Shown piece by piece: positions 1 to 64,000 of a stretch of DNA of 64,000 bases. Location: positions 197,548,897-197,612,896 of the forward strand of contig NC_085845.1 in assembly GCF_035594765.1 (NCBI RefSeq), in the 5' to 3' direction. The number at the start of each line of letters is the position of its first letter. The first letter of the stretch is position 1. The translations under genes were made by a program, and so were the position numbers. Origin of the DNA: Anolis carolinensis. Its lineage: Eukaryota. The notes under the pieces were generated by a model. The model saw nothing but the letters and a program-made list of their open reading frames with translations. It was not told where the DNA came from and did not search any database.

Positions 1-13570: not shown

Positions 13571-13774
13571 GAACTTTTAGTTTACAAACCATCAGTCCAA
13601 TTCTACAAGTTTAAACACTGAACCACCTTTATTGATGGTCCTGGTGATTCTGCAGTGATTCCCCACCTGTTCCAACACAAAATATCTGGCTATTTCAGCA
13701 TCAAGGACTATAAATACACTTTCCCATCGATCTGTGCACAACAGAGTGGAAAAACCAGACAAGGAGATAAGCAC

Positions 13775-13908
13775 CTGAAGGCAAGATTCTTGGCAGCTGG
13801 GAGCAGTGGATAGAAATGCCGGCAGGAAGGAGGTTTAGCAGCAACAGCAGACAGAGTCACAGTGAGAGAAACGACAGCAACTGTCCGGACCAGGAATCCC
13901 CTTGCCAT
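13775..13908 (-). CDS. NUDT9: NUDT9 first coding exon (N-terminal targeting peptide)
   Basis: MARGFLVRTVAVVSLTVTLSAV...AF resembles the human N-terminus MAGRLLGKALAAVSLSLAL. Its phase-2 donor matches exon 2. Upstream acceptor at ~14037. Confidence 0.85.
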
Positions 13909-14232
13909 ACCATGGAGCGTCTTCACGGAAAAAAGTGTCTCTCCAGAGAGAACGGTCCAGTATTTGTGGCACAGTCTGGACACCGAGGAGACCAACTATG
14001 ACTCATCTGAATGTTGTTTCCTTATATTCCTTGTTCTCTAGAAAACAAAGCGATAGCCATTTCGTTATGTTACATCACGCTTCCGAGTGGAATCTGCACA
14101 TTTGGTTAGAGATCTTAAATAAGATATTTATCTCCAATGTTTGGTCTGTTGCAGTGAACATACACAATTTAATAATGTGGTCCACAGCCACTTAAGAGCA
14201 ATTATACAGCTTCTTTGCAAGGGGATCTTGTA

Positions 14233-14653
14233 CCGTGTTTCCCCGAAAATATGACAGTGTCTTATATTAATTTTTGCTCCCAAAGATGCTCTAGGTCTTA
14301 TTTTCAGGGGATGTCTTATTTTTCCATGAAGAAGAATTCACATTTATTGTTGAACAAGAAATTAACATTTTTAATATATACTGTACAGTAGTTGTCGTCA
14401 TAAACTAGCATAACCAGACAAACTGTGAATCCTATCAAGAATTTCTTGTTACTAGCAATATTTCCATGTACAACACTTTATAGTATGTATATTTACCGAT
14501 CCTGCATGCTCTGGTGTTCTGTTCGGCAGGCATGCTTCCCAACAAAAACTTTGCTAAGTCTTACTTTCAGGGGAGGCCTTATATTTAGCAATTCAGCAAA
14601 ACCTCTACTAGGTCTTATTTTCTGGAGATGTTTTATTTTAGGGGAAATAGGGT
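14233..14653. mobile_element. Tc/pogo-type non-autonomous DNA transposon (partial second copy ~26115-26320)
   Basis: TIRs CCGTGTTTCCCCGAAAATA / TATTTTAGGGGAAATAGGG, flanked by TA. Confidence 0.7.
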
Positions 14654-14980
14654 AGTAGAAAGTTGGTAACGTAAGATTTCATAGACTCAAGTCTACAAAA
14701 GCTTATGTCACCCACTTATTTGTCTTAACTAAGTATCAGAGATGCCATGGGATCCCTTTGCATACTGATGCAACATGGCTATGTTAATGGGCATTACTTC
14801 GTTAACAGAAAATTTGGTGCTAGAGGCAAAAATAACATGGAACGAGTAAGGATCGGTTCCTACACCACAGGCAAGAGGAGCAGTTCAATCTACAGGGTGT
14901 TTGAAACAGAACTCCCTATTCACCATTTAATTATAGAATAATTATAAAAAGTAGTAATAATTACATGCCAGTTGTAAGTA

Positions 14981-15303
14981 CAGTAGAGTCTCACTTATCC
15001 AAACCTCGCTTATCCAAGCCTCTGGATTATCCAAGCCATTTTTGTAGTCAATGTTTTCAATACATCATAATATTTTGGTGCTAAATTCATAAATACAGTA
15101 ATTACTACATAGCATTACTGTGTATTGAACTACTTTTTCTGTCAAATTTGTTGTATAACATGATGTTCTGGTGCTTAATTTGTAAAATCATAACCTAATA
15201 TGATGTTTAATAGGCTTTTCCTTAATGCCTCCTTATTATCCAACATATTCACTTATCCAACATTCTGACGGCCTGTTTATGTTGGATAAGTGAGACTCTA
15301 CTG
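14981..15303. mobile_element. Tc1/mariner MITE (other copies at ~1993-2461, 17471-17793, 33126-33448, 41911-42233, 42359-42909)
   Basis: TIR CAGTAGAGTCTCACTTATCCAA, TA target duplication, near-identical ~323-bp copies. Confidence 0.85.
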
Positions 15304-15619
15304 TAATTAAAAGTAGATATATGTATATTATAATTATATATAACTATATATATATATATATAATTACATGATTATATTAATTATACTGATACTGTGTAAT
15401 TATTAATATCGTATTAATGCAAATTATTAATACACAAGACAAAATCCACACTTTACCCATGTTATAATATTGTATACTATCTATATAATGGCATGATTAC
15501 AATAAAACTAATTATTAGTCTAACATTAGTACAGTACTACTATTAGTCTGCAAATTATTTAATGCAGAAAAATACTATATTTTCCCAATTTCATAATATT
15601 TTACATCTATAGAAAAGCC

Positions 15620-15960
15620 CACTCTCACCTCCATACAATTTCCTTCCTTGTTTTCTGCACCCCAGAAGGACCTGCCCCTTTAAGAAATTTCTTCCCCGTG
15701 ATTGGTTATTACAGGAAAAGAATGCCCGCCTCACCCTCAGCCATTGGCTGTTTCCTCCCCGTTTGCCTGACACTGCATAAAAAAGACATTGATGCAGACG
15801 AATAGTCTTCGAGCTCTCCATTCTTAGGTCCCGTATCTTGAGAAACATTACGTCAGAGATCCCAACGTCAATCTCAGCCTGACCACACCCATAGGCGGGC
15901 TTTAAACTGTCCAAGAGCCAATCCCGTCCAAGTTCTCGCTCAGTCAATGAACCATAGACA
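15620..15960 (-). promoter_or_regulatory. NUDT9: Probable NUDT9 promoter and non-coding first exon
   Basis: GC-enriched island in AT-rich DNA with three CCAAT boxes, GC-box and CRE-half sites. Candidate donors at ~15735 (GG|GTGAGG) and ~15629 (AG|GTGAGA). Confidence 0.55.
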
Positions 15961-16164
15961 TAGAAACGTATAGAGTTACACAGCATTGCAATATTTAGGC
16001 TGCTCTAAACTATTTTTTTCTGATCCAATGTCATTAATGAGCTATTACTGAGTTTTTAAATTATCAGTTGTTGTAACCTTACCTGTATATACTCCCTTTG
16101 TTCTGAAAAAAACTGAATACATTGAAACAGATCATGGCTTATGCAAATTCAGACTTTGTGTAAC

Positions 16165-17275
16165 TCTGTAGCTAATCCTTTCTATTTATACTGCCCTCTT
16201 GTGGTTGTTTCTCAGCACTAGGTTCGTAGGTTCCTATAGGCCAGGAGCCAATCCTTTCTATCAATACACTGCCCTCTTGTGGTTCTATCTGAGCACTAAA
16301 TTAATACATTTGTTTAGGCCAGGAGCTAATCCTTTCTATCTATATACTGCTGTCTTGTGGCTGTATGTGAGCACTGCATTCATATGTTGCTACAGGCCAG
16401 GAACTAATCCTTTCTCTCTATATACACTGCCTGCTTGTGGTTGTATCTGAGTACTGCATCCATACATTCCTATAGGTCAGGAACTAATCCTTTCTATCAA
16501 TACATTGCACTCTAGTGGTTGTATCTGAGCATTACATTAATACATTTCTTTAGGTCAGGAACTAATCCTTTCTATCAATACATTGCACTCTAGTGGTTGC
16601 ATCTGAGCATTACATACACACATTCCTATAGGCCAGGAGCTAATCCTTTCTATCAATACACTGCCCTCTTGTGGTTCTATCTGAGCACTACATTAATACA
16701 TTTCTTTAGGACAGGAGCTAATCCTTTCTCTCTATATACACTGCCTGCTTGTGGTTGTATCTGAGTACTGCATCCATACATTCCTATAGGTCAGGAACTA
16801 ATCCTTTCTATCAATACATTGCACTCTAGTGGTTGCATCTGAGCATTACATACACACATTCCTATAGGCCAGGAGCTAATCCTTTCTATCAATACACTGC
16901 CCTCTTGTGGTTCTATCTGAGCACTACATTAATACATTTCTTTAGGACAGGAGCTAATCCTTTCTCTCTATATACACTGCCTGCTTGTGGTTGTATCTGA
17001 GTACTGCATTCATACATTCCTATAGGTCAGGAACTAATCCTTTCTATCAATACACTGCACTCTAGTGGTTGTATCTGAGCACTGCATACACACATTCCTA
17101 TAGGCCAGGAGCTAATCCTTTCTATCTATACCCTGCCCTCTCATGGTTGTATGTGAACGATGCATTCATTCATTCCTTTAGGCCAGGAGCTAATCCTTTC
17201 TATATCTATACACTTCTTTGTTAGGTTATATCTGAGTACTGCACTCATAAATTCCTATAGGCAGCTAATCCTGTC
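16165..17275 (-). repeat. Tandem array of ~14 units of 78-80 bp, most carrying a co-oriented CTCF-like motif
   Basis: The AATCC anchor recurs at 16173, ~16249, 16327, 16405, 16485, 16563, 16641, 16719, 16799, 16877, 16955, 17035, 17113, 17191 and 17266. Minus-strand cores are CCACAAGAGGGCAG, CCACTAGAGTGCA and CCACAAGCAGGCAG. Confidence 0.9.
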
Positions 17276-18449
17276 CTTAATTTGTTTATGTTGGATAAGT
17301 GAGACTCTACTGTAGATTTAAAAAAATATGTGAAATCAGTGTGAAAAATCAACTATGTATGTATCACTCTTTTTATGAAACATGGAAATGAATCGCCAGT
17401 ATATACCTACCTAGCACAAAATAGCTATGACGGAAACTGTGAATCAAATAGTTGGCCTCAGACGGTTTTACAGTAGAGTCTCATTTATCCAACGTAAACG
17501 GGCCGGCAGAACGTTGGATAAGTGAATATGTTGGATAATAAGGAGGGATTAAGAAAAAGCCTATTAAAAATCAAATTAGATTATGATTTTACAAATTAAG
17601 CACCAAAACATCATGTTATACAACAAATTTGACAGAAAAAGTAGTTCAATACGCAGTAATGCTATGTAGTAATTACTGTATTTACGAATTTAGCACCAAA
17701 ATATCATGATGTATTGAAAACATTGACTACAAAAATGCGTTGGATAATCCAGAACGTTGGATAAGCGAGTGTTGGATAAGTGAGACTCTGCTGTACTTCA
17801 AAATCCATTTTATTTTATAATTTTTTGTGCAATTCCGGTAATGCATTTGTGGAACACCATTTGGCAGCCACTGGTGTAGAAGCATTTAATGTCCTTTCCT
17901 CCTCAGCCAGAAATCCCTCAAAAGAGTCAATGGACTACAGTTACACTTCCAAAAAAATATAACTTAATTTTTAACAGCACAATGCCAAGCAAAGGTTGCT
18001 TTGAGTGAGAGAACTGGGGTTGTGGGAAGAGGAAAAAGGGAACTCTGTGGCTTTGGTTTTAGGGAAGATCCAAAGAGACGAGTGACTCACATGGAGTGGG
18101 TTTTTGCATATTGTGGCAATTGTGCTGCGACTGCAAATCCTAGGCAAATTTGCTCTGTATTTTTCATGCCACACACATATACTTTGTCATCATCACAACA
18201 CCAAAAGCTCAGCTGCTGGGGGAATTCTCCAAGTGTGGGAAAAGGAAATTGAAATTCAACTTTTTTTTTTTGTTTAAGCACATTTGATTGTGACACTCTT
18301 TGGGTCAACAGTTCAAACCCACAACTTGGACAGTACAGTACTGTGTTCAATCATCATCATCATCATCATTTAATTACTTATTAATTGCCCTCCATTCAAG
18401 ATGCTCTAGGCGATTTACAAGCTAAATTGTAAAGGATAAAAAATACATA

Positions 18450-19980
18450 TGATGGCCTTCCAAGAGTAGGGTCTTGGCGGTGGGTCCATAGGTGATTGTG
18501 GAGTCCTATTCTTGACCTGCATGTTCTTTCACAGTGAGGACATCAGTTTCAAGGTGGAAGATGGTCCCAGTCAGGGTTGGCTTGATACACCTTCCTCTTG
18601 GCACGTTTCTCTCTTTCACCCTCCATCCATGCCTCTTCAAATTCCACAGCACTGCTACTCACAGCTGACCTCCAGTTAGAGCACTCAAGGCTTCCCAGTT
18701 CTTGGTGTCTATGCCACAGTTCTTAAGGCTTGCTTTAAGCCCATCTTTAAATCTCTTTTCCTGTCCACCAACCTTACATTTTCTGTATTGAGTTGGGAGT
18801 ATAGTAACTGCTTTGGGAGATGCTGATCTTTGGGCATTCGGACAACGTGGCCAGTCCAGCGGAGTTGATGGCGTAGGAGCATCGCTTCAATGCTGGTGGT
18901 CTTTGCTTCTTCCAGAATAGAGACTGTAAAGAACTAAGAACAACTAAGGTTCTTTCAGGCAGGGGGGAATTTTTTTATCCCACCGCTGCCACCAATTTGT
19001 AAGGAGCTAATTACGACTGCCACCAATTTGTAAGGATGCAACCACCAAAGACTCAGGGAGGAGACCTTTTACTTTTTTCCCCCTTTCTTCTTCTTATTCA
19101 CTTTAGATGGTAGCGTAACTTGGTTTATAATATATGCGACAGAGGCTTCGATGATGGAAAAACAAGAACAAGTTTATTCAGGCACAGATCTTAGTGGTTA
19201 CAATATTGTTTCTCACTTGGAGGAATTTTTATTAACAGTTACAATACTAGAATGAGATGAGTCAAACTCTCTAAAGTGTCACTTCTTTCTCTGCTACTTT
19301 TAAACCGCAGTCACCCCTGTGATATACGATCACAGATTCTCTGTTCCTTACCAGGACACAGACTACATTAAATAAGTGACCAAACCGACTCAAAATGACC
19401 AATTGAGTCCCCTTGATCCCCTCAACCTAGGATCAATCTTCCCTGTGCCTCATCAGAGCACAGACTGACTCTCTTTTTAAACTCTGCACTTCTTCAACTA
19501 AACAGCAGTTGGATCCGCCCACTTCTCCATGGCAACCAGCCTCTGAGTGCTGAGATGCAGTAACTGTAATACTTACCCTTTTAAAACACAAACACACAAT
19601 TAAACATAACATCTGTAAACCAAAAATTCGTACTTCATTACATTGACATTTGTCCACCTGTCTTCCCAAGAGATTTGCAGGATTTTCCAGAGGCGACGTT
19701 GGTGGAATCATTCCAGAAGTTGAATGTGACATCTGTAGATGGTCCATATTTCACAGGCATAGAACAGAGTTGGGAAGACTATGGCTTTATGAACAAGCAC
19801 CTTGGTCTCCCTATGAATGTCCTGATCCTCAAACACTCTCTGCCTCATTTGGAAAAATGCTGCACTTGCAGAGCTCAGGCCGTGTTGTATTTCAGCGTCA
19901 ATGTTGACTTTTGTGGAGAAATCAACCCAAGCTGTTACACCCAATGCAAATTGCGGATGATGGAGATTGGCATCTGACAT
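18450..19980 (-). mobile_element. RTE/BovB LINE fragment interrupted by an LTR-element remnant
   Basis: RT C-terminal peptide STKVNIDAEIQHGLSSASAAFFQMRQRVF..TKVLVHKAIVFPTLFYACEIWT. The BovB sequence resumes after 19642. Confidence 0.8.
18925..19642 (-). mobile_element. LTR retroelement remnant with tRNA-Leu primer-binding site
   Basis: TGTAA...TTACA termini. 18977-18994 ATCCCACCGCTGCCACCA equals the 3' 18 nt of tRNA-Leu(AAG) including CCA, i.e. a PBS on the minus strand next to an LTR end. Confidence 0.65.
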
Positions 19981-20189
19981 AGCTGGAGGGATACCAGGCT
20001 GAGGAACTCTGATTTAGATTCTATTGGGAAATCAACATTTATGGACAAACTGTTTGCTGAGACACGTCCTCTTAAAAGCCAAAGGAAGAAACAAAGTGCA
20101 CAATGTTTGTGACATTTCCAGTTCAGGGTCAAGGCAGAGTGGAAGGCTGATTGTAAATATTTGGATAGGAGCTGCCAGCTCATCTGGGC

Positions 20190-20499
20190 ACTTTCTCACG
20201 AAAGGGACAACAGAAGCTTACATAAAAAAGTTGTCCCATAACTATCTTGGGACATTTACAGTAAAGGGGACCTTGATCTGGCCTTGAGAAATCCCTCCAG
20301 AAGAACCACCTTCTTCTGATTTGCCTTTTCCACCCACATGGCTTGGAAACCGTCCCCAAAGGGACTCTTGGAGGAAGTTAATCACACGAGATAACCTTCC
20401 TTTTGGAAGGTATTTAAGCAGCTCCCGGGTCCCTAGATAGATATGCCCACATGCTCTGCGTGGTGACTGACAACTAACCCACAGGGATCCTTCCACAAG
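20190..20499 (+). promoter_or_regulatory. Candidate promoter and non-coding exon 1 of the ENDOD1-like nuclease gene
   Basis: TATA-like TATTTAA at 20411 and donor AAG|GTAAAA at 20499. Upstream motifs: ETS (GAGGAAGT), GATA (AGATAA), TTC-N4-GAA at 20193, kB-like GAGAAATCCC. The first coding exon has an acceptor at 23071. Confidence 0.45.
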
Positions 20500-21469
20500 G
20501 TAAAAGCACTTTCCTTCTTTTTAAAAGACAGTCGTGTGATTGGAAAAGAAAGAAGCTCATAGAGGTCAAAGCAGAGTGAATTTGAATTGAGATGTTGGCA
20601 GGAAGGTCAATCAATCGAGTGAAGGTCTATGGCACAGTGTAGCTGCTTTGGGTCTCCGGTAAAAGAGGAAAGACAGTAGTAGTAGTAGTAATTAATTTAT
20701 TACCTCTCATAAATATATGAGGGGAAGTCATAGGAAGGAGGGAGCAAGCTTGTTTTCTGCAACCCTGGAGACTAGGATGTGGAACATCTGCTTCAAATGA
20801 CAGGAAAGGAGATTCCACCTGGACATTAGGAAGAATTCCCTCACTGTGAGAGCTGTTCAGCAGTGGAACTCTCTGCCCCAGAGTGTGATGGAGGCTCCTT
20901 CTTTGGACGCTTGTAAATAGATGCTGGATGGCCATCTGTTGGGGATGCTTTCAGTGCGATTTTCCTCCTTCTTGGCAGGGGGTTGGACTGGATGGTCCAC
21001 GAGGTCTCTTCCAACTCTGGGGTTCTATAATTCATGTTTAGACTTGCATCCTATCCCAAAAGGTGCATCTGTTAGGACAGATCATCTATACCAGGCATGA
21101 TCACACTTCGTCCCTCCAGGTGTTTTGGACTTCAACTCTCACAATTCCTAACCGCCTGCCGGCTGTATCCAGTTCTTTAGTCGATTACGAAGGGACCTTG
21201 CACTTGGTAGAATACAATGACAGAATACACATCATGATGTTTGTTTATCATTGTCATTCTGAAAAGAGAACTGGTTTTGGAAGCACTGTTGCTAGGACAG
21301 ATCATCTATACAGATATTCTGTTCCTGGGCATTTTTATAGAACAAGTTGGGAAACAGGTTCCATTTTTTTTGTCCTTCTGGGCAGTGATACGCTACTAAT
21401 TGCCAATACATTGTTCACATGGCCATGACTGATAGTCTTTGTCAATCTCCCTGAATTTAGCGAGTATAA

Positions 21470-21525
21470 ATGGGAAGCTAAGGAGGGTCAGTCTTAGTTA
21501 GTGCTTGGATGGGAGACCACCAATA
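21470..21525 (+). mobile_element. 5S rRNA-derived SINE fragment
   Basis: GAAGCTAAGGAGGGTC...GTGCTTGGATGGGAGACC matches the 5S internal control region (box A/box C). Too degenerate and partial to be a 5S gene. Confidence 0.6.
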
Positions 21526-23081
21526 ATTAAACATCAAGAGCTGGGCTGTAGTACAGCTGGTAAATCACCAGCAGTAATAAGATCTACAAACCGAAAAGTG
21601 GCCAGTTCGAAGCCTGGTTGGGATGAGCACCCGACCATCAAACCCAGCTTACTGTTTACCTGAGCAGTTCAAAAACAGTTTAGAGCTGTAAGTAGAGAAA
21701 TTAGGTACTGCAAATTGCGGGGGAGGTATTTTACGCCATTAAAAATAAGACCAGAAATGCAGTGACCAAAAGGAAGGAGGAAGTCCTGATGGCTCTTCAT
21801 CATAGAGAATGGAGCAACAGCACTCCCCTGTGACTGAATCCAAGCTCAACTTCCAAGGCAACAAAAACTGGATTTCAAGACAACATACCCCCTTCTTGCT
21901 GTTCTGTCCTGTCCTGTCTGTCCAAACGGCATTAAATGTTTGCAGTGTATGTGTACTATGATCTGCCCTGAGTCCCCTTGGAGAGATAGGGTGAAATATA
22001 AATAAAGTGTTGTTGTTGTTGTTGTTGTTGTTATTATTATTATTATTATTACATGGGAAGGAACTGGCAAAACCCGCTTTGAATACAATGATCCCTAGTA
22101 TCCACTAGGATCCCCTGTGGATACTGAAATCCCAGACACTTAAGTCTCATTATATGTAACAAAATGGCAAAATAAAGTCCCTTATATAAATGAGTGTCAG
22201 AGAGATCCTGAGGATTTATGAAATGCAGGAGACTATAAAAGTGCATCCCTTCACATCAGCTTGATGTACAGTAAAATCAAGGATTGCGTTTGGACTCCTT
22301 TCCCCCCATAATATTATCGCATTATTTTGGGTTGAGTTCATGCAGGATGCGAGGATACGGAGGACTAACTTAATTCCTCACTTAAGGACCCTTCTACACA
22401 GCCCTATAAATCAGAATATCAAGGCAATATCAATATCAAGATCTGCTTTGAACTGGGTTATCTGAGTCCACAGTGCCATATACTCCAGTTCAAAGCAGAT
22501 AATGTGGGATTTTATTCAGCTGTGTGGAAGGTGTCTAAGAAAACTCTGTGTGAAGTTGAACAGGTGGCTTTTTAAAAAGTCATCTAAGTTGCTAGTTAAT
22601 CATTAGTTTTGGAGAATGCATTCACAGCACTTAAACTTTCATTACAATACTTGTCTCTCAACAACCCTTATGTATATAGCAATACACACAGTCATTTAAC
22701 AACAATTAAGTACTGTATATACTCGAGTATAAGCCTAGTTTTTCAGCCCTTTTTTAGGACTGAAAAACCCCCTCCTCGGCTTATACTTGGGTGAGGGTCC
22801 TGGTGGGCTTATCTTCAGGTCGGCTTGTACTCAAGTATATATGGTATATTTATTATTTTTCTCTATTATTATTGGTATGGTTACATTTATCATTTTACTC
22901 TATTAATTATTATTATTACATTTACTGGTCTTTTCTGCGAGTTGGAACCATGTGGGTTTCCTCACTCTCCTAAGCTTCCTAGGTGCCACCATAAATGAAA
23001 AGGAGGAGAAACAATTCACTCCAGAACTCCATCTGCTGTAGGACTTGCCCATTTTCTCAATTTTCTCACAGGCTGCACAGG

Positions 23082-23360
23082 ATGTTGCTGGCGTTGCTTC
23101 TCATCAGCTGGTACGGCGCTCCAGGAAACGGCGAGGTGGTGACCTCTTTTGAGGACACCTGTCCCCACTTCTTCTTCAGAGGGGTCCCTCCAAGTCTTGG
23201 GCTTGAGCCTTCGCGTCCTGCTCGGATTTGCCAGCGTTACAAGAACCAGTATCGTTACGCCACGCTGTACGACAAAGACAACCGCATCCCGGTGTACTCG
23301 GCCTACATCTACAACCCTGGGACGGCGAAGAGACCAAGTACTTGGATGGTTGAACCCCAG
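23082..23360 (+). CDS. ENDOD1-like secreted DNA/RNA non-specific endonuclease, coding exon 1
   Basis: Signal peptide MLLALLLISWYGAPGNG, then EVV..CPHFFF..ICQRYKNQYRYATLYDKDNRIPVYSAY..WMVEPQ; donor CAG|GTAAGA. Confidence 0.9.
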
Positions 23361-23510
23361 GTAAGAAAAGAAGCAAGAGTTCCAGAGTGTTCTGGCTCAA
23401 CACCTCTCTCTATTGTTCATTTATGTGCATATTAATTGTGTCAGAACAAGATGTATCACTATTTGAGGCAAGTGCTGCCATTGACATCTTCTTGCCCCAT
23501 TATATATATA

Positions 23511-23992
23511 CTAGCTGTGCCCGGCCACGCGTTGCTGTGGCGAAGTATGGTGGTATGGGAAATAAAGTATTGAGGTAGTTAAGGTAAAGGGTAAACGTTT
23601 TCCCCTGACATTAAGTCCATTATAAATGGGTTATATAGCTGTGTGGAAGGGCCTTGAATCTACACTGGCATATAACCCAGTTAAAATCAGATAATCTATA
23701 TTTTATAGGCAGTGTGGAAGAGGCCTAAGTGAGGCCTAACTCTGCCTGTCCCCTGGACTGAGTGGGTTGCTAGGAGACCACGTAGGCGGAGCTTAGCCTT
23801 CTAACTGGCAGCAATGGGATAAAAACAATTATTCCTCTCCCTCTAATTAGGACTTTATTTTTCTTTTCTTTTTGTTGTATGAATGTAGAGGCATGGATGA
23901 GGGGTTGTGCTGCCAAGTTTAGTGTTTCTGGAATGTGTGGTTCTATTGTTTTGTCCTAGGCTGAAATTTCATTACCCTTTTATATATATAGA
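23511..23992 (-). mobile_element. Non-autonomous Helitron
   Basis: The minus strand starts TC, ends with the hairpin GCCACAGC-AAC-GCGTGGC followed by CTAG, and is inserted between A and T with no TSD. Confidence 0.85.
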
Positions 23993-23994
23993 TA

Positions 23995-24525
23995 ATATTT
24001 ATTTATTTTCATTCATTTAAGTATACCTACATTGCAAGTGTTTGTTGCATACAGTGCAATACTTTCATCTACTAGTCTTTCATAATCATTTCTCAGACAA
24101 TATATTTTCAATAAGGGGTCACAGTTTTCTATTTGAGTAGTACATATAAAAATATGATAAATTCCAAATTAATATCAGTTTCCTCCCTGCCTTCAGTCTA
24201 TTAGCTTCCTCTATGTACATTTTTAGATTAATTTTACATTGAGATGTTGGATCATTGGTTGCCATTCATTAACAAAGTTCTCTAAAGGTTCTCCTCTTAA
24301 CTGTATCGTTATTTTGTCCATCATCAGCAACTCTATAATATATTGTTCCAGTTCTGCTAAGGGAGGTACCTCTGAGGTTTTCCAATATCTAGCGTATACT
24401 ATCCGAGCTGCCACTGTCACGTAAAAAAAAAATCTTCCATATTTCCTTTCCAATTCTTCTTCGGGCATGTTCAAAGGGTACATTTGTGGTGTCATTTTAA
24501 AATTTGTATTTAATATCTTTTCTAG
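23995..24525 (-). mobile_element. L1-clade LINE 3' fragment
   Basis: ORF2 C-terminal peptide FYVTVAARIVYARYWK...ELLMMDKIT...W, followed by an A-rich tail. Confidence 0.7.
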
Positions 24526-25258
24526 ATGTACATGAATCTGTTTCCGGTAGTTGTTACTTCTTGCCCCATTATAATGTTAATTGCCCCCTTTGTTACATTG
24601 CCTACAATATGTAAATGTGTTGTTGAAGGCATTCATGGCCAGAATCACTGGGTTGCTGTGAGCTTCATTGGGCTGTATGTCCATGTCCCAGTAGAATTAT
24701 TTCCTGATGTTTCGCCTGCATCTGTGGCAAGAATCCTCAGAGGTTTGTTCAGATGTCTGTTGGAAATGAGGCGAGTGGAGTGTATTTATGTCTGTGAAAT
24801 ATCCAGGGTGGGAGAAAGAACCCTTGTCTGTTTGAAGCAAATGTGGATGTTGCAATTATCCTTCACTCCCTCCATGTGGAGACCTAATCTGATATCATGG
24901 GAAACCTCCCCATCTTCTGGGCTGGGCTGTGGCGCAGGCTGGAAAGCAAGCCAGCTGCAACAAATCACTCTGACCAAGAGGTCATGAGTTCGAGGCCAGC
25001 CCGAGCCTGCGTCTTGTCTCTGTCTCTGTTCTATGTTATGGCATTGAATGTTTGCCTTTATGTGTGCAATGTGAGAAGGTGAGAAGGGCAGAATATAAAT
25101 GCTGTAAATAAATAAATAAATAAATAAATAAATTAGCAAGCTTGATTGTTAATTGCAAATAATATCTACCTGCTGTTAGGAATGGTGGGAGTTGAAGTCC
25201 AAAACACATAGAGGGCCAAAGTTTGCCCATGCCTGATCTAATCCCCTTTTCTCTACAG

Positions 25259-25804
25259 CTTGTTGATTCAAGCTTCCAAACTGAAATGGAATCGGAAGGA
25301 TCTTTCCTATATGACAGCAGTTCCAAAGAAGAGGCGCTTCGTAACAGCCAGGCCGTTTTGCAAGATTACAAGAACCTGACCGGCCTCAACCGGGGGCACC
25401 TGAACCCCAACGGGCACCAGCCCGACAAGGACGCCAAGGCCTCCACTTTCAGCCTGACCAACATCGTGCCCCAGAACATCAAGCTGAACGGTGGCACCTG
25501 GAACAACTACGAGCAGACAACCATGGCGAGGAACACGGAGGGGTGCAGTGAAACCTTTGCCGTGGTGGGAGCCGTGCCGGGGAACAACTACGTTTCCGGA
25601 GGAAGGGTCAACAAGCCCAGCTACATGTGGTCGGCTGCCTGTTGCGTCGTAGATAACAATCACATGAGATCCTGGGCCATCATTGCCAGGAATGACGAGA
25701 ATGTAGTCCAGACTCTCACTTTGGGGCAGTTGGAGGACAAGCTGGCCGAATTCTATAATCGGAATTCCATCCTCCTCTTTGACGATGACTGTCCGCGCGA
25801 ATAA
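25259..25804 (+). CDS. ENDOD1-like nuclease, coding exon 2 (catalytic); total ~274 aa
   Basis: SQAVLQDY..NRGHLNP..ASTFSLTNIVPQNIKLNGGTWNNYE..VVGAVPG..RVNKPSYMWSAACC; acceptor TACAG|CTT; stop TAA at 25802. Confidence 0.92.
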   Translation, partial: LVDSSFQTEMESEGSFLYDSSSKEEALRNSQAVLQDYKNLTGLNRGHLNPNGHQPDKDAKASTFSLTNIVPQNIKLNGGTWNNYEQTTMARNTEGCSETFAVVGAVPGNNYVSGGRVNKPSYMWSAACCVVDNNHMRSWAIIARNDENVVQTLTLGQLEDKLAEFYNRNSILLFDDDCPRE

Positions 25805-26609
25805 AAGCACTAGACTCAGGAGTTTGTAGTGGGGCCAAATGACTGCTTCAGTGGCCTTCCATTTCCACTCCAGAAATAGGATGCATCCACATTGTAGAAT
25901 TACTGTAGTTTGACACCACTTTAACTGTCATGGCGTCATTGGAGTTATAGTTTTATGAGGTTTCTAGCCTTCTCTGTCCAAGGGTTCGGGTGTCTCGCCA
26001 AACCACAACTTCCATGATTCCACAGCATTGATTCATGGCAGTAAAAGTGATGTCAAATTGCATTAATTCCACAATACATCCATAGACCATAATGCAAAAG
26101 CCAGTGGTACGGCATAGCTACCATTATTTCCATGTACAACTATCTATGGTACATACGTTTATTGATCCTGCATGCTCTGGTGTTCTGTTCGGCGGGCATG
26201 CTTCCAAACAAAATTTTTACTAGGTCTTACTTTCAGGGGAGGCCTTATATTTAGCAATTCAGCAAAACCTCTACTAGGTCTTATTTTCCAGGGATGTTTT
26301 ATTTTAGGGGAAACAGGGTAGTTAGTGCTGGACAGATGACTCTCATGTCAGTCAGGCAATGATTCCATTCCAGGTTTAAGCTTGAATGATAAATGAGATC
26401 TCTGATATGTTGAACCTATTTTGGAAATAGGAGTTCAGCACAGTGGACAGAGGTGCTGAAAGTTTGGCTTAAACCAGGCATGGGCAGGGCATACTTCAGC
26501 TTTCTGGGTGTTTTGGACTTCAACTCCCACAATTTCTAACAGCCAGTAGGCTGTTAGGAATTGTGGGAGTGAAGTCCATAACAACAACAACAACAACAAC
26601 AACAACAAA

Positions 26610-27915
26610 ATTTTAAAACCCACCTCCATCTCCCCTAAGGGACTCGGAGCAGCTCACATGGGGACCAAGCCCAGAGGTCAAAATAAATAAAAGTTAAAAC
26701 ACAACAGCAATACAATTAAAACAGTTAAGCAGTAAAATAAAACATCATAAAATACATCAGCAGATATTGAGACTGAAAGGTGGGGCTATTAAAATTACAA
26801 GGGAGGGGCAGGAATGTGCAAAATGCAGGACAAAAATCAGGAGTGGGAATAAGGTGCTGGAGATCAGGTCAGTAAACAATTAAGACTAGGCAGTAATAAA
26901 TAACAACTGACCTATTATTCAAAAGCGAGTTGGAACATCCACGTCTTCAAGTCTTTGCAGAAAGTGGACAGGGTGGGGGCCAATCTGATCTCCCTGGGGA
27001 GACAGTTCCAGAGACCAGGAGCCACCACCGAGAAGGCCCTCTCTCTTATCCCCACCAACCGTATTTGTGACCAAGGTAGGAGTGAGAGAATCATAGAATA
27101 GTAGAGTTGGAAGAGACCCCATGGGCCATCCTGTCCAATCCCCTGCCAAGTAGCAGAAAATCGTGTTCAAAGCACCCCTGAAAGATGGCCATCCAGCCTC
27201 TGCTTAAAAGCCTCCAAAGAAGGAGCCTCCACCACAGTCTGGGGCAGAGAGTTCCACTGCTGAACAGCTCTCACAGTGAGGAAGTTCTTCCTGATGTTCA
27301 GGTGCAATCTCCTTCCCTGTAGTTTGAAGCCATTGTTCCGTGTCCTAGTCTCCAGGGCAGCAGAAAAAATCTTGCTCCCTCCTCCCTATGACTTCCCCTC
27401 ACATATTTGTACATGGCTCTCATGTCTCCTCTCAGCTTTCTCTTCTGCAGGCTAAACATGCCCAGCTCTTTAAGCCTCTCCTCATAGGGCTTGTTCTCCA
27501 GACCTTTGATCATTTTAGTTGCCCTCCTCTGGACGGCCTCCCCAGATGATCTAAGAGCCCATGTTGGTTTGTAGGGGGAGATACAGTCACAAAGATAAAC
27601 AGGACCCGAACTGTTGAGGGCTTTGTAGGTCATAACCTGCACCGGAAAATTATCAGCAGCCAATGGAGCTGCTTCAGAAGCGGCATTGTGCACTCTCTGC
27701 AGCTGGCTCCTGTTAACAACCTGGCCACCGATCTTTGTACCAATTGCAGTTTCCAGGCTGTCTTCAAAGGCAGCCCCACATAGAGAGCATTGCAGTAATC
27801 CAGTCTAGATGTAACCAAGGCGTGGACCACTGTGACCAAGTCAGACTTCTTGAGGTATGGTCGCAGCTGGTGCATGTTTAACTGTGCAAAGGCCCTCCCA
27901 GTCACCGCCAACACC
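26610..27915 (-). mobile_element. L2 LINE 3' portion with nested CR1 fragment (~27087-27535)
   Basis: L2 RT peptide [29 protein letters not shown]1 peptide [29 protein letters not shown] with ATTCTATG tail. Confidence 0.85.
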
Positions 27916-29849
27916 CCTATTGTGTAACCCCATCGAGCACAGGTAGCCACATGGAGGCAAACACCTGGAGGGATGAAGTTTGCCAATGCCTGGTTTAAAA
28001 CATAGAATGGTCTGAGTGCCCCCATTGACTTGAGAACCCCCAGCTTCCACCGATTATGCTGCCATCCAAACCCCTTCTTAGATGAGATTCAGGACTTCTT
28101 GACATTCACAAAATCTTCCATAAAACCATGTGGCACATATCAGTCAAGAGAGATTTCTCATTCCTTTTTTATTGATGCAAAGATATTGCTTCAATAGACT
28201 GAGGCCCCATCTATACTGGTCATTTAATGCAGTTCGAAGCTAGCTTGAAACTGGAGTAGGCAGACAGTAAATTCCCATGAAAGTGTGTGAAATGCACACA
28301 AACTTTCTGTGATTTGTGTAATCACCATCCAAGTCTCAAACTAGTTCCAGGATTTCCTATGTCACCACCTGCACAGCAAAATCGCTTTCTTTGATACTGG
28401 TTTTAAACTGCATTAAATAATCAGTGTAGAAGGATCATGAATAGAGAAAAGTGTTATTTGGAGAAGTCTGGGTGTGCACCGAACTCTGGCAGTTTGTATT
28501 ATTAATGACTTACCTCACAGGGAAATTGTGAATCCAAGTTGAATAGAGATCATAAAACTATTTGAAAATGCGGATGCATCACTCCATGGTGAGGGTCTGT
28601 AATGTCTTGCTTATCTTTCAAACCTTAGAGTGCAAACATTTTTTTACATCAGGAAAGCATACAGAATCCAATTCATTTCACTTTGTGGGAATTATTTATT
28701 TGTATTATTCATCAGCATATATCAGGCATGGGCAAACTTTGGCCCTCCAGGTGTTTTGGACTACAACTCCCACAATTCCTAACAGCCTACCGGCTGTGGG
28801 AGTTGCAGTCCAAAACACCTGGAGGGCCAAAATTTGCCCATGCCTGACATATAGGTTGCTTTATAACTACAAAAACAAAACAGCCAGCCCTGCAAAAGGC
28901 ATATAATCGAATACACACAGAGAGGGAAAGGAAGGACTAATACAATTGTAAAACTCTGCACTGTGATTGTCTGTGATTGTCAATATAATGTAATGCAAAT
29001 AACAAAATTATGAAAGATTATAAAGCAATATGAAACAGAAATCGACAAATCCTTGGAAAGTGAGAAGGTTTTTGACTGAGATTCAGAAGTAGTAAGGGAC
29101 GGCACAGTCTGCAGATGTTCAGGGAAGAAATTTCAGGAGTTTGGAGCAACAAATCAGCTCTTGAACTGTAGGCGTGGGGCATAAATCCTATTTCTTCTAT
29201 GCTGTATTCCTATACATCCATCTATGTTACATAACTTTACATAAAATCCAGATCACACCTTCATTAGGGAGGGAACTTGCACGGTGTGTTAATTTGAGGT
29301 TGCGCTACAACTTTGGAGACCAGGGTTTGAATCCTAGCTCAGCCATGGAAATGCACTGGGTGATCTTGGGCAAGTCACACTCTCTCAGCCTCAGAGAGAG
29401 GCAAGGCAAATACACTGATAGATCATCTTAGGGTGGTCTTAGGGGGTTGGACTGGATGGCCCATGAGGTCTCTTCCAACTCTACTATTCTATGATTCTAT
29501 AGGGTCACCATAAGTCGGGAACAACTTGAAGGTACACAACAACAAGGTCTTCAGAGTTCTATGAAACTCTTAAGCTAATCAACTAAATCAATAGAGAGCT
29601 GGGCAGCCAGATCTCAGGCTCTGAACCCTCCGATTCTCAAGGCAAAGTGGAGGAATCTAAGGGTGAGAGCACTGCTTTGCAAATTTGTGTAGATATATAT
29701 ATTTCCCCATTTTCATAGTGGACTAAATCCTATGGCTAGTCATGATCACTGAATCAGATTTCCCTATATGTCAACTCACTTGCCCAAGGGTTATGGTGTG
29801 TTTTCCGGGCTGTATGGCCATGTTCCAGATGTATTATTTCCTGACATTT

Positions 29850-30759
29850 TTTTTAGTATGTTTTTATTGTAGATACCACCGAAACAACAACAAAATCCAT
29901 CAACATACACATCCAATCACATATTCTCGGTAACAATACACTTGCTAGTTCCACTTTTATCTCCCATTTATTTCAAGTAGTTTTTCAAACCCCCCTCCCT
30001 TTGGGAACAGTACTTTCTTCCATTCAGATATTATTTTAATTGATCAATCGTAAGTAGAGAATGATTCAATTCTTTATATTTTCTTTGTCCTTTGACTTTA
30101 TCTATCAATCTTCCCCATTTCAGCTCCCAATTCTTTTTTATTCGGCCTGATATATATTTAGTTCTCCTTTCAAGGATATAATCCTGAAGCATAAAATCAG
30201 CTAGGTATTCATACCATTTTTAAAGTTCCCACTTTGTTTGCTCTTTCCAACCCAAGGCAACTGTTCCTTGAGCAGCAACTAACATGTATTTTATAATTTC
30301 GCCCCAGTCCTTAGTAATTTTGTTCTTATCTAATTTCTGGATGAAGAATTCTTTATTTTTCAAAATCAATTTATGTCCAGTTAAATCTTCAATTTCCTTC
30401 TTTACGTTGTTATAAAATGTTTGCACTTTATCACATTCCCACCACATATGAATATATGAGCCAGTTATCCCACATCCATGCCAACACAATTTTGTGGTTG
30501 TTTTAGTTATATAAGCTAATTGGATTGGGGTTCTATACCATTTAGTCAGTATTTTCCTTTGGGTTTCTCTTATCCTTATCTGCTTGATTTTTTAAATTGA
30601 ATTAATCCAGTATTCTATGTCAGAGTTGTTAATGTTCATGTCCTCTTTCCATATCTCGGCTAATGTTTGTTTCAATTTATATTGTTTTTCAATTAATTTC
30701 TTATAAATAAAACCCATCAGGCCTTTTTCCTTTTCTAATTTCCATTTTAAAATTTTAAA
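29850..30759 (-). mobile_element. L1-clade LINE 3' fragment inserted into a Penelope copy
   Basis: CCHC knuckle CWHGCGITGSYIHMWWEC. 14-bp TSD ATTTCCTGACATTT at 29836-29849 and 30760-30773. Confidence 0.8.
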
Positions 30760-31669
30760 ATTTCCTGACATTTCACACACATCTATGGCAGGCATCCTCA
30801 GAGTATGCCTGCCATAGATGTGGGCGAAATGTCAGGAGAGAATGCTTCTGGAACATGGTCATACAGCCCAGAAAACACACAACAACCCTGTGATTCCAGA
30901 CATGAAAGCCTTCGACATCACTTGCCCAAGGTCACCCAGTGGGTTTCCATGGCCAAATAGGGATTGGAATGAATCCCTATTCATTCATGATTTACCCACT
31001 AAAAGATTTGCAACCCACTTTTCAATCAAAGTCTCAAAGGGCCCTTCCACACATATCCCAGAATATCAAAGCAGAAAATCCCATAGTATCTGCCTTGAAC
31101 TGGATTATCCGAGTCCACACTGCCATATATTCCAGTTCAAAGCAGATAATATGGGATTTTATTCAGCTGTGTGGAAGGGGCCTAAGGCAGCAAATAAAAC
31201 ATTTATAACTGTACAACACATACAATCTTTAAACAAGTATGGGAAGAAGAAATAGAGCAACAGAATCAGGGGAAAGAGAAAAAAAATTTCCAGCAAACTC
31301 TTGCGGAGAGGGCTTCCAGGCAAGCATCAATTAGTAAAATAAACATGTTTAAAGAATAAGGTCAATACGAGTGGTGCCATTCCACAGCCATCCACTATAA
31401 TTCAGATCCAAGTCCCTGAGATCTTAATGTAGACATGTGGCCCCAAATGAGAATCCTTGGACATCCAAATATCTTCTTCTGATTTTGCCGGCAAGTTCAT
31501 CCAATTAGGAATTGGAGCCTTTCACCAATCTTCAGGTGCCTTTATTTACCTCGGAGAAATATATTAAAATACAGGATTTTTAACAGACTGTGATAGCAGG
31601 CAGTCTATGCACAAAGATGAAGCTGATGTATGCTATTACTACTCACCACACATTTCTTATGAGGATTCC

Positions 31670-31716
31670 TTATAAAAGGATGGCAACAATCATTACAGCA
31701 ATAATCAACACAGTTG
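31670..31716 (-). CDS. IL2RA: IL2RA transmembrane exon (exon 31647-31716), truncated by an in-frame TAA
   Basis: TTTCAG|..ATVLIIAVMIVAILL*GILIRNV..|GTGAGT; phase 1 start fits the upstream exons. Confidence 0.7.
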
Positions 31717-31849
31717 CTGAAAGAAACAAAAAAGTAAACTTGAAAATAAATAGCTGAATCAAAAGATTACATCTCTGCTCAATATGCTGAATATATTTAT
31801 TATTAAACTGATATGTTTTCCAAACAACAATCATGACCAACAACAATTA

Positions 31850-32432
31850 CAGTGGTTTGCTGTGAGTTTTCTGGGCTATATGCCCATGTTCCAGAAGCAT
31901 TTTCTCCTGATGTTTCACCCACATCTATGGTAAGCATCCTCAGAGGTTGTGAGGTCTGTTGGAAACTAAGCAAGTGGGGTTTATATATCTCTGGAAAGTC
32001 CAAGGTAGGAGAAATAACTCTTGTCTGCTTGAGGCAAGTGTGAATGTTGTAATTGGCCAGCTTGATTAGCATTCAGAAAACAGGGGAATTCCAGGCAAGA
32101 AACAATCAGGGCCAGCAAACACTCCCAAGACAGGATTCCCCCAGGCAGGAAGCAGATAGGCTTTGAAGCTGCAAGACTATTCAATGCTAATCAAGGTGGC
32201 CAATTGCAATATTCACACTTGCGTCCAACAGACAAGAGTTCTTTCTCTCACCCTGGACATTATTCCACAGATATATAAACCCCACTTGCCTAGTATCCAA
32301 CAGACCTCACAACTTCTGAGGATGCCTGCCATAGATGTGGGTGAAACATCAGGAGAGAATGCTTCTGGAACATGAACATACAGCCCGGAAAACTTACAGC
32401 AACCCAGTGAGTCTGGCCATGAAGGCCTTCGA
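31850..32432. mobile_element. Penelope inverted pair
   Basis: Same pseudo-LTR family as 12694-13570, present in both orientations. Confidence 0.8.
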
Positions 32433-32563
32433 TTAGAATTACAGTGTCCCATTGGAAGATCCTCATATATAGAATAGAGGACATATACAGTATGATTCCC
32501 ATATCCACAAGCCCAGTATCCACTGATTCATTTATCCACATCTGACAAAATGATATGTCAATT

Positions 32564-32691
32564 CTAGGCATTTTTTAGGTCCTCCAGAAAATGCTGCAAC
32601 ATCTCCTTGTTTATGTGTTCTTCTTCATTAATAATTTTGGCAATCTTGACCCCACTCTGGGTGTTATATGGCCACGGCCACATGTTTCCAT
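32564..32691 (-). pseudogene. Decayed duplicate of the IL2RA sushi-2 exon
   Basis: CACAG|DGNMWPWPYNTQSGVKIAK..EMLQH aligns to sushi-2 DGCRLPRPLKHATVKVAK..QTLQY. No cysteines remain, and it runs into repeat-derived sequence and a stop. Confidence 0.5.
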
Positions 32692-32751
32692 CTGTGAAAT
32701 ATTAGAGATGTAAACAAATAATGAACAAATTAAATAAAACATTCATGTTAC

Positions 32752-32835
32752 CTTCCATGACTTGCTCTAATATGCTTTGGGAGCCATTGTCTCTTTGTTT
32801 ATAATCTTCTGTTGAAGAGCTTTTGGAAGAAGGAG
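32752..32835 (-). CDS. IL2RA: IL2RA stalk exon 5 (paralogue of linker exon 3)
   Basis: TTAG|APSSKSSSTEDYKQRDNGSQSILEQVME|GTAACA; 84 nt, phase 1 to 1. Confidence 0.65.
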
Positions 32836-33888
32836 CTAAGCGAGGGACAGTTGTATAAGAACAGAACATAAGTTAGGAAACAGCAATAACCAGTTCCCAA
32901 AGAGAAGAGTAGGACTGTATTTCAGCATAAAAAGGAATGAAAAGAAATATATCAATGGTTTCTAAAACAGAACATTTTCCATCGAGGAAAGAAGTCCCAG
33001 CTTTGGCTCCTTTAAACACCAGTTTTATTTTGTTTCTCCAGTTCAGGTGCCTGGTAATTAAAGTAGACTCTCTTTATCCATGGAACCTGAATTCACAGAT
33101 TCAGCTAATCATTCATATGTATATACAGTAGAGTCTCACTTATCCAACACTCGCTTATCCAACGTTCTGGATTATCCAATGCATTTTTGTAGTCAATGTT
33201 TTCAATATATCATGATATTTTGGTGCTAAATTCGTAAATACAGTAATTACAACATAGCCTTACTGCATATTGAACTACTTTTTCTATCAAATTTGTTGTA
33301 TAACATGATGTTTTGGTGCTTAATTTGTAAAATCATCACCTAATTTGATGTTTAATAGGATTTTCCTTAATCTCTCTTTATTATCCAACATATTCTCTTA
33401 TCCAACGTTCTGCTGGCCCATTTACGTTGGATAAGTGAGACTCTACTCTATATCATTCTCAAGCTCTCTCTGGCAACTGTGTGACATTTTATATAAGGAA
33501 CCCCATTTTACTTTGCCATTGTATATCAAGGGACTTGAGCAGTTGAAGACCAAAACATCTTGGAACCAAACTCCAATGGATACCAAGGGACCAATGTCAA
33601 CACAACTATTGTTTCTGGGGCACAGATTCAATAGGGATCAAAGTAAAGTAAAGGTTCATGTTTGCATTAAATACATTAATACTAATGCTTACTTAGTATA
33701 ATGTTGCTAAAACACTTTGCTAAGCCAAGCTCAGCCAAATGTGATGAAAGCCAGTTTCTAAAACGTTGCACGAGTCCAGATTTAACAGTTGATAAATGGG
33801 AGGGTGAGAAACAACTGGGAACAAAGAGAGAAGGAAACACAACATCTTTTAAAGAAATAGTTTGGATAAAAAATGGGAAACGTCTTAC

Positions 33889-34128
33889 CTGAGCCAAGGG
33901 AGGAGTTTGGTATCCCTTCGGTAACAACACTACTGCTGTCATTGGCGCAGCGCAGAGATAAGCGGGACCACACTCCTTTCCCCTTGAAATCCTGGCAAGT
34001 GCTGTTTCCAGAGATGGGGGACCAGGCGTGGTATCCATCCAGGCATCTGTACTGCAGTGTTTGCCCCACAAGATACTTAGCCACCTTGACCGTGGCATGT
34101 TTGAGGGGCCTGGGGAGTCTGCATCCAT
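33889..34128 (-). CDS. IL2RA: IL2RA exon 4, sushi domain 2
   Basis: DGCRLPRPLKHATVKVAKYLVGQTLQYRCLDGY..GNSTC..VWSRLSLRC; four-Cys/Trp sushi pattern with the IL2RA-type VGQxLxYxC motif; 240 nt, phase 1 to 1. Confidence 0.88.
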
Positions 34129-34280
34129 CTGTAAGGTCTTGGAAGCAGAGAATCATGGAGTTAGAAGACATTCCCAAAGAATTTCAGCCCAACCTTTAAA
34201 GGAGCTATCCAAGGTGCTGAGCCTATTTGTGGAACTTGATTCAGTCTCTCAGGGTACATTTACACTGTAGAATTATTATT

Positions 34281-34325
<45 letters not shown>

Positions 34326-34569
34326 TTTATACCCAGCCCCCTCTCCAAACAGAACTCAGGGCAGCTTACAGACACTGCTTAATGCGGTTTTGGCACCACT
34401 TTCACTACCCTGGATCAATGCCATGGAGTTTGGAGAGGTAGCAGCACTCTTTGGCAGAGAGAGAGAGAGAAAGACCTTATGAACCTGCAATTCCCATGAT
34501 TCTACTGCATTGGGCTGTGGAAGTTTAATTGGTACTGAACTGCATTAAATAAATAAATAAATAAATAAT

Positions 34570-34934
34570 AAAAAGGTTTGGATCATTGATGTTGCCATCC
34601 CAGGTGACAGTTGCATTGATGAAAAACAACAGGAAAAACTCAGCCGCTATCAGGACCTCAAGATTGAACTTCAAAGACTCTGGCAGAAACCAGTGCAGGT
34701 GGTCCCGGTGGTGATGGGCACACTGGGTGTTGTGCCAAAAGATCTCAGCCGGCATTTGGAAACAATAGACATTGACAAAATTACAATCTGTCAGCTGCAA
34801 AAGGCCACCCTGCTGGGATCTGCGCGCATAATCCGAAAATACATCACACAGTCCTAGACACTTGGGAAGTGTTCGACTTGTGATTTTGTGATACGAAATC
34901 CAGCATATCCATCTTGTTTGCTGTGTCATAATAA

Positions 34935-34985
<51 letters not shown>
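34570..34985 (+). mobile_element. R4-clade (Dong-like) non-LTR retrotransposon 3' end in a (TAA)n tract; short second copy at 35240-35338
   Basis: Open frame KVWIIDVAIPGD..EKQQEKLSRYQDLKIELQRLW..VVPVVMGTLG..LQKATLLGSARIIRKY (restriction-like endonuclease), followed by a (TAA)n tail. Confidence 0.85.
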
Positions 34986-34986
<1 letters not shown>

Positions 34987-35070
34987 TGTTGTCGAAGGCT
35001 TTCATGGCTGGGATCACAGGGTTGTTGTATGTCTTTCGGGCTGTATGGCCATCTTCCAGAAGCATTCTCT

Positions 35071-35111
35071 CCTGACGTTTCGCCCACATCTATGGCAGGC
35101 ATCCTCAGAGG
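35071..35111 (-). ncRNA. Minimal hammerhead ribozyme in a Penelope pseudo-LTR (sense to IL2RA pre-mRNA)
   Basis: CCU-CUGAGGA-U-GCCUGC(loop)GUGGGC-GAAA-CGUC^AGG: intact CUGANGA and GAAA boxes, stem II, palindromic ACGU and GUC cleavage triplet. Confidence 0.75.
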
Positions 35112-35131
35112 TACCTGAGGATACCTCACAA

Positions 35132-35172
35132 CCTCTGAGGATGCCTGCCATAGATGTGGGCGAAACGTCAGG
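35132..35172 (+). ncRNA. Minimal hammerhead ribozyme in a Penelope pseudo-LTR (inverted partner)
   Basis: CTGAGGA at 35135-35141, GAAA at 35162-35165, GTC cleavage triplet ending at 35169. Confidence 0.75.
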
Positions 35173-35363
35173 AGAGAATACTTCTGGAACATGGCCACAC
35201 AGCCCAAAAGACATACAACAACCCAATAATAATAATAATAACAGTCCTAGACACTTGGGAAGTGTTCGACTTGTGATTTTGTGATATGAAATCCAGCATG
35301 ACTATCTTGTTTGCTGTGTCATACAATAAAATAATAATTGAATTAAATAATGGTTTATCCTAC

Positions 35364-35465
35364 CTTTTATAATGTGGTGGGATGTTATTTGGGAGCTGTT
35401 CGAACTTTCTTCACATGCTTCAGTTGAGAGCTTCTGGGAAGCGCGAGAAGTCAGCTCAGAAATGG
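35364..35465 (-). CDS. IL2RA: IL2RA exon 3, inter-sushi linker
   Basis: CACAG|AISELTSRASQKLSTEACEESSNSSQITSHHIIK|GTAGGA; 102 nt, phase 1 to 1. Confidence 0.75.
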
Positions 35466-35689
35466 CTGTGCAGAAACATAATTATTTAAGTGAGAAATAT
35501 ATATATACACACCTACACACTGCAGCTGACACACGAATACAGGCATGGGCAAACTTGGGCCCTCCAGGTGTTTTGGACTTCAACTCCCACAATTCCTAAC
35601 AGCTGGCAGTCCAAAACACCTGGAGGGCCAAAATGTGGAGGTCTGGCTCTGAAACCTCTATTCAATTTCCCAGAAATGCTGTTTCCTAC

Positions 35690-35878
35690 CTGTGCAATTG
35701 GGGGGAAACCGGCAGGTCCACTGAGCTTGGGTGGATCGCTTCTCGCAGGTCATCCGGTTGCTTCTTCCTCCCAGCCTCTTGTAGCCAAGCTCACAGTCAT
35801 AACGGACCACTGTCCCCAAGACGTACCACTCGGCAAAATACTCGGCAAACTCAATTGTCTGGGGAAAGGGGCATTCTC
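35690..35878 (-). CDS. IL2RA: IL2RA exon 2, sushi domain 1 (cytokine binding)
   Basis: GECPFPQTIEFAEYFAEWYVLGTVVRYDCELGYKRLGGRSNRMTC..W..C; IL2RA/IL15RA-family RYxCxxGYKR motif; 189 nt, phase 1 to 1. Confidence 0.88.
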
Positions 35879-36268
35879 CTGAAAATGAAAGCAGGATAAA
35901 AGCACCTGTCATGTCTCATAGTTGATGGTGGTTGGCATCATGCCTAGCAGTTGGTGATGCTGCAAAAGGTATAGAAGGGGTCAATCTCAGTTCTGGATTC
36001 TAAAGATCAGAGTAATCTATCTGTAAGAACTCACAGGTGGCTGCTATTCATGGAGGAGGCTTTCAAGATAGGCTGCAGCTGTGATTAACCTGGGTCGGAT
36101 CGAGCTTCCGACCATTAATAGCCTAGCTCATTGTTGACCAAATCAACTCGAAAGACAGTTGCATCTGCCAAGTAGAAAATTTAGGTACCGCTTTATGCGG
36201 GGAGACTAATTTAACGAATTTACGACACCATAAAAATGTCTAGCAGCGTGCGGAAGAATGAGGAAGTA

Positions 36269-37136
36269 TGTGATGACTCATGGGCCTTGTAGTCCTTTTC
36301 CTAGTACTATTGTGGCAGACGAAGAGGAAAACATGGGGTTTTCGCCGGTTCAGCAAGAGCCGGAGTCTCTTCACCTGCAGGATGTTTATGTTTGCCTTCA
36401 AGAATTCAGCCAAACAGGCCTTGGGCAGAACTCCCCCCCCGTTTCCCAGGAGGGAAAATTATTCTAAAGATAGGGGAGTCAGGGAGGCTAATCGGAGAAG
36501 CCTGAGAATCGCTGCCAAACAAATGGCTGATTAGGTCTGCTTCCCTTGGGAAATTCTAAGGAGTCATGCATCTGGACAGAGTTGGGTTTCGCTTCTCGTT
36601 CTCTAGGGAAAGAGTTCTGTTGGCGGGAAAACGAGACCCAATATAGGTGTTTGGCGCGAGGGATTCTTTGCGGAGTCAATTGATCAGCTTGAGGAGAGAG
36701 ATCGTGTGTGGACTTCGTAATCCCAGTTCCTTGCTTCCCGGATCAAGCTTCAAGCTTTGCCCTGTCTCACGGTTCTACCACGGACTCTGTTTCATGCTTC
36801 ATGTTTGCCTCATCTTCAGTCACGGATCTAGCCAAGAATCAAGTTTATTTCCAGCCTTGTTGTCAAGCTTCATTGGACTTTAAAGACTCTGTTATTTCCC
36901 CACACTATTGCTTGGCAAAGTGTGTGTTTCGGTCAAGTGGATTAAAACTTTGAACTCTAATATTTTATATTGGACAATACATTTCTGGACTATATTTGAC
37001 CTCATCTGAAAGGTCTGCTTCTGAACTATATTCTTCACTTGTTTTTATTGACTTTATATATTTCTTTAATAAAGATATTAGATAGAGACTGGCCTCTGTG
37101 TAAGGTTATTGGTGCTCTGCAGCCAGGGTCCTGACA
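36269..37136 (+). mobile_element. Solo LTR (868 bp, Gypsy/ERV type) inserted in a SINE
   Basis: TG...CA termini, perfect 5-bp TSD AAGTA (36264-36268 and 37137-37141), AATAAA near the 3' end. The host SINE continues on both sides. Confidence 0.9.
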
Positions 37137-38735
37137 AAGTACTCCATCAGGACTCGATGTCACAAGTGGATGGTGAAGTGGCAGCTCCCCCTGTGGCCGG
37201 AATCGAGCCATGGCCCGGGCTGTGGCACAGGCTGTTGAGCAACCAGCTGCAGCCAGCTTCAACAAATCACTCTGACCAAGAGGTCATGAGTTCGAGGCCA
37301 GCTCGGAGCACCGCGTTTGTCTTTGTCTTTGTTCTATGTTAAGGCATTGAATGTTTGCCTTATATGTGTAATGTGATCCACCCTGAGTCCCCTTTGGGGT
37401 GAGAAGGGCGGAATATAAATACGGTAAATAAATAATAAATAAATATCTTCATGAAGCCAGAAGTTGGAAAATGTTAAATTGCCTTTGTGTCTGTGTCTGC
37501 ATGTCACATGTCTAATGGTATTGAATATTTGCCATGTATATGTACATTGTGATCCGCCCTGAGTCCCCTTCGGGGTGAGAAGGGCGGAATATAAATACTG
37601 TAAACACAGTAAGTAAATAATAAATTAACTGCATAAAAAGAGCTAACAGAGACTGCTCTTTGGGAGAAAAGTATTCATCCTAATAGTTCATGGAGGCTGG
37701 TGGTTTTTCCCTGCATTGGTGGATTGTTGGTATCCAGACCTTTATGGTGAATTCCTGAACCTTGTGGAATCCTGAAGACTTTTGTATTGATGAACTTTGT
37801 TGCTATTGTATCCTGTGGTGGACCTTGGTAAACCATGAATCCCTGAACTGACTCTTGGCTACAACTTTTGGATTACCCTTGAACTTTGGCTTCTGTGACT
37901 TGACCGTGGAACTACGACTGTGCTTTAGAGTCTCTTGTTCCTTGGAACATTCCTCTGTGAAATCTTGGCATTTGACCCAAGGACTGAACCTTTTGACTAC
38001 TGTATATTCTTGAATAATGACCCAGTGTTTCTAGTACGCTCCTTCTTCATGATATTTTGCTTTATATCTTGCAGCGGTGAGCTATCTTCAAACATAAAGA
38101 TACTTCCAAACTTGGATCTTGAAAATAAGTAATTTATGTATGTGTTTAAAGTACGTAAAATAGTTTGGGACACAAGCTGGGTTCTTGGTCCAACTCTCCC
38201 TTTGTAACAGCACCAGAAAGTAGAAGAATCAAAGCATCTTAAAGTTGGAAGAAACCCCAAGGGCTATCCAGTTCAACTCTATTTTGCCAGGCACGTAGAC
38301 ACAGTCTAAATACTCCCAACAGATGGCCATCCAGCCACTGCTTATACTTCCAAAGGAGACGGCTGTCAGACTCTCCGGCAGTATATTCCAGTCAAAAAAA
38401 GCTTAGTGTTTAGGTGGGATCTCTTTTCCTGAAGTTTGGAACTGCAGTTCCATGTCTTGAATTCTGGAACAGCAGAAAACAAGCCCACTCCTCAATATGA
38501 TCATCCTTTCAGATATTTAAACATGGCTCTCGCGTCTCCTTTGAGCCTTCTCTTTTCCAAGCTAAACCTAACTGGTTCCTTAAGCCGCTCCTCACAAGTC
38601 TTGGCTTCCAAACCTTTGGTAAACGTAGGGCCTTTTCTCTGGATATCTTCCAACTTATCCATACCTTTCTTGAACTGTGTTGCACAGGACTGGACACAGT
38701 ATTATTCCAGATGAGGTCTGACAAAAGTGGAATTT

Positions 38736-40312
38736 ATTTTATTTTATTTATCGTGTCAGAAGCAAATTGAGAATACAGTTATAATGTACAGAAAAACCAC
38801 AAACAAAGAAAAAAATCTTGGCATTGTGCTAATTTTATTTTGATTCGAAGTTGGCCAATTGAGTGTCTCTGGTGTCGCTATGAGAAGGTCCTTCATTGTG
38901 CATGTGGCAGGGCTCAGACTGCATTGTAGTAAGTGGTCTGTGGTTTGCTCTTCTCCACACTCACATATTGTAGACTCCACTTCGTGGCCCCATTTGGGTC
39001 CGGGCTGTGGCACAGCTGGTTAGTAGCTAACTGCAATAAATCACTATGACCAAGAGGTCATGAGTTCGAAATCAGCCCGTGTTGGATTGAGCACCCGACC
39101 ATTAAAAAAAACTGTCAGTTGTTAACTTAAGCAACCCAAAAGATAGTTGCATTTATCAAGTAGGAAATTTAGGTACCGCTTATGCGGGGGTGGGGGAGGT
39201 AGGGGAGGGTGTTAATTTAACTAATTTACAACACCATAAAAATCATCCAGCAGCATTTGGAATGAGGAAGTATCCATCAAGGACTCGGTGTCGCAGTGGA
39301 TGATGAAGCTGCTGCTCCCCCTGTGGCCAGAATCCAGCATACCCTCAGGAAGCTGGAAGCTGGAGAATGTTAATTTGCCTCTCTGTCTCTGTCTGTATGT
39401 TCATATGGCATTGAATGTTTGCCATGTATGTATACACTGCGATCCACCCTGAGTCCCCTTTGGGGTGAGAAGGGTGGAATATAAATACTGTAAATAAATA
39501 AAATAAATAAATTTCTTAAGGTTGGCTCTGCATCTCGTGGTGCCAGAGCGCAGTCTGTTCAGCATCTTCCAAATCGCCCAGTCTTCTATGTGCCCAAGGA
39601 GAGTCTCTCATCTGGAATCAGCCACTGATTGAGGTTCTGGGTTTTAGCCTGCCACTTTTAGCTTGCTGAGATGTTCCTGTGAGTATCTCTGTAAATCTTA
39701 GGAAGCTGTTTTCTTGATTTAAGGCATTGACATGCTGTCTAATACCCGAACAGGGTATTCGTCCTTTCATTATTGGCTGCTACGTCCCGGCGGATGTCAG
39801 GGAGCAATACCGCTTAAACAGTACAATTTCTCAGCAGCGTAGGGCATAGAACATCCTGTGACAATATGGCATGTCTCATTAAGACTTTTTAATGTGGTGA
39901 GATGTATTCCATACTGAACATGTGTATTCAGCAGCAGAGTAGCAAAGCGCAAGGGCAGATGTCTTCACTGTGTCTGGTTGCGATCCCCAGGTTGTGCCAG
40001 TCAGCTTTCATATGATGTTATTTCTAGCACCCATTTTTGCTTGATATTCAAGCAGTACTTCTTGTCAGTCAGAGCATGATCTATAGTGACTCCCAAGTAC
40101 TGAGTGTGCTGCAATGCTCCAGTGGGTTTCCTTCCCAGATAATCCTCAGAGCTCGAGATGCTTGTCTGTTCTTAAGATGAAAAGCACACATCTGCATTTT
40201 AGATGGATTAGGAATCAGCTTGTTTTCTCTGTAATAGGCAGTAAGAGCACCTAAAGCTTCGGAGAGCTTTTGTTCAACGGTTTCAAAGCTCCCTGCTTCA
40301 GTGGTGTTGGAT
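38736..40312 (-). mobile_element. Vingi (I-group) LINE 3' portion with nested SINE (~38995-39512)
   Basis: C-terminal peptide KWGHEVESTICECGEEQTTDHLLQC and RT remnants; (TAAA)n-like tail. Confidence 0.75.
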
Positions 40313-41039
40313 CGTCAGTGGAATAAAGTGGTAGTATTAGTTGCAGAAGGACTCAATTGGCTCAGTGATAAGAGAGAAGGGGACAGTATACAGATGTACT
40401 AGTTACCACCAAATGCACCAAACTGCTGCACCAGCATTCTTTGGCAGAGAAGGCTGAAGACGTTGTAAAACTACAGCTCCCAGGATTTGACAGCATTCAG
40501 CCCTCTTTCATGGCGCCTCTTTACCTTCACAGGTTGTCCTGAAACTACCAAGATTTCATCTCAGAACTGAAATATGAGTCTCCTGGATGAGTCATTTGAC
40601 TAAACCTGCCCTGTAAAACCCACAATTTGGGGCAGCAAGAGAGCAGTTGGGAAGAATGGCTTCGCAGCATATACGTTTTCAAAGGTCGGTGAGTTTCAAG
40701 ACTAGATGAAACGAGGTTCCGTCTACCGGCTCCTTTAAAAAACCGTTTGAAGTCTTCCTCCAAAGACGTCTGGCTTGAAAAGAAAGTGCAAGTACAAGGA
40801 GTTTTGGTATGATCACACTTCATTCATTTCACGATCTGTGGCCAACATGTGGTTAAACTATTTTCAGTACAGCAGATATGAAACAGTTGACTAGTAAGCT
40901 GGAGAAGGGAGAGAAAAAGTCTTCATAGAATCCTAGAGTTCAAAGGGACCACAAGGGCCATCTAGACCAACCATGTTCTGCAATGAAGAAAGATGCAATT
41001 AAAGCACTCCAGACAGATGGCCATCCAAACTCTGTCTAT

Positions 41040-41332
41040 AGACCACTGAGCTGCAGAACTTGTTGACCAAAACGTGGGCGGTTCGAATCCAGGGAGCAGA
41101 ATGAGCTCCCACTGTTTGCTCCAGCTTCTGCCAACCTAGCAGTTCGAAAATATGCAAATGTGAGTAGATCAATTGGTCCCGCTCCGGTGGGAAGGCAACG
41201 GCACTCCATGTAGTCATGCCAGCCACATAGCCTTGGAGGTGTCTACGGAGAATGCTGGCTCTCTGACTTAGAAATGGAGATGAGCATCATTCCCCAGAGT
41301 CAGACACGACTAGACTCAATGTTACTTTTACC
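41040..41332 (+). mobile_element. Sauria SINE
   Basis: B-box GGTTCGAATCC and BovB-like 3' end GAGTCAGACACGACT. Confidence 0.75.
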
Positions 41333-43349
41333 TAATGCACTCTTACAGTCAAGACATTCTTCCTAATTCAGGTGGAATCTCAATTCTTGTGCTTGAATCC
41401 ATTGGTTTGTGTTCCCTATTCTCTGGAATAGGAGGAAACAAGCTCATGCCCATCTTCTACATGGCATCCTTTTAAATCTTTAAATACAGCTATCATATCA
41501 CCTTTTCGTCTTCCCTAAACTAAAAATGCCCTGGTTTGTAAGGCATTCCTTGCGCAGATACATTTTCATGCCTTTTGATATATTGATCGAGATCTCTCTG
41601 AACATGTTCTAGCTTGTCATTATCCTTCTTGAATTGTGGACATAGTCTTCCATGTGGACATAGTATTATGATTCCACTGCCTTGGCTGCATCCTATAGAA
41701 TTTTGGAATTTGCAGTTCAGCATACTTTCCAACTGTTCTGATATGTCAGAGACAGTACTGATTAAAGCGCTGTTATCCAATTCTCTCAACTGCTTTTAAG
41801 GCATCCTACTTTTTCTCCTCTCCTTCTCCACTTATGGGACAAAGAAAGCATCATTTGGAGACATATACTGTATTTTTTCTAAGTCATGGGTGTGTTACCA
41901 TATATATATACAGTAGAGTCTCGCTTATCCAACGTAAATGGGCCGGCAGAACATTGGATAAGTGAATATGTTGGATAACAAGGAGAGATTAAGGAAAAGC
42001 CTATTAAACATTAAATTAGGTTATGATTTTACAAATTAAGCACCAAAACATCATGTTATACAACAAATTTGACAGAAAAAGTAGTTCAATACACAGTAGT
42101 GCTATGTAGTAATTACTGTATTTACGAATTTATCACCAAAATACCATGATATGTTGAAAATATTGACTACAAAAATGCGTTGGATAATCCAGAACGTTGG
42201 ATAAGCGAGTGTTGGATAAGTGAGACTCTACTGTATATATGAATACAACTTTACCCTTGTTGGTGGCACTGAAATGAGTGTGTATCTTATAATCAACGAC
42301 ATCTCAGAATTGAAGAAATACGGTCAAAGGAATCAACTTTCTATTCCAGGTGCAAATACAGTAGTCTCTCACTTACCCAACATCTGCTTATCCAACATTC
42401 TGGATTATCCAACGCAGTTTGCCGCTCACCCCAACCCACAGCTGTTTCTCTAAACAGCAAGGATTGAACTTTTTATGGATTTAATTTCTGGCAATGTTGC
42501 TACTGTACGTTCATTTTATGCAATTCTATCTTTATTTGTAGCCAATTTGTTAGTAGCCAATGTTATTGTAGTCAATGTTTTCAATACAATAGAGTCTCAC
42601 TTATCCAACATTCGCTTATCCAACATTCCGGATTATCCAAAGCATTTTTGTAGTCAGTGTTTTCAATACATCATGATATTGTGGTGCTAAATTTGTAACT
42701 ACAGTAATTACTACGTAGCATTACTGCATATTGAACTTCTTTTTCTGTCAAATTTGTTGTATAACATGATGTTTTGGTGCTTAATTTGTAAAATTATAAC
42801 GTAATTTGACATTCAATAGGCTTTTCCTTAATCCTTACTTATCATCCAACATTTTCGCTTATCCAACGTTCTGCCAGCCCGTTTATGTTGGATAAGTGAG
42901 ACTCTACTGTACATACATACATCCCTGCATGACAAAATTGTAAACCCAATTAACATCACATTGAAACAATTGTCCATTCACAACAGAAAGTCAGTGATAA
43001 GCATGCAAAAATATTAAATAAAGCACCCACCCAAAAAGTATTCGAAATCTATTTTACAATGAATTGCCCTGAACCACAGCACCAGAAAACAATAGCAGAA
43101 ATGCCTACATAATCCTACAAAGCTACAAATCTGAGCATCCTATAGTTTGGATTCAAAGCAGCATTATGGGACATATGTTGCATGTAGATCTGGAACCAAT
43201 GCCTTCAGAAATGTTATTTAAATGAGGTGGAAATTTGGCTGATTCATCCTTGATAGTTTGTGCTCTTTATGAGTTGTCATTGACACTGGCAGTCCCTCCT
43301 TTCCTTACCATAAATCACCAAACAGCAACCCAAAGATTTTGCTGCTTAC

Positions 43350-43425
43350 CTTTCCCAGCCCCGAATGTGGTCTGGATCGTTCCCCACATCAAGAATAATC
43401 CAAATCCAATGCAGAAGTTGCCCAT
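43350..43425 (-). CDS. IL2RA: IL2RA exon 1, signal peptide
   Basis: MGNFCIGFGLFLMWGTIQTTFGAGK, with LMWG as in the mammalian IL2RA leader. Phase-1 donor AAAG|GTAAGC. ETS site CAGGAAGT ~225 bp upstream. Confidence 0.8.
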
Positions 43426-46400
43426 ATCTTCTCAGTCCTCAAATTTGTAATTTTAGAGAAGAAAAAGACCGAAGACCGGCTTGGGTGACTGCTTGGGTGG
43501 CAACATCTCTCTCTTCTGCAGGACTCCAGGAAGAGCCTTAGATAATCATGATTGCATATTGTCTCGATTTTGATCAGTCTTTCTTGCCACCCCCCACCCC
43601 CCCTCCTTGTGCGGATGAAACTGTTCTCAGGTGTGAGGACTACTCATTCAGGAAGTTAGAGATCCTTTTTAAAAAATGCACCCAAAAAAGTGCCATATAG
43701 ATGAGCTACACTTTGGAGGATGTGGTTTACACCTGCGGCGAACATCCTGTGAGTGACTTTGGCCTACCAAGTGGACACAATTCTAGCAAATGTATGCCCA
43801 GAGCAAGCAAATTCTACCTGTTCCAAAAATGGGACATATAGAATTTTTTTTTTTTTCGTGTCAGGAGCAACCGGAGTTGCTTCTGGAGTGAGAGAATTGG
43901 CCGTCTGCAAGGATGTTGCCCAGGGGACGCCCGGATGTTTTGATGTTTTACCATCCTTGTGGGAGGCTTCTCTCATGTCCCTGCATGGAGCTGGAGCTGA
44001 TAGAGGGAACTCATCCGCACTCTCCACGGATGGGATTCGAACTTGGCAGCCTTCAGGTCAGCAACCCAACCTTCAAGTCACAAGGCTTTTATCCCCTAGG
44101 CCACCGGAGGCTCCTATATATATAGAAATGTTATGCTCAGGTATAAGTCTAGAACTTGTAGTCAAAAAATCAACCCTCAAAACCTGGGTTGATCTATCCA
44201 TGAGTGTTGATAAGTAGTGTACAGGCTGTCCCTGAGTTACAAATATCTGAATTACAAATGACTCCTAATCAAATGTGGGCTAGGCAAAACCATGGTTAGC
44301 TGAATCTGTAATTGGTTAAGTGAACAAACCCAGAGGGTGATTCTCCCCAATGCGCCGTCTTCATCCTGGAAAGAAGTGATGAGTGGAGTGTCATCAGCAA
44401 GGTCCTGTCCTGGGCCTGATTCTGTTCAACCTCTTTATTAATGACTTCAATGAAGGGCTAGAAGACACGATCATCAAGATTGTAGACGACACCAAACTGG
44501 GAGGGAGAGCCAACACTCCAGAAGACAGGAGCAGAATTCAAAACTATCTTAACAGATTAGAGAGATGATTGGCCAAAACTAACAAAATGAACTTCAACAG
44601 GAATAAATGCAAGGAACTCCACTTAGGCAGAAAAAATGAGAAAAAAAGTTGAACAATCAAACAAGATTTTATTTTCTCAAACTCCTTGGCAAACTAGGCA
44701 CAAATTGTTGAGGTTACAAATACAAATAGTCAACTTATAAAACCTTGCAGATGTTCATTTCTTGCCTTTCCCCTTAGTTGCTGGGTTAACTTCTTCCAAA
44801 GGCGAAGATATCATGAGATGCTCTCTACCCTAGCTCTGAGCTGCTATATCAAAAAGAGCAGGTCTTTCACTATCTAAGCTCAAAGCTAGCTTGGAGACGA
44901 AGTGATTAGAGCTTCTTCCAATGGCAAAGAAATCCTGGGATATTCTTTGCCCCAGTGCTGAGTTGCTATCTTGGAAAGAGCAGGTCTTCCCCTATCTGAA
45001 CTCAGCACCAGTTTTATAGGCAAGAGGTCAGTACTTACGATGGCTTGTCTGAGCTGGCCTGGCTTGACCACACAAGCACATCTGAGTTCTTTTCTCTTCT
45101 GTCTAGAAGGCAAAGGGCTTCTCAAAATGGAGATTTCATCCCCAGGAAAAGGGGCTGTCTCCAGAACAAAAGGATACTTTGCAAGCTTTCAGCAGCAAAG
45201 GCCTTGCAGAATGGTTACAAATCTCTGCTAATGGCTAACTGTCAGAGTGCTGCTGAGTCTGCAGCAACCCTGGAAAAAATGCAAAAAGGGTGCTATTCCC
45301 TACAACCATGGAATAATGCAAATCAAACCCCTGGGAGACGGAACATGTTAGCTGCCCCTGATTCATAGCTGGAATTTCTCTGTTTTCAGAGTGTTGTTCC
45401 TTCTGATTATAGTTTTTTTTTAATACTGGTAGCTAAATTTTGTTGATTTTCATGGTTTCCTCCTTTCTGTTGAAATGGTCTGCATGCTTCTTGTGGATTT
45501 CAATGGCTTCTCTGTGTAGTCTGACATGGTGGTTGTGAGTGGTCCAGCATTTCTATGTTCTCAATATGCTGTGTCCAGGTTGGTTCAGCAAGTGTTCAAC
45601 TATGGCTGACTTCTCTGATTGAATCAGTCTGCAGTGCCTGAAATGTGTCTGTATGGTGAATTAATACATGTTTGTGAGTAGATAAGATACGTTATTTTTC
45701 AAAGAAGACTTTGTTTTTTTAATCTCCGAGTGTATTTTAAACTAGGAGGTTTCAAGGGAGTGTATATCTTTTGGGCGAGGTGAGGAATGACCAAAGCAGA
45801 ATAAAGTGGGATGAAACATTATACTCCTGTATACGATCCCAAGTGTTTGGAGCCCAGTAATGTCAGTGGGCAGGATTGTGCTCCTTCCCGCTCTCAGACA
45901 TGGAAGGTACTTAGAATCATAGACCATAGAGCTGGAAGAGACCCCATGGGTCATCCACTCCAACACCATTGTCAAGCAGGCATCAAAGCACTCCCGACAG
46001 ATGGTCACCCACCCTTATGAACCTCCAGAGAATGAGACTCCACCACACTCCATAGCAGCATATTCCATTGTCAAACAGTGAGCACTGAACCAATTGGTAA
46101 ATTGTGAGCACACATATAGGCAAAGCCCGTTGATTCAAGGGTCTACTTTATTTGGCACAAGCATTAGGATTCAGATCCCGGTCTTTGAGGTTTAGAGTCT
46201 ACAATAGAATGGTTTGTGTTTTAATTTTCCTTATTCAGCATGAACAGTCCCAATTAATTCTCTATCATGCTTTGCACCATTTCTAAGAACATTTAATATC
46301 TGTAAAAGTGAAACAGTATGAAACGTGCTTCCTTATTATCCCTATGAAACCCATGGGCTTGCCATAAATTAACAAGACCTGGAGGTACATACACACACAT

Positions 46401-46869
46401 CTTATCCCATCCCATTATTTCACCCTGGTTTTGAATGAGAACTTTATAATTTCACTAAATTTAAATGCAGTTTAATTTTCATCAATAACATTATTAGTAT
46501 TTTACTTTCCCCCTTTTTATAAAACATCTTGATAATGTCTGCTTTATGTGTAATCTGATTCTGTGGTTGAGATGTAACGGCGCTGGTACATGTGCTATTG
46601 CCGATTGCAAGCTGGAGAACTGAAATATACTATCAGATATCTATCATGCAGATTAAGAACATTTGGGCTGGTGGAGATAACACCATGAAACAATCATGAC
46701 AGATATGATAGATGCTAACTGTATTGTGGACAGTAATAATCCCTAACACTTTGGCAATATCCATCGATATCGCTATGTTTATTGTCACCTCTATTTTCTT
46801 TTTCCTTTTCTTGGAAAGAATCTGCTATGTACCTTCCACAATGGCAACATGACACTTCGCTTCCAAGTA

Positions 46870-49800
46870 GTCTTTGTTTTAAATTGCTTTATTTTGTAAA
46901 ATTAACACATTTTTTTAAAAACCCAGAGAGAATGAATACTCTACATGCATAAACCAAGTAAGAAAAGAAAGCCCAAAGAACTCTAGCAGCAAATTCAAAG
47001 ATGAATGGTAAGAAGAGAGCACGATTATTCATACAATGTGCATCTATAAATAAATGGTAAATAATTTGCACATTTTATTCCTTTTTTTCTCTCAGTTAAA
47101 AAGACTATAAAGGAGACACAAAACTAGCTTTCCTATCTAATTTTGCAAGCTTACAACTGACTTTAAAAAAAAGATACTTGGGAGGTTGGAAAACTTGGAA
47201 TACCCTAAAAGCATTCCCAAATTAGCAAATGTTAATTTGCTTTCAAATGAGTTGGTTGAATTGGACAGCTTGAATCCACCTTAATAATAAAGGTGAAAAC
47301 CTGGAGGTCAGCAATTCATAAAGACTGAGGATCCTTTCACCGAGCTGGCTTATTGGCATCAATGAAAAGAGTCAGCCATGATTCAGTTCCTCTGATACCC
47401 ATATGGGCTAACCATATGGATTCAACCATGTATTAATAGCAGCTCCTCTTAATCCTTCACCTTTAATCCATATGGTTTGAATGACACGTCAATATCTAAA
47501 AGTAGATGTTTCAAATTTCTCACATGTCCTTTTCTTGCATTCACACTCAAAAGCATATTAATTCTGGCATTTAAAAAATGTTGGAAGATTCTTATCTTAG
47601 AAAGATGACAACTTCTACTCACTGGATAGAGCAAAATGTCGGAAGCATCTAGGACTCTTTCCCATTCGATACATCTGTACAGCCCAGTTATACGTGTTTT
47701 ATCTGAAAGCAAGTTTTGCAGAATTCAACACAACTTGTTTTCAAGTATACACACATAGCAACTCGGCTTTAGTCTGTTCTAAAGCTAAATCGTATTAAAT
47801 GACCATTTTCTGTAAAATACTATCTTGGTTGGGCAGCCGCTACATTTTGTGATAATGTTATACACAAACGACATAATTATGTACATGAAGTCATGCTATC
47901 TCCTCTGAACTTAAACGAAAGTCCAACTTTCAGTGACAATTTGATAAACTGATATGGCTCCTTCCCATGATTAACCCCCATTTCCTGGATCAGCATCTTT
48001 AACTCTATATAACAGCCCATTTGTACATACTTATGCTATAATGTGCCAAGTAGTGAACTGTGAATTTCTTTGGGCTGTAATGTGTAACTTTCAGGGAAAC
48101 ACATGAAACTACCACTCTGTATGTAAACCTGAAGTGTGAAATATGTAGTTGCTTGCACGATCTATGTTGGCATGTTTCTCTGTGCGAGGCTCTCCTGTCA
48201 GTAGAAATAGCAACCCAGTACGAGATGAAGAAAAACACATCCATGAAACATACCACATACACTTCCAAACACCTCACATACAGGGCATGTGCTCTGTTGC
48301 AAGACGTATAACACATCATCAATCAGGAATATAGGCACATGTATCAATGGCGCTGTATTACATCATGGTTTCCTACCTCAACTAACACACAAGAGTTAGC
48401 AGATAAGCAAAAAAAATTACTAAAAAGCAAACAGGAGCTAGCGAACTACTCATTTGCCTTCATAAATTCTTCTCAAGCGAGACACACAGCTGTATATGGT
48501 TATATTTTAGAGTAAGATAAAAAATATATCAAAATACAGGTATTTTTCGAAGTCTCACAAGGTGGGTTTTTACATAGTAAGTAAAAGATGGTAAGCCAAC
48601 TTTGCTCGTAAAGCTATTATTAAGGCTGCAATCCTTGGTCTGGGTACAAATGCTGAGGAATGAAAAAAACTTCACATCCATATCAGGCTAAAGATGAAAA
48701 ATCGCAGTATTTGTTTGCAAAATTCAGCACAGTTTGCAAGGAATATAGTGAAAGAAAAGGGAAAGGCAGACTGAAATAAAGCAAAGGATGGAGGTGCAGC
48801 CCTACAGAAACTATTAATGGGATTGGATGTAGACGCAACTATACTAAAATCAATGAGACTCAGTCAAAACGCCAATTTTGTACAACTGAGTCTGGTTCCA
48901 ATTTGTGGAACAAATGTTACTCACATATTTTCACTTCCAGTATGACAACTAAAACATATTGTAAATCTCAGCTGTAATATTTCAGAGGATCCAATAGACT
49001 TTCCGTCCTTGACTACATTCATCAATGCCAATAAAACACTTTGGGACTTTTGAACATGGAAGACTTGTTCTACACCATCTCAAAGTTTAATATAAAGACT
49101 AATGGTGAACTTCCCATAACACATACACACCCAATTTCCTTGGTCATTTAAAATGAAAACAGGACAGAAGCAGAATGTTACACATGCTTTTCAAATTGCA
49201 TTAAGAAAGAATAAAGTGACTGGAGAATAATCAAGGCAAATATCCAAAGTGGAGATTTTGGCTTTTCAAGAAAAACAGGAAAGACACAAAGATCCTGCAC
49301 AGCTGCTTGAGGATGCATTAAGAATATTTCAAACAGGACTGACAACTTTCCAAGAAGACTGAACAACCTGGTAAGGAAGTCAAGGAAAAAGAAAACGACA
49401 ATACACATAAACCCTCTTCCCAACCCAGGTTTCTCTTTAGGAAATCATATTACAAAGGTCAAAGCTGAATAAATTTCAAAAATACATGGATACTAAAGTC
49501 CAGTAACTTGAGCCAGCTTTCAAACTGAACCTAGGCAGAAATAGAAACAAAATTTTAGACAAGCCCAAAAGCTGACCACTGAAGCATTATTTGTAAAATC
49601 AATGCTATTTATAGACCATCGAGTATAGCTTTAATGTCAGAGGCCTGCACTTTTTCTGAGAGCTAATATAGCAGGAATAGGGTTTTCTATCCCATATAAG
49701 CCACACAGCAGCTCCCAAAATTCAGCGCTAACTGCAGTACATCTGTCCATTACAGAAGCTGCTTCCTTTATGACAGATACATTGCCTATTGAGCAGGCAT

Positions 49801-50826
49801 AGGCAAACTTCAGCCCTCCAGGTGTTTTGGACTTTAACTCCCACAATTCCTAACAGCTGGTCCATGCCTACTATAGAATGTCTTTCCCTTCCAGAATGGA
49901 AATTGGGGATTTGATTGAATGTTCCATATATTCTTATTTCAAGATCCATGAGAACATGCAGGATTATCATGGGAATAAATATTCAGATGCAGGCCTTCGC
50001 TTTTATTGAGTTATGCATCTGCACTCTTGAAACCTTTGCTAGACATGTTAGAATACGAACATCCTGGTCAGTAACAGAAACAAGTCACCAATGGGAGGAA
50101 AATGAATAAAACAGAAGTTGAGACACATAATTCAAGGAACTAGATGTTTACTATTCAAACAGGAAATCCATTATCCAAACTAGAAATGCATTTTGATTAA
50201 TTTATATTCTTGCCTTCCAAAAAAAAAAAAAGGGAAATCGAGTCTACAAGATTAGCACAGCATTCCTAAATTAGAAAGAAATGTAACATAATAGGGAAAA
50301 TATATTGAGGTTTCAAGGACCTGCTAACTCTGTGAGGTGTACTTCAAGGGTCTAACCTTTTAAAAATTTTGACTTATACCCACTCCAAGTCAAACTGAAC
50401 ACCACCAAATCACAGAATTGTAAATTTACATTAAGAATATGGGAGTAATATGGAAAGTATGTGTATACATTATATTAATGATAAGATTGTTTGGTGTGAG
50501 TACGTTCCAGTTGTTCATCTGCATGTAATATTGAAGGAAGAGAAGGATTCAGGGAATTGTTGTATACTGTTCATTTAGCACGCTTCTGCATAAACTAAGC
50601 AATATGGCACTTTTTTGCCATCCTTCCAACCACAGGAGCTCAACAGTTTTGAAGCAACATTCCTGTAACACCAACTGTTTCTGAAACACCATTGCATTCT
50701 GCAACAGATAGTCCTTTTTACAAAACGAAAACCATGATGTAACACTGCAAGCGCATGGATATAAAAATAAACCACACCACAGTTATGCAACTGTAATACT
50801 CCACACCTAGAACCCAGGGCTGCCCC
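46870..50826 (-). other. CGGBP1: Probable long CGGBP1 3' UTR ending near AATAAA at 46888-46893
   Basis: About 4 kb downstream of the stop, almost free of repeats (one MITE fragment at ~49795), ending at a canonical poly(A) signal. Confidence 0.55.
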
Positions 50827-51324
50827 TCAGTGGTCTTCAGATTTGATCATCTGATTTGTAAACCCATCAGGCAGGTAGGCCTTCCTGAGCTGCTCTGCCT
50901 TGGGGACGGAGTTCCCATTCTTCACGTGCCGAGAGAGGAACGCTCGCACGGCGGGATGGTCGGCCTTCTCAAGGGGAATGCTGGCCTCCAGAAACATTTT
51001 TACAAAGTCGTGGACGACATTGGGTTTCTCTATTTGGGGCGCGCTGTTGCACTGCAGAGAGGCCGTCAGGGTCCTTGGCTTCTTCCGCACGGTTTGCTCT
51101 TCAAACTCACCCTTCCGCTTGGTGTGAGTCTTGGATTTGAGGTGGTCGTTGATGGCAGACTTGCGGACGTGGTTCAAGACCACGTTGCAGAAAGTGCAAT
51201 ACAACTTCCCCCCGTCTTCATACAGTTCGCTGCCAAACTCCGTGACGCGGTCCTGAGGCGTCACGTACAAAGCAGTCTTAGAGCGGCTCCGAGAAGGAGG
51301 TGGCTTCACATCAAACCGATCCAT
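50827..51324 (-). CDS. CGGBP1: CGG triplet repeat-binding protein 1 (single coding exon; hAT transposase-derived zinc finger)
   Basis: 165 aa, near-identical to human CGGBP1 (RSKTALYVTPxDRVTEFG..CxxCNVVLNHVRKSAIxDHLKSKTH..IPLEKADHPAVRAFLSRHVKNG). Acceptor at 51341. Confidence 0.97.
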   Translation of the reverse strand: MDRFDVKPPPSRSRSKTALYVTPQDRVTEFGSELYEDGGKLYCTFCNVVLNHVRKSAINDHLKSKTHTKRKGEFEEQTVRKKPRTLTASLQCNSAPQIEKPNVVHDFVKMFLEASIPLEKADHPAVRAFLSRHVKNGNSVPKAEQLRKAYLPDGFTNQMIKSEDH

Positions 51325-53159
51325 GGTTGTCTTCAGTAAGCTAATTTTTATAGGGGGGAAAGTTGAGAGAGATGTATTATATTCATATCCACCTTGTGCA
51401 ATCTCAAACTACAACAGGAGAATTTATCAAGGTTCTGCTAATTCCCAAAACTTCTCTTTTTAAAATCCTGAATATTAGAATATTGAATTGCCCTACTTTT
51501 CTGCACCAACAAATAGAACACTCTGACATTATTTCTGCCAACTATTTTCCCACCACATACAGGCACATACACATAAATATCCTATAAAGGTCTTAGACTC
51601 CATGTAAGAAGTATCTATGAAACTGTGCTCTTTGAAATAACATTTATTGAAGTAATTCAGTTTTAAGAATATTGGAATGGATCTAAGGGAGGAATAAACT
51701 ATTGTACATTGCTAACTGAGGTTTATGATAGATTGATTTTTTACATGTCCAGCTTGGGACCCAATGTGGCTTACAAAGGCTAGCTAACACCCGTTAACAA
51801 AAATTTAAAACACAATCCAACATTTATCATCTTAAATACCACCATAAATAGTTTAAAAACATAACTAAGTTTTTTTAAAATGCAGCACACACATCACAAA
51901 ATATACTTATGACTACAGTATAAAGGAACATACTATAGTCTTCATACAGTATAATATAGTACTCTCTCGGTGTTAGGGAAAGCATCCCTCTTTGAATACT
52001 AAAAGACGATCTCCAGTGGCCTATTCTGAGTCTAGCATTACTAGCAGCACAAATTCTGTTATCGATGTATTGCAGGCAACACTTACCAAATATCGATTTG
52101 CAAATCGTATTCAGAAACCAATGAAATCTAAGCCTTTTCAGAATTTGAATGCCAAGTCTGGCCTTTGGTTTATCACAAAAAACTGCCTACTTTCATAAGC
52201 TATCTTTCCAAGATATATGTAGGTGCTCCAATGGCATTTCTCAAAGCCCTTTTCATGCAGGCATCAAAAGGAACAAGGTTTCCCCCTCATGTTCACAGAC
52301 AGGGATTGCAAAGCAAATGGAGAAGAATGCAATCATATATACGAGATATATTTAATGTCCCTTGAAAAAACCTTTACATTAGTTAAATGTCTTGGGTATT
52401 ACTTCCCTTGTGTTTAATCAACATCGCAAAATTTCTGAAATATGACACCACCACAACATAAGCTACCCAAACAACATTCACCTCCCACATTTCTGCATAC
52501 TGGAGACACTGACATTTCATAGGAACTACCTCGAAAAATATATTCTGTGCACAACATCTGTGTCCCACAAGATACCCGAAAGCCCACTGCCCAACTAGAT
52601 AATTTTATCGAATTCCCCAGGCATAGCTCCTGGGGAAAGACAGGAAAAAAGAAAATACAGAAACCCCACAGAAACAGCCTTCTGGTACCTGTTACACTCC
52701 ATCCACGACTCCATGGGTGTGACGGGGAAAAGCTCAGGAATCCCACAGGAATCACCTTCCATCAAAGGCACAACATCTACATTCTGCAAAAGAATTTGGA
52801 GAGATTGGGTATTTGGGAAGTGGACATTCAAGGCTCATTTCTGGAATACAGATGTTGCGCCCAGAATCGCTACTAGAATGTGGTTTCTGTGGAGTTTCTG
52901 AATTTTCTCCTGTTTCCTCAGGGGTTGTGCACAACTGGGGAATTTGGTAAGGTGGGTATATGGGTAATGCATGTGCTGGGCTTTTTTGGGGCTGATGGAC
53001 AAACACTCATTTTATTGTGTTGTCGAAGGCTTTCATGGCCGGAATCACTGGGTTGCTGTGAGTTTTCCAGGCAACTGGGGTAGTGACATCTTTGCTTTCT
53101 AATGCTTCAATGTACACAAACTTGATATTGTGCAAACACATTACAGTATTAAAAAAATG

Positions 53160-55496
53160 TAGGTTGAGTATCCCTTATCTAAAATGCTTAGAACCAGAAC
53201 TGTTTTGGATTTTAGATTTCAAAATGCCTATCTTTGCATGCATATATACAATGAGATATCCTGCAGATGGGGAGCCAAGTCTAAGCATTAAATTAATTTG
53301 TTTCATATAAATGTTGTACACACACAGTAAAGGAAATGTTATACAATTTTTAAAATAATTTTGTGTACTGAATCAAATTTGTGTTTTTCTACCAAGGAGA
53401 ATTCTATGTTGAACTGGGTAAGTGTCTGAAAGGACTAGCCAATTATGAGAAAGTGATGGCATAGATTTCTTTTTCACAAATATTCATTTTATTGTGTTGT
53501 TGAAGGCTTTCATGGCCGGAATCACTGGGTTACAGTGAGTTTTCCAGGCTAGATGGCCATGTTCCAGAAGCATTTTTTTTCCTGATGTTTTGCCCACATC
53601 TATGGCAGACATCCTCAGAGTTTGTGGGGTCTGCTAAAAACTGGGCAAGAGGGGTTTATATATCTGTGGAAAGTCCATGGTGAGAGAAAGAATTCTTGAC
53701 TGTATGAGGCAAGTGTTAATGTGGCAAGTGGCCACCTTGATTAGCACTGAATGTCTTTGCAGCTTCAAGGACTGGCTGTTTACTGCCTGGGGGAATCCTC
53801 TGTTGGGAGATTAATACATAATATTTTAAATAATTTTGTGCTTGAAATAATGTTTGTGTACACTGAACCAACAGAAAGCAAAGGTATAAACTAACTCAGA
53901 CCCCGTCCACACAGCTGTATAAAATCCACATTGAAATGGATTATATGGCAGTGTGGACTCTGAGTCAACACTGCCATATAACCCAGTTCAAAGCAAATAT
54001 TGTGGATTATCTGCCTTGATATACTGGGTTATATGACTGTGTGAAAGGGACCTCAGAGGACAATTTTGGAGTATCCTAGAATTCAGAATAAGGCATGCTC
54101 AATCTTCAATTCTGTTTTCATATTTGTAAGGCTTTGTCAGGTGTTCAATTGCATAGTGTACTGTTTTAGCTAATTTGGGCCTCATTTTAGAGAGGGAAAA
54201 AAAAACAAGACACCAATAATAATAACAATAACAACAACAAGAAGAAGAACCACCAGCACCCAGATATTTCTCCAGCAGACTTGGGCTTTCCTTTTGAATT
54301 CAGATGTCAAGATCTCTTGGAGAAAGGACCAAAGTCTAAAGAGGAAATTCACATATCTTTCATAAGCTCCTTACCCCAAGGCTAACTATCATTCATTTAA
54401 TGCATAATATCTGAAATAACGTTGTGCATGAAACCCAGTTTGTGGACAAGGGATCATCAGAAAGCAAAGCTGTCACTGTCTCAGTGATAAATGTGGACAA
54501 TTTCGGGCGTATTTTGTAACTTTGAATAAGGGGTTGCTCAACCTGTAAAAATAATAACTTAAAACAATGTAATCTATAGTATATATAATAACTTAACTAT
54601 AAATCTATATAATCTAATATAACAATATAGAATTATAACAATATAAAACAATAACGTAATCTATATTATATATGATATTACTATAACATAATAATATAAT
54701 GTATAATTATGCGTTGTTGAAGGCTGTCATGGCTGGAATCACTGGGTTGTTGTGAGTTTTCCAGGCTATATAACCAGCATTCTCTCCTGACATTTCACCC
54801 ACATTTATGGCAGCCATCTTCAGAGCTTGAGAGGTCTGTTGGGAAACTATGCAAGTGGGGTTTATGTATCTGTGGAATGTCCAAAGTGGGAAAAAGAACT
54901 CTTTTCTGTTTGAGGCAAGTGTGAATGTTGCAACTGGCCACCTTAATTAGGATTAAATGGCCTTGCAGATTCAAGGCCTGGCTGCTTCTTGCCTGAAGGA
55001 ATCCTTTGTTGGGAGATGTTAGATGCCCTCTGTTTTCTGAGTGGTGTTACTTATTTACTGTCCTGATTTTAGAGTTTTGTAAGAAGCAGTCAGGCTTTGA
55101 ATCTGCAAAGCCATCAAATGCTAATCAAACTAGCCAATTAAAACATTCACACTTGCCTCAAACAGACAAGTGTGTTTGCCTCTCCAACCCTGGACCTTCC
55201 ACAGATATATAAACCCCACTTGCCTAGTTTAATTTCCAACAGACCTCACAACCTCTGAGGATGCCTGCCATAGATGTGGGCAAAATGTCAGGAGAGAATG
55301 CTTCTGAAACATGGCCATACAGTCTGGAAAACTAACAGCAACCCATTAATAACTGATGTAATACGTAATATTTGAAATAATTTTGTGCATGAAACCCAGT
55401 TTGTGTACAGGGTACCAGCAGAGTGCAAAGCTGTCACTGCCTCAGCCATAAATGTGGACAACTTTTGGAACTTAGAATAAGGGGTTGCTCAACCTG
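53160..55496. mobile_element. Cluster of Tigger/MER46C-like fragments interleaved with Penelope copies (~53490-53810, ~54710-55345)
   Basis: TIR-like AGGTTGAGTATCCCT / GGGTTGCTCAACCTG and the repeated internal block GCATGAAAC..TTTGTG..CAGAAAGCAAAG.TGTCACT. Confidence 0.55.
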
Positions 55497-55990
55497 AAAT
55501 AATAATAATATATAATAATAACGTAATCTATAGTACATATAATAATATTACAACAATATAATATAAAAACATATAATTACAATACAATAATAATATAACA
55601 ATAAATTCTATATTATATATTATAATATAATCTATATCATATAAAATATTACTATAACATAACAACGAAATAATAATATAATATAATCTATATTGTATAT
55701 AATATTACTATGACATAATATGATAATACATAAATATAGTAATACAATATATTCAAATATAATACTTATAAATCACTTCCCTCTCTTAAAGGAGATCCAA
55801 AACGGCTCACATTACCAAAAGCACTGCGATTTAAAACTTACACCATATAATTATTCAACAGAATCAAATCTAGCACTGATTGTTAGAATCACATCCTTAA
55901 TGTCCCTCCCCACTTTCCGTCCCCCCTCCCTCCCTGTTGCCATGGAGACCTCTTCTTTCGCCCCCCCCTTCCCCCCATCCAAGGCCTCAC

Positions 55991-56600
55991 CCTCACTGCT
56001 CCTCCTTTATCCTCGCTTTATCTCCGCCAAGCCTCCGCTGCGGCCTAGCTTGACTCGACGCGCTTCCCCGCAAGCCCCGCGACGGACAACAGACTCCACG
56101 GAGCCGCCGTGCCAGACAGGCGGACTGGCGCGGTCTGAAGGGAAAGGGGGTTGCTTCCTCTAGGCAAAGAAGGCGGGGCGACGGTCTTAGCCAATCACAG
56201 ACACCGTAGCATGCGCTATAGCCAATAGGAGATGAAGGAAAAGAGAACGGCGCTCTGTGTAGCTGACAGGGCATATATTGACGCTTCTTTTTACCAATCA
56301 CGCGCAAGGAGGAGGAGGAGATGTTTACTTTGAAGCATTGGAAATGTGGGCAGAGGCGGGGCTTTTTGGTGATCGACCAGACTGCTGCCCAATCCACGTC
56401 GTGGGCGTGACGCTTCGATTGTCGGAACAGGCCTAAGGTCTAACCATTCCGGTGACGGAGAGGCGGAGTTCGGAATTGAGTGACAAGGCGGTGAGCCAGT
56501 CGGAGAAGGGGAGAAAGGGGGAGAGGCGCCGGAAACGGAAGAAGGGATGTCCATCCGGGAGCTGGAGCTCGGTGGGGACGCGCAGGGCGGCCGGAGCAGC
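55991..56600. promoter_or_regulatory. Bidirectional CpG-island promoter of CGGBP1 (non-coding exon 1, donor at 55991) and ZNF654
   Basis: CpG-rich, with four CCAAT boxes (~56191, 56222, 56294, 56389), GC boxes and an NRF1-like GCATGCGC. Head-to-head genes as in mammals. Confidence 0.85.
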
Positions 56601-56717
56601 ATGGCGGAAGACGAGAGCGACCAGGAATCGGAGCGGCTGGGCGAGGAGCTCCAGGCCTTGGCCGGGCCACGCCTCCCCTCTGCCAGCAGCCAGCACTACT
56701 GCTACCGCTTCTGCCAG
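56601..56717 (+). CDS. ZNF654: ZNF654 first coding exon (later exons lie outside the window)
   Basis: MAEDESDQESERLGEEL...SSQHYCYRFCQ|GTGAGC matches human MAEEESDQEAERLGEEL...SSRDYCRRFCQ; head-to-head with CGGBP1. Confidence 0.9.
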
Positions 56718-57074
56718 GTGAGCGGCCTCCCCCAGCCACACGCGCACTTATCGCGCAACTGCCCCGCTTTAGAGGCCGGCTGTCACTTGGGGGAGTTTCC
56801 TGGCTGTGTGTCCTGGCACCACTTCACCTGTCACGGCCTCCATGTCTCCTCCCTCTGTAGGCCTTCCCCAGTCTCTTGCCTGGAAGGAGGCGGTTGAAGA
56901 GGTGTCAAACCGAATTAAAACCCCAGTGCAGATGCTCCCCCCCTTGTCATAGCCATTTTTCCCTGAACCTCTCTTCGGTCGGAATTCAAAATGGCCTGCG
57001 CAGATTATGTATTTCAGCAAGGACAAATGTATGACGCTACACTGAGGAGGAAATAAATTGAATGCATTTTTTAT

Positions 57075-58790
57075 CACTGGGTTGCTGTGAATTTTCCGGG
57101 CTGTATGGGCATGTTTCACCTGACGTTTCGCCTTCATTTTTGGCAGGCATCCTCAGAGGTTGTGAGGTCTGTTGGAAACTAGGCAAGTGGGGTTTATATA
57201 TCTGTGGAATGACCAGGGTGGGAGAAAGAACTCTTGTCTGTTTGAGGCATTTATGAATGTTGCAGTTGATCACCTTGATTAGCATTGAATAGCCTTGCAG
57301 CTTCAAAGCCGGACTACTTCCTGCCTGGGGGAATCCTTTGTTGGGAGGTGTTTGCTGGTCCTGATAATTTCATGCCTAGAATTCCCATTTTCTAAATGCT
57401 AATCAAGGTGGCCAATTACAACATTCACACTTGCCTCAAGCAGACAAGATAAACCCCACTTGCCTAGTTTCCAACAGACCTCACAACCTCTGAGGGTGCC
57501 AGCTATAGATGCAGGCGAACTGTCAGAGGAGAATACTTCTGGAACATGGCCATACAGCCCAGAAAACTCACACCAACCCAGTGATTCCGGCCATGAAAGC
57601 CTTTGACAAAACATTTCATATTATATACAACATTATACAATATAAATTCCCTTCTGTCCTTTAGAAAGAAAGTTAAAACCTGGCTATGGAACCAAGTGTT
57701 TGGAGAGTAGTAGATTGCAACATGCAACAATGAAGTTAATGGATTGTATTGAAACAGCTTCTGGATTACAATTTCGAGTATCTGTGCAATGATTTTAACA
57801 GTCAATTTAATATGTTGTCGCAGGCTTTCATGGCCAGAATCACTGGGTTGCTGTGAGTTTTCCGGGCTGTCCTGCCATGTTCCAGAAGCATTATCTTCTG
57901 ACATTTCTCCCATATCTATGGCAGGCATCCTCAGAGGTTGTGAGGTCTCTTGGAAACTAGACAAGTGGGCTTTATATATCTGTGGAATAATGTCCAGGGT
58001 GGGAGAAAGAACTCTTGTCTGTTTGAGGCATGTGTGAATGTTGCAATTGATCACCTTGATTAGCATTTAATGGCCTTGCAGATTCCAAGCCTGTCTGCTT
58101 CCTGCCTGAGGGAATCATTTATTGGGAGGTGTTAGCATGCCCTGATTGTTTCAAGCCTGCACACAACCTACAAACTAACTACTGACTCGCTAAGAAAATC
58201 CAAGAAATTCTATGTTCGGCAAAGGAGAAGAGGGAGCCTCTCACCTCTGCAGGAGTCTCCTGTATACCATTCAGCTGTGGGCAAGTCTACATAGGGAACA
58301 CCAAACACAGCATTGTCCAAACACGAATAAAAAAACACAAAAGGAACTGCAGACTAATTCAACCAGAGAAGTCAGCCATAGCAGAGCATTGATGAACCAA
58401 CTAGGACACAGCATATTATTTGAGAACACAGAAATACTGGACCACTCTCACAATCACCATGTCAGACTACACAGATAAGCCATTGAAATCCACAAGCATG
58501 TGGACAATTTCAGCAGAAGGGAGGAAACCATCAAAATGAACAAAATCTGGCCGCCGGTATTAAGAAACTCTAAAATCAGGACAGTAAATAAAAAACATTC
58601 AGAAAACAGGGGAATTCCAGGCATGAAACAATCAGGGCCAGCGAACACCTCCCAACAAAGGATTCCCTCAGGCAGAAAGCAGCTAGGCCTTGAAGCTACA
58701 AGGCTATTCAATGCTAATCAAGCTGACCAATTGCAACATTCATACTTGCCATACATGGCCATACAGCCCGGACAACTCACAGCAACCCAG
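57075..58790. mobile_element. Two Penelope inverted pairs (~57075-57610, ~57812-58790); intact hammerhead core at 57119-57159 (minus)
   Basis: Pseudo-LTR motif in both orientations; GIY-YIG end peptide HSILFENTEILDHSHNHHVRLHR. Confidence 0.8.
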
Positions 58791-59524
58791 TCTATTTAAT
58801 GTATATATGTTAATGTTTTTATGATTTTTATTGATTTTAATGTGTAATGCAAATTTTAAAACTTGGAAGCTGCTCTAAGTTTTCTCCAGGGTTGAGCTAG
58901 AGCAGGGTACAAATTCAGTAAATAAATAAATGATATATGAGAATGATCCTGGAGTCTTCGAGGACAACAAGTGGAACATGACTCAAGAGTGTGATGTAGA
59001 AGCTCAAAAAGCCAATGAGTTTCTGGGCTGCATCAAAAGAAATGCAGTGTCTAGACCAGGCATGGGCAAACTTGGGATCTCCGGGTGTGTTGGACATCAA
59101 CTCCCACAATTCCTAACAGCCCACCAGCGCTTGCCTGGTCAAGATCGAGGGAAGGTGGATCTGTAATTGGTTAAGCAACCAAACCCAACGGGTGCACAAC
59201 AAAGGTTTCTCTTCATCCTAGCACTTTGGCACTGACTAGCACTTTGGCACTGTTTGGCCTTGTATATCATCATCACACTTTTTTACATAAAATCATTCAT
59301 CATTTTATACTTTTAATTGCACCTTTTTAATTTAGATCCTTTGGTGTAAATGTGTATGATAAGGTTTTTGTATTTTTAACTCTTCTTTGTTTGTCTCTTA
59401 AGTTTTTGTTTATATTGATTCAATTTATTTGTTGTTTTGATATATTTTATTGCTTTCTGAGTCCTGCCGGGGAGATAGGGTGGCTTATGTGTAAATTATT
59501 ATTATTATTATTATTATTATTATA

Positions 59525-60490
59525 GTGGAGTGCCATAAAAAGGGTTCGATCCTGGGCCAGTACTATTCAACATCTTTATTAATGATTTGGATGAAGGTTT
59601 AGAGGGCATGCTGATCAAGTTTGCAGATGACATCAAATTAGGAGGGATAGCTAATACTCCAGAAGACAGGATCAGGATTCAAAAGGACTTTAATAGATTA
59701 GAGAGCTGATTGGCCTAAACTAACAAAATGAATTTCAACAAGGACAAATGTAAGATGCTACACTTAGGCAGAAAAAATGTAATGCAAGGATACAAAATGG
59801 GTGATGCCTGGCTTAACAACCGTCCATGTGAGATAGATCTTGGAGTCTTCATGAACAACTAGTTGAACATGAGTCAATAGTGTGATGCAGCAGCTAAAAA
59901 AATCAATGGGATTTTGGGCTGCATCAAAAGGAGCATAGTGTCTAGAGATCAAGTACAGTCATGGTGCTTTTCTATTCTGCTTTGGTTAGACCTCACCTAG
60001 AATACTGTGTCCAATTCTGGGCACAACACTTCAAAAAAGATATTGACAAACTGCAATGTGTCCAGAGGAGACACATAGATCAAAGGTCTGGAGACCATGA
60101 ATCCCTATGAGGAGCGATCAAAGAACTGGGTCTGTTTTGCCTTCAGAAGAGAAGGTTGACGAGACATGTTGGCCATGTATAAATATGTAAAAGAATGCCG
60201 TAAAGAAGAGGGAGCAGGCTTGTTTTCTGCTACCCTGGAAACTAGGACTCGGAGCAATGGGTTCAAATTACAGGAAAGTAGATTCCACCTGAACATTGGG
60301 AAGAACTTCCCAAGCGTACGAGCTGTTCAACAGTGGAACTCTCTGCCTCGGAGTCCAGTGGAAGTTCCTTCCTTGGAGGCTTTTAAACAGAACCTGGATG
60401 GACATCTGGTGTTTTGATTATGCTTTTCCTGGCAGGGGTTGGACTATATGGCCTATGTGGTCTCTTCCAACTCTATTATTCATGATTCTC
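59525..60490 (+). mobile_element. CR1 LINE 3' portion (other CR1 pieces at ~20700-21030, ~38220-38730, ~41340-41700, ~44305-44640, ~58940-59055)
   Basis: RT peptide [52 protein letters not shown]; CR1 3' tail. Confidence 0.88.
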
Positions 60491-62151
60491 CTTTCTCTCT
60501 ATTTTTTCTGCCCCCGTTATTTTAATTCTCCATATGTTTTTAATTCAGGCAGCTGACAGTGACTGAGACCCATTGAGTTCACACTCTTAACGACCTTGAA
60601 CATGCTTATTGCCATTCAGTGCTTCCCAAACTTTGGTCCTCTGGGTGTGTTTTGGACTTCAGCTCTCAGAAGCCCCAGCCAGTTTGACCAATTGCCAGGA
60701 ATTGTGGGAACCGAAGTCCCAAACGCCTGGAGGACCGCAATGTAGGGACCACTGAGGCTTTCGTTCTGGGATTCAGAGAGAGAAAGGGACTCACACTGCT
60801 CAGATATACGAATATAGCATTATGATTTCACCTTAACAGCCACAGCCCTATCTAATATAGAACTGGGATATTTATAGTTTAGGGAAGGGTACTGGGGGCC
60901 CAGTCTGGTGTGGTGTTTTGAGTTTACAACTCTGCAGGCCAGGGTTTGGATCCCTGCTCTCTCATAGAGACCCACTGGGTGACTTAAGGTGAGTCACACC
61001 TCTCAGCCTCAGAAAACCCTTGATGGGTCACCTAAGTTCACCATAAATCAGAAATGACTTCAAGGTATACAACTATAACAACTTGGAATGATCAGCCAGA
61101 GAGATTTTGTAGCTCTCCAAACTACAAACCCCAGAATTCTGTGTGAAGCCATCATAGCAACCAAAAATCGGAATCACAATGCTTTATATGCATAGAGTGA
61201 AAGAGTCTATAGTGTCAATGGAGAAAGTGGCCAGGGAAGGGGTTGTCTGTGAAGTTGTTATAGGGCTTGATAGTTCTGTCACTGGGGTCATCTACACTAC
61301 AGAATGCAGTTTGACAGCACTTTAATTGCCATGGCTCAATGCTATGGCATATTGAAAGCTGGGTCTGTAGCCTTCTTTGCCAAAGAATGCTCCTGCCTTA
61401 CCAAACTACAACTCTCATAATTCGAGTGAGTTTCTGGGGACAAGGAGGGAGGTTCTTCTCAGGAAGTTTTTAAACATAGGCTATATGGCAAGCATGGGCA
61501 AGTGTGGGCCCTCCAGGTGTTTTGGACTTCCAACTCCCACAATTCCTAACAGCCTACCTACCGGCTGTTAGGAACTGTGGGAGTTGGAAGTCCAAAACAC
61601 CTGGAGGGCCAAAGTTTACCCATGCCTGCTATATGGCCACTTGTCACAAGTGCTTTGATTGTGTTTTCCTGCATGACAGAACGGGGTTAGTCTGCGTAGC
61701 CTTTGGTCCCTTGCAACTCTAAGATTCTCTGAAAAATGAAAAGTAGGCCTTATTTGAAAATGCAATCTGGCTTTTGGAATTAAAAACTCTCTTTTAGCTT
61801 TTATTGTTTGATCCCTAGATAAGAGAACGTGGCTCATTGTGGTAACTCTTCTATGATAATGAAATTGTTTCATGACCTGAGAGCTGTCCTTTTTCTGCCA
61901 ATTGAGTTGCAATTTGAGAACTTGATCTGAACTATTCTTTGTCAAGATTGTTGTGCTGAAGTATTGAAAAGTGTGTGGCTGTTTGTTCTTAGTTTATTAA
62001 CAAGTTGCTATTACTTGGTTCTGAATATTTAGCATTTTCAGGCTTGTTTTGTTTTGTTTAATAAAGTGGACTGTGGCTTATGCTTGCAAGTAAGTCTCAT
62101 GAGAGTCCATGAAGGCAAATATGTATTTGTGCACTTTAGAAAAGAAAAATA

Positions 62152-62156
<5 letters not shown>

Positions 62157-62201
<45 letters not shown>
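62157..62201. repeat. (TA)n microsatellite; (TAA/TTA)n tracts also at ~2770-2812, ~6621-6669, ~34285-34325
   Basis: Direct reading of the sequence. Confidence 0.95.
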
Positions 62202-62204
<3 letters not shown>

Positions 62205-63272
62205 AATGAAGGACATTTCACCTGGAAACGTGTTGTTTTCCTTTCATTTTGATTTCGAAAAAGGATTTTAATATGTTACTTGATATGTTATATATATATA
62301 TCCAGCTTACAGGTTGTGGTATAAGTTTATATTTGTCTGTGTATTCCCTTCCTTTCTTTAATAAGTGTGGCCCTACAATCTGCTGTATAGTTCTGCACAA
62401 AAGACCACAGATATAATATAAAGAAAACTGTCTAAAGCTGTTCTTTTTTAGTGTTGTGGCTACATAATTTGCATTTTTATATTGTGCTTCCAAATTGACA
62501 AGTAATCTTTTATCTTTGTTGAATTGCACTTCATTATTCCTGCATGTCCTTTAAATTATTTAAGTGGTAATTCTATCTTCATTTACCTAGAAATAAGCAC
62601 CATTAAACTAAATTGGACTGACTTCTGGAAAGATAAATAGTATTGCATTGTTTGTAATTTCAGCAAGAACAAAGCAATAATTTTAGATGTTTTATTCATT
62701 GTCTATTCCTATTACAGGCAGATCATAATTTATATTGCCCCGTTTTATTTCAATTTTTTTGACAGAAACCAGAGCAGGAAAGATGAAAGTGGAAGGATGG
62801 GAGGAAGGTAAAAGATGGGAGAAACTGCAAGGGTATGGAAGGTAGAAGGAGGGCAATAGCTACTGGGCAAATCTCAAAAGAGCGAGCAGAAAGCAGAGCA
62901 AAAGAAATGAATACAAGGATGCTGCAGCTAGAATGGAGAGGCAATGAGGCAGAGGAGAGTGAGATGCTGAGAAAGACATATAAGAAAGCAGAGAAAAGGA
63001 ATGGAAAGGGATGTGGAAGGAGACTAGGGGTAGCTGGATATGGAGGTGAGAGTGAGGGTCTAGGGCTGGTTATACATTGTAGAATTAATGCAGTTTAACA
63101 ACACTTTTAAGTTCCATGGCTTGTTGATATGGAATCCTGGGGACTGTTGTTTGACAAGGTCTTTTGCCTTTCTTCCAAAGAGTGCAGGTACCACACCAAA
63201 CTATAAATTCCAGGTTCTCATAGCATTAAATCTTAGCAGGTCAAATGGTGCCAAACTGCATTAATTCTACAG

Positions 63273-63632
63273 CAGTGGTTCCCAACCTTTTCTTGACCAG
63301 GGCCCACTTTGATCAGGGACCACTCTCCAACATTAATACCAAAAGGGTTACAAATCAGTTTTTGGTCAACTTTAGGTTCGGTTTGATTATTTAGGGTGCT
63401 GATTCAGAAAATTGCATTCGATAAACCACATCAGCTTTAGTTTCTGATACAGAACTTATGCCATCCAGCAGTTGCCATCTGCTCGCCCACAGAAAACCAT
63501 ATTTAATCATCTAAAGCTGTTGTGGTCTATCCAATGCAATGTCAGCTCTGTGGAAAGGATCAGAAATAAAATAAAGAGGGAAAGGTTTGCAGACCTGATT
63601 TCGTTCTTGGGGCCAAAGGTTGGGAACCACTG
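63273..63632. mobile_element. hAT non-autonomous DNA transposon
   Basis: TIR CAGTGGTTCCCAACCTTT / AAAGGTTGGGAACCACTG; perfect 8-bp TSD TTCTACAG. Confidence 0.9.
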
Positions 63633-64000
63633 TTCTACAGTGTAGATGCATCCCAGGAGAAGATGGGGGCACCTAACTTCATAGCTGATTGAGGCCCATT
63701 ACAATACATCCCTCATCTCTCTTGCTACCTGGTAGAATTGGTTAAGTTGATAAGTCTGTATCAATTTAGATCACACATTTAAGAATGCAATTCTGACAAT
63801 TGTATGTTCAATTTTTGGCTTGGGCTGACTTCTAAGTTGATGTGTGAATTTGTAGAGTGTGACAAAGCATGAATGTACTAAGGAAGCTATGTTTATTAGT
63901 GAAAATCTAATTTGAATGCTAAATTTAAAATCCACATAAAACTTTTATTGATAACCCTTATACTTTTCTTCAAAATCAAAGGGTTTGCTAGTTGAATTTT

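What the first reader, a model, noticed from the sequence alone, without database searches (positions are those of the whole stretch)
16165..17275. Tandem array of co-oriented CTCF sites: candidate repeat-built insulator between NUDT9 and an immune-type gene block
Seen: about 14 units of 78-80 bp, 13 with a recognisable minus-strand core. Four are CCACAAGAGGGCAG (plus-strand starts 16191, 16269, 16661, 16897); the others are CCACTAGAGTGCA(A/G), CCACAAGCAGGCAG, CCACAAGACAGCAG or CCATGAGAGGGCAG. Many units also carry TG(C/T)A(G/A)T(A/G)CTC starting 18 nt upstream of the CCAC. Established: the CTCF core is CCASYAGRKGGCRS, and zinc fingers 9-11 bind an upstream TGCAG module at this kind of spacing. 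Clustered same-direction sites make strong loop anchors. Inference: an extended CTCF site was amplified into a boundary ~200 bp upstream of the probable NUDT9 promoter, with sites pointing toward NUDT9. It would shield NUDT9 from the nuclease/IL2RA regulatory block. The units are nearly CpG-free, so binding should be largely methylation-insensitive, and copy number could tune insulation.
Basis: partly seen in the sequence, partly recalled or inferred. Interest (0 to 1): 0.85.

Follow-up and report, generated by a model that had tools for sequence, protein, structure and literature searches.

The report
Anole minisatellite of CTCF-type sites
A 1.1-kb tandem repeat upstream of the lizard NUDT9 gene is built from a 78-bp unit that looks like a two-part CTCF binding site; the same repeat sits at the same spot in a second anole species, so it is an old candidate chromatin-boundary element, but nobody has yet shown that CTCF binds it.

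Summary
Window 16170-17262 (Anolis carolinensis rAnoCar3.1) is a 14-unit, 78-80-bp minisatellite with a 3-unit higher-order repeat. Thirteen units carry a minus-strand CTCF-like core. Four are strong (p 8e-8 to 3e-7, the best sites in 64 kb), one is medium, and eight carry substitutions at near-invariant positions.

New here: Anolis sagrei has the orthologous array at the same junction. It has about 26 units and 25 co-oriented cores; 10 reach p<=1e-6, and 22 have the upstream TGCAGT module at the same spacing. Sceloporus has neither the array nor a site between conserved anchors. The array therefore arose in the anole lineage and has persisted since the two anoles split (<50 My).

The annotated NUDT9 start codon lies 2.26 kb away, not 200 bp. 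What lies 170-550 bp away is a conserved, CpG-enriched CCAAT block of unknown role. The motif columns are not significantly better conserved than the rest of the unit, and recent amplification in A. sagrei copied weak cores. No occupancy or Hi-C data could be reached.

Best reading: an amplified two-part CTCF site, probably bound at its intact units, turning over neutrally; an insulator role is plausible but unproven. The scan's first readers noted at least six similar arrays elsewhere in this genome (unchecked).

The parts
16170..17262 (-). Minisatellite: 14 units of 75-80 bp with a 3-unit (236 bp) higher-order repeat. A degenerate partial unit runs on to about 17275. Record coordinates CM069371.1:197565066-197566158.
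   Evidence: TRF; unit table; unit identity matrix with units 4=8, 6=9 and 7=10 at 100%; nhmmer hits to all 14 units.
16189..16207 (-). Strong CTCF-type core, unit 1: CAACCACAAGAGGGCAGTA, 20.4 bits, p 8e-8. Upstream module poor (4 of 8).
16267..16285 (-). Strong core, unit 2: GAACCACAAGAGGGCAGTG, 18.4 bits, p 3e-7. Upstream 5 of 8.
16659..16677 (-). Strong core, unit 7, p 3e-7. Upstream TGTAGTGCTC (6 of 8), 18 nt before CCAC.
16895..16913 (-). Strong core, unit 10 (identical to unit 7), p 3e-7. Upstream 6 of 8.
17053..17071 (-). Medium core, unit 12: CAACCACTAGAGTGCAGTG, p 3e-6, with upstream TGCAGTGCTC (7 of 8).
16345..17149 (-). Span that holds the eight weak cores (19-mers starting at 16345, 16425, 16503, 16581, 16739, 16817, 16975, 17131; p 1e-5 to 4e-5). 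Each has a substitution at a near-invariant matrix position.
15624..15999 (.). Conserved, CpG-enriched block with CCAAT/ATTGG boxes, 170-550 bp on the NUDT9 side of the array.
   Evidence: 79% identical to A. sagrei L004 5495-6174 and 66% to Sceloporus L002 598-958; CpG o/e 0.58-0.71.
13775..13908 (-). NUDT9 coding exon 1 (MARGFLVRT...). Start codon at 13908, splice donor GT at 13774-13773.
   Evidence: Sequence; NCBI gene call ends at L001:827 = window 13908; N-terminus of P0363; exon 2 matches human NUDT9 1q33 at E 3e-24.
17283..17322 (+). Solo 40-bp end of the abundant Tc1/mariner-like MITE, abutting the array's right edge.
17468..17798 (-). Full MITE copy, inverted relative to the copy at 14972-15312. 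The two bracket the array region. The insertion is specific to A. carolinensis relative to the aligned A. sagrei flank.
17807..18369 (.). Conserved flank on the nuclease side of the array; used as an orthology anchor.
   Evidence: 82.5% to A. sagrei L004 1138-1677; 18048-18303 is 77% identical to Sceloporus L002 3198-3441.
23082..25801 (+). ENDOD1-like nuclease gene (274 aa, Endonuclease_NS domain): the neighbour on the other side of the spacer.

Best explanation
The array is an anole-lineage minisatellite made by tandem amplification of one two-part CTCF-type site: an upstream TGCAGTGCTC module, a 9-nt gap, then the core CCACAAGAGGGCAG.

Shown:
- The ancestral unit carried both parts.
- The array already existed, at the same junction and in the same orientation, in the common ancestor of A. 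carolinensis and A. sagrei.
- It is absent from the orthologous interval of Sceloporus.
- It keeps turning over in each species by duplication of 2- or 3-unit blocks.
- Each species retains several high-scoring cores among decayed ones.

Inferred:
- CTCF binds the intact units (4-5 in A. carolinensis, about 10 in A. sagrei), helped by the absence of CpG in the core.
- All bound molecules would present their N-terminal, cohesin-stalling side toward NUDT9. The cluster would then act as a one-sided barrier or loop anchor for cohesin arriving from the NUDT9 side, in the 9-kb spacer between the divergently transcribed NUDT9 and ENDOD1-like/IL2RA genes.
- Barrier strength would depend on how many intact units an allele carries.
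- Unit-level evolution looks neutral, so any function probably needs only a few intact units.
For: - Motif strength against shuffles and against the rest of the window.
- The upstream module sits 18 nt before CCAC. This is a 6-bp linker plus the 3 nt before the core, within the 2-7 bp linker range described in PMC12885311.
- The orthologous A. sagrei array is at L004 2846-4937 with collinear flanks and the same left junction. It has 25 co-oriented cores, 10 at p<=1e-6, 22 with an upstream module matching 7 of 8, and 9 units with both. The strong 19-mer CAACCACAAGAGGGCAGTG in A. sagrei differs from the four strong A. carolinensis 19-mers only at a flank base (first or last).
- The two species' consensus units differ at 2 of 78 positions plus one 4-bp indel, so the ancestral unit can be read directly.
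- Sceloporus has conserved anchors on both sides but no array, no unit homology and no hit below 2e-5 between them.
- The two-part CTCF motif is conserved from lamprey to human (PMC5504073).
- CTCF ChIP-seq peaks centred on CTCF motifs lie at the ends of Hi-C chromatin loops in a rattlesnake (PMC9248877).
- The upstream module and multiple copies both raise enhancer blocking (PMC12885311 and PMC11417384).
Against: - No occupancy, accessibility or contact data could be reached.
- Within A. carolinensis the core is no better conserved among units than the rest of the unit (diversity 0.18-0.24 against 0.14-0.16). The most conserved block is TGATAGAAAGGATT.
- Between species the extended site has divergence 0.187 against 0.242 outside it, and 11 of 78 circular windows are as low.
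- In A. sagrei the recently amplified 160-bp block carries only the weaker cores CAACAAGAGGGCAG and CCACAAGAAGGCAG.
- In A. carolinensis no unit combines a strong core with a good upstream module.
- The two 10-mers quoted in PMC12885311 match the units at only 6 of 10 positions, which chance gives about 10% of the time.
- No convergent partner site lies within the window.
Confidence: 0.5

Rival explanations
1. Neutral relic. A minisatellite that happens to have been seeded from a CTCF-like sequence and is now selectively irrelevant. It is either not occupied (for example because it is packed in repeat-associated heterochromatin) or occupied without any effect on NUDT9 or the nuclease/IL2RA genes. 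Persistence in two anoles would reflect only the long life of a self-renewing tandem array.
For: - Unit-by-unit divergence between species (0.218) is about equal to flank divergence (about 0.2) and to within-array diversity (0.17-0.19).
- There is no significant excess conservation of the motif columns.
- Weak-core variants were the ones amplified recently in A. sagrei.
- Nine of 14 A. carolinensis units have lost a strong core.
- The array is absent in Sceloporus, so it is not needed for NUDT9 regulation in iguanians generally.
Against: - A 78-bp unit reaches core p<=3e-7 by chance with probability about 5e-5, and the upstream module at the right spacing adds a factor of about 1e-3 to 2e-2. 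The seed was therefore very probably a real CTCF site.
- Strong CpG-free cores are usually bound (general knowledge, not tested here).
- Both species still keep several intact sites after up to 50 My.
Confidence: 0.33
2. One member of a genome-wide class. Anole genomes carry many minisatellites whose monomer is a CTCF-type site. They could have been spread by a mobile element or satellite family, or generated repeatedly because CTCF-bound sites are prone to tandem duplication. The NUDT9 array would then be one instance, not a locus-specific invention. This overlaps with the best explanation.
For: - The scan's first readers listed at least six other co-oriented CTCF-motif tandem arrays in this genome among 757 windows. 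One is described as a bipartite monomer with about 19 sites in 1.5 kb, which implies a period of about 79 bp (unchecked AI notes).
- Summed contig depth over the array is about 15 to 110 times that of the unique flanks in four runs, and in three of them it exceeds what 14 copies explain. The tool itself warns that depth is not a copy number.
- Squamates are known to form dispersed SINE-derived satellites with alternating monomer types (PMC10702118).
Against: - No second copy of the unit was found in the 64-kb window, in 27 kb plus 34 kb of A. sagrei, or in 22 kb of Sceloporus.
- The unique flanks are single-copy by depth.
- The array is orthologous in two species, so this copy is not a recent insertion.
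Confidence: 0.3
3. An array for another factor. The most invariant part of the unit is AGAAAGGATTAGCTCCTG, which holds GGATTA/TAATCC, the site type of K50 homeodomain proteins (OTX, PITX, CRX, GSC). The array would then be a homeodomain-site cluster or enhancer, with the CTCF resemblance secondary.
For: - TGATAGAAAGGATT is the least variable 14-column window among units.
- 13 of the 33 plus-strand TAATCC in the window lie in the array.
- The block is also kept in nearly all A. sagrei units.
Against: - A 6-mer is weak evidence; it occurs 50 times on the two strands of the window.
- Its conservation may simply reflect where unequal exchange aligns the units.
- No matrix test was done.
- The CTCF match is far more improbable by chance.
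Confidence: 0.05
4. A gene product. The array would encode a repetitive peptide (an open frame of 92 codons at 16172-16447, since 78 bp is 26 codons) or a structured or processed RNA.
For: - Open frames run through several units.
- Contigs from small runs that may be RNA cover 15797-16279.
Against: - No homologous protein was found.
- Pfam gave only sub-threshold noise.
- No Rfam family matched.
- Folding energy equals that of shuffles (z -0.01 and -0.81).
- Unit lengths of 75-82 bp break the frame.
Confidence: 0.02

Closest known systems
Mammalian tandem-repeat CTCF anchors (DXZ4, FIRRE, ICCE; the tRNA VNTR at human 1q23.3)
   Same: Each monomer of a tandem array carries a CTCF motif. The motifs are co-oriented, orientation matters for contacts (PMC5899087), copy number varies, and the repeat sequence evolves fast while the CTCF motif is kept (PMC3491370, PMC6125249, PMC4041453; listed).
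   Different: Those monomers are kilobases long, GC-rich and mostly X-linked, with allele-specific binding. Here the monomer is 78 bp, little more than the extended site itself. It is AT-rich, nearly CpG-free, not linked here to the sex chromosome and gene-proximal. The sequences are not homologous. Binding is shown for the mammalian arrays but not here.
Clustered same-direction CTCF sites at boundaries, and synthetic multi-copy CTCF insulators
   Same: Several co-oriented sites within about 1 kb. The literature quoted in PMC12885311 and PMC11417384 reports that insulation rises with the number of sites and with the upstream module.
   Different: Natural clusters are usually independent sites tens of base pairs to kilobases apart, not a regular 78-bp tandem repeat. 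Whether neighbours 78 bp apart can be occupied together is untested here.
Transposon-borne expansions of CTCF sites (for example rodent SINE B2)
   Same: A lineage-specific repeat process multiplies a CTCF motif.
   Different: There the copies are dispersed by retrotransposition. Here amplification is local and tandem, the unit matches no interspersed repeat in the window, and the flanking MITEs are unrelated to the unit.
SINE-derived satellites of squamates (sSat; PMC10702118)
   Same: Squamate-specific short-unit tandem arrays (67-145 nt) with alternating di- or trimeric monomer subtypes and more homogeneity in longer loci.
   Different: Derivation of this unit from a Squam SINE was not tested (no SINE consensus on hand). 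That paper makes no link to CTCF.

Membership tests
CTCF binding site (core motif) | Match to the about 19-bp core matrix at a stringent threshold (p<1e-5), better than shuffled sequence | tested here: met
   Four units score p 8e-8 to 3e-7 and one scores 3e-6; 0 of 2000 shuffles reach these scores. Eight further units lie at 1e-5 to 4e-5.
CTCF binding site (extended, ZF9-11 upstream module) | Upstream TGCAGT-type module at the canonical distance from the core | tested here: inconclusive
   In A. sagrei 22 of 25 units match TGCAGTNCC at 7 of 8 positions, starting 18 nt before CCAC. In A. carolinensis 5 of 13 do, and none of these has a strong core. Chance for 7 of 8 over six spacings is 0.15%. 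The 10-mers printed in PMC12885311 match at only 6 of 10. JASPAR MA1929 and MA1930 were not available.
CTCF binding site | Occupancy by CTCF in cells (ChIP, CUT&Tag or footprint) | not testable with these tools
   The runs offered were contigs of unknown library type.
Insulator / domain boundary | Insulation minimum or loop anchor in Hi-C; enhancer-blocking activity | not testable with these tools
   No contact data could be reached. Hi-C libraries exist for A. sagrei (PMC9596491).
Insulator / domain boundary | Convergent partner site on the side the motifs point to | tested here: not met
   No plus-strand hit below 4.8e-5 lies anywhere in the window, and only a weak one (13790, p 8.6e-5) lies to the left of the array. 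Loops usually span more than the 16 kb available on that side, so this is weak evidence.
Tandem-repeat CTCF anchors (DXZ4/FIRRE/ICCE type) | Tandem array with one co-oriented CTCF motif per monomer, kept across species while the repeat turns over | tested here: met
   13 of 14 cores are co-oriented in A. carolinensis and 25 of 26 in A. sagrei. The two species have different higher-order repeats (236 bp against 160 bp).
Tandem-repeat CTCF anchors (DXZ4/FIRRE/ICCE type) | Kilobase-scale, GC-rich monomers; sequence homology to those loci | tested here: not met
   The unit is 78 bp, GC 0.40, with 2 CpG in 1.1 kb. No homology was expected or sought.
Transposon-borne CTCF sites | The unit is part of an interspersed element with dispersed copies | tested here: inconclusive
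   No other copy in the window or in 83 kb of related loci. The excess contig depth over the array leaves other copies possible.
Minisatellite | Head-to-tail units of 10-100 bp, variant units interspersed, degenerate edges, recent internal duplications | tested here: met
   central units are 95-100% identical in register and edge units are 66-82% identical.
Squamate SINE-derived satellites (sSat) | Monomer aligns to a segment of a Squam1/2/3 SINE | not tested
   No SINE consensus was available. The unit matches no other repeat in the window.

The most novel reading that the evidence does not exclude
Anole genomes hold a class of long-lived minisatellites whose monomer is a complete two-part CTCF site. 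Each would be a self-renewing, copy-number-variable, one-directional chromatin barrier. The NUDT9 array, kept at one junction for up to about 50 My in two species, would be the first dated example. The other arrays flagged by the scan in this genome (in MFSD12 and PIP5KL1, at the edge of the PLA2 cluster, between CHD5 and RPL22, and between GEMIN4 and TLCD3A) would be further members. That would mean tandem amplification of bound CTCF sites is a regular way for lizards to build or reinforce boundaries, in parallel with SINE-driven CTCF expansion in mammals.
Probability: 0.2. Interest if true: 0.8.

Novelty: new variant of a known kind. Interest (0 to 1): 0.55.

Why it matters
Tandem repeats that carry CTCF sites are known mainly as kilobase-unit macrosatellites on the mammalian X. 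Lineage-specific CTCF site gain is known mainly from retrotransposons.

Here the repeat unit is essentially the extended binding site itself, in a reptile. It is dated by orthology to before the split of two model anoles, and the two species differ naturally in copy number and in the fraction of intact sites (4-5 of 14 against about 10 of 26).

If CTCF binds it, the locus offers a natural dosage series for asking how many same-direction sites are needed for a boundary. It also gives a test of whether 78-bp spacing allows neighbouring occupancy. If CTCF does not bind, the locus is a clean example of a strong motif cluster that persists without function, which is a useful caution for motif-based boundary prediction.

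Tried and rejected
- **Protein-coding repeat.** The 92-codon frame through the array found no homologue and only sub-threshold Pfam noise.
- **RNA gene or structure.** No Rfam match in 13000-21000. Unit folding energy is the same as for shuffles.
- **Unit derived from the flanking MITE or another repeat in the window.** blastn with word size 7 and nhmmer find the unit only in the array.
- **Single-copy progenitor in Sceloporus.** None between the conserved anchors. The best PWM hit there is p 2.5e-5.
- **A. sagrei through the nuclease gene.** The 10-kb flank fell short of the orthologous position. It was reached instead through NUDT9: an exon-2 search, then a fragment from that search used as the query, then the 90% cluster. 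Exons were searched apart, by reference, and full-length proteins came from the database.
- **Reads.** All runs were contigs, so they gave no start site, strand, expression level or copy number. The depth excess over the array is reported only as a lead, because the tool says depth is not a copy number.
- **Look-up of earlier findings by sequence.** Blank.
- **Selection test on the motif columns, within and between species.** Not significant.
- **JASPAR MA1929 and MA1930.** Not available. The consensus 10-mers printed in PMC12885311 gave unimpressive matches.
Full report
**1. What is there**

Window 16170-17262 is one tandem array. Tandem Repeats Finder reports period 78, 13.9 copies and 81% matches, with higher-order periods of 236 and 314 bp. 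Cutting at the invariant AATCCTTTCT gives 14 units of 75-80 bp.

Units 4 and 8, 6 and 9, and 7 and 10 are 100% identical. Units 11 and 12 are 99% and 95% identical to their counterparts. The edge units 1, 3, 13 and 14 are only 66-82% like the others. This is the usual picture of a minisatellite that renews its centre by block duplication while its edges decay. It is by far the largest tandem repeat in the 64 kb.

**2. The CTCF-like motif**

I scanned with a position matrix for the CTCF core.

- Thirteen of 14 units score p<1e-4, all on the minus strand.
- Four are strong (19-mers at 16189, 16267, 16659 and 16895; p 8e-8 to 3e-7).
- One is medium (17053; p 3e-6).
- Eight are weak (p 1e-5 to 4e-5).
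- Nothing else in the window is below 1e-5.

Dinucleotide shuffles of single units never reach the observed score for units 1, 2, 7, 10 and 12 (0 of 2000). Shuffles of the whole array give 0.14 hits against 13 observed.

The weak units carry changes at positions that are nearly invariant in the matrix: G to T in CCACTAGAGTGCA, AG to CA in CCACAAGCAGGCAG, and so on.

The upstream element starts 18 nt before CCAC. Against TGCAGTNCC (from memory), five units match 7 of 8 positions. Chance gives that 0.15% of the time over six spacings. All five have weak or medium cores. The strong-core units match 4-6 of 8. The two 10-mers printed in PMC12885311 match at only 6 of 10.

The spacing corresponds to a 6-bp linker. 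This is within the 2-7 bp range given in that paper, which names 5 bp as the commonest.

The array has 2 CpG in 1093 bp, neither in a core.

**3. Where it lies**

The window is Anolis carolinensis rAnoCar3.1 (GCA_035594765.1, record CM069371.1). Locus L001 from that record is 100% identical to window 13082-35804.

NUDT9 is on the minus strand.
- Exon 2 matches human NUDT9 (PDB 1q33) at E 3e-24.
- The Nudix exon matches Pfam NUDIX.
- The NCBI gene call and the protein P0363 put the start codon at 13908. Exon 1 ends at 13775.

The ENDOD1-like nuclease (Endonuclease_NS domain) is on the plus strand, with its coding start at 23082.

The array therefore sits in a 9.2-kb spacer between two divergently transcribed genes. 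It is 2.26 kb from the NUDT9 start codon, not 200 bp from it.

What does lie 170-550 bp from the array is a block at 15624-15999.
- It is conserved in A. sagrei (79%) and in Sceloporus (66%).
- It has a local CpG o/e of 0.58-0.71 and carries CCAAT/ATTGG boxes.
- A second CpG maximum lies at the annotated exon 1 (13801-14300).

The block could be an alternative promoter; NCBI lists a 293-aa isoform X2 that starts in exon 2. It could equally be an enhancer. I could not tell which.

An abundant Tc1/mariner-like MITE of about 330 bp flanks the region: 14972-15312 and 17468-17798, with a solo end at 17283-17322. It is unrelated to the unit.

**4. Comparison with other species (the main new result)**

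I fetched three loci.
- The nuclease locus of Sceloporus undulatus (L002).
- The nuclease locus of Anolis sagrei (L003).
- The A. sagrei NUDT9 locus with 10 kb upstream (L004).

To reach L004, NUDT9 exon 2 was searched by reference. A database fragment from that search served as the next query, and the 90% cluster of that hit yielded the A. sagrei protein.

A. sagrei has the same array at the same place, L004 2846-4937.
- It is 2.09 kb long, with about 26 units of 78 or 82 bp and a 160-bp two-unit higher-order repeat at 90% matches.
- The flanks are collinear on both sides.
- The junction on the NUDT9 side reads the same in both species.
- All 25 cores point toward NUDT9, as in A. carolinensis.
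- Six cores score p<=5e-7. Three of these read CAACCACAAGAGGGCAGTG. That 19-mer does not occur in A. carolinensis, where the four strong cores read CAACCACAAGAGGGCAGTA or GAACCACAAGAGGGCAGTG. The shared part is the 14-mer CCACAAGAGGGCAG and its inner flanks.
- Four further cores score 1e-6.
- Twenty-two of 25 units have TGCAGT(G/T)CT at position -18, and nine units combine a core at p<=1e-6 with that module.

The consensus units of the two species differ at two positions and one 4-bp indel. The ancestral unit therefore read ...TGCAGTGCTCAGATACAACCACAAGAGGGCAGTG..., a full two-part site.

In Sceloporus, conserved anchors bracket the orthologous interval: window 15624-15999 matches L002 598-958, and 18048-18303 matches L002 3198-3441. 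Between them there is no tandem repeat, no similarity to the unit and no hit below 2e-5.

The array thus arose after anoles split from phrynosomatids and before the A. carolinensis/A. sagrei split. PMC9596491 puts that split at less than 50 My.

**5. Is the motif under selection?**

I could not show it.
- Among A. carolinensis units the core is no less variable than the rest (mean pairwise difference 0.18-0.24 against 0.14-0.16). The least variable window is TGATAGAAAGGATT.
- Between species, all-against-all unit divergence is 0.218. That is about the same as the unique flanks (17-21%) and as within-array diversity. The near-identity of the two consensus units therefore reflects averaging over many independently mutating copies, not constraint.
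- The 34 columns of the extended site diverge by 0.187 against 0.242 outside it, but 11 of 78 circular windows are as low.
- The block amplified most recently in A. sagrei carries the weaker cores CAACAAGAGGGCAG and CCACAAGAAGGCAG. The strongest cores sit in older, peripheral units.

**6. Mechanism and odds**

A 78-bp unit reaches a core of p<=3e-7 by chance with probability about 5e-5. The upstream module at the right distance adds a further factor of 1e-3 to 2e-2. The seed was thus very probably a genuine CTCF site.

Three papers bear on what follows.
- The two-part mode of binding is shared by lamprey, chicken and human (PMC5504073).
- CTCF ChIP-seq peaks centred on CTCF motifs lie at chromatin-loop ends in a rattlesnake (PMC9248877).
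- Upstream modules and multiple copies increase enhancer blocking (PMC12885311, PMC11417384).

I therefore think it more likely than not (about 0.6) that the intact units bind CTCF. The claim that the cluster works as a one-sided cohesin barrier between NUDT9 and the nuclease/IL2RA genes is inference. I put a selected insulator role at about 0.25-0.3.

On orientation: the 3' side of the core, where the N-terminus of bound CTCF sits, faces NUDT9. By the rule quoted in PMC12885311, the array should best block enhancers or extrusion coming from the NUDT9 side.

**7. A possible wider class**

The scan's first readers noted at least six other co-oriented CTCF-motif tandem arrays in this genome. One of them is described as a bipartite monomer repeated about 19 times in 1.5 kb. 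These are unchecked AI notes, and I could not fetch those loci.

Summed contig depth over the array is about 15 to 110 times that of the unique flanks in four runs. This could mean more copies elsewhere or longer alleles, but the tool warns that depth is not a copy number.

No second copy of the unit occurs in the about 147 kb I could read.

**8. Verdict**

The feature is a real, old (anole-wide) minisatellite of two-part CTCF-type sites. It is a new small-unit variant of the known kind 'tandem repeats that carry CTCF sites'. Binding and insulation remain untested, and there is no detectable selection on the motif.

Limits of this analysis:
- MA1929 and MA1930 were not available.
- The read data were contigs only.

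Noticed in passing
window 14972-15312, 17468-17798, 17283-17322; also 1-262, 511-624, 1993-2465, 10859-11172, 33118-33450, 41909-42235, 42577-42911: A very abundant MITE of about 330 bp with terminal inverted repeats TACAGTAGAGTCTCACTTATCCAAC (Tc1/mariner-like, with a TA at the ends). There are at least nine copies in 64 kb, and summed contig depth is 1e5-1e7 in four runs. Two copies in opposite orientation bracket the array region.
   Followed up: partly
window 15624-15999; L004 5115-6174; L002 598-958: A conserved non-coding block next to the array, with CpG o/e 0.58-0.71 and CCAAT/ATTGG boxes. In A. sagrei a 100-bp piece of it is tandemly duplicated at 97% identity (L004 5395-5598). It may be an alternative NUDT9 promoter (isoform X2, 293 aa, starts in exon 2) or an enhancer.
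   Followed up: partly
window 19920-20690; L003 9492-10230; L002 5604-6328: A block of about 750 bp, 86% identical in A. sagrei and 74% in Sceloporus. The A. sagrei nuclease gene model (294 aa, with an 18-residue N-terminal extension) starts inside it. It is probably the nuclease gene's 5' exon or promoter, which would put that promoter about 3.2 kb from the array.
   Followed up: partly
window 13775-13903 and 15797-16279 (run X17): A 176-nt contig of a small run matches 13775-13903, starting exactly at the exon 1 splice donor, and has 47 further letters that lie elsewhere. This looks like a spliced NUDT9 mRNA. The same run has a 482-nt contig across the conserved block and the first two array units, so the array's edge may be transcribed. 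The library type is not on record.
   Followed up: no
window 13538-14196: Runs X12 and X17, from two different studies, share a haplotype that differs from the assembly by about 6% (38 substitutions and 18 gap letters in 659 nt) across NUDT9 exon 1 and its upstream region. This is unusually deep variation for one species label.
   Followed up: no
window 16172-17173 (read laying bins): Summed contig depth over the array is about 100 times the unique flank in X1, X12 and X17 but about 15 times in X4. Possible causes are copy-number differences between animals, other arrays elsewhere, or double counting of collapsed contigs.
   Followed up: partly
every unit of the array, e.g. window 16641-16646: The most invariant part of the unit holds TAATCC (GGATTA on the core-reading strand), the site type of K50 homeodomain proteins. 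Thirteen of the 33 plus-strand copies in the window are in the array, and the block is also kept in A. sagrei.
   Followed up: partly
window 18448-18917 and 19644-19919; L003 and L004, several places: LINE fragments with open frames like the C-terminal part of a reverse transcriptase. They recur three to four times in the A. sagrei spacer, which is 19.3 kb long against 9.2 kb in A. carolinensis.
   Followed up: no
window 620-969: A second, weaker tandem repeat (40-bp unit, 8.8 copies, 67% matches) next to MITE fragments.
   Followed up: no
L004 6450-7307: A. sagrei-specific tandem repeat with 203- and 227-bp units between the array and NUDT9. It carries two weak CTCF-like hits (p 6e-5).
   Followed up: no

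What the first reader, a model, noticed from the sequence alone, without database searches (positions are those of the whole stretch)
31647..31716. CD25 (IL2RA) with a stop codon inside the transmembrane exon: possible GPI-anchored or soluble receptor
Seen: the exon has strong splice sites and reads ATVLIIAVMIVAILL-TAA(31672-31670)-GILIRNV. The hydrophobic run continues past the stop to a basic residue. Established: human IL2RA has ...LLLSGLTW at this place, so TCA>TAA is a one-step change, and CD25 needs no cytoplasmic tail to capture IL-2. Inference: the ~245-aa product ends D-N-G-S, a 9-residue spacer and a 15-residue hydrophobic tail, which is the layout of a GPI attachment signal. The stop lies only 23 nt before the donor, so it may escape NMD if the next exon is the last. 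Alternatives are a shed decoy, a null allele or a sequencing error.
Basis: partly seen in the sequence, partly recalled or inferred. Interest (0 to 1): 0.78.

Follow-up and report, generated by a model that had tools for sequence, protein, structure and literature searches.

The report
Lizard CD25 naturally lacks cytoplasmic tail
The stop codon inside the membrane-anchor exon of the green anole's IL-2 receptor alpha gene (CD25) is real, already annotated and shared by lizards and snakes, so squamate CD25 normally ends in a 15-residue greasy tail that may be a lipid (GPI) anchor signal, though nobody has tested this.

Summary
On the minus strand, a 70-nt exon (31716-31647) with good splice sites reads a 15-residue hydrophobic run, then TAA (31672-31670), 23 nt before the donor. 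The window is Anolis carolinensis, and the RefSeq IL2RA protein (248 aa) maps to it exactly and ends at this TAA.

It is not an error, a null allele or an anole novelty.
- Contigs from two independent DNA studies show no substitution in the exon.
- The same codon is TAA in Sceloporus, Elgaria and Thamnophis, and TGA in spliced mRNA contigs of a scincoid-like lizard. Those contigs also show the donor 23 nt downstream in use.
- Podarcis has GAA there and still gains no charged tail.
- Predicted bird CD25 proteins also end in the hydrophobic run. Alligator, turtles and monotremes keep a transmembrane segment plus a 42-47-residue tail.

So the tail was lost at least twice in sauropsids.

The C-terminus has the layout of a GPI-attachment signal: small residues D-N-G-S, a 9-residue spacer and a 15-residue tail. 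However, the tail is very hydrophobic, no trained predictor was available, and a tail-less transmembrane anchor is nearly as plausible. I found no anole RNA evidence.

Interest is moderate.

The parts
43348..43425 (-). IL2RA exon 1: start codon and signal peptide (residues 1-26 of P0003)
   Evidence: Exact mapping of P0003 on the window. CDS span. The 3' boundary is approximate, within 1-2 nt.
35690..35878 (-). Exon 2: sushi domain 1
   Evidence: Splice-site scan. Pfam Sushi E=1.7e-6. PDB IL2RA E~2e-6. P0003 mapping.
35364..35467 (-). Exon 3: inter-sushi linker
   Evidence: P0003 residues 89-122 map here. Donor at 35364. The acceptor is approximate.
33889..34137 (-). Exon 4: sushi domain 2 plus the start of the stalk
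   Evidence: Splice scan. Pfam Sushi E=5e-7. Best PDB matches are all human IL2RA domain 2, E=7e-9.
32752..32835 (-). Exon 5: Ser/Thr-rich stalk. It ends in phase 1 and holds the candidate omega region D-N-G-S (32791-32780) and the 9-residue spacer.
   Evidence: Sequence and splice sites. Translation. P0003 mapping. Rule check.
31673..31716 (-). Coding part of exon 6: the last two bases of the Ala codon plus 14 hydrophobic codons, giving the 15-residue C-terminal hydrophobic tail
   Evidence: Identical to the end of RefSeq P0003.
31670..31672 (-). TAA, the natural stop codon of squamate IL2RA
   Evidence: No substitution in two independent DNA runs. Same codon is TAA in Sceloporus, Elgaria and Thamnophis, TGA in L008/L009 mRNA, and GAA in Podarcis.
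31647..31669 (-). 23 nt of exon 6 after the stop. This is 3' UTR and a relic of the end of the ancestral membrane span plus its basic residue. It is conserved among squamates without a codon-position signature.
   Evidence: Alignment A2. In Sceloporus the first 15 post-stop nt are identical, within a 23-nt identical block that spans the stop. Codon-position tally by hand in the full report.
31641..31646 (-). GTGAGT donor after exon 6
   Evidence: In the scincoid-like mRNA contigs the homologous junction, 23 nt after the stop, joins two alternative downstream exons. Podarcis splices from it to a short last exon.
28990..29165 (-). Candidate downstream 3'-UTR exon. This block is conserved with Sceloporus and begins at a shared tacag acceptor. 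It is unconfirmed.
   Evidence: blastn blocks. Alignment A3 at 79% identity. Substitutions are spread evenly over codon positions (17/14/13 of 40 each), so it is non-coding. No RNA evidence.

Best explanation
The TAA is the genuine and ancient stop codon of squamate IL2RA. The gene makes a normal CD25 ectodomain: a signal peptide, two sushi domains and a Ser/Thr-rich stalk. The protein then ends, with no cytoplasmic residue, in a 15-residue hydrophobic peptide.

Most probably this C-terminus acts as a GPI-attachment signal. In that case the ER transamidase would cut at one of the small residues in D-N-G-S, remove the spacer and tail, and attach a lipid anchor. CD25 would then sit in the outer leaflet, where it captures IL-2 for the signalling beta and gamma chains and could be shed by phospholipases.

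The 23 nt after the stop, and the donor, are a relic of the old membrane-span exon. They now serve as 3' UTR spliced to downstream non-coding exon(s), so the mRNA escapes nonsense-mediated decay.

Shown: the stop, its conservation, the tail-less product, and use of the donor in relatives' mRNA. Inferred: GPI processing, surface expression and IL-2 binding in lizards. About 0.95 of my confidence goes to 'genuine conserved stop and tail-less protein'. About 0.45-0.5 goes to GPI as the mode of anchoring.
For: - The stop is present in the window.
- RefSeq P0003 ends at it.
- Two independent DNA studies show no substitution in the exon.
- The same codon is a stop in Sceloporus, Elgaria and Thamnophis DNA and in L008/L009 mRNA.
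- Protein models of Rhineura, Paroedura and Hemicordylus also end inside the hydrophobic run.
- The hydrophobic character and 15-residue length of the tail are kept while its sequence changes freely. The tail is therefore translated and under selection.
- The layout fits the GPI rule: omega-type triplets DNG, NGS or SQS, a spacer of 7-10 residues, a 15-residue tail and no cytosolic residue.
- Podarcis, which has Glu in place of the stop, reads a K- and E-interrupted hydrophobic stretch that is a poor membrane span but an acceptable GPI tail.
- L008 and L009 diverge exactly 23 nt after the stop, so the donor is used.
- Precedent: a stop truncating the membrane span makes FcgRIIIB GPI-anchored (PMC6786274).
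- Chicken CD25 is a surface marker stained by several antibodies (PMC11156169). A galliform mRNA-derived protein, possibly chicken, has only a 7-residue extension beyond the hydrophobic run.
Against: - No GPI predictor or experiment was available, and the omega rule is permissive in Ser/Gly-rich stalks.
- The Thamnophis and Hemicordylus models have no rule-fitting omega site.
- The anole tail is very hydrophobic (mean Kyte-Doolittle 3.24), more like a true membrane span than the marginally hydrophobic tails I recall for classical GPI signals (memory, not tested).
- No anole RNA run was found, so exon inclusion and the 3' end in the anole rest on RefSeq and on conservation.
- The two unplaced 1-nt gaps in the X3/X9 contigs.
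Confidence: 0.5

Rival explanations
1. Tail-less type I membrane protein. The hydrophobic run, perhaps extended by the preceding V-M-E, is integrated by the translocon as a short membrane span and is never cleaved. CD25 is then held in the membrane by a span with no cytosolic residues.
For: The tail is very hydrophobic and rich in Ile, Leu and Val (KD 3.24). The snake and Hemicordylus models lack a rule-fitting omega site. A galliform mRNA-derived protein (P0200) extends 7 residues past the hydrophobic run and looks like a span plus a stub.
Against: Fifteen to 18 residues is short for a plasma-membrane span, and there is no basic stop-transfer residue. The Podarcis version is interrupted by K and E, and bird versions by two prolines, which suit a GPI tail better than a helix. 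The stop is held at the same codon across squamates, which suggests that tail length matters.
Confidence: 0.33
2. The hydrophobic end does not anchor the protein stably. The product is mainly secreted as a soluble IL-2-binding decoy, or is largely degraded in the ER.
For: Several database models in relatives end in retained introns before the tail, which would give soluble forms: A. sagrei P0002, and isoforms in Hemicordylus, Manacus and Phasianus.
Against: The hydrophobic tail is conserved in length and character across squamates and birds, which a useless tail would not be. Chicken CD25 is a cell-surface marker (PMC11156169). The intron-reading models are not conserved between A. sagrei and A. 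carolinensis.
Confidence: 0.08
3. Stop-codon readthrough. A fraction of ribosomes read through the TAA and make a second isoform with a complete membrane span (hydrophobic residues plus Arg) and a short tail from the next exon.
For: The 23 nt after the stop are conserved and still read as hydrophobic residues followed by a basic one in Anolis, Sceloporus, Elgaria and L008/L009. The frame stays open for 37 codons in L009 and about 47-49 codons in the candidate next exon of Anolis and Sceloporus.
Against: UAA or UGA followed by G is an efficient termination context (established knowledge). The snake has a second in-frame stop 5 codons later, and L008 closes the frame at the junction. In the post-stop codons, third positions vary least (hand tally). 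The candidate next exon shows 17/14/13 substitutions by codon position, so it has no coding signature. The L009 extension has no relative in the other loci.
Confidence: 0.05
4. Assembly or sequencing error, or a null or pseudogene allele of this individual.
For: None beyond the prior. Two 1-nt gaps in the X3/X9 contigs are unplaced.
Against: No substitution in contigs of two other DNA studies. The same stop is present in four other squamate sequences. All other exons are intact and match RefSeq exactly.
Confidence: 0.02

Closest known systems
Mammalian IL-2 receptor alpha chain (CD25, IL2RA)
   Same: Signal peptide, two sushi domains on separate phase 1-1 exons, a linker exon, a Ser/Thr stalk and a small hydrophobic-anchor exon. 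Sushi 2 matches human IL2RA domain 2 best among solved structures. Databases name the protein IL2RA.
   Different: Therian CD25 has a full membrane span plus a basic tail of about 10-13 residues (P0038, P0055, P0070). A PKC-delta/SHIP1/SHP1 function is reported for that tail (bioRxiv 10.1101/2023.03.13.532151). The anole protein stops after 15 hydrophobic residues. The gene also sits next to an Endonuclease_NS gene and NUDT9-like exons, whereas the mammalian gene sits next to IL15RA. Chicken CD25 is likewise not adjacent to IL15RA (PMC9680057).
FcgRIIIB (CD16b) versus FcgRIIIA
   Same: An immune receptor whose relative is a transmembrane protein. A stop codon truncates the membrane-span and tail region, and the product is GPI-anchored (PMC6786274). 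This is the best precedent for the proposed mechanism.
   Different: GPI anchoring of CD16b is shown by experiment and also depends on a Ser/Phe difference near the omega site. It arose in a recent primate gene duplicate. Here a single-copy gene carries the change across a whole order, and anchoring is untested.
CNTFR-alpha and other GPI-anchored ligand-capturing alpha chains (from memory, not tested here)
   Same: A non-signalling alpha chain that captures a cytokine and hands it to signalling partners. No cytoplasmic domain is needed.
   Different: A different fold (a cytokine-receptor-homology domain, not sushi). It is unrelated in sequence.
Alligator, turtle and monotreme IL2RA
   Same: The same gene family and domain order. 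Each major group forms one clade in the tree. The alligator anchor exon aligns with the anole exon.
   Different: They have a sense codon where squamates have the stop, a complete membrane span, and a 42-47-residue cytoplasmic tail with a shared acidic C-terminal motif.

Membership tests
IL2RA / CD25 | Two sushi (CCP) domains, each on its own exon, separated by a linker exon | tested here: met
   Pfam Sushi hits on both exons. Exon map.
IL2RA / CD25 | Closer in sequence to IL2RA than to IL15RA or complement regulators | tested here: met
   For sushi 2, the nine best PDB sequences are all human IL2RA (E 7e-9 to 2e-7), while IL15RA scores 0.02. Sushi 1 is less decisive: DAF scores higher through summed repeats, IL2RA gives 2e-6 and IL15RA 2e-5.
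IL2RA / CD25 | One orthologous lineage with tetrapod IL2RA | tested here: inconclusive
   Squamates, birds, mammals, turtles and amphibians each form one clade, but the deep nodes are unresolved. Synteny differs from mammals (PMC9680057).
IL2RA / CD25 | Binds IL-2 and raises the affinity of the beta/gamma receptor | not testable with these tools
   Needs binding assays with anole IL-2.
GPI-anchored protein | N-terminal signal peptide | tested here: met
   By inspection only: the first 26 residues of P0003 hold a hydrophobic core followed by small residues. No predictor was run.
GPI-anchored protein | C-terminal hydrophobic stretch of about 12-20 residues with nothing after it | tested here: met
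   15 uncharged residues, then the stop.
GPI-anchored protein | Omega site: small residues at omega and omega+2, followed by a polar spacer of about 5-10 residues | tested here: inconclusive
   A home-made rule finds DNG, NGS and SQS with spacers of 7-10 in the anole, and candidates in most relatives. It finds none in the Thamnophis and Hemicordylus models. The rule is permissive, and no trained predictor was available.
GPI-anchored protein | Released by PI-PLC, or carries a lipid anchor | not testable with these tools
   Needs an experiment.
NMD-immune premature-looking stop | Stop lies less than about 50-55 nt upstream of the last exon junction | tested here: met
   23 nt in Anolis, Sceloporus and Elgaria, and 23 nt to the junction seen in L008/L009 mRNA. 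Whether this is the last junction in the anole is not known.

The most novel reading that the evidence does not exclude
CD25 of squamates, and probably of most birds, is a GPI-anchored protein. It would be the first lipid-anchored alpha chain in the IL-2/IL-15 receptor family. It would have arisen at least twice by a stop codon at nearly the same codon of the membrane-span exon, while crocodilians, turtles and monotremes kept a long ancestral cytoplasmic tail. If so, the tail-dependent functions described for mammalian CD25 would be absent in these animals.
Probability: 0.4. Interest if true: 0.6.

Novelty: new variant of a known kind. Interest (0 to 1): 0.45.

Why it matters
CD25 is the textbook marker of activated and regulatory T cells and is a drug target. 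Comparative immunology usually assumes that it is a transmembrane protein with a short tail.

The data here show three fates for the ancestral amniote tail of about 45 residues. It survives in crocodilians, turtles and monotremes. It was cut to about 13 residues in therian mammals. It was removed entirely in squamates and, according to gene models, in birds.

If the remaining hydrophobic end is a GPI signal, lizard and bird CD25 would sit in lipid rafts. It could be shed by phospholipases instead of proteases. It could not carry out the tail-phosphorylation feedback reported for mammalian B cells.

The question is easy to test: PI-PLC treatment of transfected cells, or of bird lymphocytes for which antibodies exist.

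For the scan, the result also shows that a stop inside a membrane-span exon is not necessarily a defect.

Tried and rejected
1. RNA evidence in the anole. The run search returned only DNA-like contig sets. The one small run guessed to be RNA (X23) covered only repeats. Organism B (X21) gave no usable piece over the exon.

2. The other C-terminus of the older anole model P0004 is not an alternative exon. It is read-through of the stalk exon's donor (32749-32705).

3. The second open frame of the exon (Cys-rich reading) is open in all squamates. This follows from T at the second codon position of hydrophobic codons, which puts T at the third position of that frame. I rejected it as a signal.

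4. Homology of the L008/L009 downstream exons to the anole, Sceloporus, Elgaria, Thamnophis or Podarcis loci: only simple repeats matched.

5. Coding signature in the conserved block downstream (about 29165-28990): none.

6. Scan for another hydrophobic exon between the stalk exon and the next gene: only low-complexity or repeat-derived stretches.

7. Literature: no paper in the held library mentions GPI anchoring or tail loss of sauropsid CD25. The original chicken CD25 cloning paper is not in the library.

8. DNA of Paroedura, Rhineura and A. sagrei could not be fetched. The divergent Pogona C-terminus was left unresolved.

9. I did not submit a joined spliced anole model to any tool. Exons were searched by reference, and database protein ids were used afterwards.

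Full report
**The observation.** On the minus strand, a pyrimidine-rich acceptor ending in cag is followed by a 70-nt exon (31716-31647) and a GTGAGT donor. Of the three frames, one has several stops and one is open with a Cys-rich reading. The third reads 14 hydrophobic codons, TAA at 31672-31670, then G-I-L-I-R-N-V. The upstream exon (32835-32752) ends in phase 1 with a G. The spliced frame is therefore the one with the stop, and the junction codon is GCA (Ala). That upstream exon encodes D-N-G-S (32791-32780) and a 9-residue spacer.

**What gene it is.** Two minus-strand exons carry sushi domains: 35878-35690 and 34137-33889. For the second exon, the nine best matches among solved structures are all human IL-2R alpha domain 2 (E=7e-9), while IL-15R alpha scores 0.02. 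The first exon matches IL-2R alpha at 2e-6.

I searched exon by exon, by reference. That search found database proteins named IL2RA from Anolis carolinensis and A. sagrei. A second search, with the A. sagrei protein id as query, found the RefSeq A. carolinensis protein P0003 (248 aa) and a Sceloporus undulatus protein. P0003 maps to the window without a mismatch, in six exons from the ATG at 43425. Its last residues are the 15-residue hydrophobic run, so public annotation already ends the CDS at this TAA. The window is from the chromosome-level green anole assembly. An older anole model with a different end simply reads through the donor of the stalk exon.

**Is the stop real?**
- Contigs of two DNA runs from different studies (2019 and 2017) span 31161-31901. 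Their only substitution is at 31756, in the intron.
- Those contigs also carry two single-base gaps somewhere in 31161-31755 that the tool did not list. That stretch holds A8 and A6 runs, which are the likely places. I could not prove that the gaps lie outside the exon.
- The comparative evidence is stronger. In Sceloporus DNA the orthologous exon is also 70 nt, with TAA at the same codon and 23 identical bases around and after it.
- Elgaria and Thamnophis DNA have TAA at the same codon.
- Two spliced mRNA contigs from public RNA runs encode a protein that groups with Hemicordylus, so the source is probably a scincoid lizard. They have TGA at that codon.
- Podarcis has GAA (Glu) there, reads to the end of the exon and adds six residues from a further exon. 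It still has no charged tail.
- Protein models of Rhineura, Paroedura and Hemicordylus also end inside the hydrophobic run.

The stop is therefore an old squamate character. It is not an error, a null allele or an anole novelty.

**Transcript structure.** The two mRNA contigs are identical for 338 nt before and 29 nt from the stop region, then diverge exactly 23 nt after the stop. This is the position of the donor in Anolis, Sceloporus and Elgaria. The donor is therefore used, and it joins alternative downstream exons. A stop 23 nt before an exon junction lies within the zone that normally escapes nonsense-mediated decay (established rule).

In the anole I could not get RNA evidence. The run search gave only DNA-like contig sets, and the small run guessed to be RNA covered only repeats. 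A block at about 29165-28990 is conserved with Sceloporus and begins at a shared acceptor-like tacag. It is a candidate 3'-UTR exon. Its substitutions fall evenly on the three codon positions, so it is not coding.

**Wider distribution.** A profile search of 1.84 billion proteins, followed by name look-ups, gave this picture:
- Predicted bird CD25 proteins, from ratites to passerines, also end in a hydrophobic run. In pheasant DNA the TGA aligns with the squamate stop and overlaps a GTGAGT. One galliform mRNA-derived protein reads seven residues further.
- Alligator, turtles and monotremes have a full membrane span and a tail of 42-47 residues with a shared acidic C-terminal motif.
- Therian mammals have about 10-13 basic residues, and caecilians a short basic tail.
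- In the alligator, the aligned exon has a sense codon where squamates stop.

A maximum-likelihood tree recovers squamates, birds, mammals, turtles and amphibians each as one clade, with the deep nodes unresolved. On the accepted species tree, the tail was lost at least twice, once in squamates and once in birds.

**How it probably works.** The ectodomain is intact, and the tail is conserved in length and hydrophobic character while its sequence drifts. It is therefore translated and functional.

The C-terminus has the canonical layout of a GPI-attachment signal. There are small residues (DNG, NGS or SQS as omega triplets), a polar spacer of 7-10 residues, 15 hydrophobic residues and nothing cytosolic. 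The Podarcis and bird versions, interrupted by K/E or by prolines, look more like GPI tails than helices. A direct precedent exists: the stop that truncates the membrane span of FcgRIIIB, which is GPI-anchored, unlike its relative FcgRIIIA (PMC6786274).

Against this:
- My rule check is crude.
- The snake and Hemicordylus models lack a fitting omega site.
- The anole tail is as hydrophobic as a true span (mean Kyte-Doolittle 3.24).

A tail-less, uncleaved short membrane span is therefore a serious rival. I put GPI at about 0.45-0.5, a tail-less span at about 0.33, a secreted or unstable product at about 0.08, readthrough at about 0.05, and an artefact or null allele at about 0.02.

**An unexplained detail.** The 23 nt after the stop are conserved about as well as the coding part, whereas the downstream intron and the more distant upstream intron do not align. 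They still spell hydrophobic residues plus a basic one in four lineages. This could suggest readthrough. However:
- The stop is followed by G, a strong termination context.
- The snake has a second stop five codons on, and L008 closes the frame at the junction.
- Among the seven post-stop codons in five species, first positions vary in 6, second in 5 and third in 3 (hand tally). This is the opposite of a coding pattern.

A splicing or UTR element seems more likely.

**Comparison with what is known, and novelty.** The gene model and its stop are already in RefSeq. I found no paper in the held library that notes the loss of the CD25 tail in squamates or birds, or that tests GPI anchoring. The original chicken cloning paper is not held.

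Chicken CD25 is an established surface marker (PMC11156169), and its gene is not adjacent to IL15RA (PMC9680057). This agrees with the anole locus, where the neighbours are an Endonuclease_NS gene and NUDT9-like exons. In mammals, the CD25 tail has been reported to recruit SHIP1 and SHP1 after PKC-delta phosphorylation in B cells (bioRxiv 10.1101/2023.03.13.532151). Animals without the tail cannot use that mechanism through CD25.

**Verdict.** This is a lineage-wide variant of a known receptor, of moderate interest, with a simple decisive experiment.

Noticed in passing
window 31647-31669 (-); L001 25895-25917; L004 21548-21570; L008 784-806: The 23 nt after the stop are conserved among squamates and still read as hydrophobic residues plus Arg or Lys, yet third codon positions vary least. 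It may be a splicing or UTR element. Readthrough is unlikely but not excluded.
   Followed up: partly
window ~23082-25804 (+): A gene for a 274-aa Endonuclease_NS-family protein lies tail-to-tail downstream of IL2RA. The same neighbour is found in Sceloporus (L001) and Podarcis (L005), so this synteny is conserved in squamates and differs from the mammalian IL2RA-IL15RA arrangement.
   Followed up: partly
window 6071-8001 (-): ORFs with NUDT9-type Nudix sequences (for example a [16 protein letters not shown]-like stretch) appear here.
   Followed up: no
proteins P0192, P0017, P0182, P0233 (alligator, turtles, platypus): The long cytoplasmic tails of crocodilian, turtle and monotreme IL2RA share an acidic C-terminal motif (Glu-rich, then Q-R/T-x-K-L). 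This suggests an ancestral functional tail that was lost in squamates and birds and replaced by a short basic one in therians.
   Followed up: partly
L006 20505-20515 (Phasianus): In the pheasant, the TGA that ends the CD25 model overlaps a perfect GTGAGT. A galliform mRNA-derived protein (P0200) has TGG there and reads seven residues further, so the transcript is not spliced at that site in that species.
   Followed up: partly
window 33889 donor; protein P0002 (A. sagrei): The A. sagrei RefSeq-type model ends four codons into the intron after the sushi-2 exon, which would be a soluble form. The same read-through in A. carolinensis gives a long unrelated peptide, so this may be a model artefact or a species-specific isoform.
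   Followed up: no
window, many places (e.g. 25039-25365, 28782-28979, 12159-12347, 4691-4978): A repeated element whose translation contains MGKL(W/R)PSRCFGLQLPQFLTA-like peptides is scattered on both strands. Read laying shows very high contig depth over these stretches, so it is an abundant anole interspersed repeat.
   Followed up: no
protein P0175 (Pogona vitticeps): The Pogona IL2RA model ends differently: a hydrophobic run followed by R-I-A-T-G-R-A-C. Either the acrodont lineage changed the end again or the model uses another exon.
   Followed up: no
window 56000-57000: This is the only GC-rich stretch of the window (GC 0.51 against about 0.40 elsewhere), with long ORFs in several frames. 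It looks like a CpG-island-type promoter or first exon of another gene upstream of IL2RA.
   Followed up: no
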